Below are positions 1 through 64,000 of a stretch of 64,000 nucleotides of DNA, one piece after another (position 1 is the first letter of the stretch; every line of letters starts with the position of its first letter). The DNA comes from Oikopleura dioica. Its lineage: Eukaryota; Animalia; Chordata. The stretch is from the NCBI GenBank assembly GCA_907165135.1, contig OU015567.1, forward strand, positions 7,936,001-8,000,000, in the 5' to 3' direction. Made by a program: the position numbers and the translations under genes. A model generated the notes under the pieces. It was not told where the DNA came from. It was given only the letters and a program-made list of their open reading frames with translations, and searched no databases.

Positions 1-2
1 AC

Positions 3-467
3 AGTTGGTTTCTTCTTTCTACGAGCCTTTTTGAACTTCCGTTTTGACCGAGACTTTTCAAAGTCTTGGCTGTCCTCGGAATCATAGAAGTCCCTTTGCT
101 CTTGCTGCTGATACCGTCTCTGATTACGGGCGATTGTGTACTGACCATTCTCTTCATCGGACTCTTCTTCCTCCTCGCTAGATTTTTCTTCCTCATCTGA
201 GCTTGAAAACGCTCTTCTCTTTCGAGATTTTTTTGATGATCCTCTAGGAAGGGTTCTGTTGCATAATCCTGCAACCATTTTGGCTGTTTCGTCTTCCTCC
301 GTGTCATAGTCAGGGTAATTTTCCTCTTTTGTCTTAGGAGCTCGGACTCTAACGCGATTAGTTATTGGATTAATTTCCCAGTAAGAGCATATATTTTCCA
401 TCTGGGATAAGGAGAAAAAACATCCTCCATTAAGGGGGGCTTTACTTCCAGTATTTAACGTACTCAT
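3..467 (-). CDS. Hypothetical acidic/basic low-complexity protein, runs off the left edge (partial)
   Basis: ATG at 467 opens a stop-free frame to the window edge: MSTLNTGSKAPLNGGCFFSLSQMENICSYWEINP...SSSDEEEKSSEEEEESDEEN...KRKFKKARRKKKPT. Missing from the ORF track because no stop falls in the window. Confidence 0.55.
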   Translation of the reverse strand, partial: MSTLNTGSKAPLNGGCFFSLSQMENICSYWEINPITNRVRVRAPKTKEENYPDYDTEEDETAKMVAGLCNRTLPRGSSKKSRKRRAFSSSDEEEKSSEEEEESDEENGQYTIARNQRRYQQQEQRDFYDSEDSQDFEKSRSKRKFKKARRKKKPT

Positions 468-855
468 GAGAACTTAATATATTAGAATTGCTCAAACTCA
501 ATCTTGTAAAAATAGAATAAAAACAAAAATAAAAGAAATAAATTACCTGCGACATTACCTTTTTAAGTCTGAAAAAACTTTTTTCCGAGAGGTGTGATTT
601 CTCCAAAAGAGAAATGAATTATGAGAAACGCACTCAAGGTCAACATTTATAAACACGATGGAACAGCGCCACCTGACACATCATCTAAAACAACAGTATA
701 AATAAACGTGTCCGATCATTCTTGCTCAAAGTACGAAATGTTGAACCTTGAGAAAATAGAAAAAAATTGTTATCAACAATCGTCAGCATCAATAAAATAT
801 CTGGCAAAGAAATCATAGGAAGCAACGAATTCAAAGCTACCGGGAACAAATCACT

Positions 856-1585
856 ATGTCGACCATTATCACAAAGTTCTTACCAGATATACGATTTCAA
901 CATCCGTGCTCTCTATTTATAAGTGGAGCAACTGGGAGTGGCAAAAGTAACTTTGTAAAAAATTTAATAGAATGCGAAGGTATACGCGGAGAAATGACAG
1001 ATATATATTACTTCATGCCACGTCTCGAGACAATAAATATTCGACCACCTGCACACCAAGAATTATTTTTAATGGAAGGTCTGCCAACAAAAGAATGGGT
1101 AGATGACACGTTCAAAACTGAAGATAATAACAACGTGATTGTTGTAGACGATCAGTGGTCCCAAGCAGTAAATAGCCCGGTTATCGAGTACCTTCTCACA
1201 TATGGTCGTAGACATCTCCGGCTGACTCTAATCTTTATAAGTCAGAATTTCTACGAAAAATCGAAAATTTCCATCACCCTAAGGTAAATGATGACTTAAT
1301 TTTATATTTATTTTCTGAATTTTTAGGAATTGTATGACAATATTTATTCTATTTAAAAATAATACAGATACAGGCATAAATAAAACAGTCGCCACAAAGA
1401 CAGGCGAAGTGGAAGCGTACAACGCAGCTATGCGCCTTTTTAAAGAACGAAGAATCCCAACCTTCTACTACGTTATCCTGGTAAGAGACATAAATCACCC
1501 GGATCAACCACGTGTTATGACAAACTATTTCGGGGAGATCCCTGGACTTGGCGGCGCACCCTGGCTATTCGACGTTCAACAGTAG
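856..1585 (+). CDS. A32/FtsK-HerA family DNA packaging ATPase (Polinton/Maverick type), 2 exons, 228 aa
   Basis: Walker A GATGSGKS, Walker B VIVVDD, then RRHLRLTLIFISQN. A 43-nt GT-AG intron (1284-1326) joins ORFs 856 and 1334 in frame to give ITLR-NCMTIFILFKN, matching the family motif TISLN.xY/IVLFKNPRD. Confidence 0.85.
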
Positions 1586-1707
1586 TTACCTGCATTACAC
1601 ATTTCAAATAAATAAAAGAGTAAAAATTAAATGAAAGCAGTTTATTTTGATCTTTGGTGAGTAATCAGTTTCTAGAACGTTTGTTTTCTTTTTTTGTCGT
1701 GAATAGA

Positions 1708-2891
1708 TCAAGAAGAATTGTCTTCGCCAATGGCGGTGGATGAAGTAGCAGCCTGCTCGTTTTCTTCTTTCCTAAAACCATAAGATAAGAATTCGAGATC
1801 GAGAATAAGAATAAATGAGATATCGCAAAATTTGATAAATTACGACTAGATCCTAGCGGTGTGTAAAATATGTAACTTTCGTAACTTACTTCTCACTTTC
1901 CAAAATGATTTTCTGCTCCTCTTGATATCTTCTCACAAGATTGAAGATGGCATAATCGAAGTCTTCTGGTTGATGCAGTTGCGGACGAAGCGCATGGCGA
2001 GAGAATCCCAAAAACCGCTAAAAAATTATTAAACAAAAAACAAGCGACAGATTACATTTTGATCATCGTTGATTATTTCACGTTCCAAGCAGATAGTTTC
2101 AATACGATGCGCAAAACGAACAAACGAGCTTATCGGTCCAAAGTAGTTCGAGAACGCGTAGGTACGAAAGAATTTTCGTGCAAGTTGTCTGAGAATCAGC
2201 AATCGAGTGTCGCACATCTGGACCAAGTCGTAGTCTTCCTTTTTTAGTCCAGCGATTCTTACCAAAGATACAACGCGCCTGTTTATTTTGTCCGTGTCAG
2301 CTTGATTGTCTTTCTGATACTCCGGATTTCGCTCGAGCAGACTTCTAGCAAAGACTTCCCCGTAAAAGAGGTACACAGAAGTCATCGTAAAAGCATCATC
2401 GCGAAGCAATGTGAAATTAAAAAAGATGTCATCCAGATAAGGATAGACGACCTTTTGGTAATCACATGTAAAACTATAGGACTTGTCAGCAGTCTTCACA
2501 CGCAAATAGGTAAAGCGGCGATAAATAACCATCGGTTCATATGACAGAGTCCCGTATGAACATCCATCAACAGCGTGATGAGAAACAGAAGGTCGTCGGC
2601 GGACTATAATATATAAATAACTTTGTTTTGAACTTTGGTATTACCGTATTCTTCGCACAGGTTAATAACAATTCGAGGATGGAAGGTGTTAGTTTCCCTG
2701 TCGTACTCCTGGAATAAATGGAATCCAAAACTCATCTTTCGTTTAGCAAAAGCCTCCTTGTTCAGAATTTCAGGAACCGGGAAATTGGAATCATTTTCGT
2801 CCCAGCCATCAAAAATGTTCGCTCTAGGTAAAACAACAGGGAACTTCACTTTACACAATTCAGAAAGAGTTTCTTCGAAGATCAACACCAT
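1708..2891 (-). CDS. Orphan protein, 4 exons, about 328 aa (viral-element gene)
   Basis: GT-AG introns 2644-2604 (41 nt), 2055-2018 (38 nt) and 1889-1772 (118 nt) join ORFs 2604..2891 and 2029..2532 plus two further exons in frame. Ends ...TAIGEDNSS*. Confidence 0.6.
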
Positions 2892-3076
2892 CTCGAAAAA
2901 CTCTGACGACTAACCACCGAAAGCTACAAACCAAGACTACCAAAAACTCCAACCGACTCTTGACCGCCTCACACAACAACTTCAAACCGAAAAGGAAATA
3001 ATAACAAATCAGGGATACAGGAAATATTTTTTTTATTTTGTTGCAGCTAAAAAGCGCAAAGAAAGTTGCTTCTGCT

Positions 3077-3945
3077 TTAGTTGCTTTCGGTAGACCAATT
3101 TCGCCCAGCAAGCGTGAAGGAGCGATTCGACGGAGTGGTGAATTCTAGTCGCCATCTCTGATTGCAAATATCGCTCCAAAGATCGTGGTATCGCGCATCG
3201 ATCTCCCGCTCTTTCACCTGTAAGTAGCCCTTGAGCTGGAGCTGCTCCTCTCTCGTCAATTTTTGTTTGAGGAGATTGTAGATAGCAGCGGGAGAGGGAT
3301 CGTTCGCTTGGGTAGAGGGGTCGATTGGGTACGACCCAGCGAAATCGACGACTTAAAATAATAAGAAACCAGATAGAAAACTAAAACTTACATTCGCGAG
3401 CGGGAGAACGGGGCTCCTGTTGGTCGGGGACAGCCGTTTCCTCACCAGAGTTGGGACGAGGAGGAAGATCTGGATACACCTGCGGGGCTGGGAGGCCACT
3501 TGGTCCAGCTTCTTCAGGAAGACGGAGCTGAGGGTCGGAGTTTCGAGATGGACCCCTAACGCGGAAGTGATTAGGAGGGCAATCGGTGTCCATTGGAGCA
3601 GAAGCTATCGGGGACAAAGGTGTCGGCTGCGGCTCCGGCTGCTGAACAGGGGAGCTGGGAGCGAGATCGTTAGTCGCTTCCGGGGCAGCGTCTCCTGATC
3701 GACGATTCTTGGAAGAAAAGCCGAATTTGGTGATCAGTTTTTTCTTGCCGCGTGGGAGTTCTTCGCTTTCAGATGCGGACGAATTGGATGCATCAACAGA
3801 ATGCAGAGCCAGTTTCGCCTGGAGTAAGTGCGCTTCCGCGCGAGAGATCGCAGAAGCGAGAGCGGATCGTTTGCTGGCGGATCGGGTGATTCGCTAACAT
3901 CAATTATTAATTTGAAAAAAATCTAATACGGGTACTTACAGTCAT
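3077..3945 (-). CDS. Orphan protein with Pro/Ser-rich N-terminal half, at least 3 exons (viral-element gene)
   Basis: ATG ACT at 3945, intron 3939-3894 (46 nt), exon RITRSASKRSARASAISRAEAHLL...ARE, intron 3391-3352 (40 nt), exon FVDFAGSYPIDP...LKQKLTREEQLQLKGYLQ. The 3' end is uncertain. Confidence 0.5.
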
Positions 3946-4464
3946 CGGGAAAGTCGAAAAAAAGTCGAAACGTCCTTCTTCTAAAGCTTGCAGAGAGCAA
4001 CTGATTACTTTTTGCAATTTCGGCCTGATAACGACAACAATTCTAGAGAAAAATCGTGTTTTTGACTTGGAATTTCTTTGTTTTGATCTTTGCAAAACAT
4101 GTTCTAGAGACGAAATAAAGCATAAAAAACACCATTTTAACCATTTTTACGCTTTCTTTTCGCAATAAAATTGAATCTACTGGATAAAAAATTTTCCTTT
4201 TTTGGGAGTAGGTCGAGACCTAGATAAACAAACTTCAAACGCAATTCAAATAAATTCCGACGGTGGAAAAATCTTTTACGGATGTTTATGTACCCGAGAA
4301 GGGGTATTTACTAACGAAACCATCAGGAAAAAACAACTAAATCTGCTGAGTAGAGTTCCACGTAGCAACTGATTGTTGTGATAACTTTGAAAAAGGAAAT
4401 GATCTTGACCGATTAAATCAAAAGAAACAAATCAGAAGGACACAGAATTCTTTTTTTGATTGCA

Positions 4465-5187
4465 ATGGAAGTACAAAGTCAGAGAAAAGAACAAGATGTC
4501 AAGCAAGAAAACGAAGTGGTACAACACCCCCGGGATAAAATCAAAGCTTCAAGAAAAACTTACAAAGTAATGTATGAGAAACTCCTTGATCAGCTGCTTA
4601 GGACACAACCAGGAAGATTCCACTCACACTGCAACGGTCTACTTTGGGCTATCGGTAACAATGAAGACGGAGCTCCAAAGTACAGTGCAAATCGGCTCAA
4701 GTCAATCATGGAAAAATCACCAGACGTGGATTACGACCATAATCTCCGAAAAGAAATTGAAGCTGGTGCTGAACGGAACAATAGTGAAGATTTTGTTATT
4801 GACCACACTCTCTTTGATTATTATGCTAGGTATGAGGACAGCGACTTCAACGTGCTCTACATCAGACGAACCGCCAAGGGAGGCGAACAACCATTTCCCG
4901 ATTATGACAAACGCGACAATTCCGACGACTCAGACGACAATTTCTTCGAATCAGATGACGACATCAGTGAAGACAGTGACAGGACCGTATCTGTGCGAAT
5001 CGGAGAGCCAGATGAAAGTGAATCAAGCTGCAGCTGTATCAACTTATTACTCGAGGGGAATGACACCAACAGTGAGTACTCAGACGAGAGCACAGACGAC
5101 GACAGCAGGGATGGGTCATATGATGAGAGACTTGCAAAGGAAGAGACAGATGCGGATGCAACGGCTAAAGCGACTAAAGGTGCTTGA
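4465..5187 (+). CDS. Orphan protein with acidic C-terminal half (viral-element gene)
   Basis: ORF 4456..5187 with first ATG at 4465. Globular-looking N-terminal part followed by D/E/S-rich tail. Divergent from the gene starting at 3945. Confidence 0.5.
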   Translation: MEVQSQRKEQDVKQENEVVQHPRDKIKASRKTYKVMYEKLLDQLLRTQPGRFHSHCNGLLWAIGNNEDGAPKYSANRLKSIMEKSPDVDYDHNLRKEIEAGAERNNSEDFVIDHTLFDYYARYEDSDFNVLYIRRTAKGGEQPFPDYDKRDNSDDSDDNFFESDDDISEDSDRTVSVRIGEPDESESSCSCINLLLEGNDTNSEYSDESTDDDSRDGSYDERLAKEETDADATAKATKGA

Positions 5188-5936
5188 ACGACGATTTAAA
5201 ACAACACAATTGATACGACATATTATTGCAAACAGAAAAGTGCGTAACCTGCGACCCTTTACATATACTGAACTAAAGTACGTTTTTTCCCAGTGTATCG
5301 AGGAATAAATGTGCATTGAAATTGATTTGTTTGGTTGTCTATTATTATTGCTTGATTATATTGGCAGAATAATTACAGTATTGATTACGTAACAGTAGTT
5401 GCAGTTGTCATCATTGTCTGCAGTAGATGTTCGGATCTGAAAGTTATGTGAGGATATGTTTTGTAGTTTGGAATGGTTACCTTGTTTGAACTCTGATGTT
5501 TGCTCTTCTGGTCTTCCTTGTCAAGGTCACTGCTGTTCCAAGTGGGGGATAACGTCTTCACTGTCGTTGTGTCCATTGTTATGATTATGTCGAGTGTTTA
5601 CTCATCTGAAGGTCATTGTTATGATTAGTGAGACCATTGTTATTGTATGTGAGGAAATGAGCGCTAGAATGAAGCCGGAAGTTGATTGGTGTAGGTTGTT
5701 TACCTTTGATTGGCTCTAGAATAATACCGGAAATGACACGCCGCCCTAATCACTGAGGGAAAGTTGTTTGTTTAGACTGGAGCAGTTGTTTACCTTTTGG
5801 TGGAGAAACAGGAAGTGACCTCGATGTACACCGCCGCCCTAATGGTTCAGGATTGGTCCAATTTCGAACTTCGCGCACACCCGTTTTAGCCATTCACAGA
5901 GAACCACAACCCCTCGACAGACAGCCACTCTATATA

Positions 5937-6153
5937 CCGCGATTGGCATTTCTGACTGACTGATTCTGATTTTCGAGGGAAATAGCTAATCAACCAATTA
6001 AAATTTGACTCTAGTGTCTCTTCTTTTAGAGTTCCGTCAAACCAGTGACGCCTACGCAATCTACGTTACAAATCTCCTATGTTTTTTGCATGGAGAATTG
6101 TAACGTCAATGTGCATCTTTCAAAAATCAGTCAGTCAGGACTGCCAATCGCGG
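5937..6153. repeat. 217-bp fold-back unit with ~33-bp imperfect inverted ends (TA-flanked MITE or terminal hairpin of the viral element)
   Basis: CCGCGATTGGCATTTCTGACTGACTGATT at 5937 pairs with AATCAGTCAGTCAGGACTGCCAATCGCGG ending at 6153. TA flanks both sides. An internal inverted pair ACGTTACAAATCTCC / GGAGAATTGTAACGT lies at about 6064-6105. Confidence 0.7.
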
Positions 6154-6226
6154 TACTACTCCTCTGAGCGAGCTGCTATCGAGATGAAGGCTGGAGATAA
6201 GCGGATAAGGAGCTCTTGTCGGTAGA

Positions 6227-8667
6227 ATGAGCGCTGGTGGGGGAGAAAGGCGGATGGATCTTGGAGATTATGGAGGAGGAACAGTTTAAATACTTGATTG
6301 AACTCTTTATTGATTTTGTTATTGTGAAATGTGTTATTGAACTGACATGATCAGGACTGCTGACGGGAGGATCGTCAGGATCCGTAGCTGGCAGCTCGGC
6401 GCCCCCAATTTTTAACCGAGGGAAAAAGACATTCCGCGCTGACCAATTCTCCGATGACATCAGAGAAGGCTTCAGAAAGCTCAGGGAAAATGACTCCCTC
6501 AGTGACTGCATTCTCATTGCTCAGGAATTGAGGTCAACTCGAAGATAATCCTTTCTCTTGTTACTGAATTATGTTTGTTGACCTGAGAAATGAAAGGACG
6601 TGCAATTTCCCGTGCACAAGGCTCTTCTTGCTTCTGTTTCTGATTACTTTCGTGCCATGTTCTGCTCAGGGATGAAGGAAGCGACCTCGAACGTCGTCTC
6701 ATTGCAAGGAATTTGTCCAGAAGGGCTCAAGAAGATCATCGATTTCATCTACAGCGGGGAGGTGATGATTGGAATGGACGATGTCTGCGTCATCTTAGAC
6801 GCCGCTACTCACATGCAAATCAGTCACGTGGTCGCCTTTTGTACAGAGTTCCTTGTCGAGCAACTAACGATGAACAATTGCCTCGAAATCGGCAACATTG
6901 CCTCGCAGTTCAACTTGTCCGAAGTCGACGACTTCATCAATCGTTTTCTTCTTCAAAACTTTACATCTATCCCCGACTTGTGCAAGATCCCGTTCGAAAG
7001 GTTAAAGTTCCTCCTGGGTTCGAACGATCTCCAGGGAGTCAAGGAGCTCGACCTGTTTCACTACGCCAGGGTTTGGCTGAAAGGAGGTCTGCCGCAAGAA
7101 AATCGACTCTCCCGCGCAGGAGAACTCATGGAACAGATCAAATTCCCGCTCATCCAGCCTTCCAGCGACCTAAACGAGATCAAGGGTATGAAACCAATGA
7201 CCAGAAAATTTTCTAATAAAAATGTAGATGTCGATTTTATGAAAGAGTCAAAATGTATGCAGCTTTTGCTTGAAGCCACAATTTACCAAATGCTCCCAAA
7301 CATGCAGCCACTTCTTCAAACTTCACGAACCCAAATTCGCTCAAACTCGAATCACCTAATCGTCCTTGGCGGAGTGCTTCGTCAACAACTCTCTGTTTCC
7401 AATCAATTAAGGGCGTACGATGAAAACAAAAAGGTACAGTTGCGCTTATAAGTTACTATTGAGTCTTTTCTTCGAGAAAAATTAAAATATTTTTGTAGGA
7501 TTGGCTTCGATTGCGCGAAATGGATCATCCACGGTACCAACATGGAATCGCCGTGATTGGAAATTTCCTATTTGTCGTCGGCGGCCAGAGCAACTACGAT
7601 ACGAAGGGAAAGACTGCTGTTGATACTGTCTTCCGCTTCGATCCGCGGACGAATTCCTGGCGCGAAGTTGCAAGCCTCAACGAAAAACGGACATTTTTCC
7701 ACCTGTCCGCAATTGGGAGCAATTTATACGCAGTTGGTGGTAGAAACTCCGCTGGAGAACTGGCAACAGTCGAAAAGTACTCGCCGAAGGAAGACGAGGT
7801 AATTTAATCGAAAAATGAGGTATTTAAATCCCTTTTTTTCAGTGGAACTTCGTCTGTAAAATGAAAGAACCTCACTATGGCCACGCTGGAACAGTCTACG
7901 ATGGAAAAATGTACATTTCCGGTGGAATCACTCACGATTCTTTCCAAAAAGAGCTGCTTTGCTACGATCCGACAGTTGATGATTGGGAGACTAAAAATCC
8001 GATGACAGGTCCTAATCAGCTCATTTTTCTATAAATTTTCAACCCTTTTTCAGTCGTTCGGGGGCTTCATTGCATGACAACGCATCGTGACCGTCTGTAC
8101 GTTTTCGGCGGCAACCATTTTCGTGGCAGCTCTGGTAGGAGCTTTAATTTCGTTCTGGGAATCTAAGAATCCTGCTTATAGATTACGACGATGTCCTGGA
8201 GTGCGAGTATTATCTACCGCGAACGGACCAGTGGGTGAAAGTTGCGCCAATGCTGACTGGTCAATCAGATGTCGGAATCGCTGTTTATAATGATCGAATT
8301 TATGTCACTGGAGGCTACAGGTACGTTTTTGGAAGAAATAAAAGACAATATTTTTCAAATAGTTGGAATAATCGTTGCATGGTCGATATTGTTCAATGCT
8401 ACGATCCAGCAAAAGACAAGTGGGAGAACCGATTCGAGCTGCCAGAAGCTCTTGGTGGAATTCGAGCTTGTACTTTGGTGTTGAAGCATCCGTCGGACTA
8501 TACTGTCGTCAACGTCGAAAAAGAGATTTCAATGCTCGAGATCGGCAGTAATCATGGGTAAGAAAATGGAAAATCCTAGCTTTCAAAACTATTTTTTCAG
8601 CGCTCGATATGGCCTCCCGCCTGGAATGCCCAATAATGCGTCACTAGATTCTGCCCCGCCGCTTTAA
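6227..8667 (+). CDS. KLHL9/13: Kelch-like protein 9/13 orthologue (BTB-BACK-Kelch), multi-exon
   Basis: [22 protein letters not shown]. Diagnostic stretches [81 protein letters not shown]. The first exon is tentative. Confidence 0.93.
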
Positions 8668-9418
8668 AAACTAACTATATATTTATATCTATGCTGCATT
8701 ATTTTAACTACGCTCTTTTCTTTAAATTTGCACATTTAAAACTTTAAAGTTTCCTTATTTCTTTAATATTTGTTGTCCTCCTTTTCTGTCATTCTAAAAA
8801 ACAATCTGCTTCAGTAAGTCTGTTCTAGCCTGAGAAAAAAATCATCATCATCATTTTCTTCATGAACCAAAAATGATCGCTTTCTTTACTTTTTTTACTG
8901 AAAAAAGGTCGCTCTTGCTTTATCAATTATAAAATTTCTTTATATAAAGTAACGTCTGAATTTCAAATGAGTCTGATTCTGAGTTTGAGATTGAGTAGAA
9001 TCCCAAACAATGGTTGTTAGATTAGATTCCCCTTAACGAGGCTATAAAACGACGCCCACTTCTTTGAGAAGACACCAGACAAAACAGTCATTTCGTTGAA
9101 TAATTGTTCCATAAGAAGCTACAAGTAGGCCCATTCATTCCGTACAGAATAGCTATTTCATAAGGGAAATCGTATGTTCACGAGATTTCTTGCCGTCGGC
9201 CAGAGCAGGAGCTAATATCGCTGCTCAATAACATCAAAAGAGAAGTTCAAAATCATATGATCGAGACTTTCAGCTCCGGGGGCTAGAAATGCTCATCATC
9301 GAAAAGAGTTAAACAAAGAACGAAACAACAGTCGTTAATTTTCAAGAGTGATCGAGTGATTATCGGAGAATAGAGCGAGACAAATAGAAAACAGAGAGAA
9401 AACGCGAATTTTGGCGCA

Positions 9419-11318
9419 ATGGAAGGAGACGCGCCAATTTCAAAAGCGCCGTCGTCAGATGATCCAGCTCCGCCAGCAACAGCCGCCAAAGATGAGGAAA
9501 TTGACAAGGGTGGCTGGTGGAGTAGCTGGACGCCTCTAGCGAAGACTATTACAGGTAATGGGAAATTTCAAGTAAATAAAAAACTGATTTGGATCTCCTC
9601 CAGAAATAAACAAGTGAACCTTCTGCCTTCCTTCTCAGATTCTAACAAATTAAAAGCTCTTTTTATTCAGATGTCAGTTCCAACCTGTCAAAAACTGTCT
9701 CCCAGGGATTGGAAATGGCAAACCAAGTCCTCGACAAAGAAATTGAAATCGAAATTGACGTGGATAAAATGGTCAATGCCACGAAAAACATTGCAAATCA
9801 AACCGTCCAAACTTCCAAGGTAATCCATTCTCAAGTCTTTGGCTAATGGGTTTTAGACTATTTACGAAAAATCGTCAGAACTGTCAAAAGTAGTTGCTCA
9901 AGATGTGACAGATTTAACAGGAGCACTTGTTGAAGATTCTGTCGAGACCTATTCTGCCTTTTCTGAAGCTACGAGGAGTACTATTGAACAGGTACAGTTC
10001 ATGATCTAACAAAGGTCATCCTAATCAACGAAAAATAACACTTTAATTTATTCAGTCCTCATCCTTATTTTGTCTCAACGGCATGGTAAGTCTTGAACAT
10101 GCTGCATGAGACTTCTAAAAGACCATTCATCCTTTATCATCATTTAACACTAGAATAATCTTCATACATGTCATCTCGTTTTTGAATTAGAAAATTCATT
10201 CATTTTGAACTTCAAGGTGAGCGGAACGAAAACTGCTGAAACCGCCAGTGCTATGAAAAATTCTGTATTTGGTGCCCTCAACGCTATTTCGTCTGCCATT
10301 CTCGCCGATAGCTCTGGTAATTTGACATTTTTTTTCTTCCTTGTCTAGTTTCTTCTTGCTAGATTCTGAATCCGAAGATGGAAAAACAAAATCAGCCCTC
10401 TCCGGTCCAGCCGCCCGTCTCGCCAACCTCCGTGTCAATCCAGCTACTTACTGTAACGAAGCAGAAGACATGGTGCACTTTCTCCAGTGGACGGAGAATT
10501 TTAACGTCGAGGGGCAAGAAATCAAGACTGAAATCTCCGACGTCATGGTCGAATGTCCCGAAGTTCGGGCGCTCTACTCCAAGTTGGTGCCAAGTGCAGT
10601 CGCTCATAATGACTTCTGGACGCGGTATTTCTACAAGTAAGTCTTTTATCATGCTTTTCTTTTTGTATTATGAAATTTAAGGCTTTCGCTGTTGGAAACA
10701 GCTGAAATGAAGAGATCGGCGCTGGTAGAACGCGCCACTACAGACGAAGAAGAAGACCTCGAGAGTTGGGGCGACTCGGACTCGGAAACTGACGAACCAG
10801 AGACTCAGGAGGAGTTGCCAACCGTTGAAGAAGCGAATAAACAGTTTGATGAGGAAAAATCTGAAAAGCCCGAAGCGAAGAAACCCGAAGAAAAGAAAGC
10901 TGAAGAAAAGAAACAAGAAGAAAATAAAGAATCAGAAGAGATCAAAACTCAAGAAACTTCAAGCAACAGCCAGAAAAGCGAGAAAAACACCGTTACCGAA
11001 GAATTGAAAGACGCTGCCAAGGAAGAGGAACCAGCTCCAGCAGCTGCGACTCGACAAGAGAGTCAAACACCTTTGAGCAATCCAGATTCGAAGGAATCGT
11101 GGACAGCAGTGGACAAAAGTGAATCCGACGATTGGGAGCGCGAGTTCGACCTGGAAATGACCGAAGAAGAGATCGAAAAAGCGCTGAAAAACGAGGTTAG
11201 CCCAATGAAAATACCGCTCAAGTTTTTAAAACTTTATTTCAAAAAGAATGAAACTTCCAAAAACGTAAAAGAAGATGACGACGATGGCGAGCTAGATGAC
11301 TGGTCGGATGACGAATGA
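9419..11318 (+). CDS. BSDC1: BSD domain-containing protein 1, multi-exon
   Basis: NPATYCNE...IKTEISDVMVECPEVRALYSKLVPSAVAHNDFWTRYFYK matches the BSDC1 BSD domain. N-terminal GGWWSSW, acidic tail with DDWEREFDLEMTEEEI. Confidence 0.88.
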
Positions 11319-11715
11319 GCTCACTACTGTATGAACAGTATCTCTACATAGTGTTAAGCAGAAAATCTCTTGTCTTCATTTTCCCTTTTTTCAAACAAAA
11401 AATGCAAAAACGAACCGATACAAAATATTTTTCTATAGACGTTCAACGGAAAAAATTCCAACTTTTACTTTCTCGATATTTTATTTCTGTCATTTTCCTG
11501 CTTATTTCTTTTGTTTTTCCTTTTTTCTTCAGCCATGCTTATCCCTCGCAGCTCAAACTTTCACCGTTTATTCTTTACAAAAAAATCATATAACAGGAAA
11601 ATATATAAAAGTATATTTGAAAACCGCGTCCTTTTCATTCCTCCAGATTCAACAAAAATAAGCATGAAACCATTCGAGTTCGATTCTAATTTTTTAAAAG
11701 CAAAGGTTTAAGAAA

Positions 11716-14700
11716 ATGGGAATGCTAGAAGCATTCAACCTCGCTCAGACAAAAGCACTGAATCTTTTGAATCCGTTGAAGTTCTTCCAGGGCGTCGGCA
11801 AGCCATCTTCGAACATGAATAAGTTCCTTCCAAAGAATCGTAAGAGCTGGGCAGAGTGTTACAAAAACGAAGAGATGATGCATGTTTACACGACTTCGAA
11901 AGCGGGCTTTCCAACGATGACCTGGATGCGCAGCTCGAAATACTCGATACATTACATTTTCTCAATTGCAGGCTTTGCCGCGTTTTTGAATTGGAAAGTC
12001 ATGTCCATGCAGCTTCAAAAGTGAGCAAAACTCAAGAAAATCATCAAGCTATTTTGATTTCAGAAACGAAGACTACAGAATGGAGCAAGGCGAACTGCAA
12101 GTGCCTCAGTACGCCACGAATCTCGGCTTTGGAATCCGCTTTCTTTACCTTGTAATTGGCATGGCTGCTCTTTCCGCGTTGCTTTTGCTTCCCTCGAGAA
12201 GAGTTCACAATATGTACATTCATATTCCAGACAAATCTCTCATCATAGAAAGCGGAAGGTTATTCGGTACAAAGCCGACGTACTATATTTTTGACGGAAA
12301 AGTAAGATGCCAATTTTCTTCTCATCTCATTAATTTATTGTAGGAAAACGAACGTGTCCGATATATTCTTCAAAAATCAAGGCAAAAAAGTGACAACATG
12401 AAAGGTCTGAGCACGGACAAAATCTCCAGTGGGACGCTTTCGTATCATCCGAAACTCGCTTATTGGGGTCAGACGCCCAGATTCTTTCCTAAATTCTTAT
12501 TCCTGGGCAAAGGAGAGTTTCTCCTGAATATGAACGAAATTAAGAGCATTCAGAAAAATATGCCTTTTGCTGGAGGTAAAAGTAGGGTGGGAATATTTTT
12601 TCCGAATGTTGGTCCCGAGGCTAGATATTTTTTGGGGTGAATTCTAGGGTCCTAAGAAGTCCCGAAAAAAAATTTGAGAAAAAATTTTTTTGTCGGAAAA
12701 AATTCTAGAGCCGATTGAAATTTAGTTTTTTTTAATCATGAAATATGGTTTTTTTTTCAAAAGGAAATGCCCTAGGGCAATTATTTTGTCCTTCTTTTTT
12801 CTTTTATTTTTTAGCCGCGCTTAAGCCGCAAAAAAGCCGCACCTCAAAGATGAAAATAATAGAAAAAATTATAGCTTTAACGCCAAAAATAAGTATTTTT
12901 TTTTCGTTTTTCATTTTTTTTTTGACTCAAAAACTAAGTGACCCCCTTAATAAACATAGTGATACCCTTATTTTTACAAAAAGATTCCCTAATTTGTATA
13001 TTTATATTTAAAAATCGTCAAAAATTAAAAATTCCTTTTTCAAAGGAAATTCGAAACACCATAAAGGTGTTCCTCGCCAAGAAATATGGGCATTGAGGGA
13101 ATCTTGAGGACCTGCGCGGGCCTTGGCCACACTGGCCATGTGCGCTGGGGCCTTGCGTAACTCGCGATGCGCAGAGGAGGATGCCTCCCGCGCCGCGATC
13201 CCAATGACTAACGAGGGATCGCGACGCAAAGAGCCTGAGACGGGCATGGTGGGGACATGGGGGGAAGCTCTGAGGGGCCTTGAAAAAAATTATTTTTGAC
13301 AAAAAAAATAATTTTGGCCTCTCTAGATCAGCCCGGACCATTGACAATGGTCAAAGCCGCATACGTGCGTACGTCCGTACATCTTCATCGCACGTATTAT
13401 CGGTTTCGACGCGCATCGTGAGTTGACAGGAAAGTCTGCTGGTGGGCCTAACTCGCCAGCAGGGATCCCTGTCCTAGGCGCTTTTGGCCCGGTATCAGTG
13501 GGACGGCCGACTGATATCGTGACCAGGGCAGGGCAGGGCAATGCAGGGCAGGGCAGGGCGGGGAAAGGCAAGGCAGGGAAGTGAAGGGCAGGGAAGTGAA
13601 GGGCAGGGCAGGGCGGGGAAGGGCAAGGCAGGGCAGAAAAGGGCACGGCAGGGCGGGGAAGGGCAAGGCAGGGCAGAGAAGGGCAAGGCAGGGAAGGGCA
13701 AGGCAGGAAAGGGCAAGGCAGGGAAGGGCAAGGCAGGGACGGGCAAAGCTGGGAAGGGCAAGGCATGGAAGGGCAAGTCAGGGAAGAGCAGGGCAAGGTA
13801 GGGCAGGGAAGGGCAAGGCAGCGCGAGGCATTGTAAGGCTCATCAATGCAGCGAATGGCATCGCACGGCTAGGCAACGCTGTGAGTAGCAGCGAAAGGCT
13901 GGGCAACGCAGTGAGAGGCAGTGCAGGGCTTGGCGTTGCAGTGAGAAGCCGCGCAAGCCTAGGCAACGCAGTGAAGGGCAGCGCAAGACTGGGCAACGCA
14001 GTGAGAGGCAATTCTGGGCTTGGCAACGCAGTGAGAGGCAGTGCTGGGCTTCGCATTGCAGTGAACCAGCGCAAGCCTTGGCAACATAGGGAGGGGCAGC
14101 GCAAGGCTGGCCTTAGCAAGACAAAGTCGCGCGATCAAGCTATCCTTTCCGAATGAAAATAAAGGCAACTTTCTACAAGCAACAAACAAGAACAATAATC
14201 TCGAAAGACAAGGCATATGAGCGATCTATGATTTATTCAGAGAAAAGCACAGAATGGTAAGCAAGAAAGATACTTTTCTTGTGCTGCTTGCGCTTCTTGT
14301 TTGCCTCTTTGACTTTGTTCGCCGCAGTCTCCTTCTGCTCATCGGTCATTTTAAGTCGAATCGCAGAGGTAAATGAATCGTAAGCTTCATCGCGTGTGAC
14401 CACTCCGAAATCGGCAACAACTGCGTTCGCCTTCGTGAATGCCTGGAAAGCAGCATCGAACTAATGAGGGAGGTTAGTTTCATGAAACCAAAAAGTCCTC
14501 TTTTACCTTCGAAGCATCCTTTGGTAGTGCATCAAGTGCAACCGCAAGTTCCGTAAGCCCTTGGAGACGAGCCTTAAGACTTGCCTCTTTGTCGATGGTC
14601 TCCATCATTTCGCTCACCGCAGCAGCGTGGGCAGACTTCCTAACATCGGAGCCCCGCTTTTCATCTGCATAGAGTCCTCGGAAGCAGCGACGTAGAGTCT

Positions 14701-17700
14701 CCTCATCGTCCATGAAGTGGCTCAGAGTTGAATTAATTCGGCAGCAGAAGACGGAGGCGAGCTTTGTTGAGTTGAACTTCGAGACAAAGGTGTCCTTGGC
14801 AATGCTGAAGCAGCGTTCAGCATGAACATTTGTCAATGCAACAAGGCCCTAGAAAAATGTATAAGGTACTGCTGACTCTGTGCAAGAGAGAGATGAAAAG
14901 TATCGCTTACCTCAATATCTTCCTTCGGAAGCTGCTCGAAACGGCTGAAAGTGGCAAGGAGAGGGTCGAGCTTTCGTCGAATTCGCTCATTCAAATCAGC
15001 AGCCCCACTTTCATCGTCAAGAATCGAGTTGAGAAGCTGAGAAAAGCCGGGAATCCCATTATCTCCGTTGCGCGTCATCGGATTGCCCTCAGAAGTTAGA
15101 AACAGTGCTGGGCATGCAGCGTCTCGTACAAGCTCGACAGTCTCTTGAAACGTTTTGATGAGCTTCTTGTATTCATCGAGCGTCGCTTCCTTCGCCGTTT
15201 CCGTCCAAAAGAAGAGGCAGAGATGATTCCAAAGGAGGTGCACACTCACAAGCTCAGGAATGTAGACTGGCTTGGCATTCTTCACGATTTCGGCCTCTTT
15301 TTCCTTGCCTTCGAGAGCCAAAAACTCAACGATCAAATCGTAAGTAACGCATCCGACAGCGGCATTACGGTAGAAAACACCAAATCGGATGTTCTGCTCC
15401 AGTTGAAACGGCGTGATTGGGATGTCGAGGCCTCTTTTAATTTTAACTCCTTCAAGAAACAACTGAAATTTGTTTCCCAGGCTACCTTGGTATCCATGTG
15501 TGCGGCTGGTGGTAAGAAGACCCTTCATCAAGACATAGCAGCGGGATGCTTCGTCGACAAGAGATGCCTCCAACGTGCGTTCAAGGTGCATGGCAGAATG
15601 CATCGAGCAAGTAAGATGCTCTCGCTTGAGACTATACTTCGTCGACAAAAACGCATCCACCTTCTTTGCAATCGATTTTGCCACAGCGGCGTTATCGTTG
15701 ATCAGAAATTTGCAATTCTTCGCAAATGTCGTCTGAAGATCGGCCGGAAGAGAGTCGAAGAGCTTGGTGAAGGCGTTCATCACAATGTCGACATTCTCCG
15801 TTGCCACCGGAAGCATCGCCATGCAGAAGTTCTGCTCACCTGGGACGAGAACAGTCACAACTTCATACTTCTGCATGGCCAGCTTGGACCCGTCAAAGCC
15901 AAGTCCAAACGGCTTGTCAAGACGAATGACTTCAAGGAGGTGTTCGCTATGGAGTCGTTCAGTGGCGCCAATCCAAATGCGAGCCGTTCGATCGGTGACG
16001 GAAGGAAAGCCGTACATTTCTGCGATAGCGATCATCGAGCGGCTCGAGACGTTCAATTCGACACAGCCTCGTACAAGTCGTGCTTTCGCGATCACATCAT
16101 CTTCGACACGTTCGTAGTTGCGTCCACCTACTGCAGGAAGATATTCTGAGCTTGTTGATGCTTGAGATGGGGCTGCTTGTGACGAAGGTGCTTGAGACGC
16201 GGGCGTTTCAGACGTCGAAAGTTGAGACATGGAGGTGGTGACTGCTTCGGTTGTATTCTGCCGGCGATGTCTGAGCGCTTCGACAAGCTTTTCGTAATCT
16301 TCCTTGCCAAAAGCATCAAATGATCGAATGAAATTGATCGCCTCCTGCTGATAATCGGTCGCCATTTCAACATCGATGATTGAAGACGCAGGCTCTCTAA
16401 AGAAATCATGAGTATTATGGAGGGACGCAAAGAGAAAAAATCTGAGAAAGGACCACTTACAGTTCAAGACGAGGTTTTTTCTCTTCCGGAATATCCTCTG
16501 CATAGACGATGAGACAAAAACCAGTGTACTCAGACGAGTTCTTCAGGAACTTGGTGACGAGAGCGACGTTGCGCTTGTGTTCCTTCGACTTCTTGGATGG
16601 AGGCAGCGGCCAACCACCGTTTTCCATGCGCGATTGTCCGTAGCGAGTCAAAAAGGTCTTGACATAGCCCTGGAGCGTTGCTTCAACAACATTCTTGCAC
16701 GCGGCTAACCCTTTCTTGAGCTGTCGAGAAAGGGCTTCTGCGTCGAGTTCTTGATCTACCTGATCTTTCGTCTTCCCAAGCACCTTGAAAATTTCATCAG
16801 ACGTAATTGGCTCTCCTGGAAAATAACAGGCGGAGAGATCGTTCGTGGTGGGCTTGCACAAAACCATTTTTCGTCGTTTTCGTCTTTCTCTTAGGTGATC
16901 TCTGGTAAAAATGATAAAAACTTCAAAAACATCGACTTATATAGGTTCAAACACCTACGCAATGTTCACTTTAGCCAATGAAAACACTCCAAATTTTCAA
17001 TCCTGACCAATCAGAACTCTTGAGGTAGACCAAACCATTCTAAACCGAACCATTCTTAAAATCGAACCAGTTACTATTTTCGACCACGTTGAGAAAGAGG
17101 GCGGTAATGAGCACAATGAGTCTGCAGTGGGGGAGACAACCTCAAATTGCCTCCGGCTAGATGGTCATCAATAAGCGGATGGCTCATCATTGAAAGCTTA
17201 TCCCTGACGGCTTATCCGTGAATGCTCACTCATTATGGCTTATCCCTTGATTGCTCATCGCGACGGGTAGACCAAACCATTAAGAACCGAACCATTCTTC
17301 AAATCGAACCAGTGACTATTTTTGACCACGCTGAGAAAGAGGGCGGTAATGAGCACAATGAGTCTGCAGTGAGGGAGACAACCCTATCTTGCCTAGAAGC
17401 ACCGTTTTCAGAGTGTGTTCAAGCTTATGTCATGCGAGCGCCGCGAACAGTATGAGTGGATGCTTGTTTGTTACCAGAGCAGCCTGGAAATAGACTGCGC
17501 TCTTTTCAGAAAGAACTGAAGAATCTTTTCCGAATAAGTGGTGACAAATGAAAGAGTGCGCTATTTCGAAACCTTTTCTTGAGAAATGCTTTTGGAAGCA
17601 ATTCATGGCGCTCGCCAAGGGCTATCAAGCCTTTCCTCTCGATTTTCTTGATTTCTTATGTGTTTAAAGCAGTAAATTAAGGTAAACAAGTGGTTGAAAT

Positions 17701-18545
17701 GGGTTTGTGCAGTCCAAGAATGTTTCCTTCTGATTTTGGCGAAATTTCACTTTTCAATTTTTATTCATCGATTTTTTTGAGTGGGTTCCGACAAATATTT
17801 TTTGGTCAATATAGGCTCAAAAAATGCGCAAGACGTTCTTCTTTATTGTATTGGTACTAACTCACTCCGGGACCACCCTTTTCTTAACAATTTTTTTCAA
17901 AAACCGATCGGATTTTATTGGAAAAATGGCATTGTCCATCTTCAGCGCCTCATATCTCTGAAATGAGTCATGATGACGTCATCATTCCAGTATTGAAAAT
18001 GAAGCTTAGACACTGTTCTTTGTTTAATTACTAATAATGATGACGTCATCATGACTCATCACAGAGATATGACTCATTTTTCCGATGACATGCCAAAAAA
18101 TCATGTTTTTTGCCATAAATCACGTCTCAGATGAAAATTTTCGACGAAACTTCGGGAATGTAATTTTTAGGACCTAACAAATCTACCAAGACCATTCGGA
18201 CCTATTTTCACCGAAAGTGGAAAAAATATTCCCACCCTAGGTAAAAGTCTAAATCGCTCGTTCTCCTTGTTAAAATTAATCTTAGACATTATAAAAGGCC
18301 TTTTGGAATATCATTCTCAAGACTCCTTCACTCTCAGCAGACGGGAAGCCATGACAAGTGGAGAAGAAGTCAGCAGAAATAAAATTCTAGCTCCTCTTTT
18401 GTATTTCTTTTCGATGTCAATTCTGTTATATTCTAACCAAGATGTGTTTCTTCAAAACGAGTCTATTTCATATCCAGATAATGCTATTGGCACGGCTGGT
18501 TATAAGAAATTAGTCAGTAATCTTGGTACTGTGACGGATGAATAA
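11716..18545 (+). CDS. Two-TM membrane protein, possibly TMEM70/186/223 family; interrupted by the hAT element, last exon(s) beyond 18240
   Basis: Exons at 11716, 12062 and 12343 splice in frame. Two hydrophobic segments followed by SRRVHNMYIHIPDKSLIIESGRLFG. Removing the hAT plus one TSD joins ...MPFAG to the frame of ORF 18267..18545. Confidence 0.45.
13524..14110. repeat. G-rich minisatellite inside the hAT: (GGGCA)n-like 5/10-mers, then about 8 degenerate 30-mers
   Basis: agggcagggc / aagggcaaggca arrays 13524-13820. 30-nt units ctNggcaacgcagtgagaggcagtgcNggg at about 13865-14110. Confidence 0.95.
14233..16867 (-). CDS. hAT transposase, 4 exons, about 820 aa
   Basis: Introns 16460-16397 (64 nt), 14910-14849 (62 nt) and 14506-14461 (46 nt) are GT-AG and frame-preserving. 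Candidate DDE residues in FDGS, NDNA and AERCFS, plus the CxxH motif (CSMH). Confidence 0.9.
17024..17383. repeat. Two 118-bp direct repeats (17024-17141 and 17266-17383) upstream of the transposase
   Basis: Both copies read GGTAGACCAAACCATT...GAGAAAGAGGGCGGTAATGAGCACAATGAGTCTGCAGTG...GAGACAACC with few substitutions. Confidence 0.9.
17952..18070. repeat. 35-bp inverted repeat (subterminal hairpin) containing TGAGTCA and TGACGTCA motifs
   Basis: ATATCTCTGAAATGAGTCATGATGACGTCATCATT (17952-17986) pairs with 18036-18070, with 2 mismatches. Confidence 0.85.
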
Positions 18546-18780
18546 ATTACCTGTAAATCTATTGATGGGATTTTATTTAATGCTGAGACTTTTTATTTTT
18601 ATTGTTAAGAAAACATGCGTGGCTATGATTGTTTTATCGAAGAAAAGGCGTGGAAAGCCGTTCTACTAGCTGTGCAACTGTATTGTTTGGGGAGTTCAGC
18701 GCCATGGTTACAGAGCAAATTCTGAGCTTGCTTGATACATGAAGAGTTGAAAAGTTGAGAACAAGTGAAGAGGAACCACG

Positions 18781-20624
18781 ATGGCTCAGGAGAGGAAATT
18801 TTAATTTTTGATGGTAAAGATTCAAAATGTTCGATTTGCTACCAGAAAATCATCCTCTGATAGATGCATTCGCTTCGAGACTGGTACCAGGCCAATGAGA
18901 ATATTATGGGAGATGCTTCTAACCAGCGGTTTGATGCCAATGCGACAAAGGTAAGAAAATAACTGAATTCCAGTATCTTTGGAATCAAGGAAGACTCACT
19001 CGACTCATTTTCTGCTTTCAGTTTGCAGCTCGACGAACTGTGAATGAAACGGATAATCAGACGAAATGGGATAAATACTTGAACGACTGCAGACTGGATG
19101 ATCGACTGGTGCAGATTGAGCAATGGCGGTGCGAGCTCGAGAGAGTTCTTGGAAATGCCGATGCTGAGATCAATCTTCTGGCTAGAATGAAAGATGATTG
19201 CGATGCGGCACTCGCTGCCAAGGCTATTCCAGAGTCTTGTTGCGCGGAATGCTTAGGTAATGATAGATAGATATCAACAATATATATTTATTTGAAAGCT
19301 TTATTCTTCATAGGCGGCCTCATAAATTTCATATGTCGATGACGTATTTTATTATGCAGGATATGCTTTCATTGAAAATATTCGGTTTGAATATTTTCAT
19401 TTTGAATGATCTATATTTTCAGGTTTGCGCGATGGTCGCCTCGAAATTGACGTCGTGAAAGATGTGGTACACGATGAACTTTGTAAAGAAGAAAAACTGA
19501 TCGAACGCGTGAAAGAAACGCTAGCAAAGGTAACTTATTAGTTGGACAAAGGGGCTTCTCTTTTTAATTTATGAATTTAATATTTGATTTCGGTAAATAT
19601 TTGAATATTTGTTTTAAGAGATCACAAGAGGCCTTTACGATGATAATGTCCCTAAAAGACGCCAAAAGAAGAGTGTCTGATGACCTCGAAGGAAAACATC
19701 ATGCACTTGACATCAATCGACAAGCTCTTGGACTCCATACTGAATCATCCGGACTGAGTTACATCAAGTGCGTTGTTATTTCTGCAACAGATTAGCATTT
19801 TCGAAATTTTAAGAGGCCTCGGGCGAGTTGCCCAAGGAAACTCGACTCCTGAATCCTGGAATGTGTTTTCAACAAAGAATCGCGACGAGTGCGAGGAAGA
19901 AATTCGCGCAAGCACTCAACTCAGAAGCCTGATCGAATCCGATATTCAGAACACAGCGAACGATTTGGAAGCTCAACGCATCGCTTGTGAGGTACTTACG
20001 TTAAATATTCATGACTCTAGTCAGCGATGAACCTTTTTTCGTTACTGACGGTCGTTCTAGTACGCTTTCCGCAATCGAATTCACGAATTTGAACAAACCA
20101 AGAGTGAGCTTGAATGGCAAAAGACCAGGACGGAAGAGGAACTTCAAGAAATCGAAGCGGAAATCAGAAATGTTGAAAACGCGATTGCTGCGAAAGCAGG
20201 GCCTCAAAAGGTCTGTTTCTCGCGATACGAGCTCAGAGCTGAATTGCCAGGAGTCGAGCATTGTAAGTTTAGGGATGTAGCTGAAGGTCTTTACGGCATT
20301 TTAGGCCGAGATGAACCTGCCTTTGGCTTGCACAATGAACTTCGTGAGCTGGAGAAGTCACTTGCTACTCTAAACTTGCGATTAGAAGAAGCTCAGAATA
20401 ACCGAGACCGGTAAGGCCGTGTTTAATCGGCATCTGGTTCTGAATTAGAATTGTTCAGACTCTGCCGTACCCTAGCAACAATCACCCATGATTTGGACTT
20501 GAAGCTGAACTCACTTCGCCTGGATCGCCAATGCCTTGAAGTTAGAAAGAAACTAACGGTGCCGCTCTACCGAACTCCAAGAATAGAGCCAACGATGGAC
20601 ACTCTTACTCGAACTTTTGCTTGA
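18781..20624 (+). CDS. TEKT2: Tektin-2, multi-exon
   Basis: NETDNQTKWD, EIDVVKD.VHDELCKE, NDLEAQRIACE, RPGVEHC, and C-terminal RKKLTVP align with TEKT2. The start exon is tentative. Confidence 0.85.
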
Positions 20625-20737
20625 AAATTTTATATCGCACTTTCGCAAAATCAAATATATCGAACTAAAATACAAAAAAAATGCATCTCCTTCTTTATTT
20701 GCAGTAGAAGAAAGTATCGAAAGCAAATGAGAACACA

Positions 20738-21056
20738 TTAATAATCAGGTGTGATATAGTCGTCGAGGTTTTGGTAGACTGGGTCTCGCGATACTCTAGC
20801 GAAAAAACCATTCACTCCTGAATTAATCGTTACGATGGGAAAAGGGAATGAAATTAACCTGATGCAGGGACGCCCAAAAGGTTTCTCGCGAAGGCAGACT
20901 CTCTCTTTCCAAAGGACATCATTGGGTTGAAAGCTTGACAATTTTTAGAAACATTTAATTATCAGAAGAACATAAGAAATATACTTGCACTTGCAAATTA
21001 ACTAATTAAATCTAAAACCTTCCTGAAACAACGGAAAGAATAAATAAGGTACGCAT
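20738..21056 (-). CDS. Small secreted peptide precursor, candidate neuropeptide (FNPMMSF-amide)
   Basis: MRTLFILSVVS signal-like exon, intron 21022-20934 (GA-AG), A-FNPMMSFGKR-ESAFARNLLGVPAS, 41-nt GT-AG intron, GVNGFF...DDYITPDY* (62 aa). An alternative GT donor 4 nt later gives a different short peptide. Confidence 0.55.
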
Positions 21057-21069
21057 CTCTTAATTCTTA

Positions 21070-21660
21070 TTAGCCGTCACTTTTCTTGTGCTTTATTTCA
21101 ATTGTGATCTTGCATTGCTTCAAGCTGAGTTATAAATATCGAGGCAATGAATAATTTAGGAAAGAGCGTTACCTCTGGGCCGAAATATTAATCCGCAGAG
21201 AAAACAAGTGGTGATAAAGAGTAAATTTCAAGGCAGCCGGGGCATCTTGTACGGTGCTTACTAAGGCAGACGCGTTTCTTTATTAGATTTGAATATTTAA
21301 AGCAGTATAAAAATAAATACTGACCTGTCAATAGAAACGTGGTTTCTTCGCTTTTTGATATCCTGTTTCCCTTTCTTGAGTATTGTTTTAAAAGGGTTAA
21401 TATATGGAAAAGGCGTCTCAATAAATCAGAAGGCTTGTCCAGTTTCTGATAAACACTGATTCTATCAGGGGGAGATTGACTTGTGCATAGAAATCGAGCA
21501 TCGCACGAATGAGGATGTTTAATTAGATTTGACTTTCTTGAGATGATCGGTCTCAGGGGAGATTTCAGCATATTAATTCATTTCAGTCTTTCGACTGATT
21601 AGGATCATCCTTTCAGTCAGGCATTTAAGAGACTCACGTTAATGTTGAGCAATGGTCCGC
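21070..21660 (-). CDS. Hypothetical protein, 3' exons only (5' end probably further upstream)
   Basis: The frame of ORF 21188..21571 splices in frame through two GT-AG introns to ...KITIEIKHKKSDG* at 21070. Confidence 0.4.
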
Positions 21661-22273
21661 CGCCAAATTGGGTATGAAATTTTCGAGCTACGAAAAGTCA
21701 CACTTTTTAGACGACATCAGAGAAAGTAACAGCTCTTGTTTTTGCAATTTTATTTGCAATCTTATCTATATTTTGCTCACCATTATGCCAAAGAAGGTCA
21801 AAACACGAGGATGCATCGGATGAAGAAATTGAAAAGATGATTCGAAATGAGCAAGATCGGGATTATATCTTCAAATAAATACCGACTTGTGCCTTTTTTA
21901 TTCGTTAAAAATTAATGAAAATACCATTATTTATTGTAATGCCTAAATATCCTCTGAAAAGAAATCCGAAAATCCATCATCCAACATCACAAAGATCAAC
22001 AACTACCAATTTCTATCGAGTCTTAGCCACTTGTCTCAATCTCCATTTCCTTTTATAAATAAAACTTTATAAGTAACTCGTTCTTCCTTTGAACTTCCTT
22101 CGATCCAAGGGCAGCGATACTCACAAATCTAAACAAAACATCTCGCCCAAAATCAACCTTAGTAGGTGTTAGGCGCTAGTTTCGGCAAATAGTATAAATT
22201 GTGTCTTTTCAAGTGTTTTTTTAATCACTGCTGATTGCAGTTTTGAAAGAGAAAGGAAAGAAACTAAGGCTGG

Positions 22274-25200
22274 ATGAGGCTTGTAGCAGCAATAGTCGGG
22301 TAACGTTTCAACCTGCAATTACTTGAGAGCAATGATTTTGATCATCCTATTAGATCGACGGTCGCGAGCTCTGAGCTCGTCCAGTGTCGCCGGGCAAATA
22401 GTAATTGCTTAAGGCCATTACCCCAGAGAAGGCCTCAACAACCTGCTTCTGAAAATCCGACAGGTATAACTCCTATCCTCTGGTTCTCATATAAAATGCA
22501 GATGTTTTGCGGCAATCTCTTGAAGAATTCATTAATTTCGAATAGACTACTTATGTCTCGGTCACCTTTTGTCCATCAATTACTTTTCTCAAGTCAAGGT
22601 TGAAATATTTGCATAGATCTTGAGAATATATTCGGACCACGTGATCGGCACAATCCTTGTCGACATCGCGGTGGAGCTCCATGTTGTCGAAATTTACCAC
22701 GACCATGCGACGGGGCATGCAGATTCAAAGGAAGCTGGGTCAATTATTTTTATTCATAGAAATATGCAGTTGCTGACCCACATTAAAGACAAATTCATTC
22801 CAATTGGGAAAACATTTCTGCCAGATTCTTTTGACCCTTGTGTTATTGGAACGTGTGCAAGGAAAGGTTAACCTAGATGGCTTGATTTTCAATCAATCAA
22901 TGATCCTGCATCTTGACAACCTGAGTAGCGTAGAAGGACAAGCTAATCCCGAGATCTCGATCAAAACTGAAAAGTGCAATATCTGCCCAAAGGACTGCAT
23001 CTCGCAGCCTGAGCCCGGCAAGTGCTGTCCAACGTGCCATTGCGGTCCCCTTGGTCCGCGAGATTGGGATCCGAGTGGCAGAAGTGGTGAACCTCAAGAA
23101 TCCCAGCTCAGGGCCCGGTCTGTTTTTCAACTCAACCAGCTATCAAAATACAAATAAAGCTTCCAATATTGACCGCAATAAAAAGACCCGACACTTGCGG
23201 CCCATTAAAGAATTGCCCATTCCTTTCTTGTCCACTCGAAGATCAATACACTAAGGCAGGCTTAATGAACTTTAAAAGTGGATCATCCGTAGACAATTAA
23301 GTTTCAGCTTTCAAAAGTATATGGACTGTTGTCCAATGTGCGACTATTGCGTTGATCAGTGGGGAAAGAACACTTATGATGACCAGGAAAAGGTCTTGAA
23401 AATTACTGAAATGTTTATAATTTTCAATTACGATCAGACAAAAGCAAGCTTGGTGGTTTTACGACAAGAAATGTATCTGCAACAAGGGAGTCATCCAGTG
23501 CGACGATAATGCTTTTCCGCCATCTCCGTTCAGGTTTCCAAATACGATCGAATGATCAACTATGGCATTAACAAATGAGACTATCATTAATATTTACAGG
23601 CCCAAAGACTGCCAGGAGCCGAATGACCCTTCGGTGACCCATCAACATGGCCATGAATGGACAAATCCTGAAGAGGAGTGCGAAAGTTGCGAGTGCAGAG
23701 ATGGGCAGATTACATGCTCTAAACGCTGTCCAGAGCTAAATTGTCCAAATGAGCAGTATCCAGGGATGTTGATAGAAACTCAAGTCAATATCTGCCATTA
23801 ATTTTACTTTTTCTATCCATAAAAAGGACATTTGCGGGGTGAATGCTGCCCAGTTTGCATCAAGAAGCCAAAGAAATGTATGGCGTATGGAAAAGGCCAC
23901 ATCCTCACCATTGATGGAAACGTAACGAATGTCGAAAACTGTGTTTTCACTCTAATGTCAAGCTGCGAACCCATTCCTGACGCCGTGGAAGGCATTACTG
24001 AACTTCAACCTCCAAAGACAGATGGCAAAAATGGAATCAGCATGGCACACAAACCTGATTACTTTATTCCCGATGATAAGGAAAGGAAACAATCTAGTGA
24101 ATCTGGCCCTTATTAATGTTGTATTGTTTTTATTCTTTCAAAGCTCAGCGAATATGACTCGATCGACTCAATTTCTCTCAATTACGACTATGATGATTAC
24201 GATCCAACTGATTACGTTCGCCGAGCTAATAGTCAAGTTTTAATAAATCATTTTTGATTTAAACAAACAAAGATTATTGAAAACATGGTGAAAGTAAACG
24301 TGGAGAAGCACCAGCTAAAACTACCAAGCCCTGGAGAGTGGATCTGGTCACCGATGAGAGAGGAGAAACCGCTGGTCTTTACGTTCTGATCGGGTTTGAT
24401 TTATTTATATTTAGGTTAGGCCTTACTTTTTTATAGAGCAACAATGATCGTAGAAATCGAAGATTGGCGAACTCTCCGTCTGAATGGAATGGACATGGGT
24501 TTACCTTTTGAGAACTCAGAAATAAAAGTCATCGTCTATTGTGGAAGCATGCAATTGCAGTCACGTGACGGGCTCGTTCTGACTCTGAACAAAGACGGCC
24601 AAGTTTCCACCACCCCGCCGGGTACAGAAGAAAGCTGTCCGCATCACATTCCACCTGCTTGGAATCATGGAAAGGACTTTAACGACGGGCGCTGTAAACG
24701 ACCAACGGATTGTGTTGAAAATCCAACTTGCCGAGATCATCCAAAGGTTATTTTATCGATAGTCTGCAAATATAAATTGGCACACAGTGCGATCCTCGAT
24801 GCAGAGGAGATGGTTGCAATCACTATGACTGCCGGCATCATCCAAGATGTCCAGAACGTGAGGAGCTCCCGCCGACACCTGTCAAAAATCAAATTTTAAG
24901 TCCTATCGGTGGACCGACCTGTTAGCGTTTTTTATATCTTACTGCTTTGATTCATCCCTTTTTTCGATGAAAAACGCGGCTAAAGCGAAAGTCCAAGGAT
25001 TCCTCCTCCGATTTGCGGCGCATGCGCTTATCCGCAAAGGTTAAATCCAGGAGAAGTTCGAAAATCGTTCCAGCGAAGTTGCACCCTTAATGACTATACA
25101 AATTACATTAGGGTCACATCCCCCGTATAGTGTATTAGAACTCGAACAGATTGTGTAATCCCCGAGACGCGTTGCGCCCATCCTTCGGTAAGAAAACAAG

Positions 25201-25879
25201 CGCACGAGGAATGCTTGATGCTCAAGGAATGGTTTCTTATAAAGATATAAATAACATTCAAGTGACAAGTTTATTAATGATTATGAGCATATGGGTGGAC
25301 TTGCTGAGTCATGATTCCTAGAAATCTTTATGGAGCAAGCTCCATTTTCGCCTTGTCACGATGTCATTGATCCTGATCCATTTTATCATGCTTGCATCCA
25401 GGTTTGTTCCGTCTCTTAGCCACGAAATCACCTTCTTACAGGATCGATGCAGAACTTTTGGAGCAAAGCCCGTCTGCGAAATTCTTGAAGCATACTCTTT
25501 AGAGTGTCACAGGACAAGTTAGAATTTTGATTAATAAATCATGTATGCTTTGACATAAGTTTTTCAACTCAAATAAGAGCAAATGTGCGATTACGATGGA
25601 GAATGCAGTCGAATTGCTTCAAAACGTGTCCGAAGCCGTTCATCTGGTCAGACTGCGGAAAGCCTTGCGATGCTTCTTGTGGTGATCTGAATCCACAGTG
25701 CGAAGGAAAATGCGTTCCTGGTTGTCGCTGCCCAGCTGGCCTCGTTAAGGTTCTCACAATTTCTTGAGCAAATTGAACAAACGTTATTCTAGCACGCTGG
25801 AGGCTGCACAAAGCCAGAATATTGTCCAAACTACACTCCGCCGCCAGTTGATTTCGACGACGATACTGCCTGTATCTAA
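22274..25879 (+). CDS. BMPER/Crossveinless-2-like secreted protein (VWC repeats, VWD, C8, TIL), many exons
   Basis: Signal-like MRLVAAIV. Several VWC motifs (DPCVIGTC, GKCCPTC, DCCPMC, EECESCECRDGQITC, GECCPVC), VWD start CMAYGKGHILTIDG, C8 (PCHDVIDPDPFYHAC) and TIL (CGKPCDASCGDLNPQCEGKCVPGCRCPAG). Confidence 0.75.
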
Positions 25880-26103
25880 ATTTATTCATTCGTATGATAA
25901 TAAATCATACACACAATTTAAACAGAATATTTTTATAGGAGCACCATCGCATCTGCCCCCTAATAAATTTCTTGAGCGCAACTTTTTAAACTGTTTATTT
26001 GAGTCGCAATAAAAGTCGCTGGAGCTCAAATCACTGAGCTAACATATTGATATAAATTCTTGTTTACGGACTTTTTGCCATTCCTTCGAGTGCCAAGATA
26101 AAA

Positions 26104-27803
26104 ATGAAAAGGGACATTTGGACAGTCCTTGGCATTATAAGCTTTATTTTCTTCGTTCTAGGAGCACCTGCGTTATTTTATTTTGGATTTTGGATTCCCA
26201 AAGAGATTGAAAAAGGTAAAAAGAATGCACGTGGTGTTTTACAGTCCGCGTATTTCAGCGGCTGCTGAAGAAGAAGGAAGAACTCTCATCGCAAGCGCGT
26301 GGGTCTTTCAATACCCTCTGCAACCTTATGGCAACAGGTTCAAACTAAGCGCTACCGAAAACGGCAATCAGCTTCATTATTTCGTGCTGAATGCTTTGCA
26401 GAAAGGACTGATAAAGAAATTTGACTTCTCTTATGAAGACGGTATTATTTCCTGCAAAACAATCAATGAAAGTTGATCTAGGAGGACAAGAGCAATGCGA
26501 AAATCTTGGATTAAAATTCTATGACTATTTTGACGCCCATGATTCGAACAAAACCGAATGGCTTTTCGACGAAAGCGGACATCCTTCACTCGATAGCTGC
26601 CTATTCAATCCACTAAAGTACGAATGTAATGACTTACAACCATATCATCAAGGTGGAACCTCGGTCGATCAATCTACTGTTGATGCGATTAATGACATCT
26701 TAACGCAGAAGGAGGATCCCGAATGTCATGGAATACTAGATGAATAATGAATTATAAATTAAAGAAAGTAAAGCCATAAAATTCGAGTATTCCTGGAAAA
26801 GGAGGAAAATGATCATCGTGAGGTGTGAGAACATAGAAGGAATCTATACCCCTAGAATGGCGTACGAGAATTACGAAGAGGCAGTCGAACAGTGCAATTC
26901 AATTGGCATGCGTCTGATTGAAAATTTAAATTTTTCAAAATTTCGAGGTTTTCAAATGAAAATATTTTTCGTAAAACATTTAATACATTTTAGAAATCGA
27001 CATTGATGATGATCAAATTCCGGTGTGGGAAAGAGACTTCTGGCTTGACAAGACCGTCGACGATCTGGGTGACCTTGAAAAAGAACAGGTTCAAGCGAAG
27101 ATGAATTCGACAAAAGTAGTGACATCTTACCACCCATCTGGTTTCATGGAGTGTTACTCTCAAAGGTGATGTCGGAGTTTCTATTTCTTTTTTATTAAAA
27201 ATAAAGCATTGCGTATAATTCCGCAAATTTTTCCGAAATGAGGACCTACGTCTGCGCTGATGACATGCTGACGGATGATGGAAAGCTAAAAATCAAGAAC
27301 GTAATCACGAAGAAATTCGCTGATGATTGCGATTATCTCCCGATTAATAAAACATTTCTCGATAGCTTTGGCGTCTCGGAAGGAAAAAACAGGAGAGCCT
27401 TCTACTATGTTTTAATTGAACTCATAAAATGAATTTGCGGAGCCTAAAATAGACTAGAAGCTAACATTGAAGTTGTGTCTAACTGGGAAGTCGCTGCTAA
27501 TAGAGAGTTATTCTCAATTTTAACTCCGACTCCTGAAAATAATGAGAACATAACTTGGTGCTGGTAAGACTTTTCTCGCTTTCCGAAATCGATGCTTACT
27601 GTTGCTCAGGGGCTCTCCGAAACCGTTGAATCGGTTGGTTGCAACATTTGATGAGAACAAACAGTTGAATTACAAACTTATTTCCGAAGAACAACAGTAA
27701 GTCATCTACAAATTTTTTTCACTGAACTTGATTTCAGGGCGAAAACTCTTTGCGAAAAGAAGTCGGCCTGAGAAGAAAAGTCAAGAGTTTAAATCTTCTT
27801 TGA
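26104..27803 (+). CDS. Type II membrane protein with a possible C-type lectin-like region, multi-exon
   Basis: MKRDIWTVLGIISFIFFVLGAPALFYFGFW N-terminal TM. Later YENYEEAVEQCNSIGMRL and DFWLD resemble a CTL fold. End approximate. Confidence 0.45.
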
Positions 27804-28521
27804 AATTTTTCATTAATAAACATGATCTTTCCGAAACGAATGTCTTTCTTGGGGAGATGAGAACGAGTTCGATAAGATATGTTGTGAACATGATTCTTGC
27901 TTGCGTCTGAAAAATAGCAGCTGGGTAAAGAGATATGCTTCCTTGTTCGAGGGAATGCCAAGATCTGACGACAGTTATTCTGTATTTCTTTATTTTGTGT
28001 GCAAACCTCGGCTTTTTTGAGAAGATGGGAGGAAACGATCTTGGACTTACGCTGAAAATTCGATAATCTAATTTGCACCAAGACGCTATAGAAAAGGCAG
28101 CCAGTGGCTATTGATCGGATTACTAAAGTGGCAAAAAGCCATAATGACTCTACCGGAGGATTTATCAAACCGCAATCGAACATTTATCAACTCATCAAAA
28201 AGTAACTAAATGAGTTTCTGCGTATTCTTCTTACGGAGATTTACGCCTAATAACTGACATGAATCTCCAAGAAATCTTTGCAACATCGGACCCGATATTT
28301 ACCATGTTCAGGAAGTGAACATTAACTGATTAAAAAACGTTCGCTATAGACGAATTAATCCAATAATGTCCGGCAATCATGGATATCCCGGAGCACTCAG
28401 GTGGCGCGCGCGAGCTCGCTCCTCATGGCGCGATTGGTAAAGAAGAGTGAAATTGCCGCAATTCTATTTCTAGCTCCTCTTTTTTTTGCATTATTGGACT
28501 GAAAAATCGTCCGATAACGAG

Positions 28522-30587
28522 ATGAGCTATACAATCCTAGGGACGCTTTTTGCGCTAGTTGCGGGAGGACTATTTGTTAGTCCGTATTGGGCACCTCCTG
28601 ATGACAACGCGCTAGATTTAGAAGATGAAGTTTTGGTGAAAATTGACAGAGAGACTGTTCCTCTTTTCGAATTTCAACAAGAAGAGCTTGAAGAAAGAGA
28701 GGAAATTGATTTGATCAACGAAGAGAAAACTGAATTTAGCTCCGAAGAGGAGATAAGTTTCACGTCGGAATTCCGCGCAACGGAGCGTCCAAGTGAGTAG
28801 TCAGGAAACTGACAGCATGTCCGACAGCGGCCCCACTTTTCGCCACTCACTCTCGAGTACTTTCGGATATATTTCTTTCGAGAATCAGACCAAGATCCAA
28901 AGAATCTCATTACGCCTCAATTACCAGCGTTTCTAGCTGTTAACAGTCTTTTAGAGTGGTTTCTGCAGAATCGACTCAGAAGAGAAGGCCCCTTGGATCA
29001 TGAATTTCACAATGATCCTCGATACGCTTCCCCAGATCATGAGCTAGTGTGTTTGAAAAACAAGAAAAGAAACTTTTATATCGAAGAGACAAGAAAATCA
29101 ATCGGCTGTTGTCCCGAAGGAGATCCCAACGGAAAGCCTTTTCCTGCTGGTCAAGGTGAGCAATAACGCCCGTTTCGGTGTTCATAAAATTTAAGCCTGT
29201 TGCTGCGGTAAAATTTTCAACGAGCAGAATCAATTTTGTTGCGAAGAAACCTGTGAAGTGTTGCCTTCTGGTCCAAAAGCAAAGAAACAGTGCAAGAGAC
29301 AAAAGGGTTCAAAAGAGAAAAATGAACAGCAGCGAATCATAAATCCAACACAGAAGCCAACACCAACTTCAACAACTACTACCACATCAACCACCACTAC
29401 ATCAACTACCATTACAACATCACAACTGACAACAATTAAATCGGTATCTGTTCCACTCACTTTTACGACCTTCACAACAGAAGATTCATCACGACAGTGT
29501 CCCAAGCTCTGGGACAGGAAACCAAAGCTGATGAAAAAAGACTGCGAGCAACTTGGAAATGGAATCGAAACATGCTCGCTCTCCTGTCCAGAAGGAACAA
29601 GAGTCAATGGAACGGAGTCGCTGGCGTGTATAGGAAAGTTTTTAGCGCAAATAATAAGGTTTTTCGATGAATTTTATGAAAAACTTGGATAAAGGTGGCA
29701 CTTGGGACATGAAAGCACCCAACTGTTGCTTATCTGTCGGCTGCTCGGATGATTTCAAGCTCGACTTGTTTCTCGTCGTCGATGCTTCATCCTCAATCGG
29801 AGAAGAAAACTTCAAGTTAGGAACGGGGTTCAAGGCTAATTGGACGACGCGATTATCGCGCTCATGGAAATTCGGAAGGTCAATGACAGAGGTTGATATT
29901 TTCCTTAACCCCAAGCTTAGTCCGCCGTTTCATCAAATCCTTATCCGATTATTTCGAACTAGCGAAAGATAAAGTCCGCATTGGAATCGTATCTTTCAAC
30001 AGAAAGGTTGTCATGACGAAGACTCTCGATCAAATCCAGTCGAAGGAAGAATTGGACAAAGTCATTGAGGAACGGACTTAACAATTGATTGTGAATAATT
30101 TCATATACATTTACTAAGAAGAAAATAGATTCCCAAAGAATATCTTTCAAAAGTCTTTGACAGGAAATGCCATACACCGGCAAAGGAACAAATACTGGTC
30201 GAGCTCTACAAGCAGTTCTCGACAATGGTTTGGATAAAAATGGCGATCGACCGGGGGTTCTCAACCAGGTTAATATCTAGCGCTCGATTAATCTTTTACC
30301 TTTCATAGATTCTGGTGATTACTGATGGAAAGTCAAAGGATAACATCAAGAGACCAAGTTCTCTTTTGAAGCAAAAGGCGAAAATCATGGCAATTGGTGT
30401 TGGAACAAAACTGAGGAAAGACGGTATGAAAGAAACAAAGTCACGCCTTCTCTCATAACATGTTTTAGATCTTTACGACATCGCTTCCGATGAAAAATCG
30501 GTGTATTTTCCCGAAACATACGCAGAATTAGGAGAGTTAAAATACGTTCTATCGGATATGTATTGTCCGCCTAAATGTATTGTATAA
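28522..30587 (+). CDS. Secreted/membrane protein with a Thr-rich linker, Cys-rich module and C-terminal VWA domain
   Basis: N-terminal hydrophobic segment. VWA MIDAS motif LDLFLVVDASSSIG, then VRIGIVSF, TNTGRAL and VITDGKS. Confidence 0.75.
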
Positions 30588-30996
30588 TTCATTCAAAATT
30601 CATGCAGTTTATTTATTCAATCTCTTAATCTCTTTATGTAAATTTGTACATAGAAAATAACTGACAAAAATAATTGTTTATAATATTTTTTGAAAAACAA
30701 CGGGTACTGTAAAAAACTGTCCGATCAACTGGATGTGCGACATGGAGTGCAAGTACAATAATTGGCCCCAGTTGAGATTCACGAGGAGAGTTTTACGCAG
30801 CAAGAAGATATTCGCATTTGGCATCGTTCAGGAGATAATTTCGAAGAAAACAGACTGGAAATTTATTTAAAATCGACTGTCAAATGAAATACATTGATTT
30901 TCAATTTCAAATGTTCTTTTTTTTGAAAGAGAAGGGTTTTTATGAAAATATAAATTTATTCTGAAAATATTACAGCAGTGCTATTTAGAAAAATAT

Positions 30997-33900
30997 TCAC
31001 AGTTCGAGGTAGTCGATGAACTCGGCCGAGCCATCTTTCAATACACTTCCAGGGCTTTCCATCAGATCCACAATGTGCAAGTAGTTGTTGAGATGAACAG
31101 AGTTCCATGCGCGGCCATAGTCACCGAGTTCTGAAAAAAAGAATGGGAGAATCTATTCTACTGGATTTATTTGAGTATTGAGCAGTTTAATAAAGTCCCT
31201 AACTAAAGCCCAAGCACCGCAAAAATACTTCTGACAAGACAGTAATTTTGGCTTTTTCTTTTTTATAATCACTAAATTTTTGAGCTGTTGTCGAGTTAAA
31301 TGGCAATGATGAGACTTACCTAGAGTCGCTGGTACTCCGGTGAGATCAGCGAGCAACTTGAAGAGAAGGGCGCGTTCACGATAAAGTCCAAGCTTGAGCG
31401 ATCCAAGAGGAATGACATTTGAGGCTCTGGCTCGTTTCAACTCGACAATGTGCATTTCGTATCCGATTTTTCGCACTTGCTGTTTGGAGATTTCACCACC
31501 GAAAGTTTTGGCCACCAGCTCGCCAAGAACGCGTACATGGGTCTCGTAGCTATCATCTAAAAAAGAGAAGCTCATTTGAACTGAATTTTAAGCTATTTTT
31601 ACCTTTCAAAATAAGCGATTTAGCGGTTTCAATCAGATCGGAAAGAGCATCATCGATTCCGGAGCTTTCTTCGACCTCAGAGGCGACAGAAATTTTTGAA
31701 GCACTTGATACTAATTTCATTGACGATGCGATTCTTTCAGTTTTGTGGTCTTTTTCAACTTCTTTGAGTTCTTTTGGTTCTTTCGTCTCTTTTGATTCCT
31801 TTGATTTGTCTTTCTTCGATGATTTCGATCGTTTTTGTCTTGAGCTAAGATTTTTCAATGAAATCCTTTATTTTGGTCAATTTACCCATCAGGAGTTGAA
31901 GAAAGATCTTTTTGCGAAGCCTCGTCATCCATTTCTTTTGCATCTGATTCTTCGTTGTTCTCGAAATTTATAAGCAAAGTTGGTCTTTTATCATTTATTT
32001 TCTCATTTTCCAAGGCTTCTAGCGGCTCAAACAAGGCATCTGGAGCGACAATTCCAGTGTAATAGAAGCCCGCTAAAATGGTCTTATAGAATGATTTCTC
32101 GTTGATTTTTCTTACTTGGGATGTGATCAGACTGGTGAAGAATTCCGAGAAGCGCCAATTTCGCGGGCAGATGAAAATCCAGAATAGTTTCAAAACAACA
32201 TCGACTAGCATTCGATTTCAAATGTGGATCCAAGTTGACCTTTTGTAATTCAGCGAGACAATTAGCATCGACGATCTTGGTCGCAAAGTTTGAGTCCTTG
32301 CACAGGCTGACGATCGTATTTGAAGCGGTTATGCGTGTTTGACGATCGCGGGAGCTCAGAAGCTTGATTATATACGGCAATAGGTTTGCTTTGAGCAAAT
32401 TGTCGCGTGTCTTTGCGCAGCGAGCGTACAATGTAATAGTCTTCAAACATTTTTAGTGAGTTTTTAATATTTTCAATACCTGAAGCGATCGACGATGAAT
32501 ATCAGCAGATCTAGTTCGTGGAAGCATATCTCGAATCTTTGAAAATATGTCGCACTCGATAGCTTCTTGGTGAGCTTGGTCATCGTTGCTGATGCTCGTC
32601 AAGAGCGAGAGAATGCCAACAACGAGGTCATCGTCTTGGATTGACATCATCGGAAGGACCGTTCTGATGACGTCATTGGTGAAGATGATGCCTCGGTTCT
32701 TTGGGTGAAAGTGAACAAGTTGGGCAAGGGCGAGGATAACAAATCGACGGACCTTATGAAATCTCAACTTTTTTATTGGATGGAAAATGGTTTACCTCAA
32801 TATTTTCGGCATTCAACAATCCGATCAGCTTGAGCATAAGCCCATTGTCCGAGGCGATATCTCGGAAACTAGGCTCAATAGCGAGCGTTCGAATTGCTCG
32901 ACAAGAAGCACACTTCAGAGGGTCTGCTAATGTGAGCATTTTGACGACAAGGTCCATGATGTTTGCTTCAATGAACGGTCGGAGAACTGCTGAGCCGGCT
33001 TCTTCCGTCGCTTTGCCGAATTTGGCGACCATGTTGCAGAAGAAAACTAAAAATTTGAAAGTAAAATTGCTTTCTGTCCTGAAAAACTTACTTGAAGTTT
33101 CATCAGAGAAATTTCCTTCAGCAAGTTTGATCGCCTCAATGACTCGCACGAGCATTCCAGTTTCCTTGAAATTCTGGACGACCTTGGGGTCCTTCATGCA
33201 AGTGCCGATACATCGTAAGGCGTAGCAGTGAAGATCGGAAAACTCGTGATTTTCGATGAAAAAGACGAAGTTCTCCAGGAGCGGGCCGCTTGTAACCGTG
33301 TTCCGCGAGACATTCTCCTGCAACAGGCAGTAAACAACTTCGAGCGAAAGCTGCTGAATGAGCGGGAACTCGGAAGTCAGCTGGTCGAGAACAACTCGCA
33401 CGGCGTCGAGTGGCCCCAGCTCAGCCAAAACTTCGGGATCGTTGCAAAGACTCTTGAGCGTGACAAGAGCGTGCTTCTTTGTGTCGGGGTCGGATGAGCT
33501 GACGAGCTTGACGATGTGTGGGAGTGACTGTGCCTCGACCAGGGATTCCTTGAGCATGTATCGAGTAGACAAGTTGGCGATTGTCGCCACAGCGAATTCG
33601 GCGACGATAGGATCTTCATCTTGGACCAGTTTTGTTAAATCAACGATGAGAGTGTCTTGCTCTTTCGCCAGAAAATCTCTGATCTGTGGGACGCCGCTCA
33701 TCATGCCAAAGGCCATTCCAGCGTTTCGACGCACCGGAACATCTGGGTGATTTATCAGCTAAAAAGAAACAATTGTCGAAAGATACAAGGTATAAGAGTA
33801 TATTAATACCTTTCGCAAATAGGAGAGAGCACCCAAGTTCATCAAGTCAACACTCTTCTCCGGCCCTTTCATTGCATAATTGAAGCAAGCCTGACAACAT

Positions 33901-34189
33901 CGAGCAAGAACATCTTCCTCTGCCGTCGATAAATTAAGCACGATCGTTTTGATATTTTTGACATCGATAGAGAGCCCGTCAAACTGATTTTCCTGAATTT
34001 AGAAAACTTTTTACTTTTGACGTCAAAAATTTTCGCCTGGAAAATTTTTGCTTGTTTTTAATCTTGTTTTTAGCAATCATCATTGATTAATGATTGAATT
34101 TTTTTACAATTCGCGCTAGAAATTACCTCTGGGGCTTCCTCCTTTCCGCCCTTGGCTCCCTTATCCTTCTTGTCCTTCTTTGGTGGCAT
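30997..34189 (-). CDS. ARMC3: Armadillo repeat-containing protein 3, multi-exon
   Basis: MPPKKDKK start, ARM repeats, and the C-terminal EDR1-like segment SNVIPLGSLKLGLYRERALLFKLLAD...GDYGRAWN. Confidence 0.82.
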
Positions 34190-34779
34190 TCTGAACAAAC
34201 TGAACAAAATTCTCTGAATAAAAATAAATCTTTCGATGTTCTAGAGAAGCATTAAAAGAATTAGGAAAATATTTTGTCACAACTCATGAATTTTTCACTA
34301 CTGCGCTCACCATGACAACGAAATCTCGCTTGTGAAAATACTGACCTTGTTTCAGATTTAAAAAAATATGAAACGATATTTCATATTCCAAGTATGAAGT
34401 TCATAGTATCATTCTCGCTATGAACGGTATGAGAAACTTTTACTGAGAAATGTCGATTTTTCAACTTTGAACAAGAATCGTCACTACTAATATGGGGGTA
34501 GTTTTTCATCCAGTCAGATTCCAAAGGGTTAGTGTTCAAAAATGCCATGTTCGCCCTGTTAATCTTTGAAGTACTAATCCCATGCCGATCTGTTCGTGTG
34601 CGATGCCTGTATTTGCACCGATTACAATCAACTAGGCTTCGCGCTCCCCCGCTAAGATTATCAATTCTCACAAGCTCCCTCTCTCCCGCCATCTATGCCA
34701 CGAATTTTCGCATAAATTCTGAAATCAAAACCTCAAGAGCATTCAAAGGAAACAAAAAAAAAACTCGAAAACGCCTAAA

Positions 34780-35268
34780 ATGTGCAAATATTGTACCTCG
34801 ATCAACCCGCTTCAAGAAGCCCTCAATGGAGAAAAACGCTGCCGAAAGTACCTTTGGGACCTTGACCTCGGGATCCCGACAGTCGAGGATGATGCTCCAC
34901 CAAAGATGATAATAGAGAACGCGCTGGAGAATCAAGGCAAGGCCGCGGAGAAAAAGGACGAAGAAGTGACCCGAATAAAGGAAGAAGTTGAAAATCTCAA
35001 GGATCAACTCCAGCAGAAATCCAAGGAACTCGAAAAGGCAAAGTTGGAGAACCGACTTGACAGCATCATTCTCTGGGTCCTGGCCGACTCCATCGTCAAG
35101 TACGTAGATAAGATCGTTGTCGACGGCGACACTGCTTCAGTCAAGACAGCCAGTGACAGTGGATGCGAGAGCGAACACTTCACGCCGATCGACGAATACG
35201 AAGAACTCGCCAAAGAATCTTTCATCTTCGACTTCAACGATCAAACCGAATGGCCCGTCATTTCCTGA
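34780..35268 (+). CDS. Hypothetical single-exon coiled-coil protein, 162 aa
   Basis: Clean ORF with coding-like codon usage and central heptads (EEVENLKDQLQQKSKELEKAKLEN). AATAAA follows downstream. Confidence 0.6.
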   Translation: MCKYCTSINPLQEALNGEKRCRKYLWDLDLGIPTVEDDAPPKMIIENALENQGKAAEKKDEEVTRIKEEVENLKDQLQQKSKELEKAKLENRLDSIILWVLADSIVKYVDKIVVDGDTASVKTASDSGCESEHFTPIDEYEELAKESFIFDFNDQTEWPVIS

Positions 35269-38200
35269 GTTAAAATCGCCCTGTAACTATGACAGTATTA
35301 TTTCCATTGCAACCGCATTTTCATGTGCTCATTTTTTTCACTGAAATTTCTTCGATTCATACAATAAATACTCAGAAATAAATGAGCTGCTTTCTTTATT
35401 TTAATAATCCAGCAATAAAATCTTGAGCAGAAGCGAGAGATAATTTGTCAAACTGCAAGGAGTTCAGAGATCCATCTCGAGTTAGTTTTTTCAGGGCAAA
35501 GGCAAGTGAGTTGTCTGAGTCTATTCCCAAGGTCCACAACTAAAGTTCAATGCCAGCAAATAGAATTCGCCAGATTCTTGTTTGTCAGAGTCTGATATCT
35601 ACGGTAACTATTGCTGTCATTGAACTTGACTCGCGTACTTAGGGACTCGCTAATAATAAGGAAATTTATTAAGGAGATTAACTACCTGGTACTGACTGTC
35701 GAATTAATCGTCAATTAAAGTTATTACAAGGTATATGAACAGCTTTACTCCTTCCTTTGAATGAAAGGCTCAGATCCCGAAATCGCATGAAACTTCGATC
35801 AAGTCTGACTTGATCCGTCAGATCTGATCGCGCTCAATAAACTTGCCAATTGAGCCCTTTTTTCATCCTCGATCGGAGACTAGTTGGATTCAACGCCCAC
35901 GAGGAGCGCGGACGATGCATCTACGTCATTTTTCATTCCGCTGTTTCATCGCTGTTTCATCATTTCTTCTTTCAAATTACAAATATTTTTTTTCAATACA
36001 ATCGGTCCTCAAGGCCGCCCTTTGTCTTTTCGTACGTGAATGAGAGAATTTTCAAAAGTCCGAAATGAACAAATATCTGCCTTCAAAAGGTAAAAAGAAA
36101 GAAAAAGTGAGTCTGTTCGCCGGGCAGCAGCAAAGATATTTGAGCCAAGCGCATGTTTTTTTTTCAATTGCGAGGAGAGAAAAAAATAAAAATAATCGAA
36201 AAAACAAGAGAATAAGCAGTAAGGCCCACAAGAATTATCTACTGTCATTTCTAGACTTTAGGAGATTCTTAAGGCTTCGAGAATTCTAGTCCATCATCTT
36301 GGTCGTATGAAAAAATCGTCCATAAAAAAAGAGATTCTTCAGAAGCTTTCAACCCGAAACGAGAAGGTTTGTTGGATATCAGGATATGGTTAATTTCGCG
36401 ATGATCAAAAACTAACGAAAATCGTTGGATAAAACCCCCTCTTTTGAGTTTTTTTACGGCTTAGTCGGAAAATGTCAGCTCGGTTCTCTCTCTCTCTCTT
36501 TCAAGATTTAGTGAAATATCAAGTGACTCCCTTTTCCGACTTCTTTTTAAAAATTGGCAGTTTTATTTTTATCAATGCTCTGTTAAATTATCCGTTTGAT
36601 GGGGGAGAGAATAATGTGTTTATTTAGGGGCTGGATCGAACGTCAGAATTTATGATGCTGTCTGATACTGGGCTGGTAACTCATTTGGAGAGGTGTGTGT
36701 TTAACGATATTGACGGAGACAACAAAAAGCGTGCCCAAGAATAAATTTGTGCCCAAACAAAACTAAGACTCATTTAGAGAACAGGAAATCCAGTTCAGCG
36801 TACCAAATTATGCGAAAAAGTGAACGATGAGGCAATTTCCTGCTCCTCGGTAGGCAAAATCAACACGAAACAGTTTGAATGCTGATATGGGTGCATGCGT
36901 CAAAAACAAACAACTAATGTTCAATTATTTTTTTCCATTTACTCCAGTACTCATTTATTTACTCATCGTTTTTTGGAATGCCGAAAAATCGTTTTAGTGT
37001 GTCACATTTTTCAATAACGATGATCCAAATCGTATCTAACAAGCGATTCTGCACGTGCATGATTCAAGGAACATTGACTAACATTATGGTCCCCTCTCAT
37101 CGGTTCTTTTTTTTATGAAGGTGTTTCTTCGCATAAAAGATTCACGCAAATCCGCATTGCGATATCGACTTTTTGTTGGCAGCCATGAAAAATCAAAATC
37201 GATCATTATCGGAGTCGCATTTGACTCACTGATAATTATAATTACTTATATAGTTTTTGAGGGCTTTTTTTGTGTGGCAAGAGAGCTTGAGGAATTATAA
37301 TAAAACTAAGAGAAAATCGATTGGGATGATCTTCCTTAGAGATATTCTGGCTATTCGGAGGGAGTTTTCCTTGTTCAATTATCTTTGAAACGACTAGTTT
37401 TCTTTAACAATTTAGGGACTTTTAGTGGGCTATTCAAATAGTCAGATTATTCGCTTAGGGGATGTTCAATTAAACTCGAAATGATCGAAGGCCATTAACG
37501 AGAAGAAGAAGGTTCAGAACTCTTCTGACATCGTGAGAGATAAGGACTCCCAGGGGACTGTTGATGCCCTTTTCGTTCGTTTGATTTATCCTGCCAATCT
37601 TTCAGTTTGAATGAGAATGGAATGCCTGGACTAGTGCCACAGGGCGTACTCCCAAGATTAAAAGTAATCTAATGTAGATGCCTGATGTCTTATTTATAAG
37701 ACAAACGAAAACGACTCTCACGCTGTAAATGTGTCCATTTATAATTCATGTTCATATCGGAGCGTATGCATCTTTATTAGGCGGATCACTAGAGCAAGAA
37801 CGAGAACGGTCCTTCAATTCGATTATGCTCACGATGATTTTTGGAGTTTTCCTCCCCCGGGTAACCGAAAAAATGTTCAATAGAGAATTTTTACTTTTTT
37901 TGTGAAAAGAAAGTGGACAATAAGAATTAATTTTTTCCACAGAACTGCTCTTTTTTTGTCTTTCATCTGACAGTTGTGTTTCGTATTTTCAAAAGATTGG
38001 GAAAACAACGAGCGCTGTGGATTTGGAGCTAGATTTGGAAAATGAAAGAAAGTTAGAGCGTCAAACAAACAAGCGTAGGAATCCATCTTTTTGAGGGCAC
38101 ATTTGGCGCGCCCTGGGGTACTGTGCCTCGTCTCGAAAGTGAAAATAAGAGATAATGCGACAGATAGAGAGACCTGTGGCGATCCTAATCCCGGGGCGCT

Positions 38201-39828
38201 TTTCAGCTTGTAACTTCTGCCTTACTGATGCAGATTTCTAGAGATATGGGGGCCATTTCTAGCCCGACACCAAAAGGGGTTACAAAAGGTCAGTTCGGCC
38301 TTTCAGATCGAGACATACAGTTTTATCAGCACGATGCAGAATTCCTTGTTTGAGCTACTTCTTTAAGCCTGAGCTATTCTCCTTCCTTCAAAATTTTTCG
38401 TATTCGTCCTCGTTGAAATCAAGGAGGAAAAAGAAGTTTTCAAAGAATATTTGAACAGGAGCTTGGTGATCTTGATTCAATTATTCTTGAAATGCTCAAG
38501 TGTTGACTTTCACTTCCAGTTTTTTCGATAAATCCATGGCAATTTTCGCGAATGAATTCGTCATCAATAGTTCGATATTTGATGAAATCATTTATTTTTG
38601 ATAACGGTTATTACGATTTTCTGATATTTTATGCTTCGGTTTGAAGAAACAGAGTGATAAGTAAAAGGCAATCAATCAATGAGCTGATAATAGTTTTAAA
38701 ATTGATCAATTATTTTCTTCCCAAATGAACTCGTTTCGACCACTTGGTCCAATTTCAGTTCGTCGATAAAATAAAAGTGAAGGAGAACAGCTTTTTCTTG
38801 AAGAAAAATCAAGCTAGATACTTTTGGATTGCAAAAATGTGCATGAATGTCTGAGAAAAAACAGAGAAAGAGATCGCCGGAATGCCCGAAAGTTAACTAA
38901 CACGTGCTCTTTTCGCCCGATACGATTTTTATCATTTTATACATTTACGCTTTGTTCACCGCCGAATCTAATTTTTAAACGTTTACATATTCGAGATAAT
39001 GTTTGTGAATGATTTTATTTCTGTATGCCTGTTCTATCATAATCGCTCATTATTTTACGATGCAGGAACATTGAGAATGGGGGTTGAAAACAAGGATGAC
39101 TGAAAAAGTCGATTTTCACGCTTGCGGAGGATCATGGAAAAAATCATTGCGCCAAAATCGATAGAAAATACGTCTCGTGGAAGCTGTTAAAATTCTTTTC
39201 GTCCAAGAAAGCTATATCATGAATCGGGGAACATTTGAGATAGCTGTTGCTTACGAAAGTGCTGTAAATTATTTCGGATATGGCTCGTTTCAAGTTGAGC
39301 GGCTACAATTATCTGAAATTGAGCACCGAAGTAGAACGAAACGGAGTTAGATATGGATGATCTTTACTTTTTTATGTCACAAAGAGAATACTTAGTTGAG
39401 TCTTGATCAGCAAGGAATGCTTTTAATTGATTTTAACTTCATTTCCACCAACCCGAGCATGCGCCAAATGAATCCGTGTCACAAGAACAATATTGTTTTT
39501 GAACATTCATTTAAATTTAGAGAGAACGAAAAAAATTTCATCCTCGCCTTTTGAAATCTCCTTTGTTTCATTCCCTCACTCTCAGTATTGTTTGCATCTT
39601 TATGTAAAATGATTCTAAACCCTTTTCTACATGATTTTATCATCAGAATAATTGATCTCGTATTTCCTTAAATGCAGATAGAACGTTTCGTACTTTACTA
39701 ATCACTTGCTGCCTGCATGGAGCGACGTGTTTTCCGCTCGTTTATTCACAGTTCGGGAAATCGTGAAAATGCTCAGCTCATTGAATATTTATGCGAGTGT
39801 TATTAACATCGATCGGATTTAGAGAAAC

Positions 39829-41906
39829 ATGGCAGACTTGCCTAAGAGCGCTTCTGAGTGCCCAAGAACTACTCCAACCACCGTTATTACGGAGAACACA
39901 AGCCAGAATAATCCCAAGTGGGCACTGGCTGCCAACGCTTGGAAGCAAGCGCAATCAGCGACGATAACTTCTGCCCCAGTGCTTCAAGATCCGCGAAAAC
40001 TCAAACGAAAATCTGTAATCACTGAAGACGATTCGGAGATCTCACAGGCGAAGAAGGCTAAATCGGAAAGTCCAAGACCCGCTAAAGCCCCAGAAGATGT
40101 GACTATCAACAACAATACAGAAGAAAACACGCATATAAAGACTCACACTCCTGATGCTGTCCATGATCCATCGACATCGATCAAATCAGGTAAATCAACC
40201 ATCGAAAACAACAAAGACCAAAAATTTAAGATCCCCTCGAAGAGTCGAGAAAACTGCCCATTGCGACGGAGTCGAAGCGTCTCCATGTCTCGAATATCCC
40301 CTTCCGCTTTCGCGAACCCGACCTACGTGAGATGTTTGAAAAATTCGGCAAGGTGACCGAAGTGGAAATTATCTTCAACGATAGAGGATCAAAGGTAATT
40401 GTCGATTTATATCCACTCCTTTCGTGCTTGACCATTGATCAACAAACAACTTAACCTTGTCAAGATAATCACTTTATACTGTAATTAAGGGGTTCGGCTT
40501 TGTTTCCTACGCGGATAAAGACGATGCGGACCGCGCGAAGCGAGAGATCAATCACACCAAGATCGACGGCAGGATGATCGAGGTGAACGACGCGACCGCT
40601 CGGAACAAATCAAAACGCGGCCCAGCCGGTAAGTCCGCCAACTCGAGCATCTCAAACCGCTAGAAATCATTAAACAAAACCTTTCACACTCATTCGCACG
40701 TGTTATTAAGAGATCCGTAGAAACACTCTTTAGTAGTGCAAAAACTTGATTTTGCGCATGGTTTTCTTGTGAGCTCTGTTCTAATGAATGTTATGCATAG
40801 TTACGCAACAAGTAATGATGGGACTACCTGGCGCTGTTCCCGGTGTCTTCATGAACCCCATGATTCGCCCCCAAAGCTTGATTCGACCGGGCCTGGTCGT
40901 CCCGCACGAAGGACATCCGTTCATGCGCCACATAATTACGGGTCTAGACTCTACTGTGAATGTTTCCGAAACGAAAAGAGTGACATCCTCTTAGACTTTG
41001 ATTACGTAGTCGTCGTCGAAACACCGGTTGTTTAACAACCAGACAATAACCGGTTTTGATATTTAACGACTTCATCGCATGTATTTTGGTTTCAGAAAAA
41101 TACGAATTGAAAGCTTCGATGATTCATTAACTGAAACTTTAGATAGCAACTGTACTCTGGAGTATTACAGCGTTACAGTCTGTTTTAAGTTTCAGTTAAT
41201 GGATAAATTACAGAAAATACGCCTAGTCTGGGACAGTCTTAATCAGCCAAAGCGTCCCAAACCAGGATTATTTTCGCTCTCGCCTCTGGCGCCACTTTCA
41301 TATTAAAAAGCACCCCCCAGGCGTGCGCCTTTGATCTTTAAATGGCCCGACCGTCCCAAACCAGGCGTATTTTTGACCGTCCCAGACCAGGAATATTTTC
41401 TGTATAAAACTTCCGTAATCACGATTATGTTTGACTTTTCGCGAGCCGCACCGCACATTTTCTTACATCGAAAATCTCCGAGTCTCGACCTAAAAATAGT
41501 ACAGAATAATCCAATGTTCGCTGCCAATCCTGCGGCCGCCGGAATGAGTCCGATGATGCTCATCGACCAGAACCGTATCTTGGCCCAACAGCAGCTTCAG
41601 CAACAATTGCAGCAGCAGCAGCTTGTCCAGCAGCAACAGTTGCAACTGGCTGCGCTTGGAAATCACGTCATCATGGGCAGCCCGATTATGGTGAGATTTC
41701 GGAGGTAGAATTTCTCGTAGTATATTTGTTTGCTCAGGCTCAACAAGGACTCGGCACTTCTCTCCCACCAGCTGGCTACCCCGCGCAGATGTTTCAAGGA
41801 CACAAGCTTCCAGTCATACCGGTAAGAATCCATCCCAATCGAGAGTAACCAAAAGCATTCGTAGAATATTCCAACTATGACTCCGCCGGCGCAGTACAAG
41901 AAATAA
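39829..41906 (+). CDS. RBFOX: RNA-binding Fox-1 homologue, multi-exon
   Basis: [40 protein letters not shown]|GFGFVSY...[14 protein letters not shown] is the Fox RRM. Poly-Q C-terminal region. 3' end approximate. Confidence 0.92.
41125..41201. ncRNA. Candidate intronic pre-miRNA-like hairpin (or tiny fold-back element)
   Basis: 77-nt fold-back with about 28 paired positions (first 15 bp perfect), one mismatch, one 2-nt bulge and a 19-nt loop. Confidence 0.35.
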
Positions 41907-42396
41907 AAGAAGACAGTTGCGATGAGAAGATTTCATTATTTTATCTGAGATCAGGGAAATAACCTGCCGAGGTCCTCCTGCCACCCTATGCTCAGACAAG
42001 TTCTCGTTCTTTCAGTTAACCTCTCTCTCAAGTTCAACATAAAATGTTCATTGCTAAATATTCTAATATTTGAAGCACTTATTAATTAACTGACAATCTC
42101 ATTTACAAACATTGCACTTTTCTTCCCTGAATTGAGCTGCTTAGATCGAGAGATTCGATTTTCCTGCTCTTGTTCTTCAGAAAAAATAGTTGCTGTACAA
42201 AAATCACGTTCCTCCATTTTCAATTACTGTCTTACTCTTTTTCTTTCACTTTTATTAAAATACAAGTGCGAAACTCATTTTGATTCATAATTTATGAACG
42301 AAGAAAACAGTTCATAATTCATGAATATTGTAAAGTATTGCAGGAGTAGTCCTTTTATTGGAACCCAGTTTATATTTTGAAATTTGGCAGTGCTCA

Positions 42397-44845
42397 TCAA
42401 TCGTAATTCCGATATTCGGGCTTCAACTCCCACATGTTTCTTTGCGTCGCCTAGAAGATGTCGATAAGAGAGGAGGATTGAAAATTGGACATTACCCTTG
42501 AATTGTAAACAGCGATTTCTTTTAACTTTTCCTTCAAAAAGGCAGTGGGCTGCTTTGTAATATCGCACAAATCTTTGAGCGTGTAGTACTGAAAATAGGG
42601 TAAGAAACCGATTTGCAAGAAATGAAAACCTGGTGTTTCTCGAAAAGCTCCAAGAGTCTGCTGGTAAGCTGATTATCATCCATTCTGGTTCGCTTTTCGC
42701 TGCCCTTAGCTTCTTGAATTTCCTTTCTGGTGATTCCATTGACCGGTTTGATATGCTGTGGTACTTCTGTTAGTTGTACCGCGCGTTTACGCTTCATCTC
42801 GGGGCCTTGGAAGTTCAGCCGTTTTTGCTTCATGTACAGATCGCAAGACATACTGGCCGGACTGCAAACTGCGTTCTACCAATTTTGTTTAATTCACTTC
42901 GTAAAATAACTTTACTCAAGAAACAATAAGTAAAAAGATCATTTTATTGATTATAAAGTACAGAGAAAAACAGAAAAGGGACTTCTTATTTGATCCACTC
43001 TAGATCGGCTCCCGCTCTTGACACCGTTTTGAGTAATCGACCAAGCTCTGCTGTTTGTTTCAAAGCTTTCTTCTTAAATTCTTCGGCGCCATCATCAGTA
43101 AGCAAAGCCTCCAGCTCATCGAATCGTTCTTTCAAAAACTTATCACAATCAAGCATGACTTCATAAGCGATATTAACAGCTTGGTACCGGTTTCCTTCTA
43201 ACCCTCGCTCATAACGCTCAAGATGTGATTTCAAAATCAAAAGCCGGAAGCTCATTCCTTCACTGTTCTGCATTTCATCGATGACAAGCTTGCTTCCGGG
43301 CTTAATAACCTTCTGGAGCGCGTCGAATTCTTCTTTCAGCCAGACATGGTTAAACTTTTCGAGCTCTTCTGCTTCGGCCATCAGCTCATTTCCAGACTTG
43401 TGCAGTCGGTTGAAAATTTCAACGATGGGCTGATGTGTTTTCTCAGTGATTTCGTTATTTGTAGAGATGATCATGTTCTTCAGTCGCTCTACTTTTTTCA
43501 GCCCTTCTGAGTATTCCATTGCTTGAGTAACTGTCGCTTCTTGCGCTTTTGAGATATTTTTTGAGATCTTCGTGAGTCGACCAAAACTGATTTGCATTGC
43601 CGTGACTTCTGCATCAAAACGCTTTAGGAAGTCAGCGAACAGTTCTGGCTCCTCTTTAACTTTCTCGAGTTGATCTGCAAGTTTCGTGAGTTCGCCGAAT
43701 GAGCCATGTTTTAAGGATAGCTCGCCTACGTCATTTCCGAATCCCTTGTGCAGATCCTTGATTTTTTTAGTTATCGCTTTAAACAATAACGTTCTCTCCT
43801 CCATGTTATCACTAATGGACTTCATATTGATTTCATTTCTAGCGGCGCTTGTCCAAAAAGAATTAAGATCGGTCTCCTTGACTTGCTCGACTTCATTTTC
43901 TTTCAGGTAATTCTGATGCTGCTTCTTCTTTATATACTCTAGTAAATTGTCGAATTGATCTCTTGGTCCGCCAGTTTTAAATGCTTCCTTTAATTCGCCA
44001 AGCCACTCTTTGGATTTCTTGTTAGCCGCACCGATTCGACTGTTTTCAACCGTAAGCACTTGTCTTCCCCATTCAGGATATTCTTTGAAAATGTACGTGT
44101 GTTTTGGCCCCATTGGGATCGCATACGCATCCAATTTTTCGCGCAATATTTCATGTTCTCGTTGCAATGCAGTTAATTTCTCGTTATATCCGCTCGATGA
44201 CCAAAAGTATGCGAGAAAAATACTACACAAAAGTACAGAAAAAGACTCAAGATTGAACATTTATATTTTCTCAAAAGGAAAAAATACTTCGGGAAAGGTT
44301 TAAATTGTTATGCCGGATGAAAGATGCGCTGGTAAAAAATAGCGCGCGGCACCAATCGTTGCGCGACAGTCGTTCCTGACGCGAAAAAGGAATCGTTTGG
44401 CCGCTTGGATATTTACCTGGACGATTGTGCCTTCCACGCTGCGTTCCTCTATTTCTTGCCCGTCTTCGAACTTTTTACTTCGACAGAGGATGCCGATCGT
44501 CTCTGATTTTGAAGGGGCGGATAGACGGAGCTTATGATCGATGGGAGTTCTTGTTTCTCCCTGATTTGCGAGATGCTCATTCAACTAAAATGAACATTTG
44601 AAAAAGGAAACGTGTTGCGCTTTTACCTTGAAATTAACCTCTGTGCGTCCCTTGTCCCGGCGAATTTCGATCTTGCCCACTTCCGAACTTGGCGAAGACA
44701 GCCACTTTTCGCCTAAATACTTTGGCACTTTCACTAGCCACCAGTTGAGACCCGAATTCGAAGTGTTCATCTTTAGTTGATTGGGGTCGCGCTCTCGCTT
44801 TCGCTTTTTCTGCGCTGGCTCTTGAGACCCCCCTGCATCGGACAT
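42397..44845 (-). CDS. GTF2F2: General transcription factor IIF subunit 2 (RAP30), multi-exon, with a 1541-nt intron hosting a nested ORF
   Basis: WLVKVPKYL, SVEGTIVQ|NAVC, FEKHQ|YYTLKDLCDITKQP, MWELKPEYRNY. Confidence 0.92.
42986..44260 (-). CDS. Orphan 424-aa helical protein with N-terminal signal/TM segment, intronless, nested in a GTF2F2 intron
   Basis: Uninterrupted ORF lying wholly inside intron 44416-42876. CCAAT-like/GC element upstream and AATAAA downstream, both within the intron. Confidence 0.75.
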   Translation of the reverse strand: MFNLESFSVLLCSIFLAYFWSSSGYNEKLTALQREHEILREKLDAYAIPMGPKHTYIFKEYPEWGRQVLTVENSRIGAANKKSKEWLGELKEAFKTGGPRDQFDNLLEYIKKKQHQNYLKENEVEQVKETDLNSFWTSAARNEINMKSISDNMEERTLLFKAITKKIKDLHKGFGNDVGELSLKHGSFGELTKLADQLEKVKEEPELFADFLKRFDAEVTAMQISFGRLTKISKNISKAQEATVTQAMEYSEGLKKVERLKNMIISTNNEITEKTHQPIVEIFNRLHKSGNELMAEAEELEKFNHVWLKEEFDALQKVIKPGSKLVIDEMQNSEGMSFRLLILKSHLERYERGLEGNRYQAVNIAYEVMLDCDKFLKERFDELEALLTDDGAEEFKKKALKQTAELGRLLKTVSRAGADLEWIK

Positions 44846-45300
44846 TCTATGCGATTGCGAATTTCAACTTTGTTGCTTTATATTTAATCCGGGTTTCATT
44901 TCTTCATTGAACTTCACAGATACAGTTTGCAAAAGCGCAGGTAGCGCCTATCTTATACGGCCTCAAAGATGGATGTTTAGCAGACTTTGTATTTGGTTAG
45001 AGAATCGGTAAAAATTGTGCTAGATGCGTTAATATTACACGCAGGATGATTTACTGATTGGGACATTGAACAAGATTATTATTATTAGCCTAGAGTTTTT
45101 TTTGCCCAAATGGACAGATTCAGAAAGATAATTGATTTGGGTACCACTGAATCGTGGAAAGAGTCAGTGGTACCCAAGATCGAAGAGATACAGTACAAAA
45201 TAGTGTGACAGAACAATAGATTCCCCACTCGATAGCATTCCAGTTCTAAATTATGATAAAAGAGGCTCGACAAATGAGAACTCACGTCCAAATCCCATAA

Positions 45301-47080
45301 TTAATTATCTTCGTCCTTGACACCACCCAGTTCGCTCTTGACACCCTTCTTGATATCGCCCCAACCGATCAATCGCCAGGCTCTGTCGATACGTCTCGAA
45401 ATGGCGATCTTCTCGCCTTCACTCGTGCACACGGGCTGCTGGAGCATCAGTCGAGCGCTTCTTCCTTTCACATTGATGATTCGACCTCCACAACTCAACG
45501 AACCAATGTTCAACATAAGATTTTCATTCTTTTCAAGCGGCTTGATCTTCGATTCCTTTGAAAATAAAGTATTACTAGGATAAAATTGATCCAAAAATAC
45601 CTTCTTCTTGTTTTCATCGGCAGCAACACCAAGGAGACGAGGAAGTAAATGAGTTCGGATCTCAATCTGTCGGAAAACAGGAGGAAGCGTGCCAGGAGTA
45701 CCAAGAATTTGACCGACCATTCGATCCGATCTACACAAGAATGGATCGCACTTCGTTCCAACGGCGATAAGACCTCCAGGAACGGCGTACTAATTGAGGT
45801 GAGTGTTTGTGTTGTAGGAAATGATTTACCTGAAGATCATTTTTGTCTGATTTCAAAGACATAATCTTCGATTTTGTTGGGAACACTTGCGAGTTGTTGG
45901 CATCGTCTCGGACAGTAACTCCAGGTCTGATTTCGATCTCCTGGCCAAGAACAAGGACACCGCGCATGAGCGAGCCTCCACATACACCTCCCTTGAGTTC
46001 GTGCACCTAAAAAGATATTTATTCTCTGTTCTGATCCAAAAAGGATACCTCAGAACCAGGGTTATTGACGTCGAATGATCGGATGACGATCATCTTAGGC
46101 TGTTCAGTGAAGTCTCTGAGAGGAAGGGGGATGTAGTTGCAAATGTAGTCGCAGAGAACGTCGATGTTATACTTCATCTGTGCAGAAATGGGGATAATTG
46201 GTGAGGTATCTAACGGGACGGATAATAAGATGAGGGAAAAGATAAACTTACCGGCTGGTGTGCCCTGGATGAATTTACGAATGTCCATGTAGTTGCTCTT
46301 AGCAGAGTTTTGATGGATCAAGTCGATCTTGTTCTGGAGAACAATGATATGTTTCAGTCCCATCAACTCGATAGCAGCCATGTGCTCTTTCGTTTGAGGC
46401 TAGAACGTTACTCAGTACTTATTTTTATCACGAAATCAGATGATATAATTATATACCTTGTGGTTTGATATAAGATTGATAAGAAATCACCGCGTTATCT
46501 CTAGGTTATACCTGCGGGCAAGGTTCATTACAAGCTACAAGCAAGATAGCAGCGTCCATGACAGCGGTACCGTTCAACATAGTCTGCATAAGAACGTCGT
46601 GACCGGGGCAATCAACAAAGGAGACGTGTCGATGCACCTTGTATGTAACCGCTTTTCCTTCAAACTCCCTCGTGATCTGAAGGTAAACTCGGCATGAAGC
46701 TAAGCTCGAGAAGAGTTTATCGTACCTCGTCTTTGTCTGATGAGCTGCTGGACATGTAAGCTTCGGGCCTTGGAACGTCCGCGCAATGGTAAATTTTAGC
46801 ATTTGAGTAACCAAGTTTGATTGTAATGTTCTTTTCCAATTCCTTCTTGTATCTAATGGTCGACTGGCCGGAGATCGCCTTCACCACGGTCGACTTTCCG
46901 TGGGCTACGTGGCCAATCGTACCGATATTAATTGTGGCCTTTGAAGGATGAAAATAGACGCAACAGTTGTGGTACTACCTGTCTGGAAATAACTTCCGGA
47001 GTATCAGCAGCAAGGCTTGATAAATCTAAGTTATCTTTATCTTGCTTAGCCAAGCCATCAGCAGCAATTTCGATGGTCAT
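45301..47080 (-). CDS. EIF2S3: Translation initiation factor eIF2 gamma, multi-exon
   Basis: [72 protein letters not shown]. Confidence 0.97.
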
Positions 47081-47385
47081 TTTCTTGTAAGATGTAAGAT
47101 GTTTTGCTGGCGCTAAAAACCTCAAGTCTAAATGGGATATTGAAAAAGATCTATGAAAAGAACATGTATGAATTGATATTCGGTAGTTTCTGAAGATTAA
47201 ACAGCAAGAATATGCATTTATATTGTTGAAAGAGGAGCGAAATTAGGTTTGAGAGATGAAGAAAATAGGTAAACATAGATCAGTGGAGACACAATTCGGA
47301 AAGTAACAATAAATCTGTATAAAAAAGTGTATAAACCGAAAATTAAAAGGTAGAAAAGACATTGAAAGAACGTTGAACACAATTA

Positions 47386-49462
47386 TTAGATGGAAATGGT
47401 ATCGAGAATCTCAGCGCAATTATTCGGAATAGCAGCAACACCTACACCTCCCTCATGCCGGTTCATATTTCCTGAGAGGGACCACGTGCCTTCTTCTGGA
47501 TCGTAAATTTCGATGGACGACAGATTGGTCATTCCATCATACCCGCCGATCGCATAGAGCTTGTTTCCAGATGATGCAACGCCGACTCTAGCTCGTCGAA
47601 CATTCATCTCCTGAAAAATAAATAAAATTTAAAGTTTAAACCAAATCACTTGCTACCTGAGTCATGGGAGTCCATTGTTGAGTGGCGAAGCTGTACTGCT
47701 CGCAAGTTTGCAAGAAGCGTCCGTTATACCCGCCTACGACCCAAAGCTTGCCTTGGAAAACGAGACTTCCATGTCGGCAACGATTGTGTATCATCGGAGG
47801 AAACTCGGTCCACTTCTTTCCGTCAAAGACTTCCACAGAATTGAAGAATTGAACGACGTCGCATCCGCCAGTGACGAACATTTTACCGGCAAAGCAAACC
47901 GCTGCCGCTGCGGATCGAGATCGTTGCATCGATGGAACTTCTTCCCAAACGTCCCTAACAGGGTCGTAACATTCGCAGCTGTTGAGGCAGAGGTCGCCGT
48001 TATAGCCACCAGATACATAAAGTCGACCGTTCATCGACGAGCATGCCGGCGCGCTTCTACAGTATAACATACTAGCGACGACTTCCCATTTGTTTGTTTT
48101 AGGGTCAAATCGTTCAGCTGAGTTCAATCTCACGGCGCAATCAAAGCCACCCAGTGCGTAGAGCATTCCATTCAAAACGGCCACCCCAAGTCGTCCTCGG
48201 CAACGATTCATTTGTGGCATGTGCTTCCATTGCTAATGAATAGAAAATGAAATATGTTGAACTTAGAAACATTTGAGTACCTTTGAACTGGAGTCAAACA
48301 TATCGACAATGTTGATGGACTCGTGGACAGCGTTTGACGCGAAACCGCCAAGTAAATAAATGTGATTCTGCAAGTGCGAGCAATATCTGGGGTTTAGTCG
48401 TTCACTTTCAATCAGCAGCCCATCATCGTCTGGATCGCAAACTTTCATTCGCGAGAACTCAACTATTAATGCAAAGAGTAAGTTTTACATAAAAACGCGA
48501 TCGTTCTACCATTGCAATGGCGCAATATTGCATCATCTATCAAGTTACGGCATTGGATATTGCTCGAAACCAAATCGAAGATCAAGACCTCGTCGCGAAT
48601 GAATTGCGGCGGCAGCAGGTGCAAGCGAACTTGGCTGAGCATCCCATGGACGAGGTTTGCCTCGCAAGATGGGTTTGCGATGAGCCAGATTTTGAACGCT
48701 GACCAGACATTCGCCTCCTGCTCGACATACAAGTCAGATGAGCCAAGAATACTCATCACTGAACAAATGCCGTATTATCAGCGGATCCATCGATCTTCTC
48801 AATTGTTACCTAATTCAGCAGGAGCGCTTGTCCAAACAGGAAGTCCAAAAAGATCGCAGAAATAGCGGTCTATGTACTGCCGAGCTCGCCGGGCCAAATC
48901 GTGGCATGACAAGCTCTCTGCGACCTGGACAACTTCGAGGACATTTTCAGTGCTCATGCGCCGCTCAATAAAGTCGCAACAGGCTGTGATTACTTGTTCG
49001 CAGCCTAGATATCCAGCAGCGACGAGGAGAGACTGTACGGTTTCGTTAGTGAGCTTTATCTCACCAATGTACGCCCATTCAATCACTATTAAAATTTATG
49101 TATCTGCACTTGAGAAAGATAAACTGCATACATGAAATGATGATTGCAGGATCTACGCCTGGAATTTCTATTGAAACTTCCGATGTCTCCGGGTTATTCC
49201 TCAGTGACATAAAAAGCCCCTGGAAGTAGGGGATTGCTGAGCAAATGACGACTTTATGCGCCCCAATTCGTAGTGGTCCCGATTTGATCACAACGTCAAT
49301 CGCCTTCGACTCTTCTCGAAACTTGGCAAGTCGATTGAAGCAAGTTGGAAACAAGGAGGACTTGTGAGAAATGACCTCCTTCGACTCTGTTTTCTCGGCG
49401 TGAGGTCCCCGCAAGGGCCCGTCTGCGTCCGCCAGTTTGACATCAAGTTCAGGCCTGATAGT
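47386..49462 (-). CDS. KLHL18: Kelch-like protein 18, multi-exon (start codon not resolved, slightly upstream)
   Basis: BTB (AHKVVICSAIPYF), BACK and six Kelch repeats. C-terminus LYAIGGYDGMTNLSSIEIYDPE...HEGGVGV matches KLHL18. Confidence 0.8.
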
Positions 49463-49957
49463 GGACGTGCCTAGTTATTTATTAAGCAATACAAACAACA
49501 AATTGACAACTCACCAGTTTGAATATTCAGTGAAAATTTAAACGCTCTCACAGCCGCTTTCACCGCTCCCTCCACTTGAGTCTAATAGACAACAACTTAG
49601 TTTCACTTTGTCCTGTGACAGCAATTTACCTTAGTAACATTTTGGTACTTCTGTAACGAGTCATTTTCGATAAACTGGGCAATCAGCGACTCGGTCAAGT
49701 CCCGAATGACTTCGACGTTAGACATTTTACCGCATTTCTAGCGCTTTCTTAAAGCTTTAAATCAACGAGAAGTAAGTAAAGAGTGTTTCTTTCTGTATTA
49801 CATGTATCGATAAAAATTGAACGAAGCAGAACTAATGAAACGCGCTGTAAGGCCCAAAAAATAATTGCTTGAACAGTTACTTGTGAAGGAGTTGGGACTG
49901 TGCACAAAATTAAAGAGAGAAAAAGATGACGATACGCGCGCGTGTTTATTTCGTGTT

Positions 49958-50702
49958 CTATGCAAAGGCCTTTGCCTTGACAATTGGCAGCTCTTCGATT
50001 CCGTCCTTGGAGATGATCTTCAGGCGGAAAACTGGGAGGTTGATTGAGAAACGACGCTGTAACTCGTCGCAGCACTTTTGAAATAGGGCGATTGCTTCCT
50101 CCCGCGTTGGTGGCTTGTCCCTACAAACGTGGTTAAAAGGAATGCTTTGAAAATAGGCGGAAGTACTTGTTGTAGTGTCGGTCAAGAATGGACATGGTGA
50201 ACATGGCTCCATAACCGTGAGCTCCGTATGGGCACTCAATATCAGCCGCGAGGTAATCGATTAAATGAAGCTCTGGCTTATCCTCGATATCGTCGTATCC
50301 AGCAACCAAGAGGTTCACCTGAACATCGATTTTCATTAAGAAAAAGAACGCGAATCTTACCATGTATGATTTTCGCGATCGAAGTGATGTAGCAAGCCTG
50401 TGTCGAGTGAAGCAAGCGGCTTCGTTTGGCGTCATATCGTATCCATTTCGCATTTCGTACAGCGCGATGTTCTTGGCGATGGACTCTTGGAAGAAGTTCG
50501 TGTCTCCGACTTCTCCGCACACTTGAAAGGGATTAAAAAATGCTATTCTTTCAGTGCGCTTACCAGCCATGGCAGTTTTCTTTCCGATTGGGTAGATCTT
50601 GTCGTATTCCTGCTGATAAACGATGACCGATCGTGCGGCGGTCTGATCAGCGCCGACCAAGACGAAATCTTTTCCTTTGATTCCAATTATGTACTCGGTC
50701 AT
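49958..50702 (-). CDS. PSMB2: Proteasome subunit beta type-2, 4 exons
   Basis: MTEYIIGIKGKDFVLVGAD, IAKNIALYEMRNGY, VNLLVAGYD, AHGYGAMFTMSILDRHY, LQRRFSINLPVF. Confidence 0.95.
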
Positions 50703-50865
50703 TTTCCACCTCTATCTGAACGCGTAAAACGTAAATGAAAAGAGCGTTCGGTGAAATACTGTAAATGGGCAAGGTGGTGGAATTCGGTAAAGGTAAAATC
50801 TGGTGTGACACATTGAACACATCGACACAAATTGAACAAAAAACGACACGGAGTGAAGTAAAAAT

Positions 50866-52050
50866 CTATCTATTCCCAAGCTGCTGCTGAGGATTTCCTG
50901 TTCCAGCGTGGATGCGTCGCACTCTCGGAACAAATTCCCCACTTGATACGTCCTTTTCCAACTCTTCCATCTGCGGACGCCCTTTTCCTAAATAATAAAT
51001 AACAGGCTGCTCCAATTCTAGAGCTGTTTTACTCACCTTCATAAAGAAGAATATTCAAAGTTTCTTCGTAAATACGCGCTTCGGGAAACTCTACCTTCGT
51101 TTGTTTCTTTTCCGTCGCGTAGACGATGCTCGTACAGCAGATTTCTGATATCTTTCGCCCGTGGCCGTAAAAACTCCAGACGCAAATGTCTTCTCCGACG
51201 ACGTCGCGGATGAACTTTATTCGATTTGTGAAATTTAGCGCCAGTTTATCAAAAAGCTCGATATTTCTAAGCATGTGATCATCGGAAGAGCTTCAAATAA
51301 TCAATTAAAAAATCGGAAAATAAAAGATGAAAACGTACTTTGTGTAAGAATACTTGTTGTTGCCACGGTTGTACAGAAGCTTGACAACTGGTTTTTCTGA
51401 TTGCTTGATGATCTTTTGCTCTTCAAACGGCGATGTGACAATCGGAACTTGGCAAATAGGGGTAATTTGGTCTTCCTTGGGCGGTCGGAGTTTGTTGAGA
51501 CTTTCATGGCAGGCTTCAATTAACTCCTGAAGAAAATTCTCTTGTAAAAACTGCAAGCTATGATACAAAAATAGCCCCAGTTCAAAGTTCACTGATGCAA
51601 AAAAGAAGGCAATTTCTGACGATGAAAATAGTCGGATTCTGAGCGTACCTGTACGGCGAAAAAGTTAGCTTCCTTTAAAATTTGCTTGATCTCTGCTGGG
51701 TCTTGTGGAAGGACGATTTTCGAATCGCGAAGAAAATCGAGTATGTAAGCAAAATATGCCCCATTTCGATCAACAAGATGGTACCCGTCTTCGTCTCTAC
51801 CAAATAAAATTGTAGATAAAGAATGATTTCTCTCCTTTACTTTTCAACTTCCATGCGGCCGGAGAACATCGAGCTCAGCATCGTCTCGCCTCAAAACATT
51901 CCAGTTCGAAAAATACTCGAAAAACTCGAAAAGCAGACGAGAAACAGAAATTGCTGATAATTTGGAACTTTTCCTGCTCAAGGTGTCTCGGGTCGTCATG
52001 TACAAATACCCACCCACATTGAGCTTGATGTAGTTATCTAACTTTGACAT
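50866..52050 (-). CDS. KCTD10: BTB/POZ adaptor of the KCTD10/KCTD13/TNFAIP1 (BACURD) family
   Basis: [67 protein letters not shown]. Confidence 0.9.
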
Positions 52051-52177
52051 CTGAAGCAATGGTTGGTACTATTTAGTCGGAACGGGAATATATTTTTGTA
52101 CACCGGAAGTTTGAATACAGAAAGGTTGAAGTAAAATACAGAACGGAAGGTAATTTCACGGCTCTAGAACTTAGAGG

Positions 52178-52691
52178 CTAGGGCCTAGCCGCTAGGCTTC
52201 TTCGATCAGCCGTAAATGTCGCTGTTCCTCGTCTCTTTTCTGCGGGATACAACTGTAAATGGCCAGAATAAGAATGCAGCATGCCAGTAGAATTGCTAGA
52301 GAAAGTTTTTAAGATATCAATATAACTCGATATAATTGTGAACAAGATAAGAGTGCAACTCAGACACTTCTTTTTAAAGCCAGATTGTTTCCTGAACTTA
52401 CCTAGATCAAAAATATGATGCTCCGTTATATAAGCTCTTTCAGTAGAAATGAGTGGTTTGAGTCCCAGTTCCGTGACATTTTTGCCTTTCTGTTCTGCCC
52501 ATATAAAGTCAATGTTCTGCAGCTCCTGAAGCAACATTTTAACCCATCAATCGGAGCAATGAATTAACCTCTTTCCCGACGATGTAAAAGCCGCCACAAA
52601 GAAGAACGACCAAGAAAATGAAAAGATTGAGCGCGCAGCAGACTAGCGGAGGATTTCCTTTCAGACAGTCCTTTTGCGTTGTGTTACACAT
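52178..52691 (-). CDS. Hypothetical small single-pass membrane protein
   Basis: MCNTTQKDCLKGNPPLVCCALNLFIFLVVLLCGGFYIVGKE splices in frame to EELQNIDFIWAEQ (ORF 52178..52537). 3' end uncertain. Confidence 0.5.
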
Positions 52692-52894
52692 TTAACGATT
52701 TCTGTTTTTTGTCTGAACATCCGAAATTACATAACAACGCGAATATATTAAAAGTTAATATATTTTGATTGATATGTAATGAAAAGGCTCGCAAATGCAA
52801 TTTCACAGGGAGAAAAAGGGAGATGGAAGATGGGCAAATGCTTCAATGTCACATTTTATTGCAGATGCACATTTTTCAATGAGACAGAGCAGGA

Positions 52895-53486
52895 TTAAGA
52901 GTTGGAGTTGGGGCCCTTCTTCTTTCCGAAGGATGGGACGACGTTGACGAATCGTCGGTTGTACTAGAATTCATCGATAAGTAATGATTTTTTTGATTTA
53001 GGAGAATTGGAAGTTTCAGGTTGTTATCTAAATTTTTTCAAAATGTAATTTTTACCTGCATTCGTCGCTTAGCTCGTCCAGTCTTGGCCTTCTTCTTCTC
53101 CTGAGCGTCGACCTTGGGGGTCTGGCCCTTGACCTTACCAGCTCGGGCAAGGGAACCGTGGACCTTACCACCAAGCATTCGTGGGACTTCCTCGACCTGG
53201 AAGCCTTCGGTCAAACCGAACTCCTCGAGGGAGAATCCTGGCTGGATGACTCGGCCATTGACGACGGCGTAGGTCTACGATCAATTAGTAAAATAAATAT
53301 TTTCTTTGGTATTTAAAATATTTTGAAATTTGAAAAGAAAATTGATTTGAATCATTTCATTCGTTTATTATAATATAAAACATTAATTTATATGAACAAA
53401 ACTGTACGTACCTCCTCGTTGAAGAGAGAAAGGACCTCGTCGGTGTTCTCAGCGTTGAAGCTCTTGCCTTGGAAGGAGAAATGCAT
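52895..53486 (-). CDS. FAU: Ubiquitin-like FUBI-40S ribosomal protein eS30 fusion, 3 exons
   Basis: RMLGG|[19 protein letters not shown]...[30 protein letters not shown]. Confidence 0.95.
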
Positions 53487-53893
53487 TTTTTTCGGAGCCG
53501 AATTAGATCTGAAAACCAAAGTTACATCAACTTTTCTCTTTGTCAAGTGCTCATCAAAAATAACAGAAATCGAAACAACAGTCGGAGGAAGAGAGAATCT
53601 CTCTCGGAGGAAGATTCTTTCCAGAGGCGAGAAAATTTTCGAGACTGACGCATCACGCGCGCAGATGCCCGCTCCGCCAATCAAATCGGGCGATTTCTCA
53701 GGCAAGGGCGATTGGACGCGCTTTCTGTAAAAATGACACATTTCAGAGATTTTAATTGAAATTTTCTTACTACGCGAGAGAATAAATGCTACAGAAGATT
53801 CTATTCGATTCATTTTTACTCCTTAAAATTTTTATGCCGAGAAAATAAGAACTTCGTCATTAAAAATTTCTTTGATTTTAGATTGAAACGGAC

Positions 53894-54988
53894 ATGGCTG
53901 CTGCAAGACCTGTAGTTTCTGTGTACGGTGCTGACGGATCCGCCACCGCCGAGCAGATCAACCTCCCAGCCGTCTTCAAGGTAGAAAATCATTGAAAAAT
54001 CCATTTTTAAATTCCTCCTCAGGCTCCAATTCGAACTGACGTTGTCCAGTTCGTCCACTCGAACATTGCCAAGAACGCTCGTCAGCCATACGCTGTCTCT
54101 GCCACCGCTGGCGAACAGACTTCCGCCGAGTCCTGGGGTACCGGTCGAGCCGTTGCTCGTATTCCCCGAGTCCGTGGTGGTGGTACTTCTCGATCTGGCG
54201 CCGCTGCCTTTGGAAACATGTGCCGAGGCGGTCGAATGTTCAACCCCAACAAGACCTGGCGCAACTGGCACAGACGAGTCAACGTCACCCAGCGACGATT
54301 TGCCACCGTCTCTGCCATCGCCGCCACTGGCATTCCCTCCCTCGCCATGGCCAAGGGCCACGTCGTCTCCCGCGTCCCTGAGTTCCCCCTTGTCATCGAC
54401 AGCGCCGCCGAGGCTTTGAAGAAGACTAAGGCCGCCGTCAGCGTACTCCGGGCCGTTGGCGCCATCGACGACGTCAACCGAGTCAAGGAAACCCGACGAT
54501 TCCGAGCCGGTCGAGGAAAGATGCGAAACCGACGACGCGTCCAGAAGCGAGGCCCTCTTGTTGTTTACCAGAACGACGATGGTATCGTCCAGGCTATGCG
54601 AAACATCCCCGGCGTCACCCTCCTCCCCGTCGATCAGCTCAACCTCCTTAAACTCGCCCCCGGTGGACATGTCGGTAGATTCACCATCTACACCGCCAAC
54701 GCTTTCAAAGCACTCGACACTGTCTACTCCTCCGCGAACAAGAAGGGCTTCTCGATGCCTCGACCGATCCTGGCGAACGCCGACCTTCAGCGAATCCTCC
54801 AAGCCGACGAAATCAAGGCCGCCCTCAAGCCTCGACGATCGGCGACGAAGCGAAGCACGGTGAAGAAGAACCCTCTCAAGAACATCAAGACGATGCTCAA
54901 GCTCAACCCTTACGCCGCCGTTCAGAAGCGAGCTGCCTTCAACAAGGCGGCTAAGAACGCTGCTGAAAAGGCCGCCAAGGCTAAGTAA
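53894..54988 (+). CDS. RPL4: 60S ribosomal protein uL4, 2 exons
   Basis: [11 protein letters not shown]...LPAVFK|[55 protein letters not shown]. Confidence 0.98.
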
Positions 54989-55312
54989 GAAAGAATCTTC
55001 CAGTCTTTCCTTGAGAAACTCTCTTTTCTGTTTTACGCACATTTACTTTCTTCATGCGCAATAAAAAAACGGAGTCTAAAAATCCGGATGATAAATCTCC
55101 TTATCGATTATTCTTCAGCTTGACTAAAGAATATCGTACAGTAACAACGCAGTTATTACCGTTTTCATTCAATGAAGGGCATAAGCAGGGCAGTGCAGGT
55201 ATTGTCTCAGAATAAATTCGAATTGACCAATAACTGTCAATAATTAAAATGGACAGGTTGTTGCACGATAGTCCTTTTATACTATCAGCCGCTTTGGTAA
55301 TGTTGCATCAGT

Positions 55313-55677
55313 ATGAGAACAAGAAATAGGCTTATTGCTACCTTTTCTACTCTTTTGATAGCCATTTATGTTGCTTTTGCGATATGCCAGGGGTTGAAGT
55401 CGCTAAGATTTAATGGCTCAATAATTTTAACTCATCCCTATTTAGTCGTAGTAAAGCTAGAGAAACTGCAGCATGAAAAAGAAGAGCAGCATTACCTCCA
55501 ACATTTGTCAGGACCTGCATTGGAAGATTATAAGATGAATGGAGAGTAAGTCGATTCGCCTTGATTTTCGCTTATGCTGGTAAGATATTTAGGTACGGAT
55601 ATGACATCATTGATCCTTGCCCCTCTTCTGATCGAGCTCGGCATGGCGATTATGGGACTGTGCCAGTATTTGGATAA
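55313..55677 (+). CDS. Hypothetical small membrane/secreted protein
   Basis: Hydrophobic N-terminus (LIATFSTLLIAIYVAFAIC). A GT-AG intron joins ...KMNGE to YGYDIIDPCPSS...VPVFG*. Confidence 0.45.
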
Positions 55678-56205
55678 CACCAACTGCGAGGAAATGGATA
55701 AATGCAACAAAATGAAACACACGCGATTCATATAACAACGATCCAGTTTAATCTTGTGAATAAAAACCAATTTCAAAACGATCTATTTTTAATCATCTCT
55801 AAAGTGCCATTTCACAAGGTCAACTCATTTTCAGCTTCGATTCTCGTTTTACCCCAACTTTGTTGCAATTAAGAAAGCATGACTTCGGTCAGAAAAGATA
55901 ACTATTCTAGCACTTGGAAGTACTAAGTACTCTGCCGCAACTGTGATTGACATCTCCCGATAAAGAAAACTGCCAGCAAGAAGGATAGCATTCGGTCGCT
56001 TTAGAGATCAGTATAATATTATTAATATTAAATATCTTTATGTGTCCTGTTTTTTGTTGGCAAAAAGTTGAGGAGATGGCCTCTTAATTCTCCGAACTTG
56101 ACCTTTGAATGAGTGAATTCAGTTTATTTTTTAATACAATAAATATCTTTGAATATCTTTTACAATTAATAGGTACAAGGACGGTAGATGTTTTTTGTCT
56201 GTTCT

Positions 56206-59146
56206 TCACACGGATACATTGTGTTGTTGTTTGCGCCTTTCGACGAATGTTTTGAGAAAGAATTCACCTGCTTTGTATGATGATCTGAATAATTCAATAA
56301 AACGTCCGTAGCTTGGCCAAGTGGCTTGTTCAGTAAAATTGAAGTGCAAAAGGATAACATCAGGGGAAGATTTCATCAGTATTTCATTTTCTGTAGAAGG
56401 AAAACAAACAAGCTCTCTTCAAAATTACGTTGATTTCAAAATATCCACCCCTGGATAATATGCTTTACGCGAAAAAGACTGAATTTTTCCGACTTGAATA
56501 ACATGAAAAGTACACACTTGGGGTCTGACCGAACAAACTTCGGGTCAGAGTAATTGATCACAATTTACCTGACTAAAGGCCCGGAGGGAACATATGCAAA
56601 TCCAAGTTCAAGTCCTATTTTCTCCCACATGGCGAATTTATCCGGATGAACATATTCCTCTACTTTCATGTGCCTCTTAGTCGGCTGCATGTACTGTCCG
56701 AACGTAATACAATCGACACCAATTGATCGCAAGTCCTTCATCGTTTGGAGAATTTCTTCATCTGTTTCGCCCATACCGAGCATAAGAGAAGTCTTTGTAA
56801 CTAGGCCAGGAGGTCCACGCTTTTTGGCTTCTTCTAGCGTCAGAAGAGACTTAAGAAAGGAAACGGCTAGAAGTTGGAACAAAGGGCGCTTGATACATAA
56901 TTAAAGTTGATGCCTTTAGTTTTCTTCAAACTAAGGGCCTGAATAAAACTTGTTGATTGTTTCGTGGCGAGCTTCCGCCTCTAATATCTCATTTGCTCTA
57001 CCTGTTCATATCCAGCTCGCGGGTCTCTGACGAACTTCTGAAGTCTTTTGACAGTTTCAACATTGTGAGCGTAAACATCGAGTCCCGAATTTGCTGTGAC
57101 ATCGACACAATCCAAGTCACCCCTCCAATCTGGAAGAAGACATTCTACTAACAGATCGGGGTTCTCTTTTTTGACTTGTTTCACCACTTCTGCAAAATGG
57201 CTGGCCCCACCATCGGGAATATCGTCTCGATCTACGGACGTTATGACGCTAGAAATTTTGGTTTATCACTTGTTTTATCCGCTTAGCTCAAAGCTTACAT
57301 GTAACCAATGTCCCAAGATTTTATTCTCTGAGCTGTTTCAATGGGTTCGTTGGGATTAAGCGGACCGGGATTACGGGAAGTTTTGACAGAGCAAAAACGG
57401 CAACCTCTAGTACAAGTGTCTCCCATGACCATTATTGTGGCTGTTGCTGAACCTTCTCCACCTCCCCAACACTAGAATACGGATTAGACGAATGCTACGT
57501 CAGTTTCCTTTCACCTCGCCAATATTTGGGCATCTAGCTTCCTCGCAAACGGTGGCAAGTCCTGAGCTTCTAAGACCTTGCTTGATCTTCTGGAATGATT
57601 TTCCCTTCGGTATATCGACTAAAAACTATATCAAAATCAAATACATGTAGCTTCATCTGAAAGCTAATCGTCATCATCCGCGACGGGAACCGAGATAAGT
57701 AGTAGAACATGTTTATTCGAAAATAAATTAGAATCATCACGCGCTTTAGTGCCGAAAAGCGTTTCCAATCCCCCTCCCTGGCGCTGTTGCTCACTCTCTC
57801 CGAAAAACCTGTAAAAAGACTGAATATTCATCACGCCAGAGTCCATATAAAGACCTACTGGTAAGCTTTTTTTACTAAACTTCAGTTCGTTCATTCTTTC
57901 ATTTTAGAGCAATTTGGAAGAGGTAAAGCGAAAATAAAAGAAGCAGCCCAATCTACTCTATTTAATCGAGAATAGCACGATAGCAAATACAGTTCAGAAC
58001 ATTCGTTCTTTTATTTATTTATATAAAGGCGTGTTTCGATCGTTCCATTATGATCTGGAATTGATCCTAACATTTCAAAAAATTAATAAACAAAGAGAGA
58101 ACTCTTCCAGCCAACTAAGGGATTCACTTTCGAGCACTTTTAAAATCCATGTTTAGAGTGATGACGAATCTACGAAAAATCGTTTCTTTGGTGACAGTTT
58201 TCCTGGCCAGTGCTACTTTCGGCTTTTCACAAGATTTCTGCAATGTACGTATTCGATGCATAGATCAGCGAACTAACCAAAAATTATACAGAAAAAGACC
58301 TGTGATATGTGTCGCCGAGCAATTACGTACGCACAGTTGGACCAGAACCCATTGGACGACAAGTTAGCTGGAAGTATCATGCAGTGCATAGGCCTGTGGC
58401 AAATTCGAGATTGCTGTTTTTCAATTTGAATATATTTAAATTTGCTGGAATAAACTATCAAAAAAAAAGTTGCGTTTCTCAGAAAAAAACATCGCAAAAA
58501 TGAAATCAACGAAGACTACTCCGATGAGAGATTTTAAATATCACTACCTTTTAACCAAGGAGGCAGTCGTAGACGCTTGTCCCCAGCCTCACGTTTGAGT
58601 TTGCCCTGGTAGTCTCGAAATGTTTTTTCTTCCACTTGTCCAGTGACGAAGTCCTCAAGTCCTGGCCCGCTAAATTAAATGCATTAGCAGGTATTGATTG
58701 GCACTTTCTTTTCGAAAATAATCACAGATTTGTAGCAATAATAGGGAGCTTACATAATGCACGAATTATCGTCGCGAATAAGGGGATTATTGTCGTATTT
58801 TGAGAGTTCAAAATCCGAGGAAAAATTAATATTAGGGGTTGAAATAAAGATTCATATTTTCGGACAGACTCCTCTCCTAGAGTTAACATAGTGGCCCGTT
58901 ATTTATTAATCTTAGATTAATTTTAGGACAGAATCTCATAAATGAGCAAAGGGTGTCACTATGTAAACTTTCCGACAACATTCTCAAAATGGTTGTCGAT
59001 ATGATACCATTTATCAGTGAGCAATTATGAGGATGAACTTATTCTTATGCCTTCACTCATGCAAAATATTAATCGTTTTATTCTTACTTGAACTGAGACG
59101 ACGTTCTGACGAGTGCTCGAACACGAACAACCTGATTTCGAAGCAT
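56206..59146 (-). CDS. LIAS: Mitochondrial lipoyl synthase, multi-exon
   Basis: N|[16 protein letters not shown]|[34 protein letters not shown] (radical SAM CxxxCxxC), GQYMQPT, SGPLVR|SSYKAGEF. Confidence 0.95.
58149..58429 (+). CDS. 77-aa secreted six-cysteine peptide nested antisense in a LIAS intron
   Basis: Exon 58149-58244, 47-nt GT-AG intron, exon 58292-58429: [32 protein letters not shown]|[45 protein letters not shown]. Confidence 0.65.
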
Positions 59147-59372
59147 TCTAATTAGGTGATCTTTTAAAAGAGCTTATCTGGAAACAAGTAATTGATCAAC
59201 AGGGAAATTGGATACAAGTCTGAGACACATGTTTACATCTCCATCTTAGAAGTAAATGAGGTTGAATGAACCTCTAAAATTTAGAGATCAAGAGACCAGT
59301 TGTCACGAATGAAAGTTTAACACAAAAATGTTTAAACAAGCCTTAAAGCTTGTATTGAACGACAGTAGTTGT

Positions 59373-61212
59373 TCAGTACCAAACACGATTTTTCTGCGCG
59401 TCGTCATATTTGACAGCTGCCCTTTCCAATTCATTAGACTCGTTCATCTGTTTTCTGCGTTTGCGAGAGCGCGGAACGTATTCACTTAATAATTGCTCAT
59501 TAACTTTGTTTTCCAAATCCAATCAATCTTACCGTCGGTTGACATTGGGCTTTTCTGGTCCAACTTCTCCCTCTCCAGTAGCATCGTTGTACCAGGCGAG
59601 GGCGACTGGGTCGCGATCTTGGCCGATATTTTTCATGCCAGGGAAAGCTTTGCTGCCTAATCTCTTGGTCTTCTTAACTTCGCCGGCTTCTTTTCGAGCG
59701 GCGATTTCATTTGCACGCTCTAATTTCGCCTTGGTAGCTTCTAGTTTTTTCAAAGCTTTCTTCTCTTCTCGTTGAGCTAGCTAAAAGAATACAGGTTAAA
59801 TAAAGCTATATTCCCGTTAGGATTGATGAAATCCCAGGACATCCTAACCTGTTCTTGAGCTGCTTTACACATTCCCGGTCCCCAGCAGTAGCGATCGAAG
59901 TTGTAAAACTCTCGAATACGCTCCGCCTCGCTTTGCTCCAAAAACGCCTTTTGCATTTCTCCATCCAACATTCCACTTTGAAGAGTTTCCGGCAGCTCGG
60001 AAATGATATCGCTTGAGCGGCAAGCATCGCACGTTTCGCCTGGCTCGTGAACATGAAGAATGATGATTGTCGTGCCGACCTTTACCCTGTCCATGTGTCG
60101 CACTCTTTCACGATGCTTATAAATTTTGTAAACAAAAGTATTCATCAGTCAATCGAAAATCACCTCGGCGGGCTTTAATTGCCCATTGAGCTGTCCGAAC
60201 GCATTAAATTGGATTTCAAAATATGTCTCGGGATTCGGCTCCAAGCTCGGAATTGTGCGATGCTGAATAACCACGTGTCTAAATACGGGATCAGCGATAT
60301 TATTCTCGGATATTCTACAAGGCTGCATATCTATGATTCGTGATTAGTAGCGATCCTCTCCTAGGCTGGACATGATCTTCTTTTATTCGGATTTGTGCCT
60401 CCTGTCCAGATCCAATGATGCACCCAAGCTCTGTGATGATCGTCAGCTTACCAAGCTGAACCGTGTCGGATGCCATAATCATAGCTAAGAAAATATTCAT
60501 TAGAGCAGAGTCTGTCAAGTTTTCAATTGAAGGTAGTACTGTACTACCTCTAATATTCTCGCCATAATAGACTGGCTCGTCTCTTTCCTCTTCCTTCATC
60601 TTCAAGTCTTCCTCTGGCGGTGGCGGTGGAGGCTCGAGGGAAGTGAAATCAATCAGACTGTAGGGATCAGCAACTTTTCTACTGGCCAAATCTGCCTTTT
60701 GCTCCTCGGTCGGTTCATCTTCTCCACTTTCTAATTTTGAAAAGTGAGTTTTTGGCAGTCCGCTTACTCTACCTTTTTAGACTCAAAAGTACTCTCTAGT
60801 AATAGAAGTTGCTTTTTTATGAAGAGATAATTTTTCTCTTTTTCAATTTGGGTTTTTCAAGTACCGTTTTCATCATCTGACTCTTCAGATAGAATTTTAT
60901 TGTCATAAGCTGGATCCGTATGCGTTTCGATCAGTTCGCCGGCTTCTGTCTTGCGATAATACTTGTCAACGGTTTTTAACTTGAAGAAATAAGAGATCAC
61001 GATTTTAGAATGTTCTAATATTTTAGTGCCAATTATGCTGCGATTACGTAACCGCGCCCCTTTCCGCTGCGCTTATCAAAATAACTTCTATCAGTTGGAT
61101 CGTAGTACAGATTGAGGTCAGGGTCAAAGTAGCGCTTGAGAACTGGGTCAAAGTTCAAGTTCGCCTGCCGCAAACCTTCCAGGGCTGCTGCATGCAGCTC
61201 TTCTTCCTTCAT
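59373..61212 (-). CDS. AGGF1-like protein (OCRE + FHA), multi-exon
   Basis: OCRE-like FDPDLNLYYDPTDRSYFD. FHA segment IIGSGQEAQIRI...HMDRVKVGTTIIILHVHEPGETCDAC. Confidence 0.65.
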
Positions 61213-61421
61213 TCTGAATGAAAAAATATCTTTATATCTGCATATAGACTGCTCAAATGCCCTTTTTCAAAGTAGCAAGAAGGTTACAACTATTTGTGCT
61301 TGCTTTCCGGGCTATTGCATTTATTTTATTAAAAGGGCTAAGTAAAGGTAAGTTAAATGTTTGTTGGATGTGAAAGGTAAGAGTGAAAGAGATTGATATT
61401 GCACGGTTATGTCAGCATTCT

Positions 61422-62841
61422 TTAGTTGTTTTTCTTCGCTGGAGAAACATCTCGGTGATAAAGGATCGCGAAGGACATGAGCGTGACTCCAAGCATCATT
61501 GAGAAGGAAGAGAAGTAATAGGGGTAAGCAGATGCAATGAAGCGCTCATACATATCGTGGCGAAGAGGGCGAACGGTGATCTAAAAATGCGGGTTCGAAA
61601 ACTGCGAAGAAAAGCTAGTAATTACCTGTTGCTTATGCTCGATATAGGTGTGGCCAAGCTTTGTCTGCCAAATGATAAAGTTAAACACGCCATAAGTATC
61701 TGGAACCTTGAAAGTGGCCCTGAACTTGCCTCCTCCTTCGTTCGCAAAGGGAATTCTAATGAAGGGGTCGAGTCGGTGGAAATCCAACCAGAGCTGGGGA
61801 AAGGTCAAACTTGTCGGCTCCCAGTTGTCATCAACATACTCCTCGACAAAGGCAACAACTTCAATTTCTTCGTTGATGTAGTAGAAGTCGTTTCGCGAGT
61901 TTTCCTTGTCCAAAAGTTTGTGTTGAAATCCACTGATTCGAAAAGTTCCAGAGTTGTTGGATCCCCAGGCAAAAACATGCATGGCAAGCTTGCTAACGGA
62001 GTTTTGATATCGAGCGTGCTCATTCTTATTGTTGTCCCAGTAGGTCACGAACTTTTGGCGAATAAGTTTGTTGGAGAACATTGATAGAGAGCTGGCGAAA
62101 ACGATTCGAGCGTTGTTTCGGAGCTGAATTCCGGCGAGGAGGGAGATGTCACGACCGACAGCCATTGGGTACTCGCTAATAGGCTCGTTGGGGAACCAGG
62201 AGTAGCAGTAGCTGTTGCATTTGACGATTGGAAAAGCGAGTGTATTTTTCTTGTCAATCTTCATTGCGACGGCGTTGTCAATTAGAAGACTAGCGTAGCC
62301 AGGAGGGCCGACAATGGGCTCACTTCCGCCGAGGAATGAATCCGAAGCTTTGAGGCTGAATCGGCTGTGGTCGTGCTGAAGCTGATCCCTTTCATAGTCG
62401 TAGTTCATATGGGACATCACTTTGGTGCCAGTCTCGTCGTATTCGATTCCAAACTCGGCTCCAAGCTCACGAATAGCATCACCAATGTTGGAAGAGGCAA
62501 AAACCATCAAGTTACCGCCGTTTTGAGTGAATTCAACAAAGGTTTTCGTTGTGACATCGCCGCCGAATTGCTCAGTCGATGGAGCCATGATAACCGCGTT
62601 TTGGTAAATATTCTTGCCGTATTTTACAAGATGAAGATCTGAAAGAATACGAGTGAATAGCAGAAAAAGAGCATTTGAAATTACCCGCATCATCAGCAAG
62701 TTTGTAATGAGTCTCAAACTTTCCATTGAGCTGGTTGAGAACGGAAGAGTACTGCTCCTTCATTCGGTCGTTTTCAAGGACGACGAGCATTTTCGCCCTG
62801 GCAGCAAATGCCGCCCCTAGCAGCAGCGCGTGAAGTATCAT
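61422..62841 (-). CDS. DDOST: Oligosaccharyltransferase 48-kDa subunit (Wbp1), 3 exons
   Basis: Signal peptide, [64 protein letters not shown]-terminal TM and KKNN. Confidence 0.95.
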
Positions 62842-62971
62842 TCTAAAATTTTATATTTGATATTTGCTTTCAAAAATGATCTATGAATCGAGTTGATAAA
62901 TGCGGCAGTGGATTTCTAAATGGTAAATTTTCCTAGTGTCTCTTTCTCGGAAACTATTTCCTTTGAATCAT

Positions 62972-64000
62972 CTATTTCTTCGCCTTCTCGCAGATGAGGA
63001 TCAACTTGGAGACGAGCCCGATGAGCTGAGTGAGCGAGGTGGTGCCTTCTATAATTCGCATATGGGAGAGCCCGATTTGTTTGATCCACTCAAGTTTGAT
63101 CAGTTCTGGACTTTTGTGGGTTTTGGAGACCCTGAAAGAATTGAAAATCAAGTTGATTCCGAGGCAAACCTGAATACTGTGGTGATGATATCTTCTGGCG
63201 CATAGCCGTAATTATAGAGCTGTCTGATGATGCCTGTCGCTTCATTGGTTTTTCTTTCCAGGCAAAAATCGAGCATTTTCGAAACCATCAGAGGATGTGG
63301 CTCGTCGCAGACTTTGAAAACATTTTCTGAGTTGACGACGCCCATGCCGGAGTGAGTCGCTAGAAATGAGTTTACTTTAGATTTATTTTTACTAAAAAGG
63401 AATTACCTTGAAGATTGTTGAGTGCTTGACGCATGTCGCCCTGTGCTGTGAATAAAATTGCTTCGAGCCCCTTTTGATCATGATCGACATTCTCGTCTTA
63501 AAATTTTTCGTGAAAAAAACGGAACCAACGAAGGAAGTTCTTACGTTTGATGACTTCAGTGATTCTTGTAAGCACTTGCACATCTGAAAGCTTCGAGTAG
63601 CGGAGCACAGCGCATCGCGATTGAATCGGCTCAATTATCTTTTCCGAATTGTTGCAGGCGAGGGCGAATCTCGTCGTCTTCGAGTAAATCTCCATTGTTC
63701 GCCGAAGAGCTTGCTGAGCTCCTTCTGTCATTGAGTCAGCCTCATCCAGGATGATGATTTTATGCTTTCCCGGCGGAAGAGTGCATTTTTTCTGCGCGAA
63801 CATTTTAATTCTAAAAATATTTTATACAAAACACATAAATCGTAGATCCTGACTTACTTGTTTCTTACAACGTCGATTCCTCGATCATTTGAAGCGTTCA
63901 ACTCGAGAACAGCATCATTAAAATTGTCGCCAAGCATTGTCCGAGCAAGGCACAATATTGACGTTGTTTTTCCACATCCAGGAGGTCCTTGAAAACAAAA
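62972..64000 (-). CDS. RFC2: Replication factor C subunit 2 (5' part outside window)
   Basis: [26 protein letters not shown]|[43 protein letters not shown]. Confidence 0.95.

Follow-up and report, generated by a model that had tools for sequence, protein, structure and literature searches.

An intact A32-type packaging ATPase gene of likely Maverick/Polinton-type origin in the genome of Oikopleura dioica

Packaging motors that pump linear double-stranded DNA into a preformed icosahedral capsid are used by Mavericks/Polintons, adintoviruses, Polinton-like viruses, virophages, adenoviruses, and giant viruses. Larvacean genomes are extremely compact and transposon-poor, and there is almost no searchable literature on the DNA viruses of these animals. 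On the Y chromosome of Oikopleura dioica, "MAV, maverick" is an annotated transposable element class (PMC5240408). Our literature search turned up neither a packaging ATPase nor a capsid protein in connection with Oikopleura, the "maverick" class label being the only mention.

We analyzed 64,000 nucleotides of an O. dioica contig (OU015567.1, positions 7,936,001 to 8,000,000), termed the window herein, and delimited five gene models and one non-coding stretch at its left end (Table 1). A first-pass annotation, made from the letters alone, had read positions 1-6160 as the right arm of a virus integrated in a larvacean genome. The host attribution proved sound, the genome being Oikopleura-like, and so did the tight packing of genes in head-to-head and tail-to-tail pairs. 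G1(-) and G2(+) are head-to-head with 388 nt between them, G2(+) and G3(-) are tail-to-tail with stop codons 122 nt apart, G3(-) and G4(-) are in tandem, and G4(-) and G5(+) are again head-to-head. Introns of the five models are canonical GT-AG and 38-46 nt long, with one of 118 nt. AATAAA signals lie at 1607-1616, past the G2 stop, and the G3 poly(A) signal is at 1646-1641. The explanation that we favor, and hold to be somewhat better than an even chance, is that G2 is the sole demonstrably viral gene here and represents either a solitary remnant among Oikopleura-specific genes or the outermost gene in an element whose body is situated to the left of base 1.

Table 1 Features at the left end of the window (positions in the window; minus-strand exons in order of transcription)
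Feature	Position	Strand	Description
G1	1-467	-	ORF from ATG 467-465, running off the left window edge; 155 codons seen
G2, packaging-ATPase gene	856-1585	+	Two exons, 228 codons, intact
G2 exon 1	856-1283	+	
G2 intron	1284-1326	+	43 nt, GT-AG, phase 2
G2 exon 2	1327-1585	+	TAG stop included
G3	1708-2891	-	Four-exon orphan gene model, ~335 codons
G3 exons	2891-2645, 2603-2056, 2017-1890, 1771-1708	-	Introns of 41, 38, and 118 nt
G4	3077-3945	-	Three-exon orphan gene model, putative 5' end
G4 exons	3945-3940, 3893-3392, 3351-3077	-	Introns of 46 and 40 nt
G5	4465-5187	+	ORF of 240 codons, acidic tail; assigned as host gene
Non-coding stretch	5188-6226	.	Between G5 and a BTB-BACK-Kelch host gene (ATG at about 6227)

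Judged by homology and predicted fold, G2 encodes a genome-packaging ATPase of the A32/FtsK-HerA type, in agreement with the Polinton-type ATPase reported in the first-pass annotation. Pfam was scored exon by exon, and exon 1 matched Pox_A32 (E 1.3e-4), Adeno_IVa2, and FtsK, while exon 2 alone had no match. Exon 1 by itself reached 22.0 bits for Pox_A32, just below the gathering cutoff of 22.8, and a profile of the ATPase family returned only P-loop-level matches among PDB sequences, such as EccC and KaiC. Both observations would suit an ordinary cellular P-loop NTPase that resembles A32 by chance, an origin that we nevertheless regard as very improbable given the behavior of the relatives of G2, which number 535 at E ≤ 1e-3. 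Pox_A32 was matched by 15 of 20 and by 91 of 127 of them (E ≤ 1e-3 for the 127), with a best E of 8e-11 and Adeno_IVa2 as the next family among the 127. Precomputed annotation assigned PF04665 to 18 of 27 close relatives, and a Pfam search of longer relatives for fused viral domains found A32 alone. The size and motif layout of the protein also suit the A32 clade, and viral packaging ATPases lead its fold matches. An AF2 model built on the 127-sequence alignment (pLDDT 89.8) has a RecA-like alpha/beta core that superposes on packaging ATPases. Among named proteins, the best matches are adenovirus IVa2, the Tupanvirus, medusavirus, and mavirus packaging ATPases, and the FtsK-like protein from an adintovirus associated with Drosophila; the top match in the PDB is the packaging NTPase B204 of STIV2. 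These results support well a Maverick/Polinton-type origin of G2, with assignment at the level of the A32/FtsK-HerA clade and not to the Polinton, adintovirus, or Polinton-like-virus branch within it.

The catalytic motifs of G2 are complete. Walker A occupies residues 24-31 (GxxGxGK[ST]), and Walker B, for which the criterion is a hydrophobic strand leading into two acidic residues, is found at D98-D99. Across the 127-sequence alignment K30 and D99 are invariant and G24, G29, and D98 are at least 90% conserved; all of 42 close ORFs (100%) share G24, G27, G29, K30, D98, and D99 with G2. By homology, the product would act as a genome-packaging motor, in which the Walker A lysine and the Walker B aspartates would hydrolyze ATP to drive DNA translocation. 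The splice junction is likewise shared with relatives. Exon 2 aligned (48% identity, E 2e-25) to the C-terminal half of P0008, a protein annotated in O. dioica whose exon join falls at the same residue as the G2 junction, and it also aligned to an uninterrupted protein of 228 aa (P0014). In the alignment of G2 relatives, the column at which exon 1 ends is also the end of the ORF in 33 of the 42 close ORFs.

The ATPase family is multi-copy in Oikopleura. Its members fall into more than 40 sequence clusters with pairwise identities of 30-100% (median 53%), and one identical ATPase protein is annotated both at chr1.g1130 and at YSR.g17171 of O. dioica OKI2018_I69, that is, on chr1 and in the Y-specific region. 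A single-copy ATPase, the outcome that the first-pass annotation had named as speaking against a viral element, is thereby countered at the level of the family; for G2 specifically, no second copy was seen in the window. Since the family is resident in Oikopleura genomes and shares an intron position, G2 is best assigned to a Maverick-type endogenous-virus lineage of larvaceans.

The same data bear on whether G2 could instead be a viral ATPase domesticated into a single-copy host gene with a fixed locus, a history that would account for its intactness, its host-style intron, and its host-like neighbors. The gene does keep all catalytic motifs in a host-like composition, and the databases sample the same Oikopleura lineage (98% identity for G5) yet hold nothing above 67% identity to G2, its closest relative anywhere being about 66-67% identical, which suggests a low copy number. 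On the other hand, the great diversity and multiple copies of the family, including the identical pair on chr1 and in the Y-specific region of the Okinawa genome, form the pattern of mobile or viral DNA. Okinawa O. dioica also yielded no G2 orthologue with an identity of 85% or more, in contrast to G5. We therefore consider domestication quite unlikely.

G5 sets the right-hand limit of any element. Its identity is 88% to XSR.g17024 (P0211), a protein from the X-specific region of O. dioica OKI2018_I69, and 98% to an ENA ORF (P0210), whereas the best identity of the ATPase is 66-67%; on this comparison G5 is a vertically inherited Oikopleura host gene outside any element. Its acidic tail holds a 21-nt tandem repeat (4914-4959). 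A possible paralogy of G1 and G5 was considered and rejected, as the whole-protein z of 1.4 was not significant and a z of 4.6 for a sub-region chosen post hoc was discounted. The non-coding stretch beyond G5 contains several ATTGG/CCAAT boxes and a 31-nt inverted repeat (5935-5965 and 6125-6155; 94% complementary, 159 nt apart) that is local and unique in the window. This stretch constitutes the region upstream of the BTB-Kelch gene and has no demonstrable element terminus. Because G5 is a host gene, any element ends left of about 4460, and because the stretch to its right belongs to the BTB-Kelch gene, the end cannot be at 6160; it would lie somewhere from about 1.6 kb to about 4.46 kb.

No capsid, protease, polymerase, or integrase gene was detectable in the window, scanned as the exons of 1-6160 and the nine longest ORFs beyond 6160. 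Neither a protein-primed family-B DNA polymerase nor a retrovirus-like (rve) integrase was matched in that set, no exon matched an adenain-like cysteine protease in Pfam at E ≤ 1, and no double jelly-roll major capsid or penton protein was matched in Pfam or PHROGs, scans that a very divergent capsid protein could escape. The local 31-nt inverted repeat was the only inverted repeat within 1-8000, and no terminal inverted repeat was found. The window begins 855 bases left of G2, so that the body and the left end of any element would fall outside it. Self-comparison of the window found no second copy of 1-6200, and Rfam and tandem-repeat scans returned nothing relevant.

Among the genes flanking the ATPase, G1 turns into acidic/basic low complexity after ~60 residues, and the G4 product is proline-rich and probably disordered. 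The exons of G1, G3, G4, and G5 found nothing in Pfam (E ≤ 1) or PHROGs. Search depth differed, with a database search for exon b of G3 and Pfam and/or PDB sequence scans for G1 and G4. The search with G3 exon b, confined to homologues of 100-318 aa, found none in that length range. Against PDB sequences, G4 had no match, and the sole match of the G3 and G4 exons was a weak one to an MEF2 MADS-like stretch in G3 (E 0.09) without Pfam backing. G1, G3, and G4 could be fast-evolving genes of an element. In addition, the stop codons of G2 and G3 lie so close together that there is no room for a terminus between them, so a complete element that contained G2 would necessarily contain G3 as well.

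These neighbors are central to a narrower version of the right-arm proposal, in which an integrated Maverick/Polinton-like virus has G1-G4 (1 to about 4400) as its right arm, the genes other than the ATPase are too divergent to recognize, and the AT-rich 520 nt that separate G4 from G5 contain the right terminus. We place this on the unlikely side. The ATPase gene is indeed wedged between G1 and G3 with no space for a terminus, G1, G3, and G4 are without detected relatives or domains, and O. dioica has multiple copies of the family. GC3 is also lower in the ATPase gene and G1 (0.36-0.41) than in conserved host ORFs (0.51-0.59), a shared property that mildly suggests that the two move together. 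G4, however, at 52-58% GC, is far from the 38-42% of the ATPase gene, and neither a repeat nor a terminus signal is present in the 3950-4460 interval. At the ORF level, G3 is without relatives in the same metagenomes that abound in relatives of the ATPase, and its exon b, modeled by AF2 without an alignment, gave an unusable prediction (pLDDT 35) that is mostly helical and not jelly-roll-like. The ATPase is the only hallmark found, and orphan ORFs are equally frequent in the remaining window, where a Pfam domain was absent from 5 of 10 long ORFs scanned (nine of the ten beyond 6160).

Neither composition nor GC3 carries a foreign signature in 1-6000, where trinucleotide composition is not an outlier relative to the window (z -0.2 to 0.1). 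Together with the frequency of domain-less ORFs elsewhere and the conservation of G5 within Oikopleura, this undercuts the initial impression of a region unlike the conserved host genes to its right. The reading of 1-6160 as a viral right arm is for its part not supported, given that G5 is a host gene, that the ATPase is the only hallmark found, and that no terminal inverted repeat was detectable in the window.

We thus return to G2 as the one demonstrably viral gene, either outermost in an element to the left or left behind on its own. A more ambitious proposal, which we consider unlikely, is that it marks a larvacean-specific lineage of Maverick/Polinton-like viruses that is highly diverse in marine waters and whose genes have conserved spliceosomal introns, with G1, G3, and G4 encoding unrecognisable structural or accessory proteins and the body of the virus just left of the window. 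An intact viral packaging ATPase whose family comprises more than 40 diverged lineages with one common intron position indicates that a Maverick-type lineage has long been resident in larvaceans, and the ATPase family provides a handle for tracing the remainder of that lineage. For Oikopleura more generally, tight packing and a lack of recognisable domains do not signal foreign DNA.

The closest described counterparts of G2 are the packaging ATPases of Mavericks/Polintons and adintoviruses (PF04665 Pox_A32, PF02456 Adeno_IVa2), which it resembles in its length of ~228 aa, its Walker A and B motifs, a conserved H120/Q130 region, and the Pfam matches of its family, with fold matches that include the adintovirus FtsK-like protein and adenovirus IVa2. 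Like these elements, the G2 family is resident in animal genomes and multi-copy. G2 differs from them in having a spliceosomal intron at a fixed position, common to its close family, and in that no adjoining capsid, protease, polymerase, or integrase gene or terminal inverted repeat is visible in the window. Other systems share the fold: the exon-1 model has the same core as the STIV2 B204 NTPase (PDB 4kft/4kfr; Foldseek E 2.4e-4, TM 0.54-0.59), and the A32-like ATPases of Tupanvirus and medusavirus score a TM of 0.66, although sequence identity to B204 and the giant-virus ATPases is only 13-16% and the hosts and virus groups differ. The MAV class of O. dioica represents the same kind of element in the same host genus, a likeness drawn from the class label, as the paper describing it is without gene content (PMC5240408). 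MAV is reported as a class on the Y chromosome, and one relative of the ATPase is likewise annotated in the Y-specific region, whereas the neighborhood of the window copy includes a gene, G5, whose Okinawa counterpart is X-specific.

The only demonstrably viral gene in positions 1 to 6160 is the packaging ATPase gene, G2. Its two exons were searched separately, and exon 1 (143 codons) matched Pox_A32 in Pfam just under the cutoff (22.0 versus 22.8 bits), as well as Adeno_IVa2, FtsK_SpoIIIE and a PHROG large terminase. Of 1.8 billion representative proteins scanned in full with HMMER, 535 were relatives at E ≤ 1e-3. Pox_A32 matches were found in 15 of 20 and in 91 of 127 ATPase relatives, with Adeno_IVa2 being the second most common family. 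Across the 127 sequences, the P-loop lysine (K30) and the Walker B aspartate (D99) were invariant, while G24, G29, and D98 were conserved in at least 90%. For exon 1, AlphaFold run with the 127-sequence alignment yielded a model of pLDDT 89.8. In a comparison with predicted viral structures, the named proteins that this model matched best were the Tupanvirus and medusavirus packaging ATPases, adenovirus IVa2, the FtsK-like protein from a Drosophila-associated adintovirus, and the ATPase of mavirus. The top solved structure was the STIV2 B204 packaging NTPase, and searching the PDB by sequence alone returned matches at the level of the P-loop and nothing closer. The domain matches, motifs, and folds thus uphold the A32/FtsK-like packaging ATPase called in the first-pass annotation, and firmly place the product in the A32-like branch of the FtsK-HerA packaging ATPases, an assignment that stops at the branch and does not choose among Polintons, adintoviruses, and Polinton-like viruses.

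The ATPase gene has no breaks and carries one 43-nt, phase 2 intron (1284-1326). Exon 2 resembles the C-terminal half of P0008, a relative annotated in O. dioica, at 48% identity (E = 2e-25), the halves of P0008 being joined at the same residue as the exon junction, and it is 32% identical to the corresponding part of the relative P0014, whose 228 aa are uninterrupted. The same alignment column at which exon 1 ends is where 33 of 42 close ORFs stop, and the intron is therefore common to relatives. Close relatives fall into more than 40 clusters and originate in assemblies of ENA, JGI, and Logan; identity is mostly 50-67% to the window ATPase and 30-100% (median 53%) among the relatives themselves. 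P0008, annotated as an N-terminally shorter 175-aa model, occurs at two loci of the Okinawa O. dioica OKI2018_I69 (chr1.g1130 and YSR.g17171). This diversity, with the two-locus P0008, is typical of a mobile or viral family and not of one host gene; we give little credence to domestication of the intact gene. A transposable element class "MAV, maverick" already exists in the O. dioica annotation (PMC5240408); no description of its gene content was found in the literature searched.

Gene models read from ORFs, six-frame translations, and splice signals gave five genes in positions 1 to 6160, whose strands agree with the head-to-head and tail-to-tail pairs originally described.

Gene models at the left end of the window and the adjoining host gene
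Feature	Position	Strand	Description
G1	1-467, start codon at 467 and frame still open at base 1	-	ORF
G2	856-1585	+	ATPase gene
G3	1708-2891	-	four exons
G4	3077-3945	-	three exons; proline-rich; GC 52-58%
G5	4465-5187	+	
BTB-BACK-Kelch gene	start ~6227		

The same annotation had proposed positions 1 to 6160 as the right arm of a viral element, an extent that its right-hand portion contradicts. G5 shares 98% identity with an ENA ORF and, over its whole length, 88% with O. dioica XSR.g17024, in contrast to the ATPase, for which no database match exceeds 67%; this difference identifies G5 as an Oikopleura gene passed on by vertical descent. The right limit of any element must therefore lie left of ~4460. 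The window resembles O. dioica without belonging to the Okinawa lineage. Positions 5188-6226 are the region upstream of the BTB-Kelch gene. Within the upstream region, a 31-nt inverted repeat (5935-5965 and 6125-6155; 94% complementary, arms 159 nt apart) is local, unique in the window, and located ~70 nt before the BTB-BACK-Kelch ATG amid several ATTGG/CCAAT boxes; it may belong to the promoter or represent a small hairpin element. XSR.g17024 itself (P0211, 409 aa) consists of 242 G5-like residues followed by a DHHC palmitoyltransferase domain (PF01529) that maps nowhere in the window, reflecting either a fused gene model or a gene order that differs between lineages.

Scans of Pfam, PHROG, and PDB found no relative of G1, G3, or G4. 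For the second exon of G3, a database search of 100-318 aa proteins found no homologue, and a single-sequence structure model was unusable. Orphan content had been taken to set this region apart; however, five of ten long ORFs scanned, nine of the ten lying beyond 6160, also had no Pfam domain, and such absence is no peculiarity of the region. Composition of 1-6000 was ordinary, with GC3 somewhat low in the ATPase gene and G1. That G1 to G4 are all viral, a trimmed version of the original proposal, seems doubtful. The stop codons of the ATPase gene and G3 lie 122 nt apart and the starts of the ATPase gene and G1 388 nt apart, spacings that leave two readings: either the flanking genes share the element of the ATPase, with its body left of the window, or the ATPase gene stands alone between host orphans, as a remnant or as a captured gene. 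We lean slightly toward this pair of readings.

Several other features were observed. Residues ~101-151 of the second G3 exon (2152-2304, minus strand) weakly resemble the MEF2 MADS box (PDB phmmer E = 0.09), with no match to Pfam SRF-TF. G1 and G5 share a layout of a short ordered N-terminus, a common "...PDYD" stretch, and then a long acidic serine-rich tail; their likeness over the whole proteins was nonsignificant (z = 1.4). The sole trinucleotide-composition outlier of the window (12000-18000, z = 2-3) contains an intronless ORF of 556 codons on the minus strand (14836-16503), for which Pfam gave no match even at E ≤ 5, and, at 13.5-14 kb, a strongly skewed stretch rich in GC (0.64). The region may represent a further mobile element or a gene specific to the lineage. 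Long ORFs overlap on opposite strands at 53819-55042 (minus) and 54218-54988 (plus), the former a glycine/serine/aspartate-rich low-complexity sequence that probably lies antisense to a real gene on the plus strand.

The genome represented in the window is compact and eukaryotic, with very short introns. All six introns of the five models are GT-AG, five being 38-46 nt and one 118 nt long, and these short introns agree with the O. dioica intron-length distribution, which peaks at 47 bp (PMC5240408).

Follow-up and report, generated by a model that had tools for sequence, protein, structure and literature searches.

The window analysed here, a 64,000-nucleotide stretch of chr2 in the Okinawa assembly (OKI2018_I69) of Oikopleura dioica, contains a four-exon gene whose third intron is occupied by a full-length DNA transposon. 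The coordinates of the host gene, the transposon and their component parts are given in Table 1.

Table 1. Features of the host gene and of the transposon in its third intron (positions are those of the window)
Feature	Position	Strand	Remarks
Host exon 1	11716..12020	+	Start codon at 11716
Host exon 2	12064..12301	+	
Host exon 3	12344..12575	+	Ends ...GCTGGAG; end set by transcript alignment
Left 8-bp target-site duplication copy, GGTAAAAG	12575..12582	+	Exon end set by transcript alignment
Present intron 3 if removed in one step, 5,710 nt	12576..18285	+	Boundaries from alignment; splicing itself predicted
hAT-type DNA transposon, full-length, 5,657 bp	12583..18239	-	Transposase gene antisense to host gene
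Left terminal inverted repeat, 21 nt	12583..12603	.	Begins TAGGGTGGG; 100% complementary to right repeat
G-rich minisatellites within element	13524..14108	.	15/30-nt and 30/90-nt units; downstream of transposase gene
Transposase gene, 820 aa	14233..16867	-	Identical to NCBI model Oidioi.mRNA.OKI2018_I69.chr2.g6169.t1
Transposase exons	16867-16460, 16395-14911, 14848-14507, 14460-14236	-	Then stop codon
Right terminal inverted repeat, 21 nt	18219..18239	.	Finishes CCCACCCTA; 100% complementary to left repeat
Right duplication copy, GGTAAAAG	18240..18247	+	Perfect match to left copy; G18240 completes AG
Native intron 3 before insertion, 45 nt	18241..18285	+	GT...TTAG; intron at same codon in another Oikopleura lineage
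Host exon 4	18286..18545	+	Stop codon 18543-18545

The introns neighbouring intron 3 of the host gene are only 43 and 42 nt long, and the median intron in the O. dioica genome is 49 nt (PMC8008620). A Pfam search with the four exons, handled singly, returned no family, and a full-length search using the natural open reading frame of a contiguous transcript contig (L022) recovered only Oikopleura-type sequences, with no named homologue among them. The dN/dS ratio is 0.036 across 342 codons, exon 4 among them, and in a sister lineage the gene is co-transcribed with a downstream tektin gene. By sequence comparison, this is a four-exon gene that is both Oikopleura-specific and strongly constrained. 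Among the matches returned there was no NCBI-annotated host protein of 189-602 aa for this assembly, and there is therefore no visible sign that the annotators' model spans the element.

There is no doubt that the element, its ends and its target-site duplication are real, and no other copy in the assembly combines two ends with an intact transposase gene. The left duplication copy takes in base 12575, where host exon 3 ends, followed by a duplicate of the whole native 5' splice site, whose GT is at 12576-12577, whilst bases 18241-18247 of the right copy are the first seven bases of the original intron. Because the inverted repeats and the duplication are perfect, the insertion is indicated to be young. 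The element is most probably a recently active hAT transposon that is divergent in sequence.

Assignment of the element to the hAT superfamily (Hermes, Ac/Ds, hobo) draws on its ends, its target-site duplication and the predicted structure of its transposase. The 8-bp duplication is that of hAT elements, as are the short terminal repeats beginning YARNG (more narrowly YAGGG; here the 21-nt perfect repeats begin TAGGG). The hAT target pattern nTnnnnAn is matched at both positions by four of the five sites of the family, with the window site fitting at position 7 only, but five sites are too small a sample to establish a preference. The transposase gene has three short introns of ~46-64 nt. The AlphaFold model of its product (pLDDT 70 overall, high at residues 230-820) has an RNase H-like core interrupted by a large all-helical insertion, as in Hermes. 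When this model was compared with the PDB using Foldseek, 12 matches were obtained at E <= 0.001 and the best 10 listed were all Hermes transposase (E 6.5e-6 to 5.5e-5 over 516-575 columns), albeit with modest TM-scores of 0.29-0.45 (0.37-0.45 when normalised to the target); the P element comes after Hermes, with E 1.4e-3. Residues D304, D370, C399xxH402 and E642, corresponding to the D, D, CxxH and C-terminal E(R)xF(S/G) motifs of hAT transposases, are conserved across relatives where aligned and lie on the expected strands and helix of the model, and we infer a catalytic role for them.

Set against these likenesses, the family is tiny and its transposase has few relatives (only 21 among 1.84 billion representative proteins) and no detectable Pfam domains. 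Pfam searches of the transposase open reading frames, the annotated 820-aa protein and 17 relatives returned no family, hAT dimerisation and BED domains included, and a genome scan with PF05699 (Dimer_Tnp_hAT) found other hAT families but did not list the window element. Sequence searches of the PDB with phmmer and with a profile gave nothing meaningful, and the ESM Atlas offered weak leads only (DUF659 and ZBED1-like clusters at 0.81). We read the missing Pfam match as a sign of divergence, not of exclusion from hAT. With its modelled fold, its motifs and the features of the element taken together, the transposase is a divergent member of the superfamily.

An initial annotation of this DNA had drawn attention to the way in which the element could be spliced out exactly, and the geometry that it described is borne out. 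The duplication GGTAAAAG holds a 5' splice site, and the final A of the right repeat together with the first duplication base, G, forms an AG (18239-18240) directly before GTAAAAG. The unit running from GT (12576) to AG (18240) is 5,665 nt long, which is the length of the element with a single duplication copy added; by simple arithmetic, therefore, removing 12576..18240 gives back the pre-insertion sequence. The next 45 nt (18241-18285) likewise run from GT to AG and are stop-free in frame, as part of a run of 101 codons (18240-18542) without a stop. Exact spliceability is by itself unremarkable, however, because, for an element ending in TA, 3.3% of the 8-mers in the window would permit exact removal as a GT-AG unit when a single strand is considered, and 6.7% when both are. 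The geometry is the automatic result of an A-ended element duplicating a G/GT splice site (here and below, / marks a junction) and reflects no evolved introner function. What is unusual about the insertion is that its target was a genuine 5' splice site.

The same annotation had also offered, as one of two alternatives, that an element landing in coding sequence had become a brand-new intron, using the GT of the duplication and the AG formed by the last element base and the duplication. The exactness of the GT(12576)...AG(18240) unit is in keeping with this, as is the fact that the following 45 nt, being in frame and stop-free, could in principle be read as exon. Comparison with other Oikopleura lineages in effect refutes it, however. 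A genomic contig from another lineage (L023) is transposon-free and has introns at the same three positions, that at the third being 49 nt long and at the same codon. The transcript contig L022, which is 98-100% identical to L023, is without any intron and joins the exons at the same point, and its alignment to the window is interrupted at 12575 / 18289. The sequence ...MPFAG/DVVKGLL... is found in the protein P0002 and also in P0007, an independent protein from a marine catalogue, such that two independent transcript-derived sequences (L022 and P0007) place the exon join exactly at ...PFAG/D... and the 45 nt are absent from all three sister-lineage transcripts (L022, P0002 and P0007). In the lineage nearest to the window, P0001 is a genomic read-through of the empty site, in which the segment at the intron position has diverged in sequence and differs in length, whereas the flanking exons are conserved. 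As judged from these alignments, the 45-nt segment is a native, conserved intron that pre-existed the insertion, at a position shared with an element-free lineage. Of the earlier interpretation, therefore, the AG/GT junction placed before a native intron stands and the gain of an intron does not.

Very probably, then, a divergent and recently active hAT transposon landed in the 5' splice site of a 45-nt intron that was already there and enlarged that intron, with no new intron being made. Because the 8-bp staggered cut would have spanned the exon-intron boundary, taking in one base of exon and seven of intron, repair would have duplicated the entire 5' splice-site motif. Intron 3 would thus have grown from 45 to 5,710 nt with its native signals all intact: the exon end and GTAAAAG upstream and, downstream, the original 45 nt with their branch region and 3' end. 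Three routes could lead to a correct mRNA. Bases 12576-18285 could be taken out in one step; 12576-18240 could be removed first, regenerating the 5' site, followed by the 45 nt; or the 45 nt could go first, followed by 12576-18240. We incline to the view that correct splicing persists in the carrier allele, with the one-step route as the simplest way.

How far the second of these routes might be used bears on the suggestion, also made in the initial annotation, that the AG/GT junction is a recursive splice site in the making. The geometry is as described but the need for recursion falls away, since splicing directly from the upstream 5' splice-site copy to the native 3' end, which the insertion left untouched, would clear the whole stretch at once and make a second step optional. 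The candidate ratchet junction, ...TTCCCACCCTAG/GTAAAAG, juxtaposes a polypyrimidine-AG with a GTRAGT-like sequence, with C or T in 10 of the 15 upstream bases; in pyrimidine content it falls within the top three of the 18 AGGT sites of the intron, behind that at 16894 (14/15). The 5' site that it would regenerate is identical to the native one, and local 3' ends likewise end in TAG or CAG. Against this, both native ends are intact, the tract ahead of the AG is C-rich where those of local introns are T-rich, and known ratchet points lie in far longer introns (bioRxiv 10.1101/006163; PMC8605326). That the intron is mainly removed in two steps via a functional zero-length exon at 18240/18241 thus seems unlikely.

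A disruptive insertion is somewhat less doubtful than this, though still on the improbable side. The allele would be a null or hypomorph, either because its transcript was polyadenylated too early or spliced cryptically into the element, or because the antisense transposase gene interfered with it, and would persist only through its recency, perhaps in heterozygous form or after drift to fixation in a laboratory line. On the host strand, the element has three poly(A)-type hexamers (12949, 13024 and 14158), and no more than ~130 nt separates the upstream 5' site from T-rich ...TAG sites, which could capture it in a species that normally splices introns of ~49 nt; the present intron would be ~115x the genome median. 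The lack of a normal-length host protein among the NCBI annotation matches points in the same direction, and the perfection of the inverted repeats and duplication indicates an insertion too young to have been much exposed to selection. The four exons are nevertheless intact and the native splice signals are all kept and, because the host gene is under strong long-term constraint and is co-transcribed with tektin in the sister lineage, a terminating insertion would be costly.

The remainder of the family offers little to suggest that such insertions are a habit. In the 64 Mb assembly it occupies five insertion sites, which hold a full copy, a truncated one that lies upstream of a gene, a deletion derivative in non-coding-looking DNA and two fragments. 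The copy at C3:2290332-2294277 has its own perfect 8-bp duplication, GTTTGGAA. At three other loci the transposon was removed in silico and the result scanned for open reading frames spanning the empty site. The expectation that duplications of the family would be enriched for GGT starts is not upheld, as none of the four other sites starts with GGT and none is exactly spliceable (0/4 in each case). In a related MITE family, 30 sampled copies (29 sites scored) were exactly spliceable at chance frequency. The idea of an introner-like route to intron gain consequently finds no support in the five-site family, and the related MITEs are at chance level. In a separate observation, a 533-bp MITE lies inside a DPP8/9-type exon, with an exact GC...AG excision path, and a 1.56-kb element lies inside a multicopper-oxidase exon; the exonic insertion is partly confirmed in both cases.

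It could still be argued that the hit in the window is no coincidence, hAT insertions being drawn to, or preferentially kept at, sequences resembling 5' splice sites. A half-site of the family (L002) reads GGTAAG on the opposite strand, and of 22 perfect MITE duplications, 4 have GGT at the start or ACC at the end, where a frequency of 1.8% would be expected (P = 5.5e-4). The half-site is, however, ~230 nt upstream of the start codon of a transporter gene, away from any visible exon end, no convincing exon-intron junction is seen at the four GGT-start MITE sites, and the family amounts to five sites only; we regard such a preference as quite improbable. Three candidates are set aside: the L002 half-site as a second splice-site hit, given its position upstream of the neighbouring gene; the GGT-start MITE duplications as marks of 5' splice sites, for want of convincing junctions; and the C3 deletion derivative as an insertion at an exon end, its flanks looking non-coding.

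The significance of the locus lies elsewhere than in intron birth, of which it is not an example, the underlying idea being in any case established for introners. A transposon that makes a staggered cut and lands on a 5' splice site duplicates rather than destroys that site, leaving the gene with its native signals, and the locus thus shows why some genic insertions may be tolerable even in a genome with 49-nt introns. It also provides a concrete case for asking whether O. dioica splices an intron ~100x the normal size, and by which route (Okinawa RNA-seq libraries exist for embryos, immature adults and adults, PMC8008620), and it brings to light a new and very divergent hAT family, invisible to Pfam and with seemingly one autonomous copy in the Okinawa assembly. 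A broader reading, in which the hAT-type elements of O. dioica, autonomous copies and MITEs alike, are in the process of becoming introns, is doubtful. Were it true, duplications and element ends would supply GT-AG or species-tolerated GC/GA-AG sites, exonic and splice-site insertions would survive in an extremely gene-dense genome, and the very high proportion of intron positions in Oikopleura that are lineage-specific would be due in part to DNA transposons. The window would then represent a splice-site-duplicating variant, with the DPP8/9 and multicopper-oxidase insertions as true gains in progress. Both of these exonic insertions are of hAT type and lie elsewhere on the chromosome that carries the window, and they are more valuable leads than the window locus.

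Introner elements were reportedly described by Huff and colleagues in 2016 as intron-creating DNA transposons that use splice sites supplied by the duplication. At the window locus, too, the duplication supplies one splice site (GT being its bases 2-3), the other is formed where the element end meets the duplication (AG being the last element base and duplication base 1), and exact excision would keep the mRNA unchanged. Introners have since been documented as DNA transposons that create introns with duplication-supplied splice sites (Gozashti et al. 2022 PMC9860276; 2025 PMC12130899; review PMC11282704), and this route to intron gain, autonomous introners included, is already published (PMC9860276, PMC12130899, PMC11282704). 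Unlike introners, which are found as many near-identical copies forming introns in unrelated genes, the window family has not multiplied in genes (five sites in 64 Mb); the position was already intron-bearing, so that nothing was gained; and the element is a 5.7-kb autonomous copy whose excision is predicted from sequence, whereas introners are mostly short and non-autonomous. Closer at hand, a review's summary of work on another larvacean tunicate, Fritillaria borealis, describes many introns that derive from MITEs, occupy species-specific positions and have AG-AC or AG-AT ends (Henriet et al. 2019, via PMC11282704). As far as that summary goes, the two have in common DNA transposons in genes, with spliceosomal removal being the feature of Fritillaria, but the window case is single, canonical GT-AG and at an old intron position.

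Two further systems bear on the junction itself. Like the ratchet points of Drosophila (bioRxiv 10.1101/006163; PMC8605326), the window locus has juxtaposed 3' and 5' sites (AG/GTAAAAG) that would regenerate a 5' site after the first step. The window junction, however, was made at once by a transposon duplication, is young and is not conserved; it lies 45 nt from the 3' end of its intron rather than deep in a very long one, is not required for correct splicing and is a candidate site only. The stwintrons of fungi (PMC12403724) are alike in that the donor of an external intron harbours an internal, intron-like unit and consecutive reactions give one clean junction. In [D1,2] stwintrons, however, the internal intron splits the donor between bases 1 and 2, making two steps obligatory, whereas the internal unit in the window adjoins an intact duplicate donor and a single step would be enough.

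The 5,657-bp element is bounded by 21-nt terminal inverted repeats that are 100% complementary, the left starting TAGGGTGGG and the right finishing CCCACCCTA, and is flanked on both sides by a perfect 8-bp duplication, GGTAAAAG (table). The GT at 12576 and the AG at 18239-18240 form the ends of a 5,665-nt unit, the removal of which regains the uninterrupted sequence, and the 45 nt that directly follow (18241-18285) also run from GT to AG, in frame and stop-free. All of this was correctly described in the initial annotation, which read the arrangement as intron gain or as a recursive splice site in the making. On the evidence below that interpretation is partly supported: the AG/GT geometry is real (the slash marks a junction), and what it stands ahead of is a native intron rather than a new one.

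The host gene lies between a BSD-domain gene on one side and a tektin gene on the other. In L023, a genomic contig from another Oikopleura lineage, introns are found at the same three host-gene positions as in the window, the third being 49 nt long and transposon-free (GGAG/GTCAGT...GAAG/AT). A transcript contig from another lineage, L022, matches L023 in six colinear blocks of 98-100% identity, lacks every intron of the host and tektin genes and is a spliced, polycistronic transcript; aligned to the window, it breaks off at 12575 and picks up again at 18289. Searching with the exon 4 region identified marine-metagenome proteins, among them the following two. One (P0001) is a read-through of the empty site (...MPFAG, 14 poorly conserved residues, DVIKGLL...), its flanking exon residues being nearly identical to those of the window and its middle segment different in sequence and length. 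The other (P0002) reads ...MPFAG/DVVKGLL... with no residues between, a junction shared by the independent catalogue protein P0007. Taken together, these comparisons identify 18241-18285 as a native, conserved intron, and the proposal of intron gain falls. The element went in across the exon-intron boundary, its target being the final base of the exon and bases 1-7 of the intron. The gene itself has a dN/dS of 0.036 (342 codons, compared exon by exon with L022, with synonymous divergence near-saturated).

Compared with L023 and with window 11413-20642, L022:1-3041 carries the host gene, an intergenic spacer and the downstream tektin gene on one spliced metatranscriptome contig, which points to polycistronic (operon) transcription in the sister lineage. 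An insertion in the host intron that caused termination could therefore affect tektin as well.

Coordinates of the features discussed (window positions unless a scaffold, C, of the same assembly, G000, or a locus, L, drawn from it is named)
Feature	Position	Strand	Remarks
Host gene, four exons	11716-12020, 12064-12301, 12344-12575, 18286-18545	plus	introns 1 and 2 of 43 and 42 nt
Flanking duplications	12575-12582, 18240-18247		8 bp
Element (family copy 1)	12583-18239		full length; terminal inverted repeats and duplication
Transposase gene, four exons	16867-16460, 16395-14911, 14848-14507, 14460-14236	minus	introns ~46-64 nt
Minisatellites	13524-14108		within element
Palindrome	17950-18072		right subterminal region of element
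Family copy 2	chr2:9,888,771-9,893,321		DNA 94% identical; broken off after element position 4678
Family copy 3	C3:2,290,332-2,294,277		deletion derivative; both ends and duplication GTTTGGAA
Family copies 4, 5			two right-end fragments
DPPIV_N-exon MITE	L025:3015-3563 (G000:C5:10434314-10434862)	minus	second copy C5:10568412-10568944
Multicopper-oxidase-exon element	L026:3293-4866 (G000:C5:~1284293-1285866)		~20 nt upstream of GTAAGT donor
Conventional hAT family	G000:C1:636914, 641782, 732634, 737494; C4:380299, 393172; C5:13847453		Pfam hAT dimerisation domain match

A staggered 8-bp cut across G/GTAAAAG followed by gap repair would leave one complete 5' splice-site copy on exon 3 and a second at the start of the original intron, itself left untouched. 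With A as the last base of the element and G as the first of the duplication, the second GT is directly preceded by AG; this adjacency is automatic for the target position and is not an evolved property. Three routes could lead to the predicted mRNA ...GGAG/ACATT...: removal of 5,710 nt in one step, removal of the 5,665-nt unit and then the 45-nt intron (the 'ratchet' of the initial annotation), or the same two steps in reverse order. Since both native intron ends are intact, one-step removal is considered the simplest. Several features speak against smooth splicing: the enlarged intron would be ~115 times the genome median (49 bp in the 64.3-Mb, 19-scaffold Okinawa assembly, where 11% of introns are non-GT/AG; PMC8008620), poly(A)-type hexamers occur three times on the element's host strand, the upstream donor has T-rich ...TAG sites within ~130 nt of it, host and transposase genes run antisense to each other, and the protein-search matches included no host protein of normal length from the NCBI annotation.

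How unusual is exact excision? For a TA-ended element, 3.3% of the 8-mers in the window would permit it by GT-AG splicing on one strand and 6.7% on either, rising to 20.5% if Oikopleura G[ACG]-AG introns are included, and being 'exactly spliceable' is therefore unremarkable by itself. The element family is tiny, with five insertion sites, including the window copy, in the assembly searched (64.28 Mb, 19 scaffolds), of which the window represents chr2:7,936,001-8,000,000. In element orientation the targets are GGTAAAAG, GTTTGGAA, CTTACCAA, CTCGTCAG and GTTAGAAG, four of which fit nTnnnnAn (five sites only); neither a GGT start nor exact excision is found at any of the four sites besides that of the window copy. 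A wider set came from a related family of MITEs, 460-530 bp long with CAGGGTGG ends and present in at least 33 copies, in which exact excision is at chance level across 29 independent sites, both for GT-AG (1/29 against 2.7% expected) and for G[N]-AG (4/29 against 13.6%). The introner-like behaviour proposed for the element is thus not borne out. Among duplications from 30 copies of the ~460-bp family (L027-L056, on C1, C2, C4 and C5), 4 of 22 perfect ones have GGT at the start or ACC at the end (1.8% expected, P = 5.5e-4), which may reflect a mild target preference; no splice junctions were visible on inspection of such sites.

The second family copy (L002:6052-7551, G000:C5:~9893322-9894821) stops short of an SLC22-like transporter gene, ~230 nt before its start codon; the flanking sequence is GGTAAG when read on that gene's strand, with no exon end visible there. 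Two hAT-type insertions within coding exons elsewhere on the chromosome were partly confirmed. A 533-bp CAGGG-type MITE with duplication GCCTTGTT sits within a DPPIV_N-domain coding exon, where, on the gene strand, an exact GC...AG excision path (AAG/GC...AACAAG/GC) results from the duplication and the element ends; a 100% identical copy 134 kb away suggests that the gene region was duplicated, either segmentally or in the assembly. Within a multicopper-oxidase (Cu-oxidase_3) exon lies an element of 1,558 bp (ends CAGGGCTC, duplication GTCAAGAG), and here splicing from the GT starting the first duplication to an AG inside the second would take out 1,572 nt in frame with loss of two codons. If intron birth by hAT elements occurs in Oikopleura, it would show itself in these exons.

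The transposase gene encodes an annotated 820-aa protein (100% identical to NCBI Oidioi.mRNA.OKI2018_I69.chr2.g6169.t1, Oikopleura dioica), and its exons in the second family copy are 98-100% identical in protein, one 89% block excepted. Pfam found no family in this protein or 17 relatives, a whole-genome scan for the hAT dimerisation domain listed other hAT families and not this element, and exhaustive phmmer against 1.84 billion representatives gave 21 relatives in all, every one lacking a Pfam domain. The AlphaFold model, confident from residue 230 on, displays three strands, helix, strand, helix, strand (an RNase H-like core), a long all-helical insertion and a last helix. In Foldseek against the PDB, with 12 matches at E <= 0.001, the ten best-listed are all Hermes transposase (E 6.5e-6 to 5.5e-5, 516-575 columns), the next listed fold being the P element (1.4e-3). 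Conserved among relatives are D304 (first strand), D370 (after the fourth strand), a CxxH at 399-402 and E642 in a TNxxxERxF block. On structure, motifs, 8-bp duplications and YAGGG ends, with no match to curated sequence domains, we file the element as a divergent hAT. A conventional hAT family, of at least seven near-identical copies with 177-aa open frames, matches the Pfam dimerisation domain (39 bits) and therefore coexists with it.

The third transposase intron (14461-14506, minus) starts with GTAAAAG, a heptamer also found at the donor of the host intron. The stretch from the element's left end to the transposase stop codon holds G-rich minisatellites (15/30-nt units of CAGGGCAGGG type plus one of 30/90 nt), which account for a GC-skew spike at 12-14 kb. 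The palindrome (37-nt arms, 95% complementary, 49-nt loop, TGACGTCA motifs inside) is repeated over ~123 nt elsewhere, at several loci (C1, C4, C14) and in direct as well as inverted orientation, and given this recurrence may be a separate small repeat.

The locus thus combines a divergent hAT family with a transposon-enlarged intron, both of known kinds. AG/GT ratchet points are known from long introns of Drosophila (bioRxiv 10.1101/006163; PMC8605326). Introners, as published, act by duplication-assisted creation of splice sites (PMC11282704; PMC9860276); their presence in a tunicate, Styela clava, is reported, as are autonomous elements that generate introns (PMC12130899), and introns derived from MITEs occur in the larvacean Fritillaria, as cited in PMC11282704 (Henriet et al. 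2019). Unlike introners, the transposon described here went into an already existing intron, duplicating its donor.
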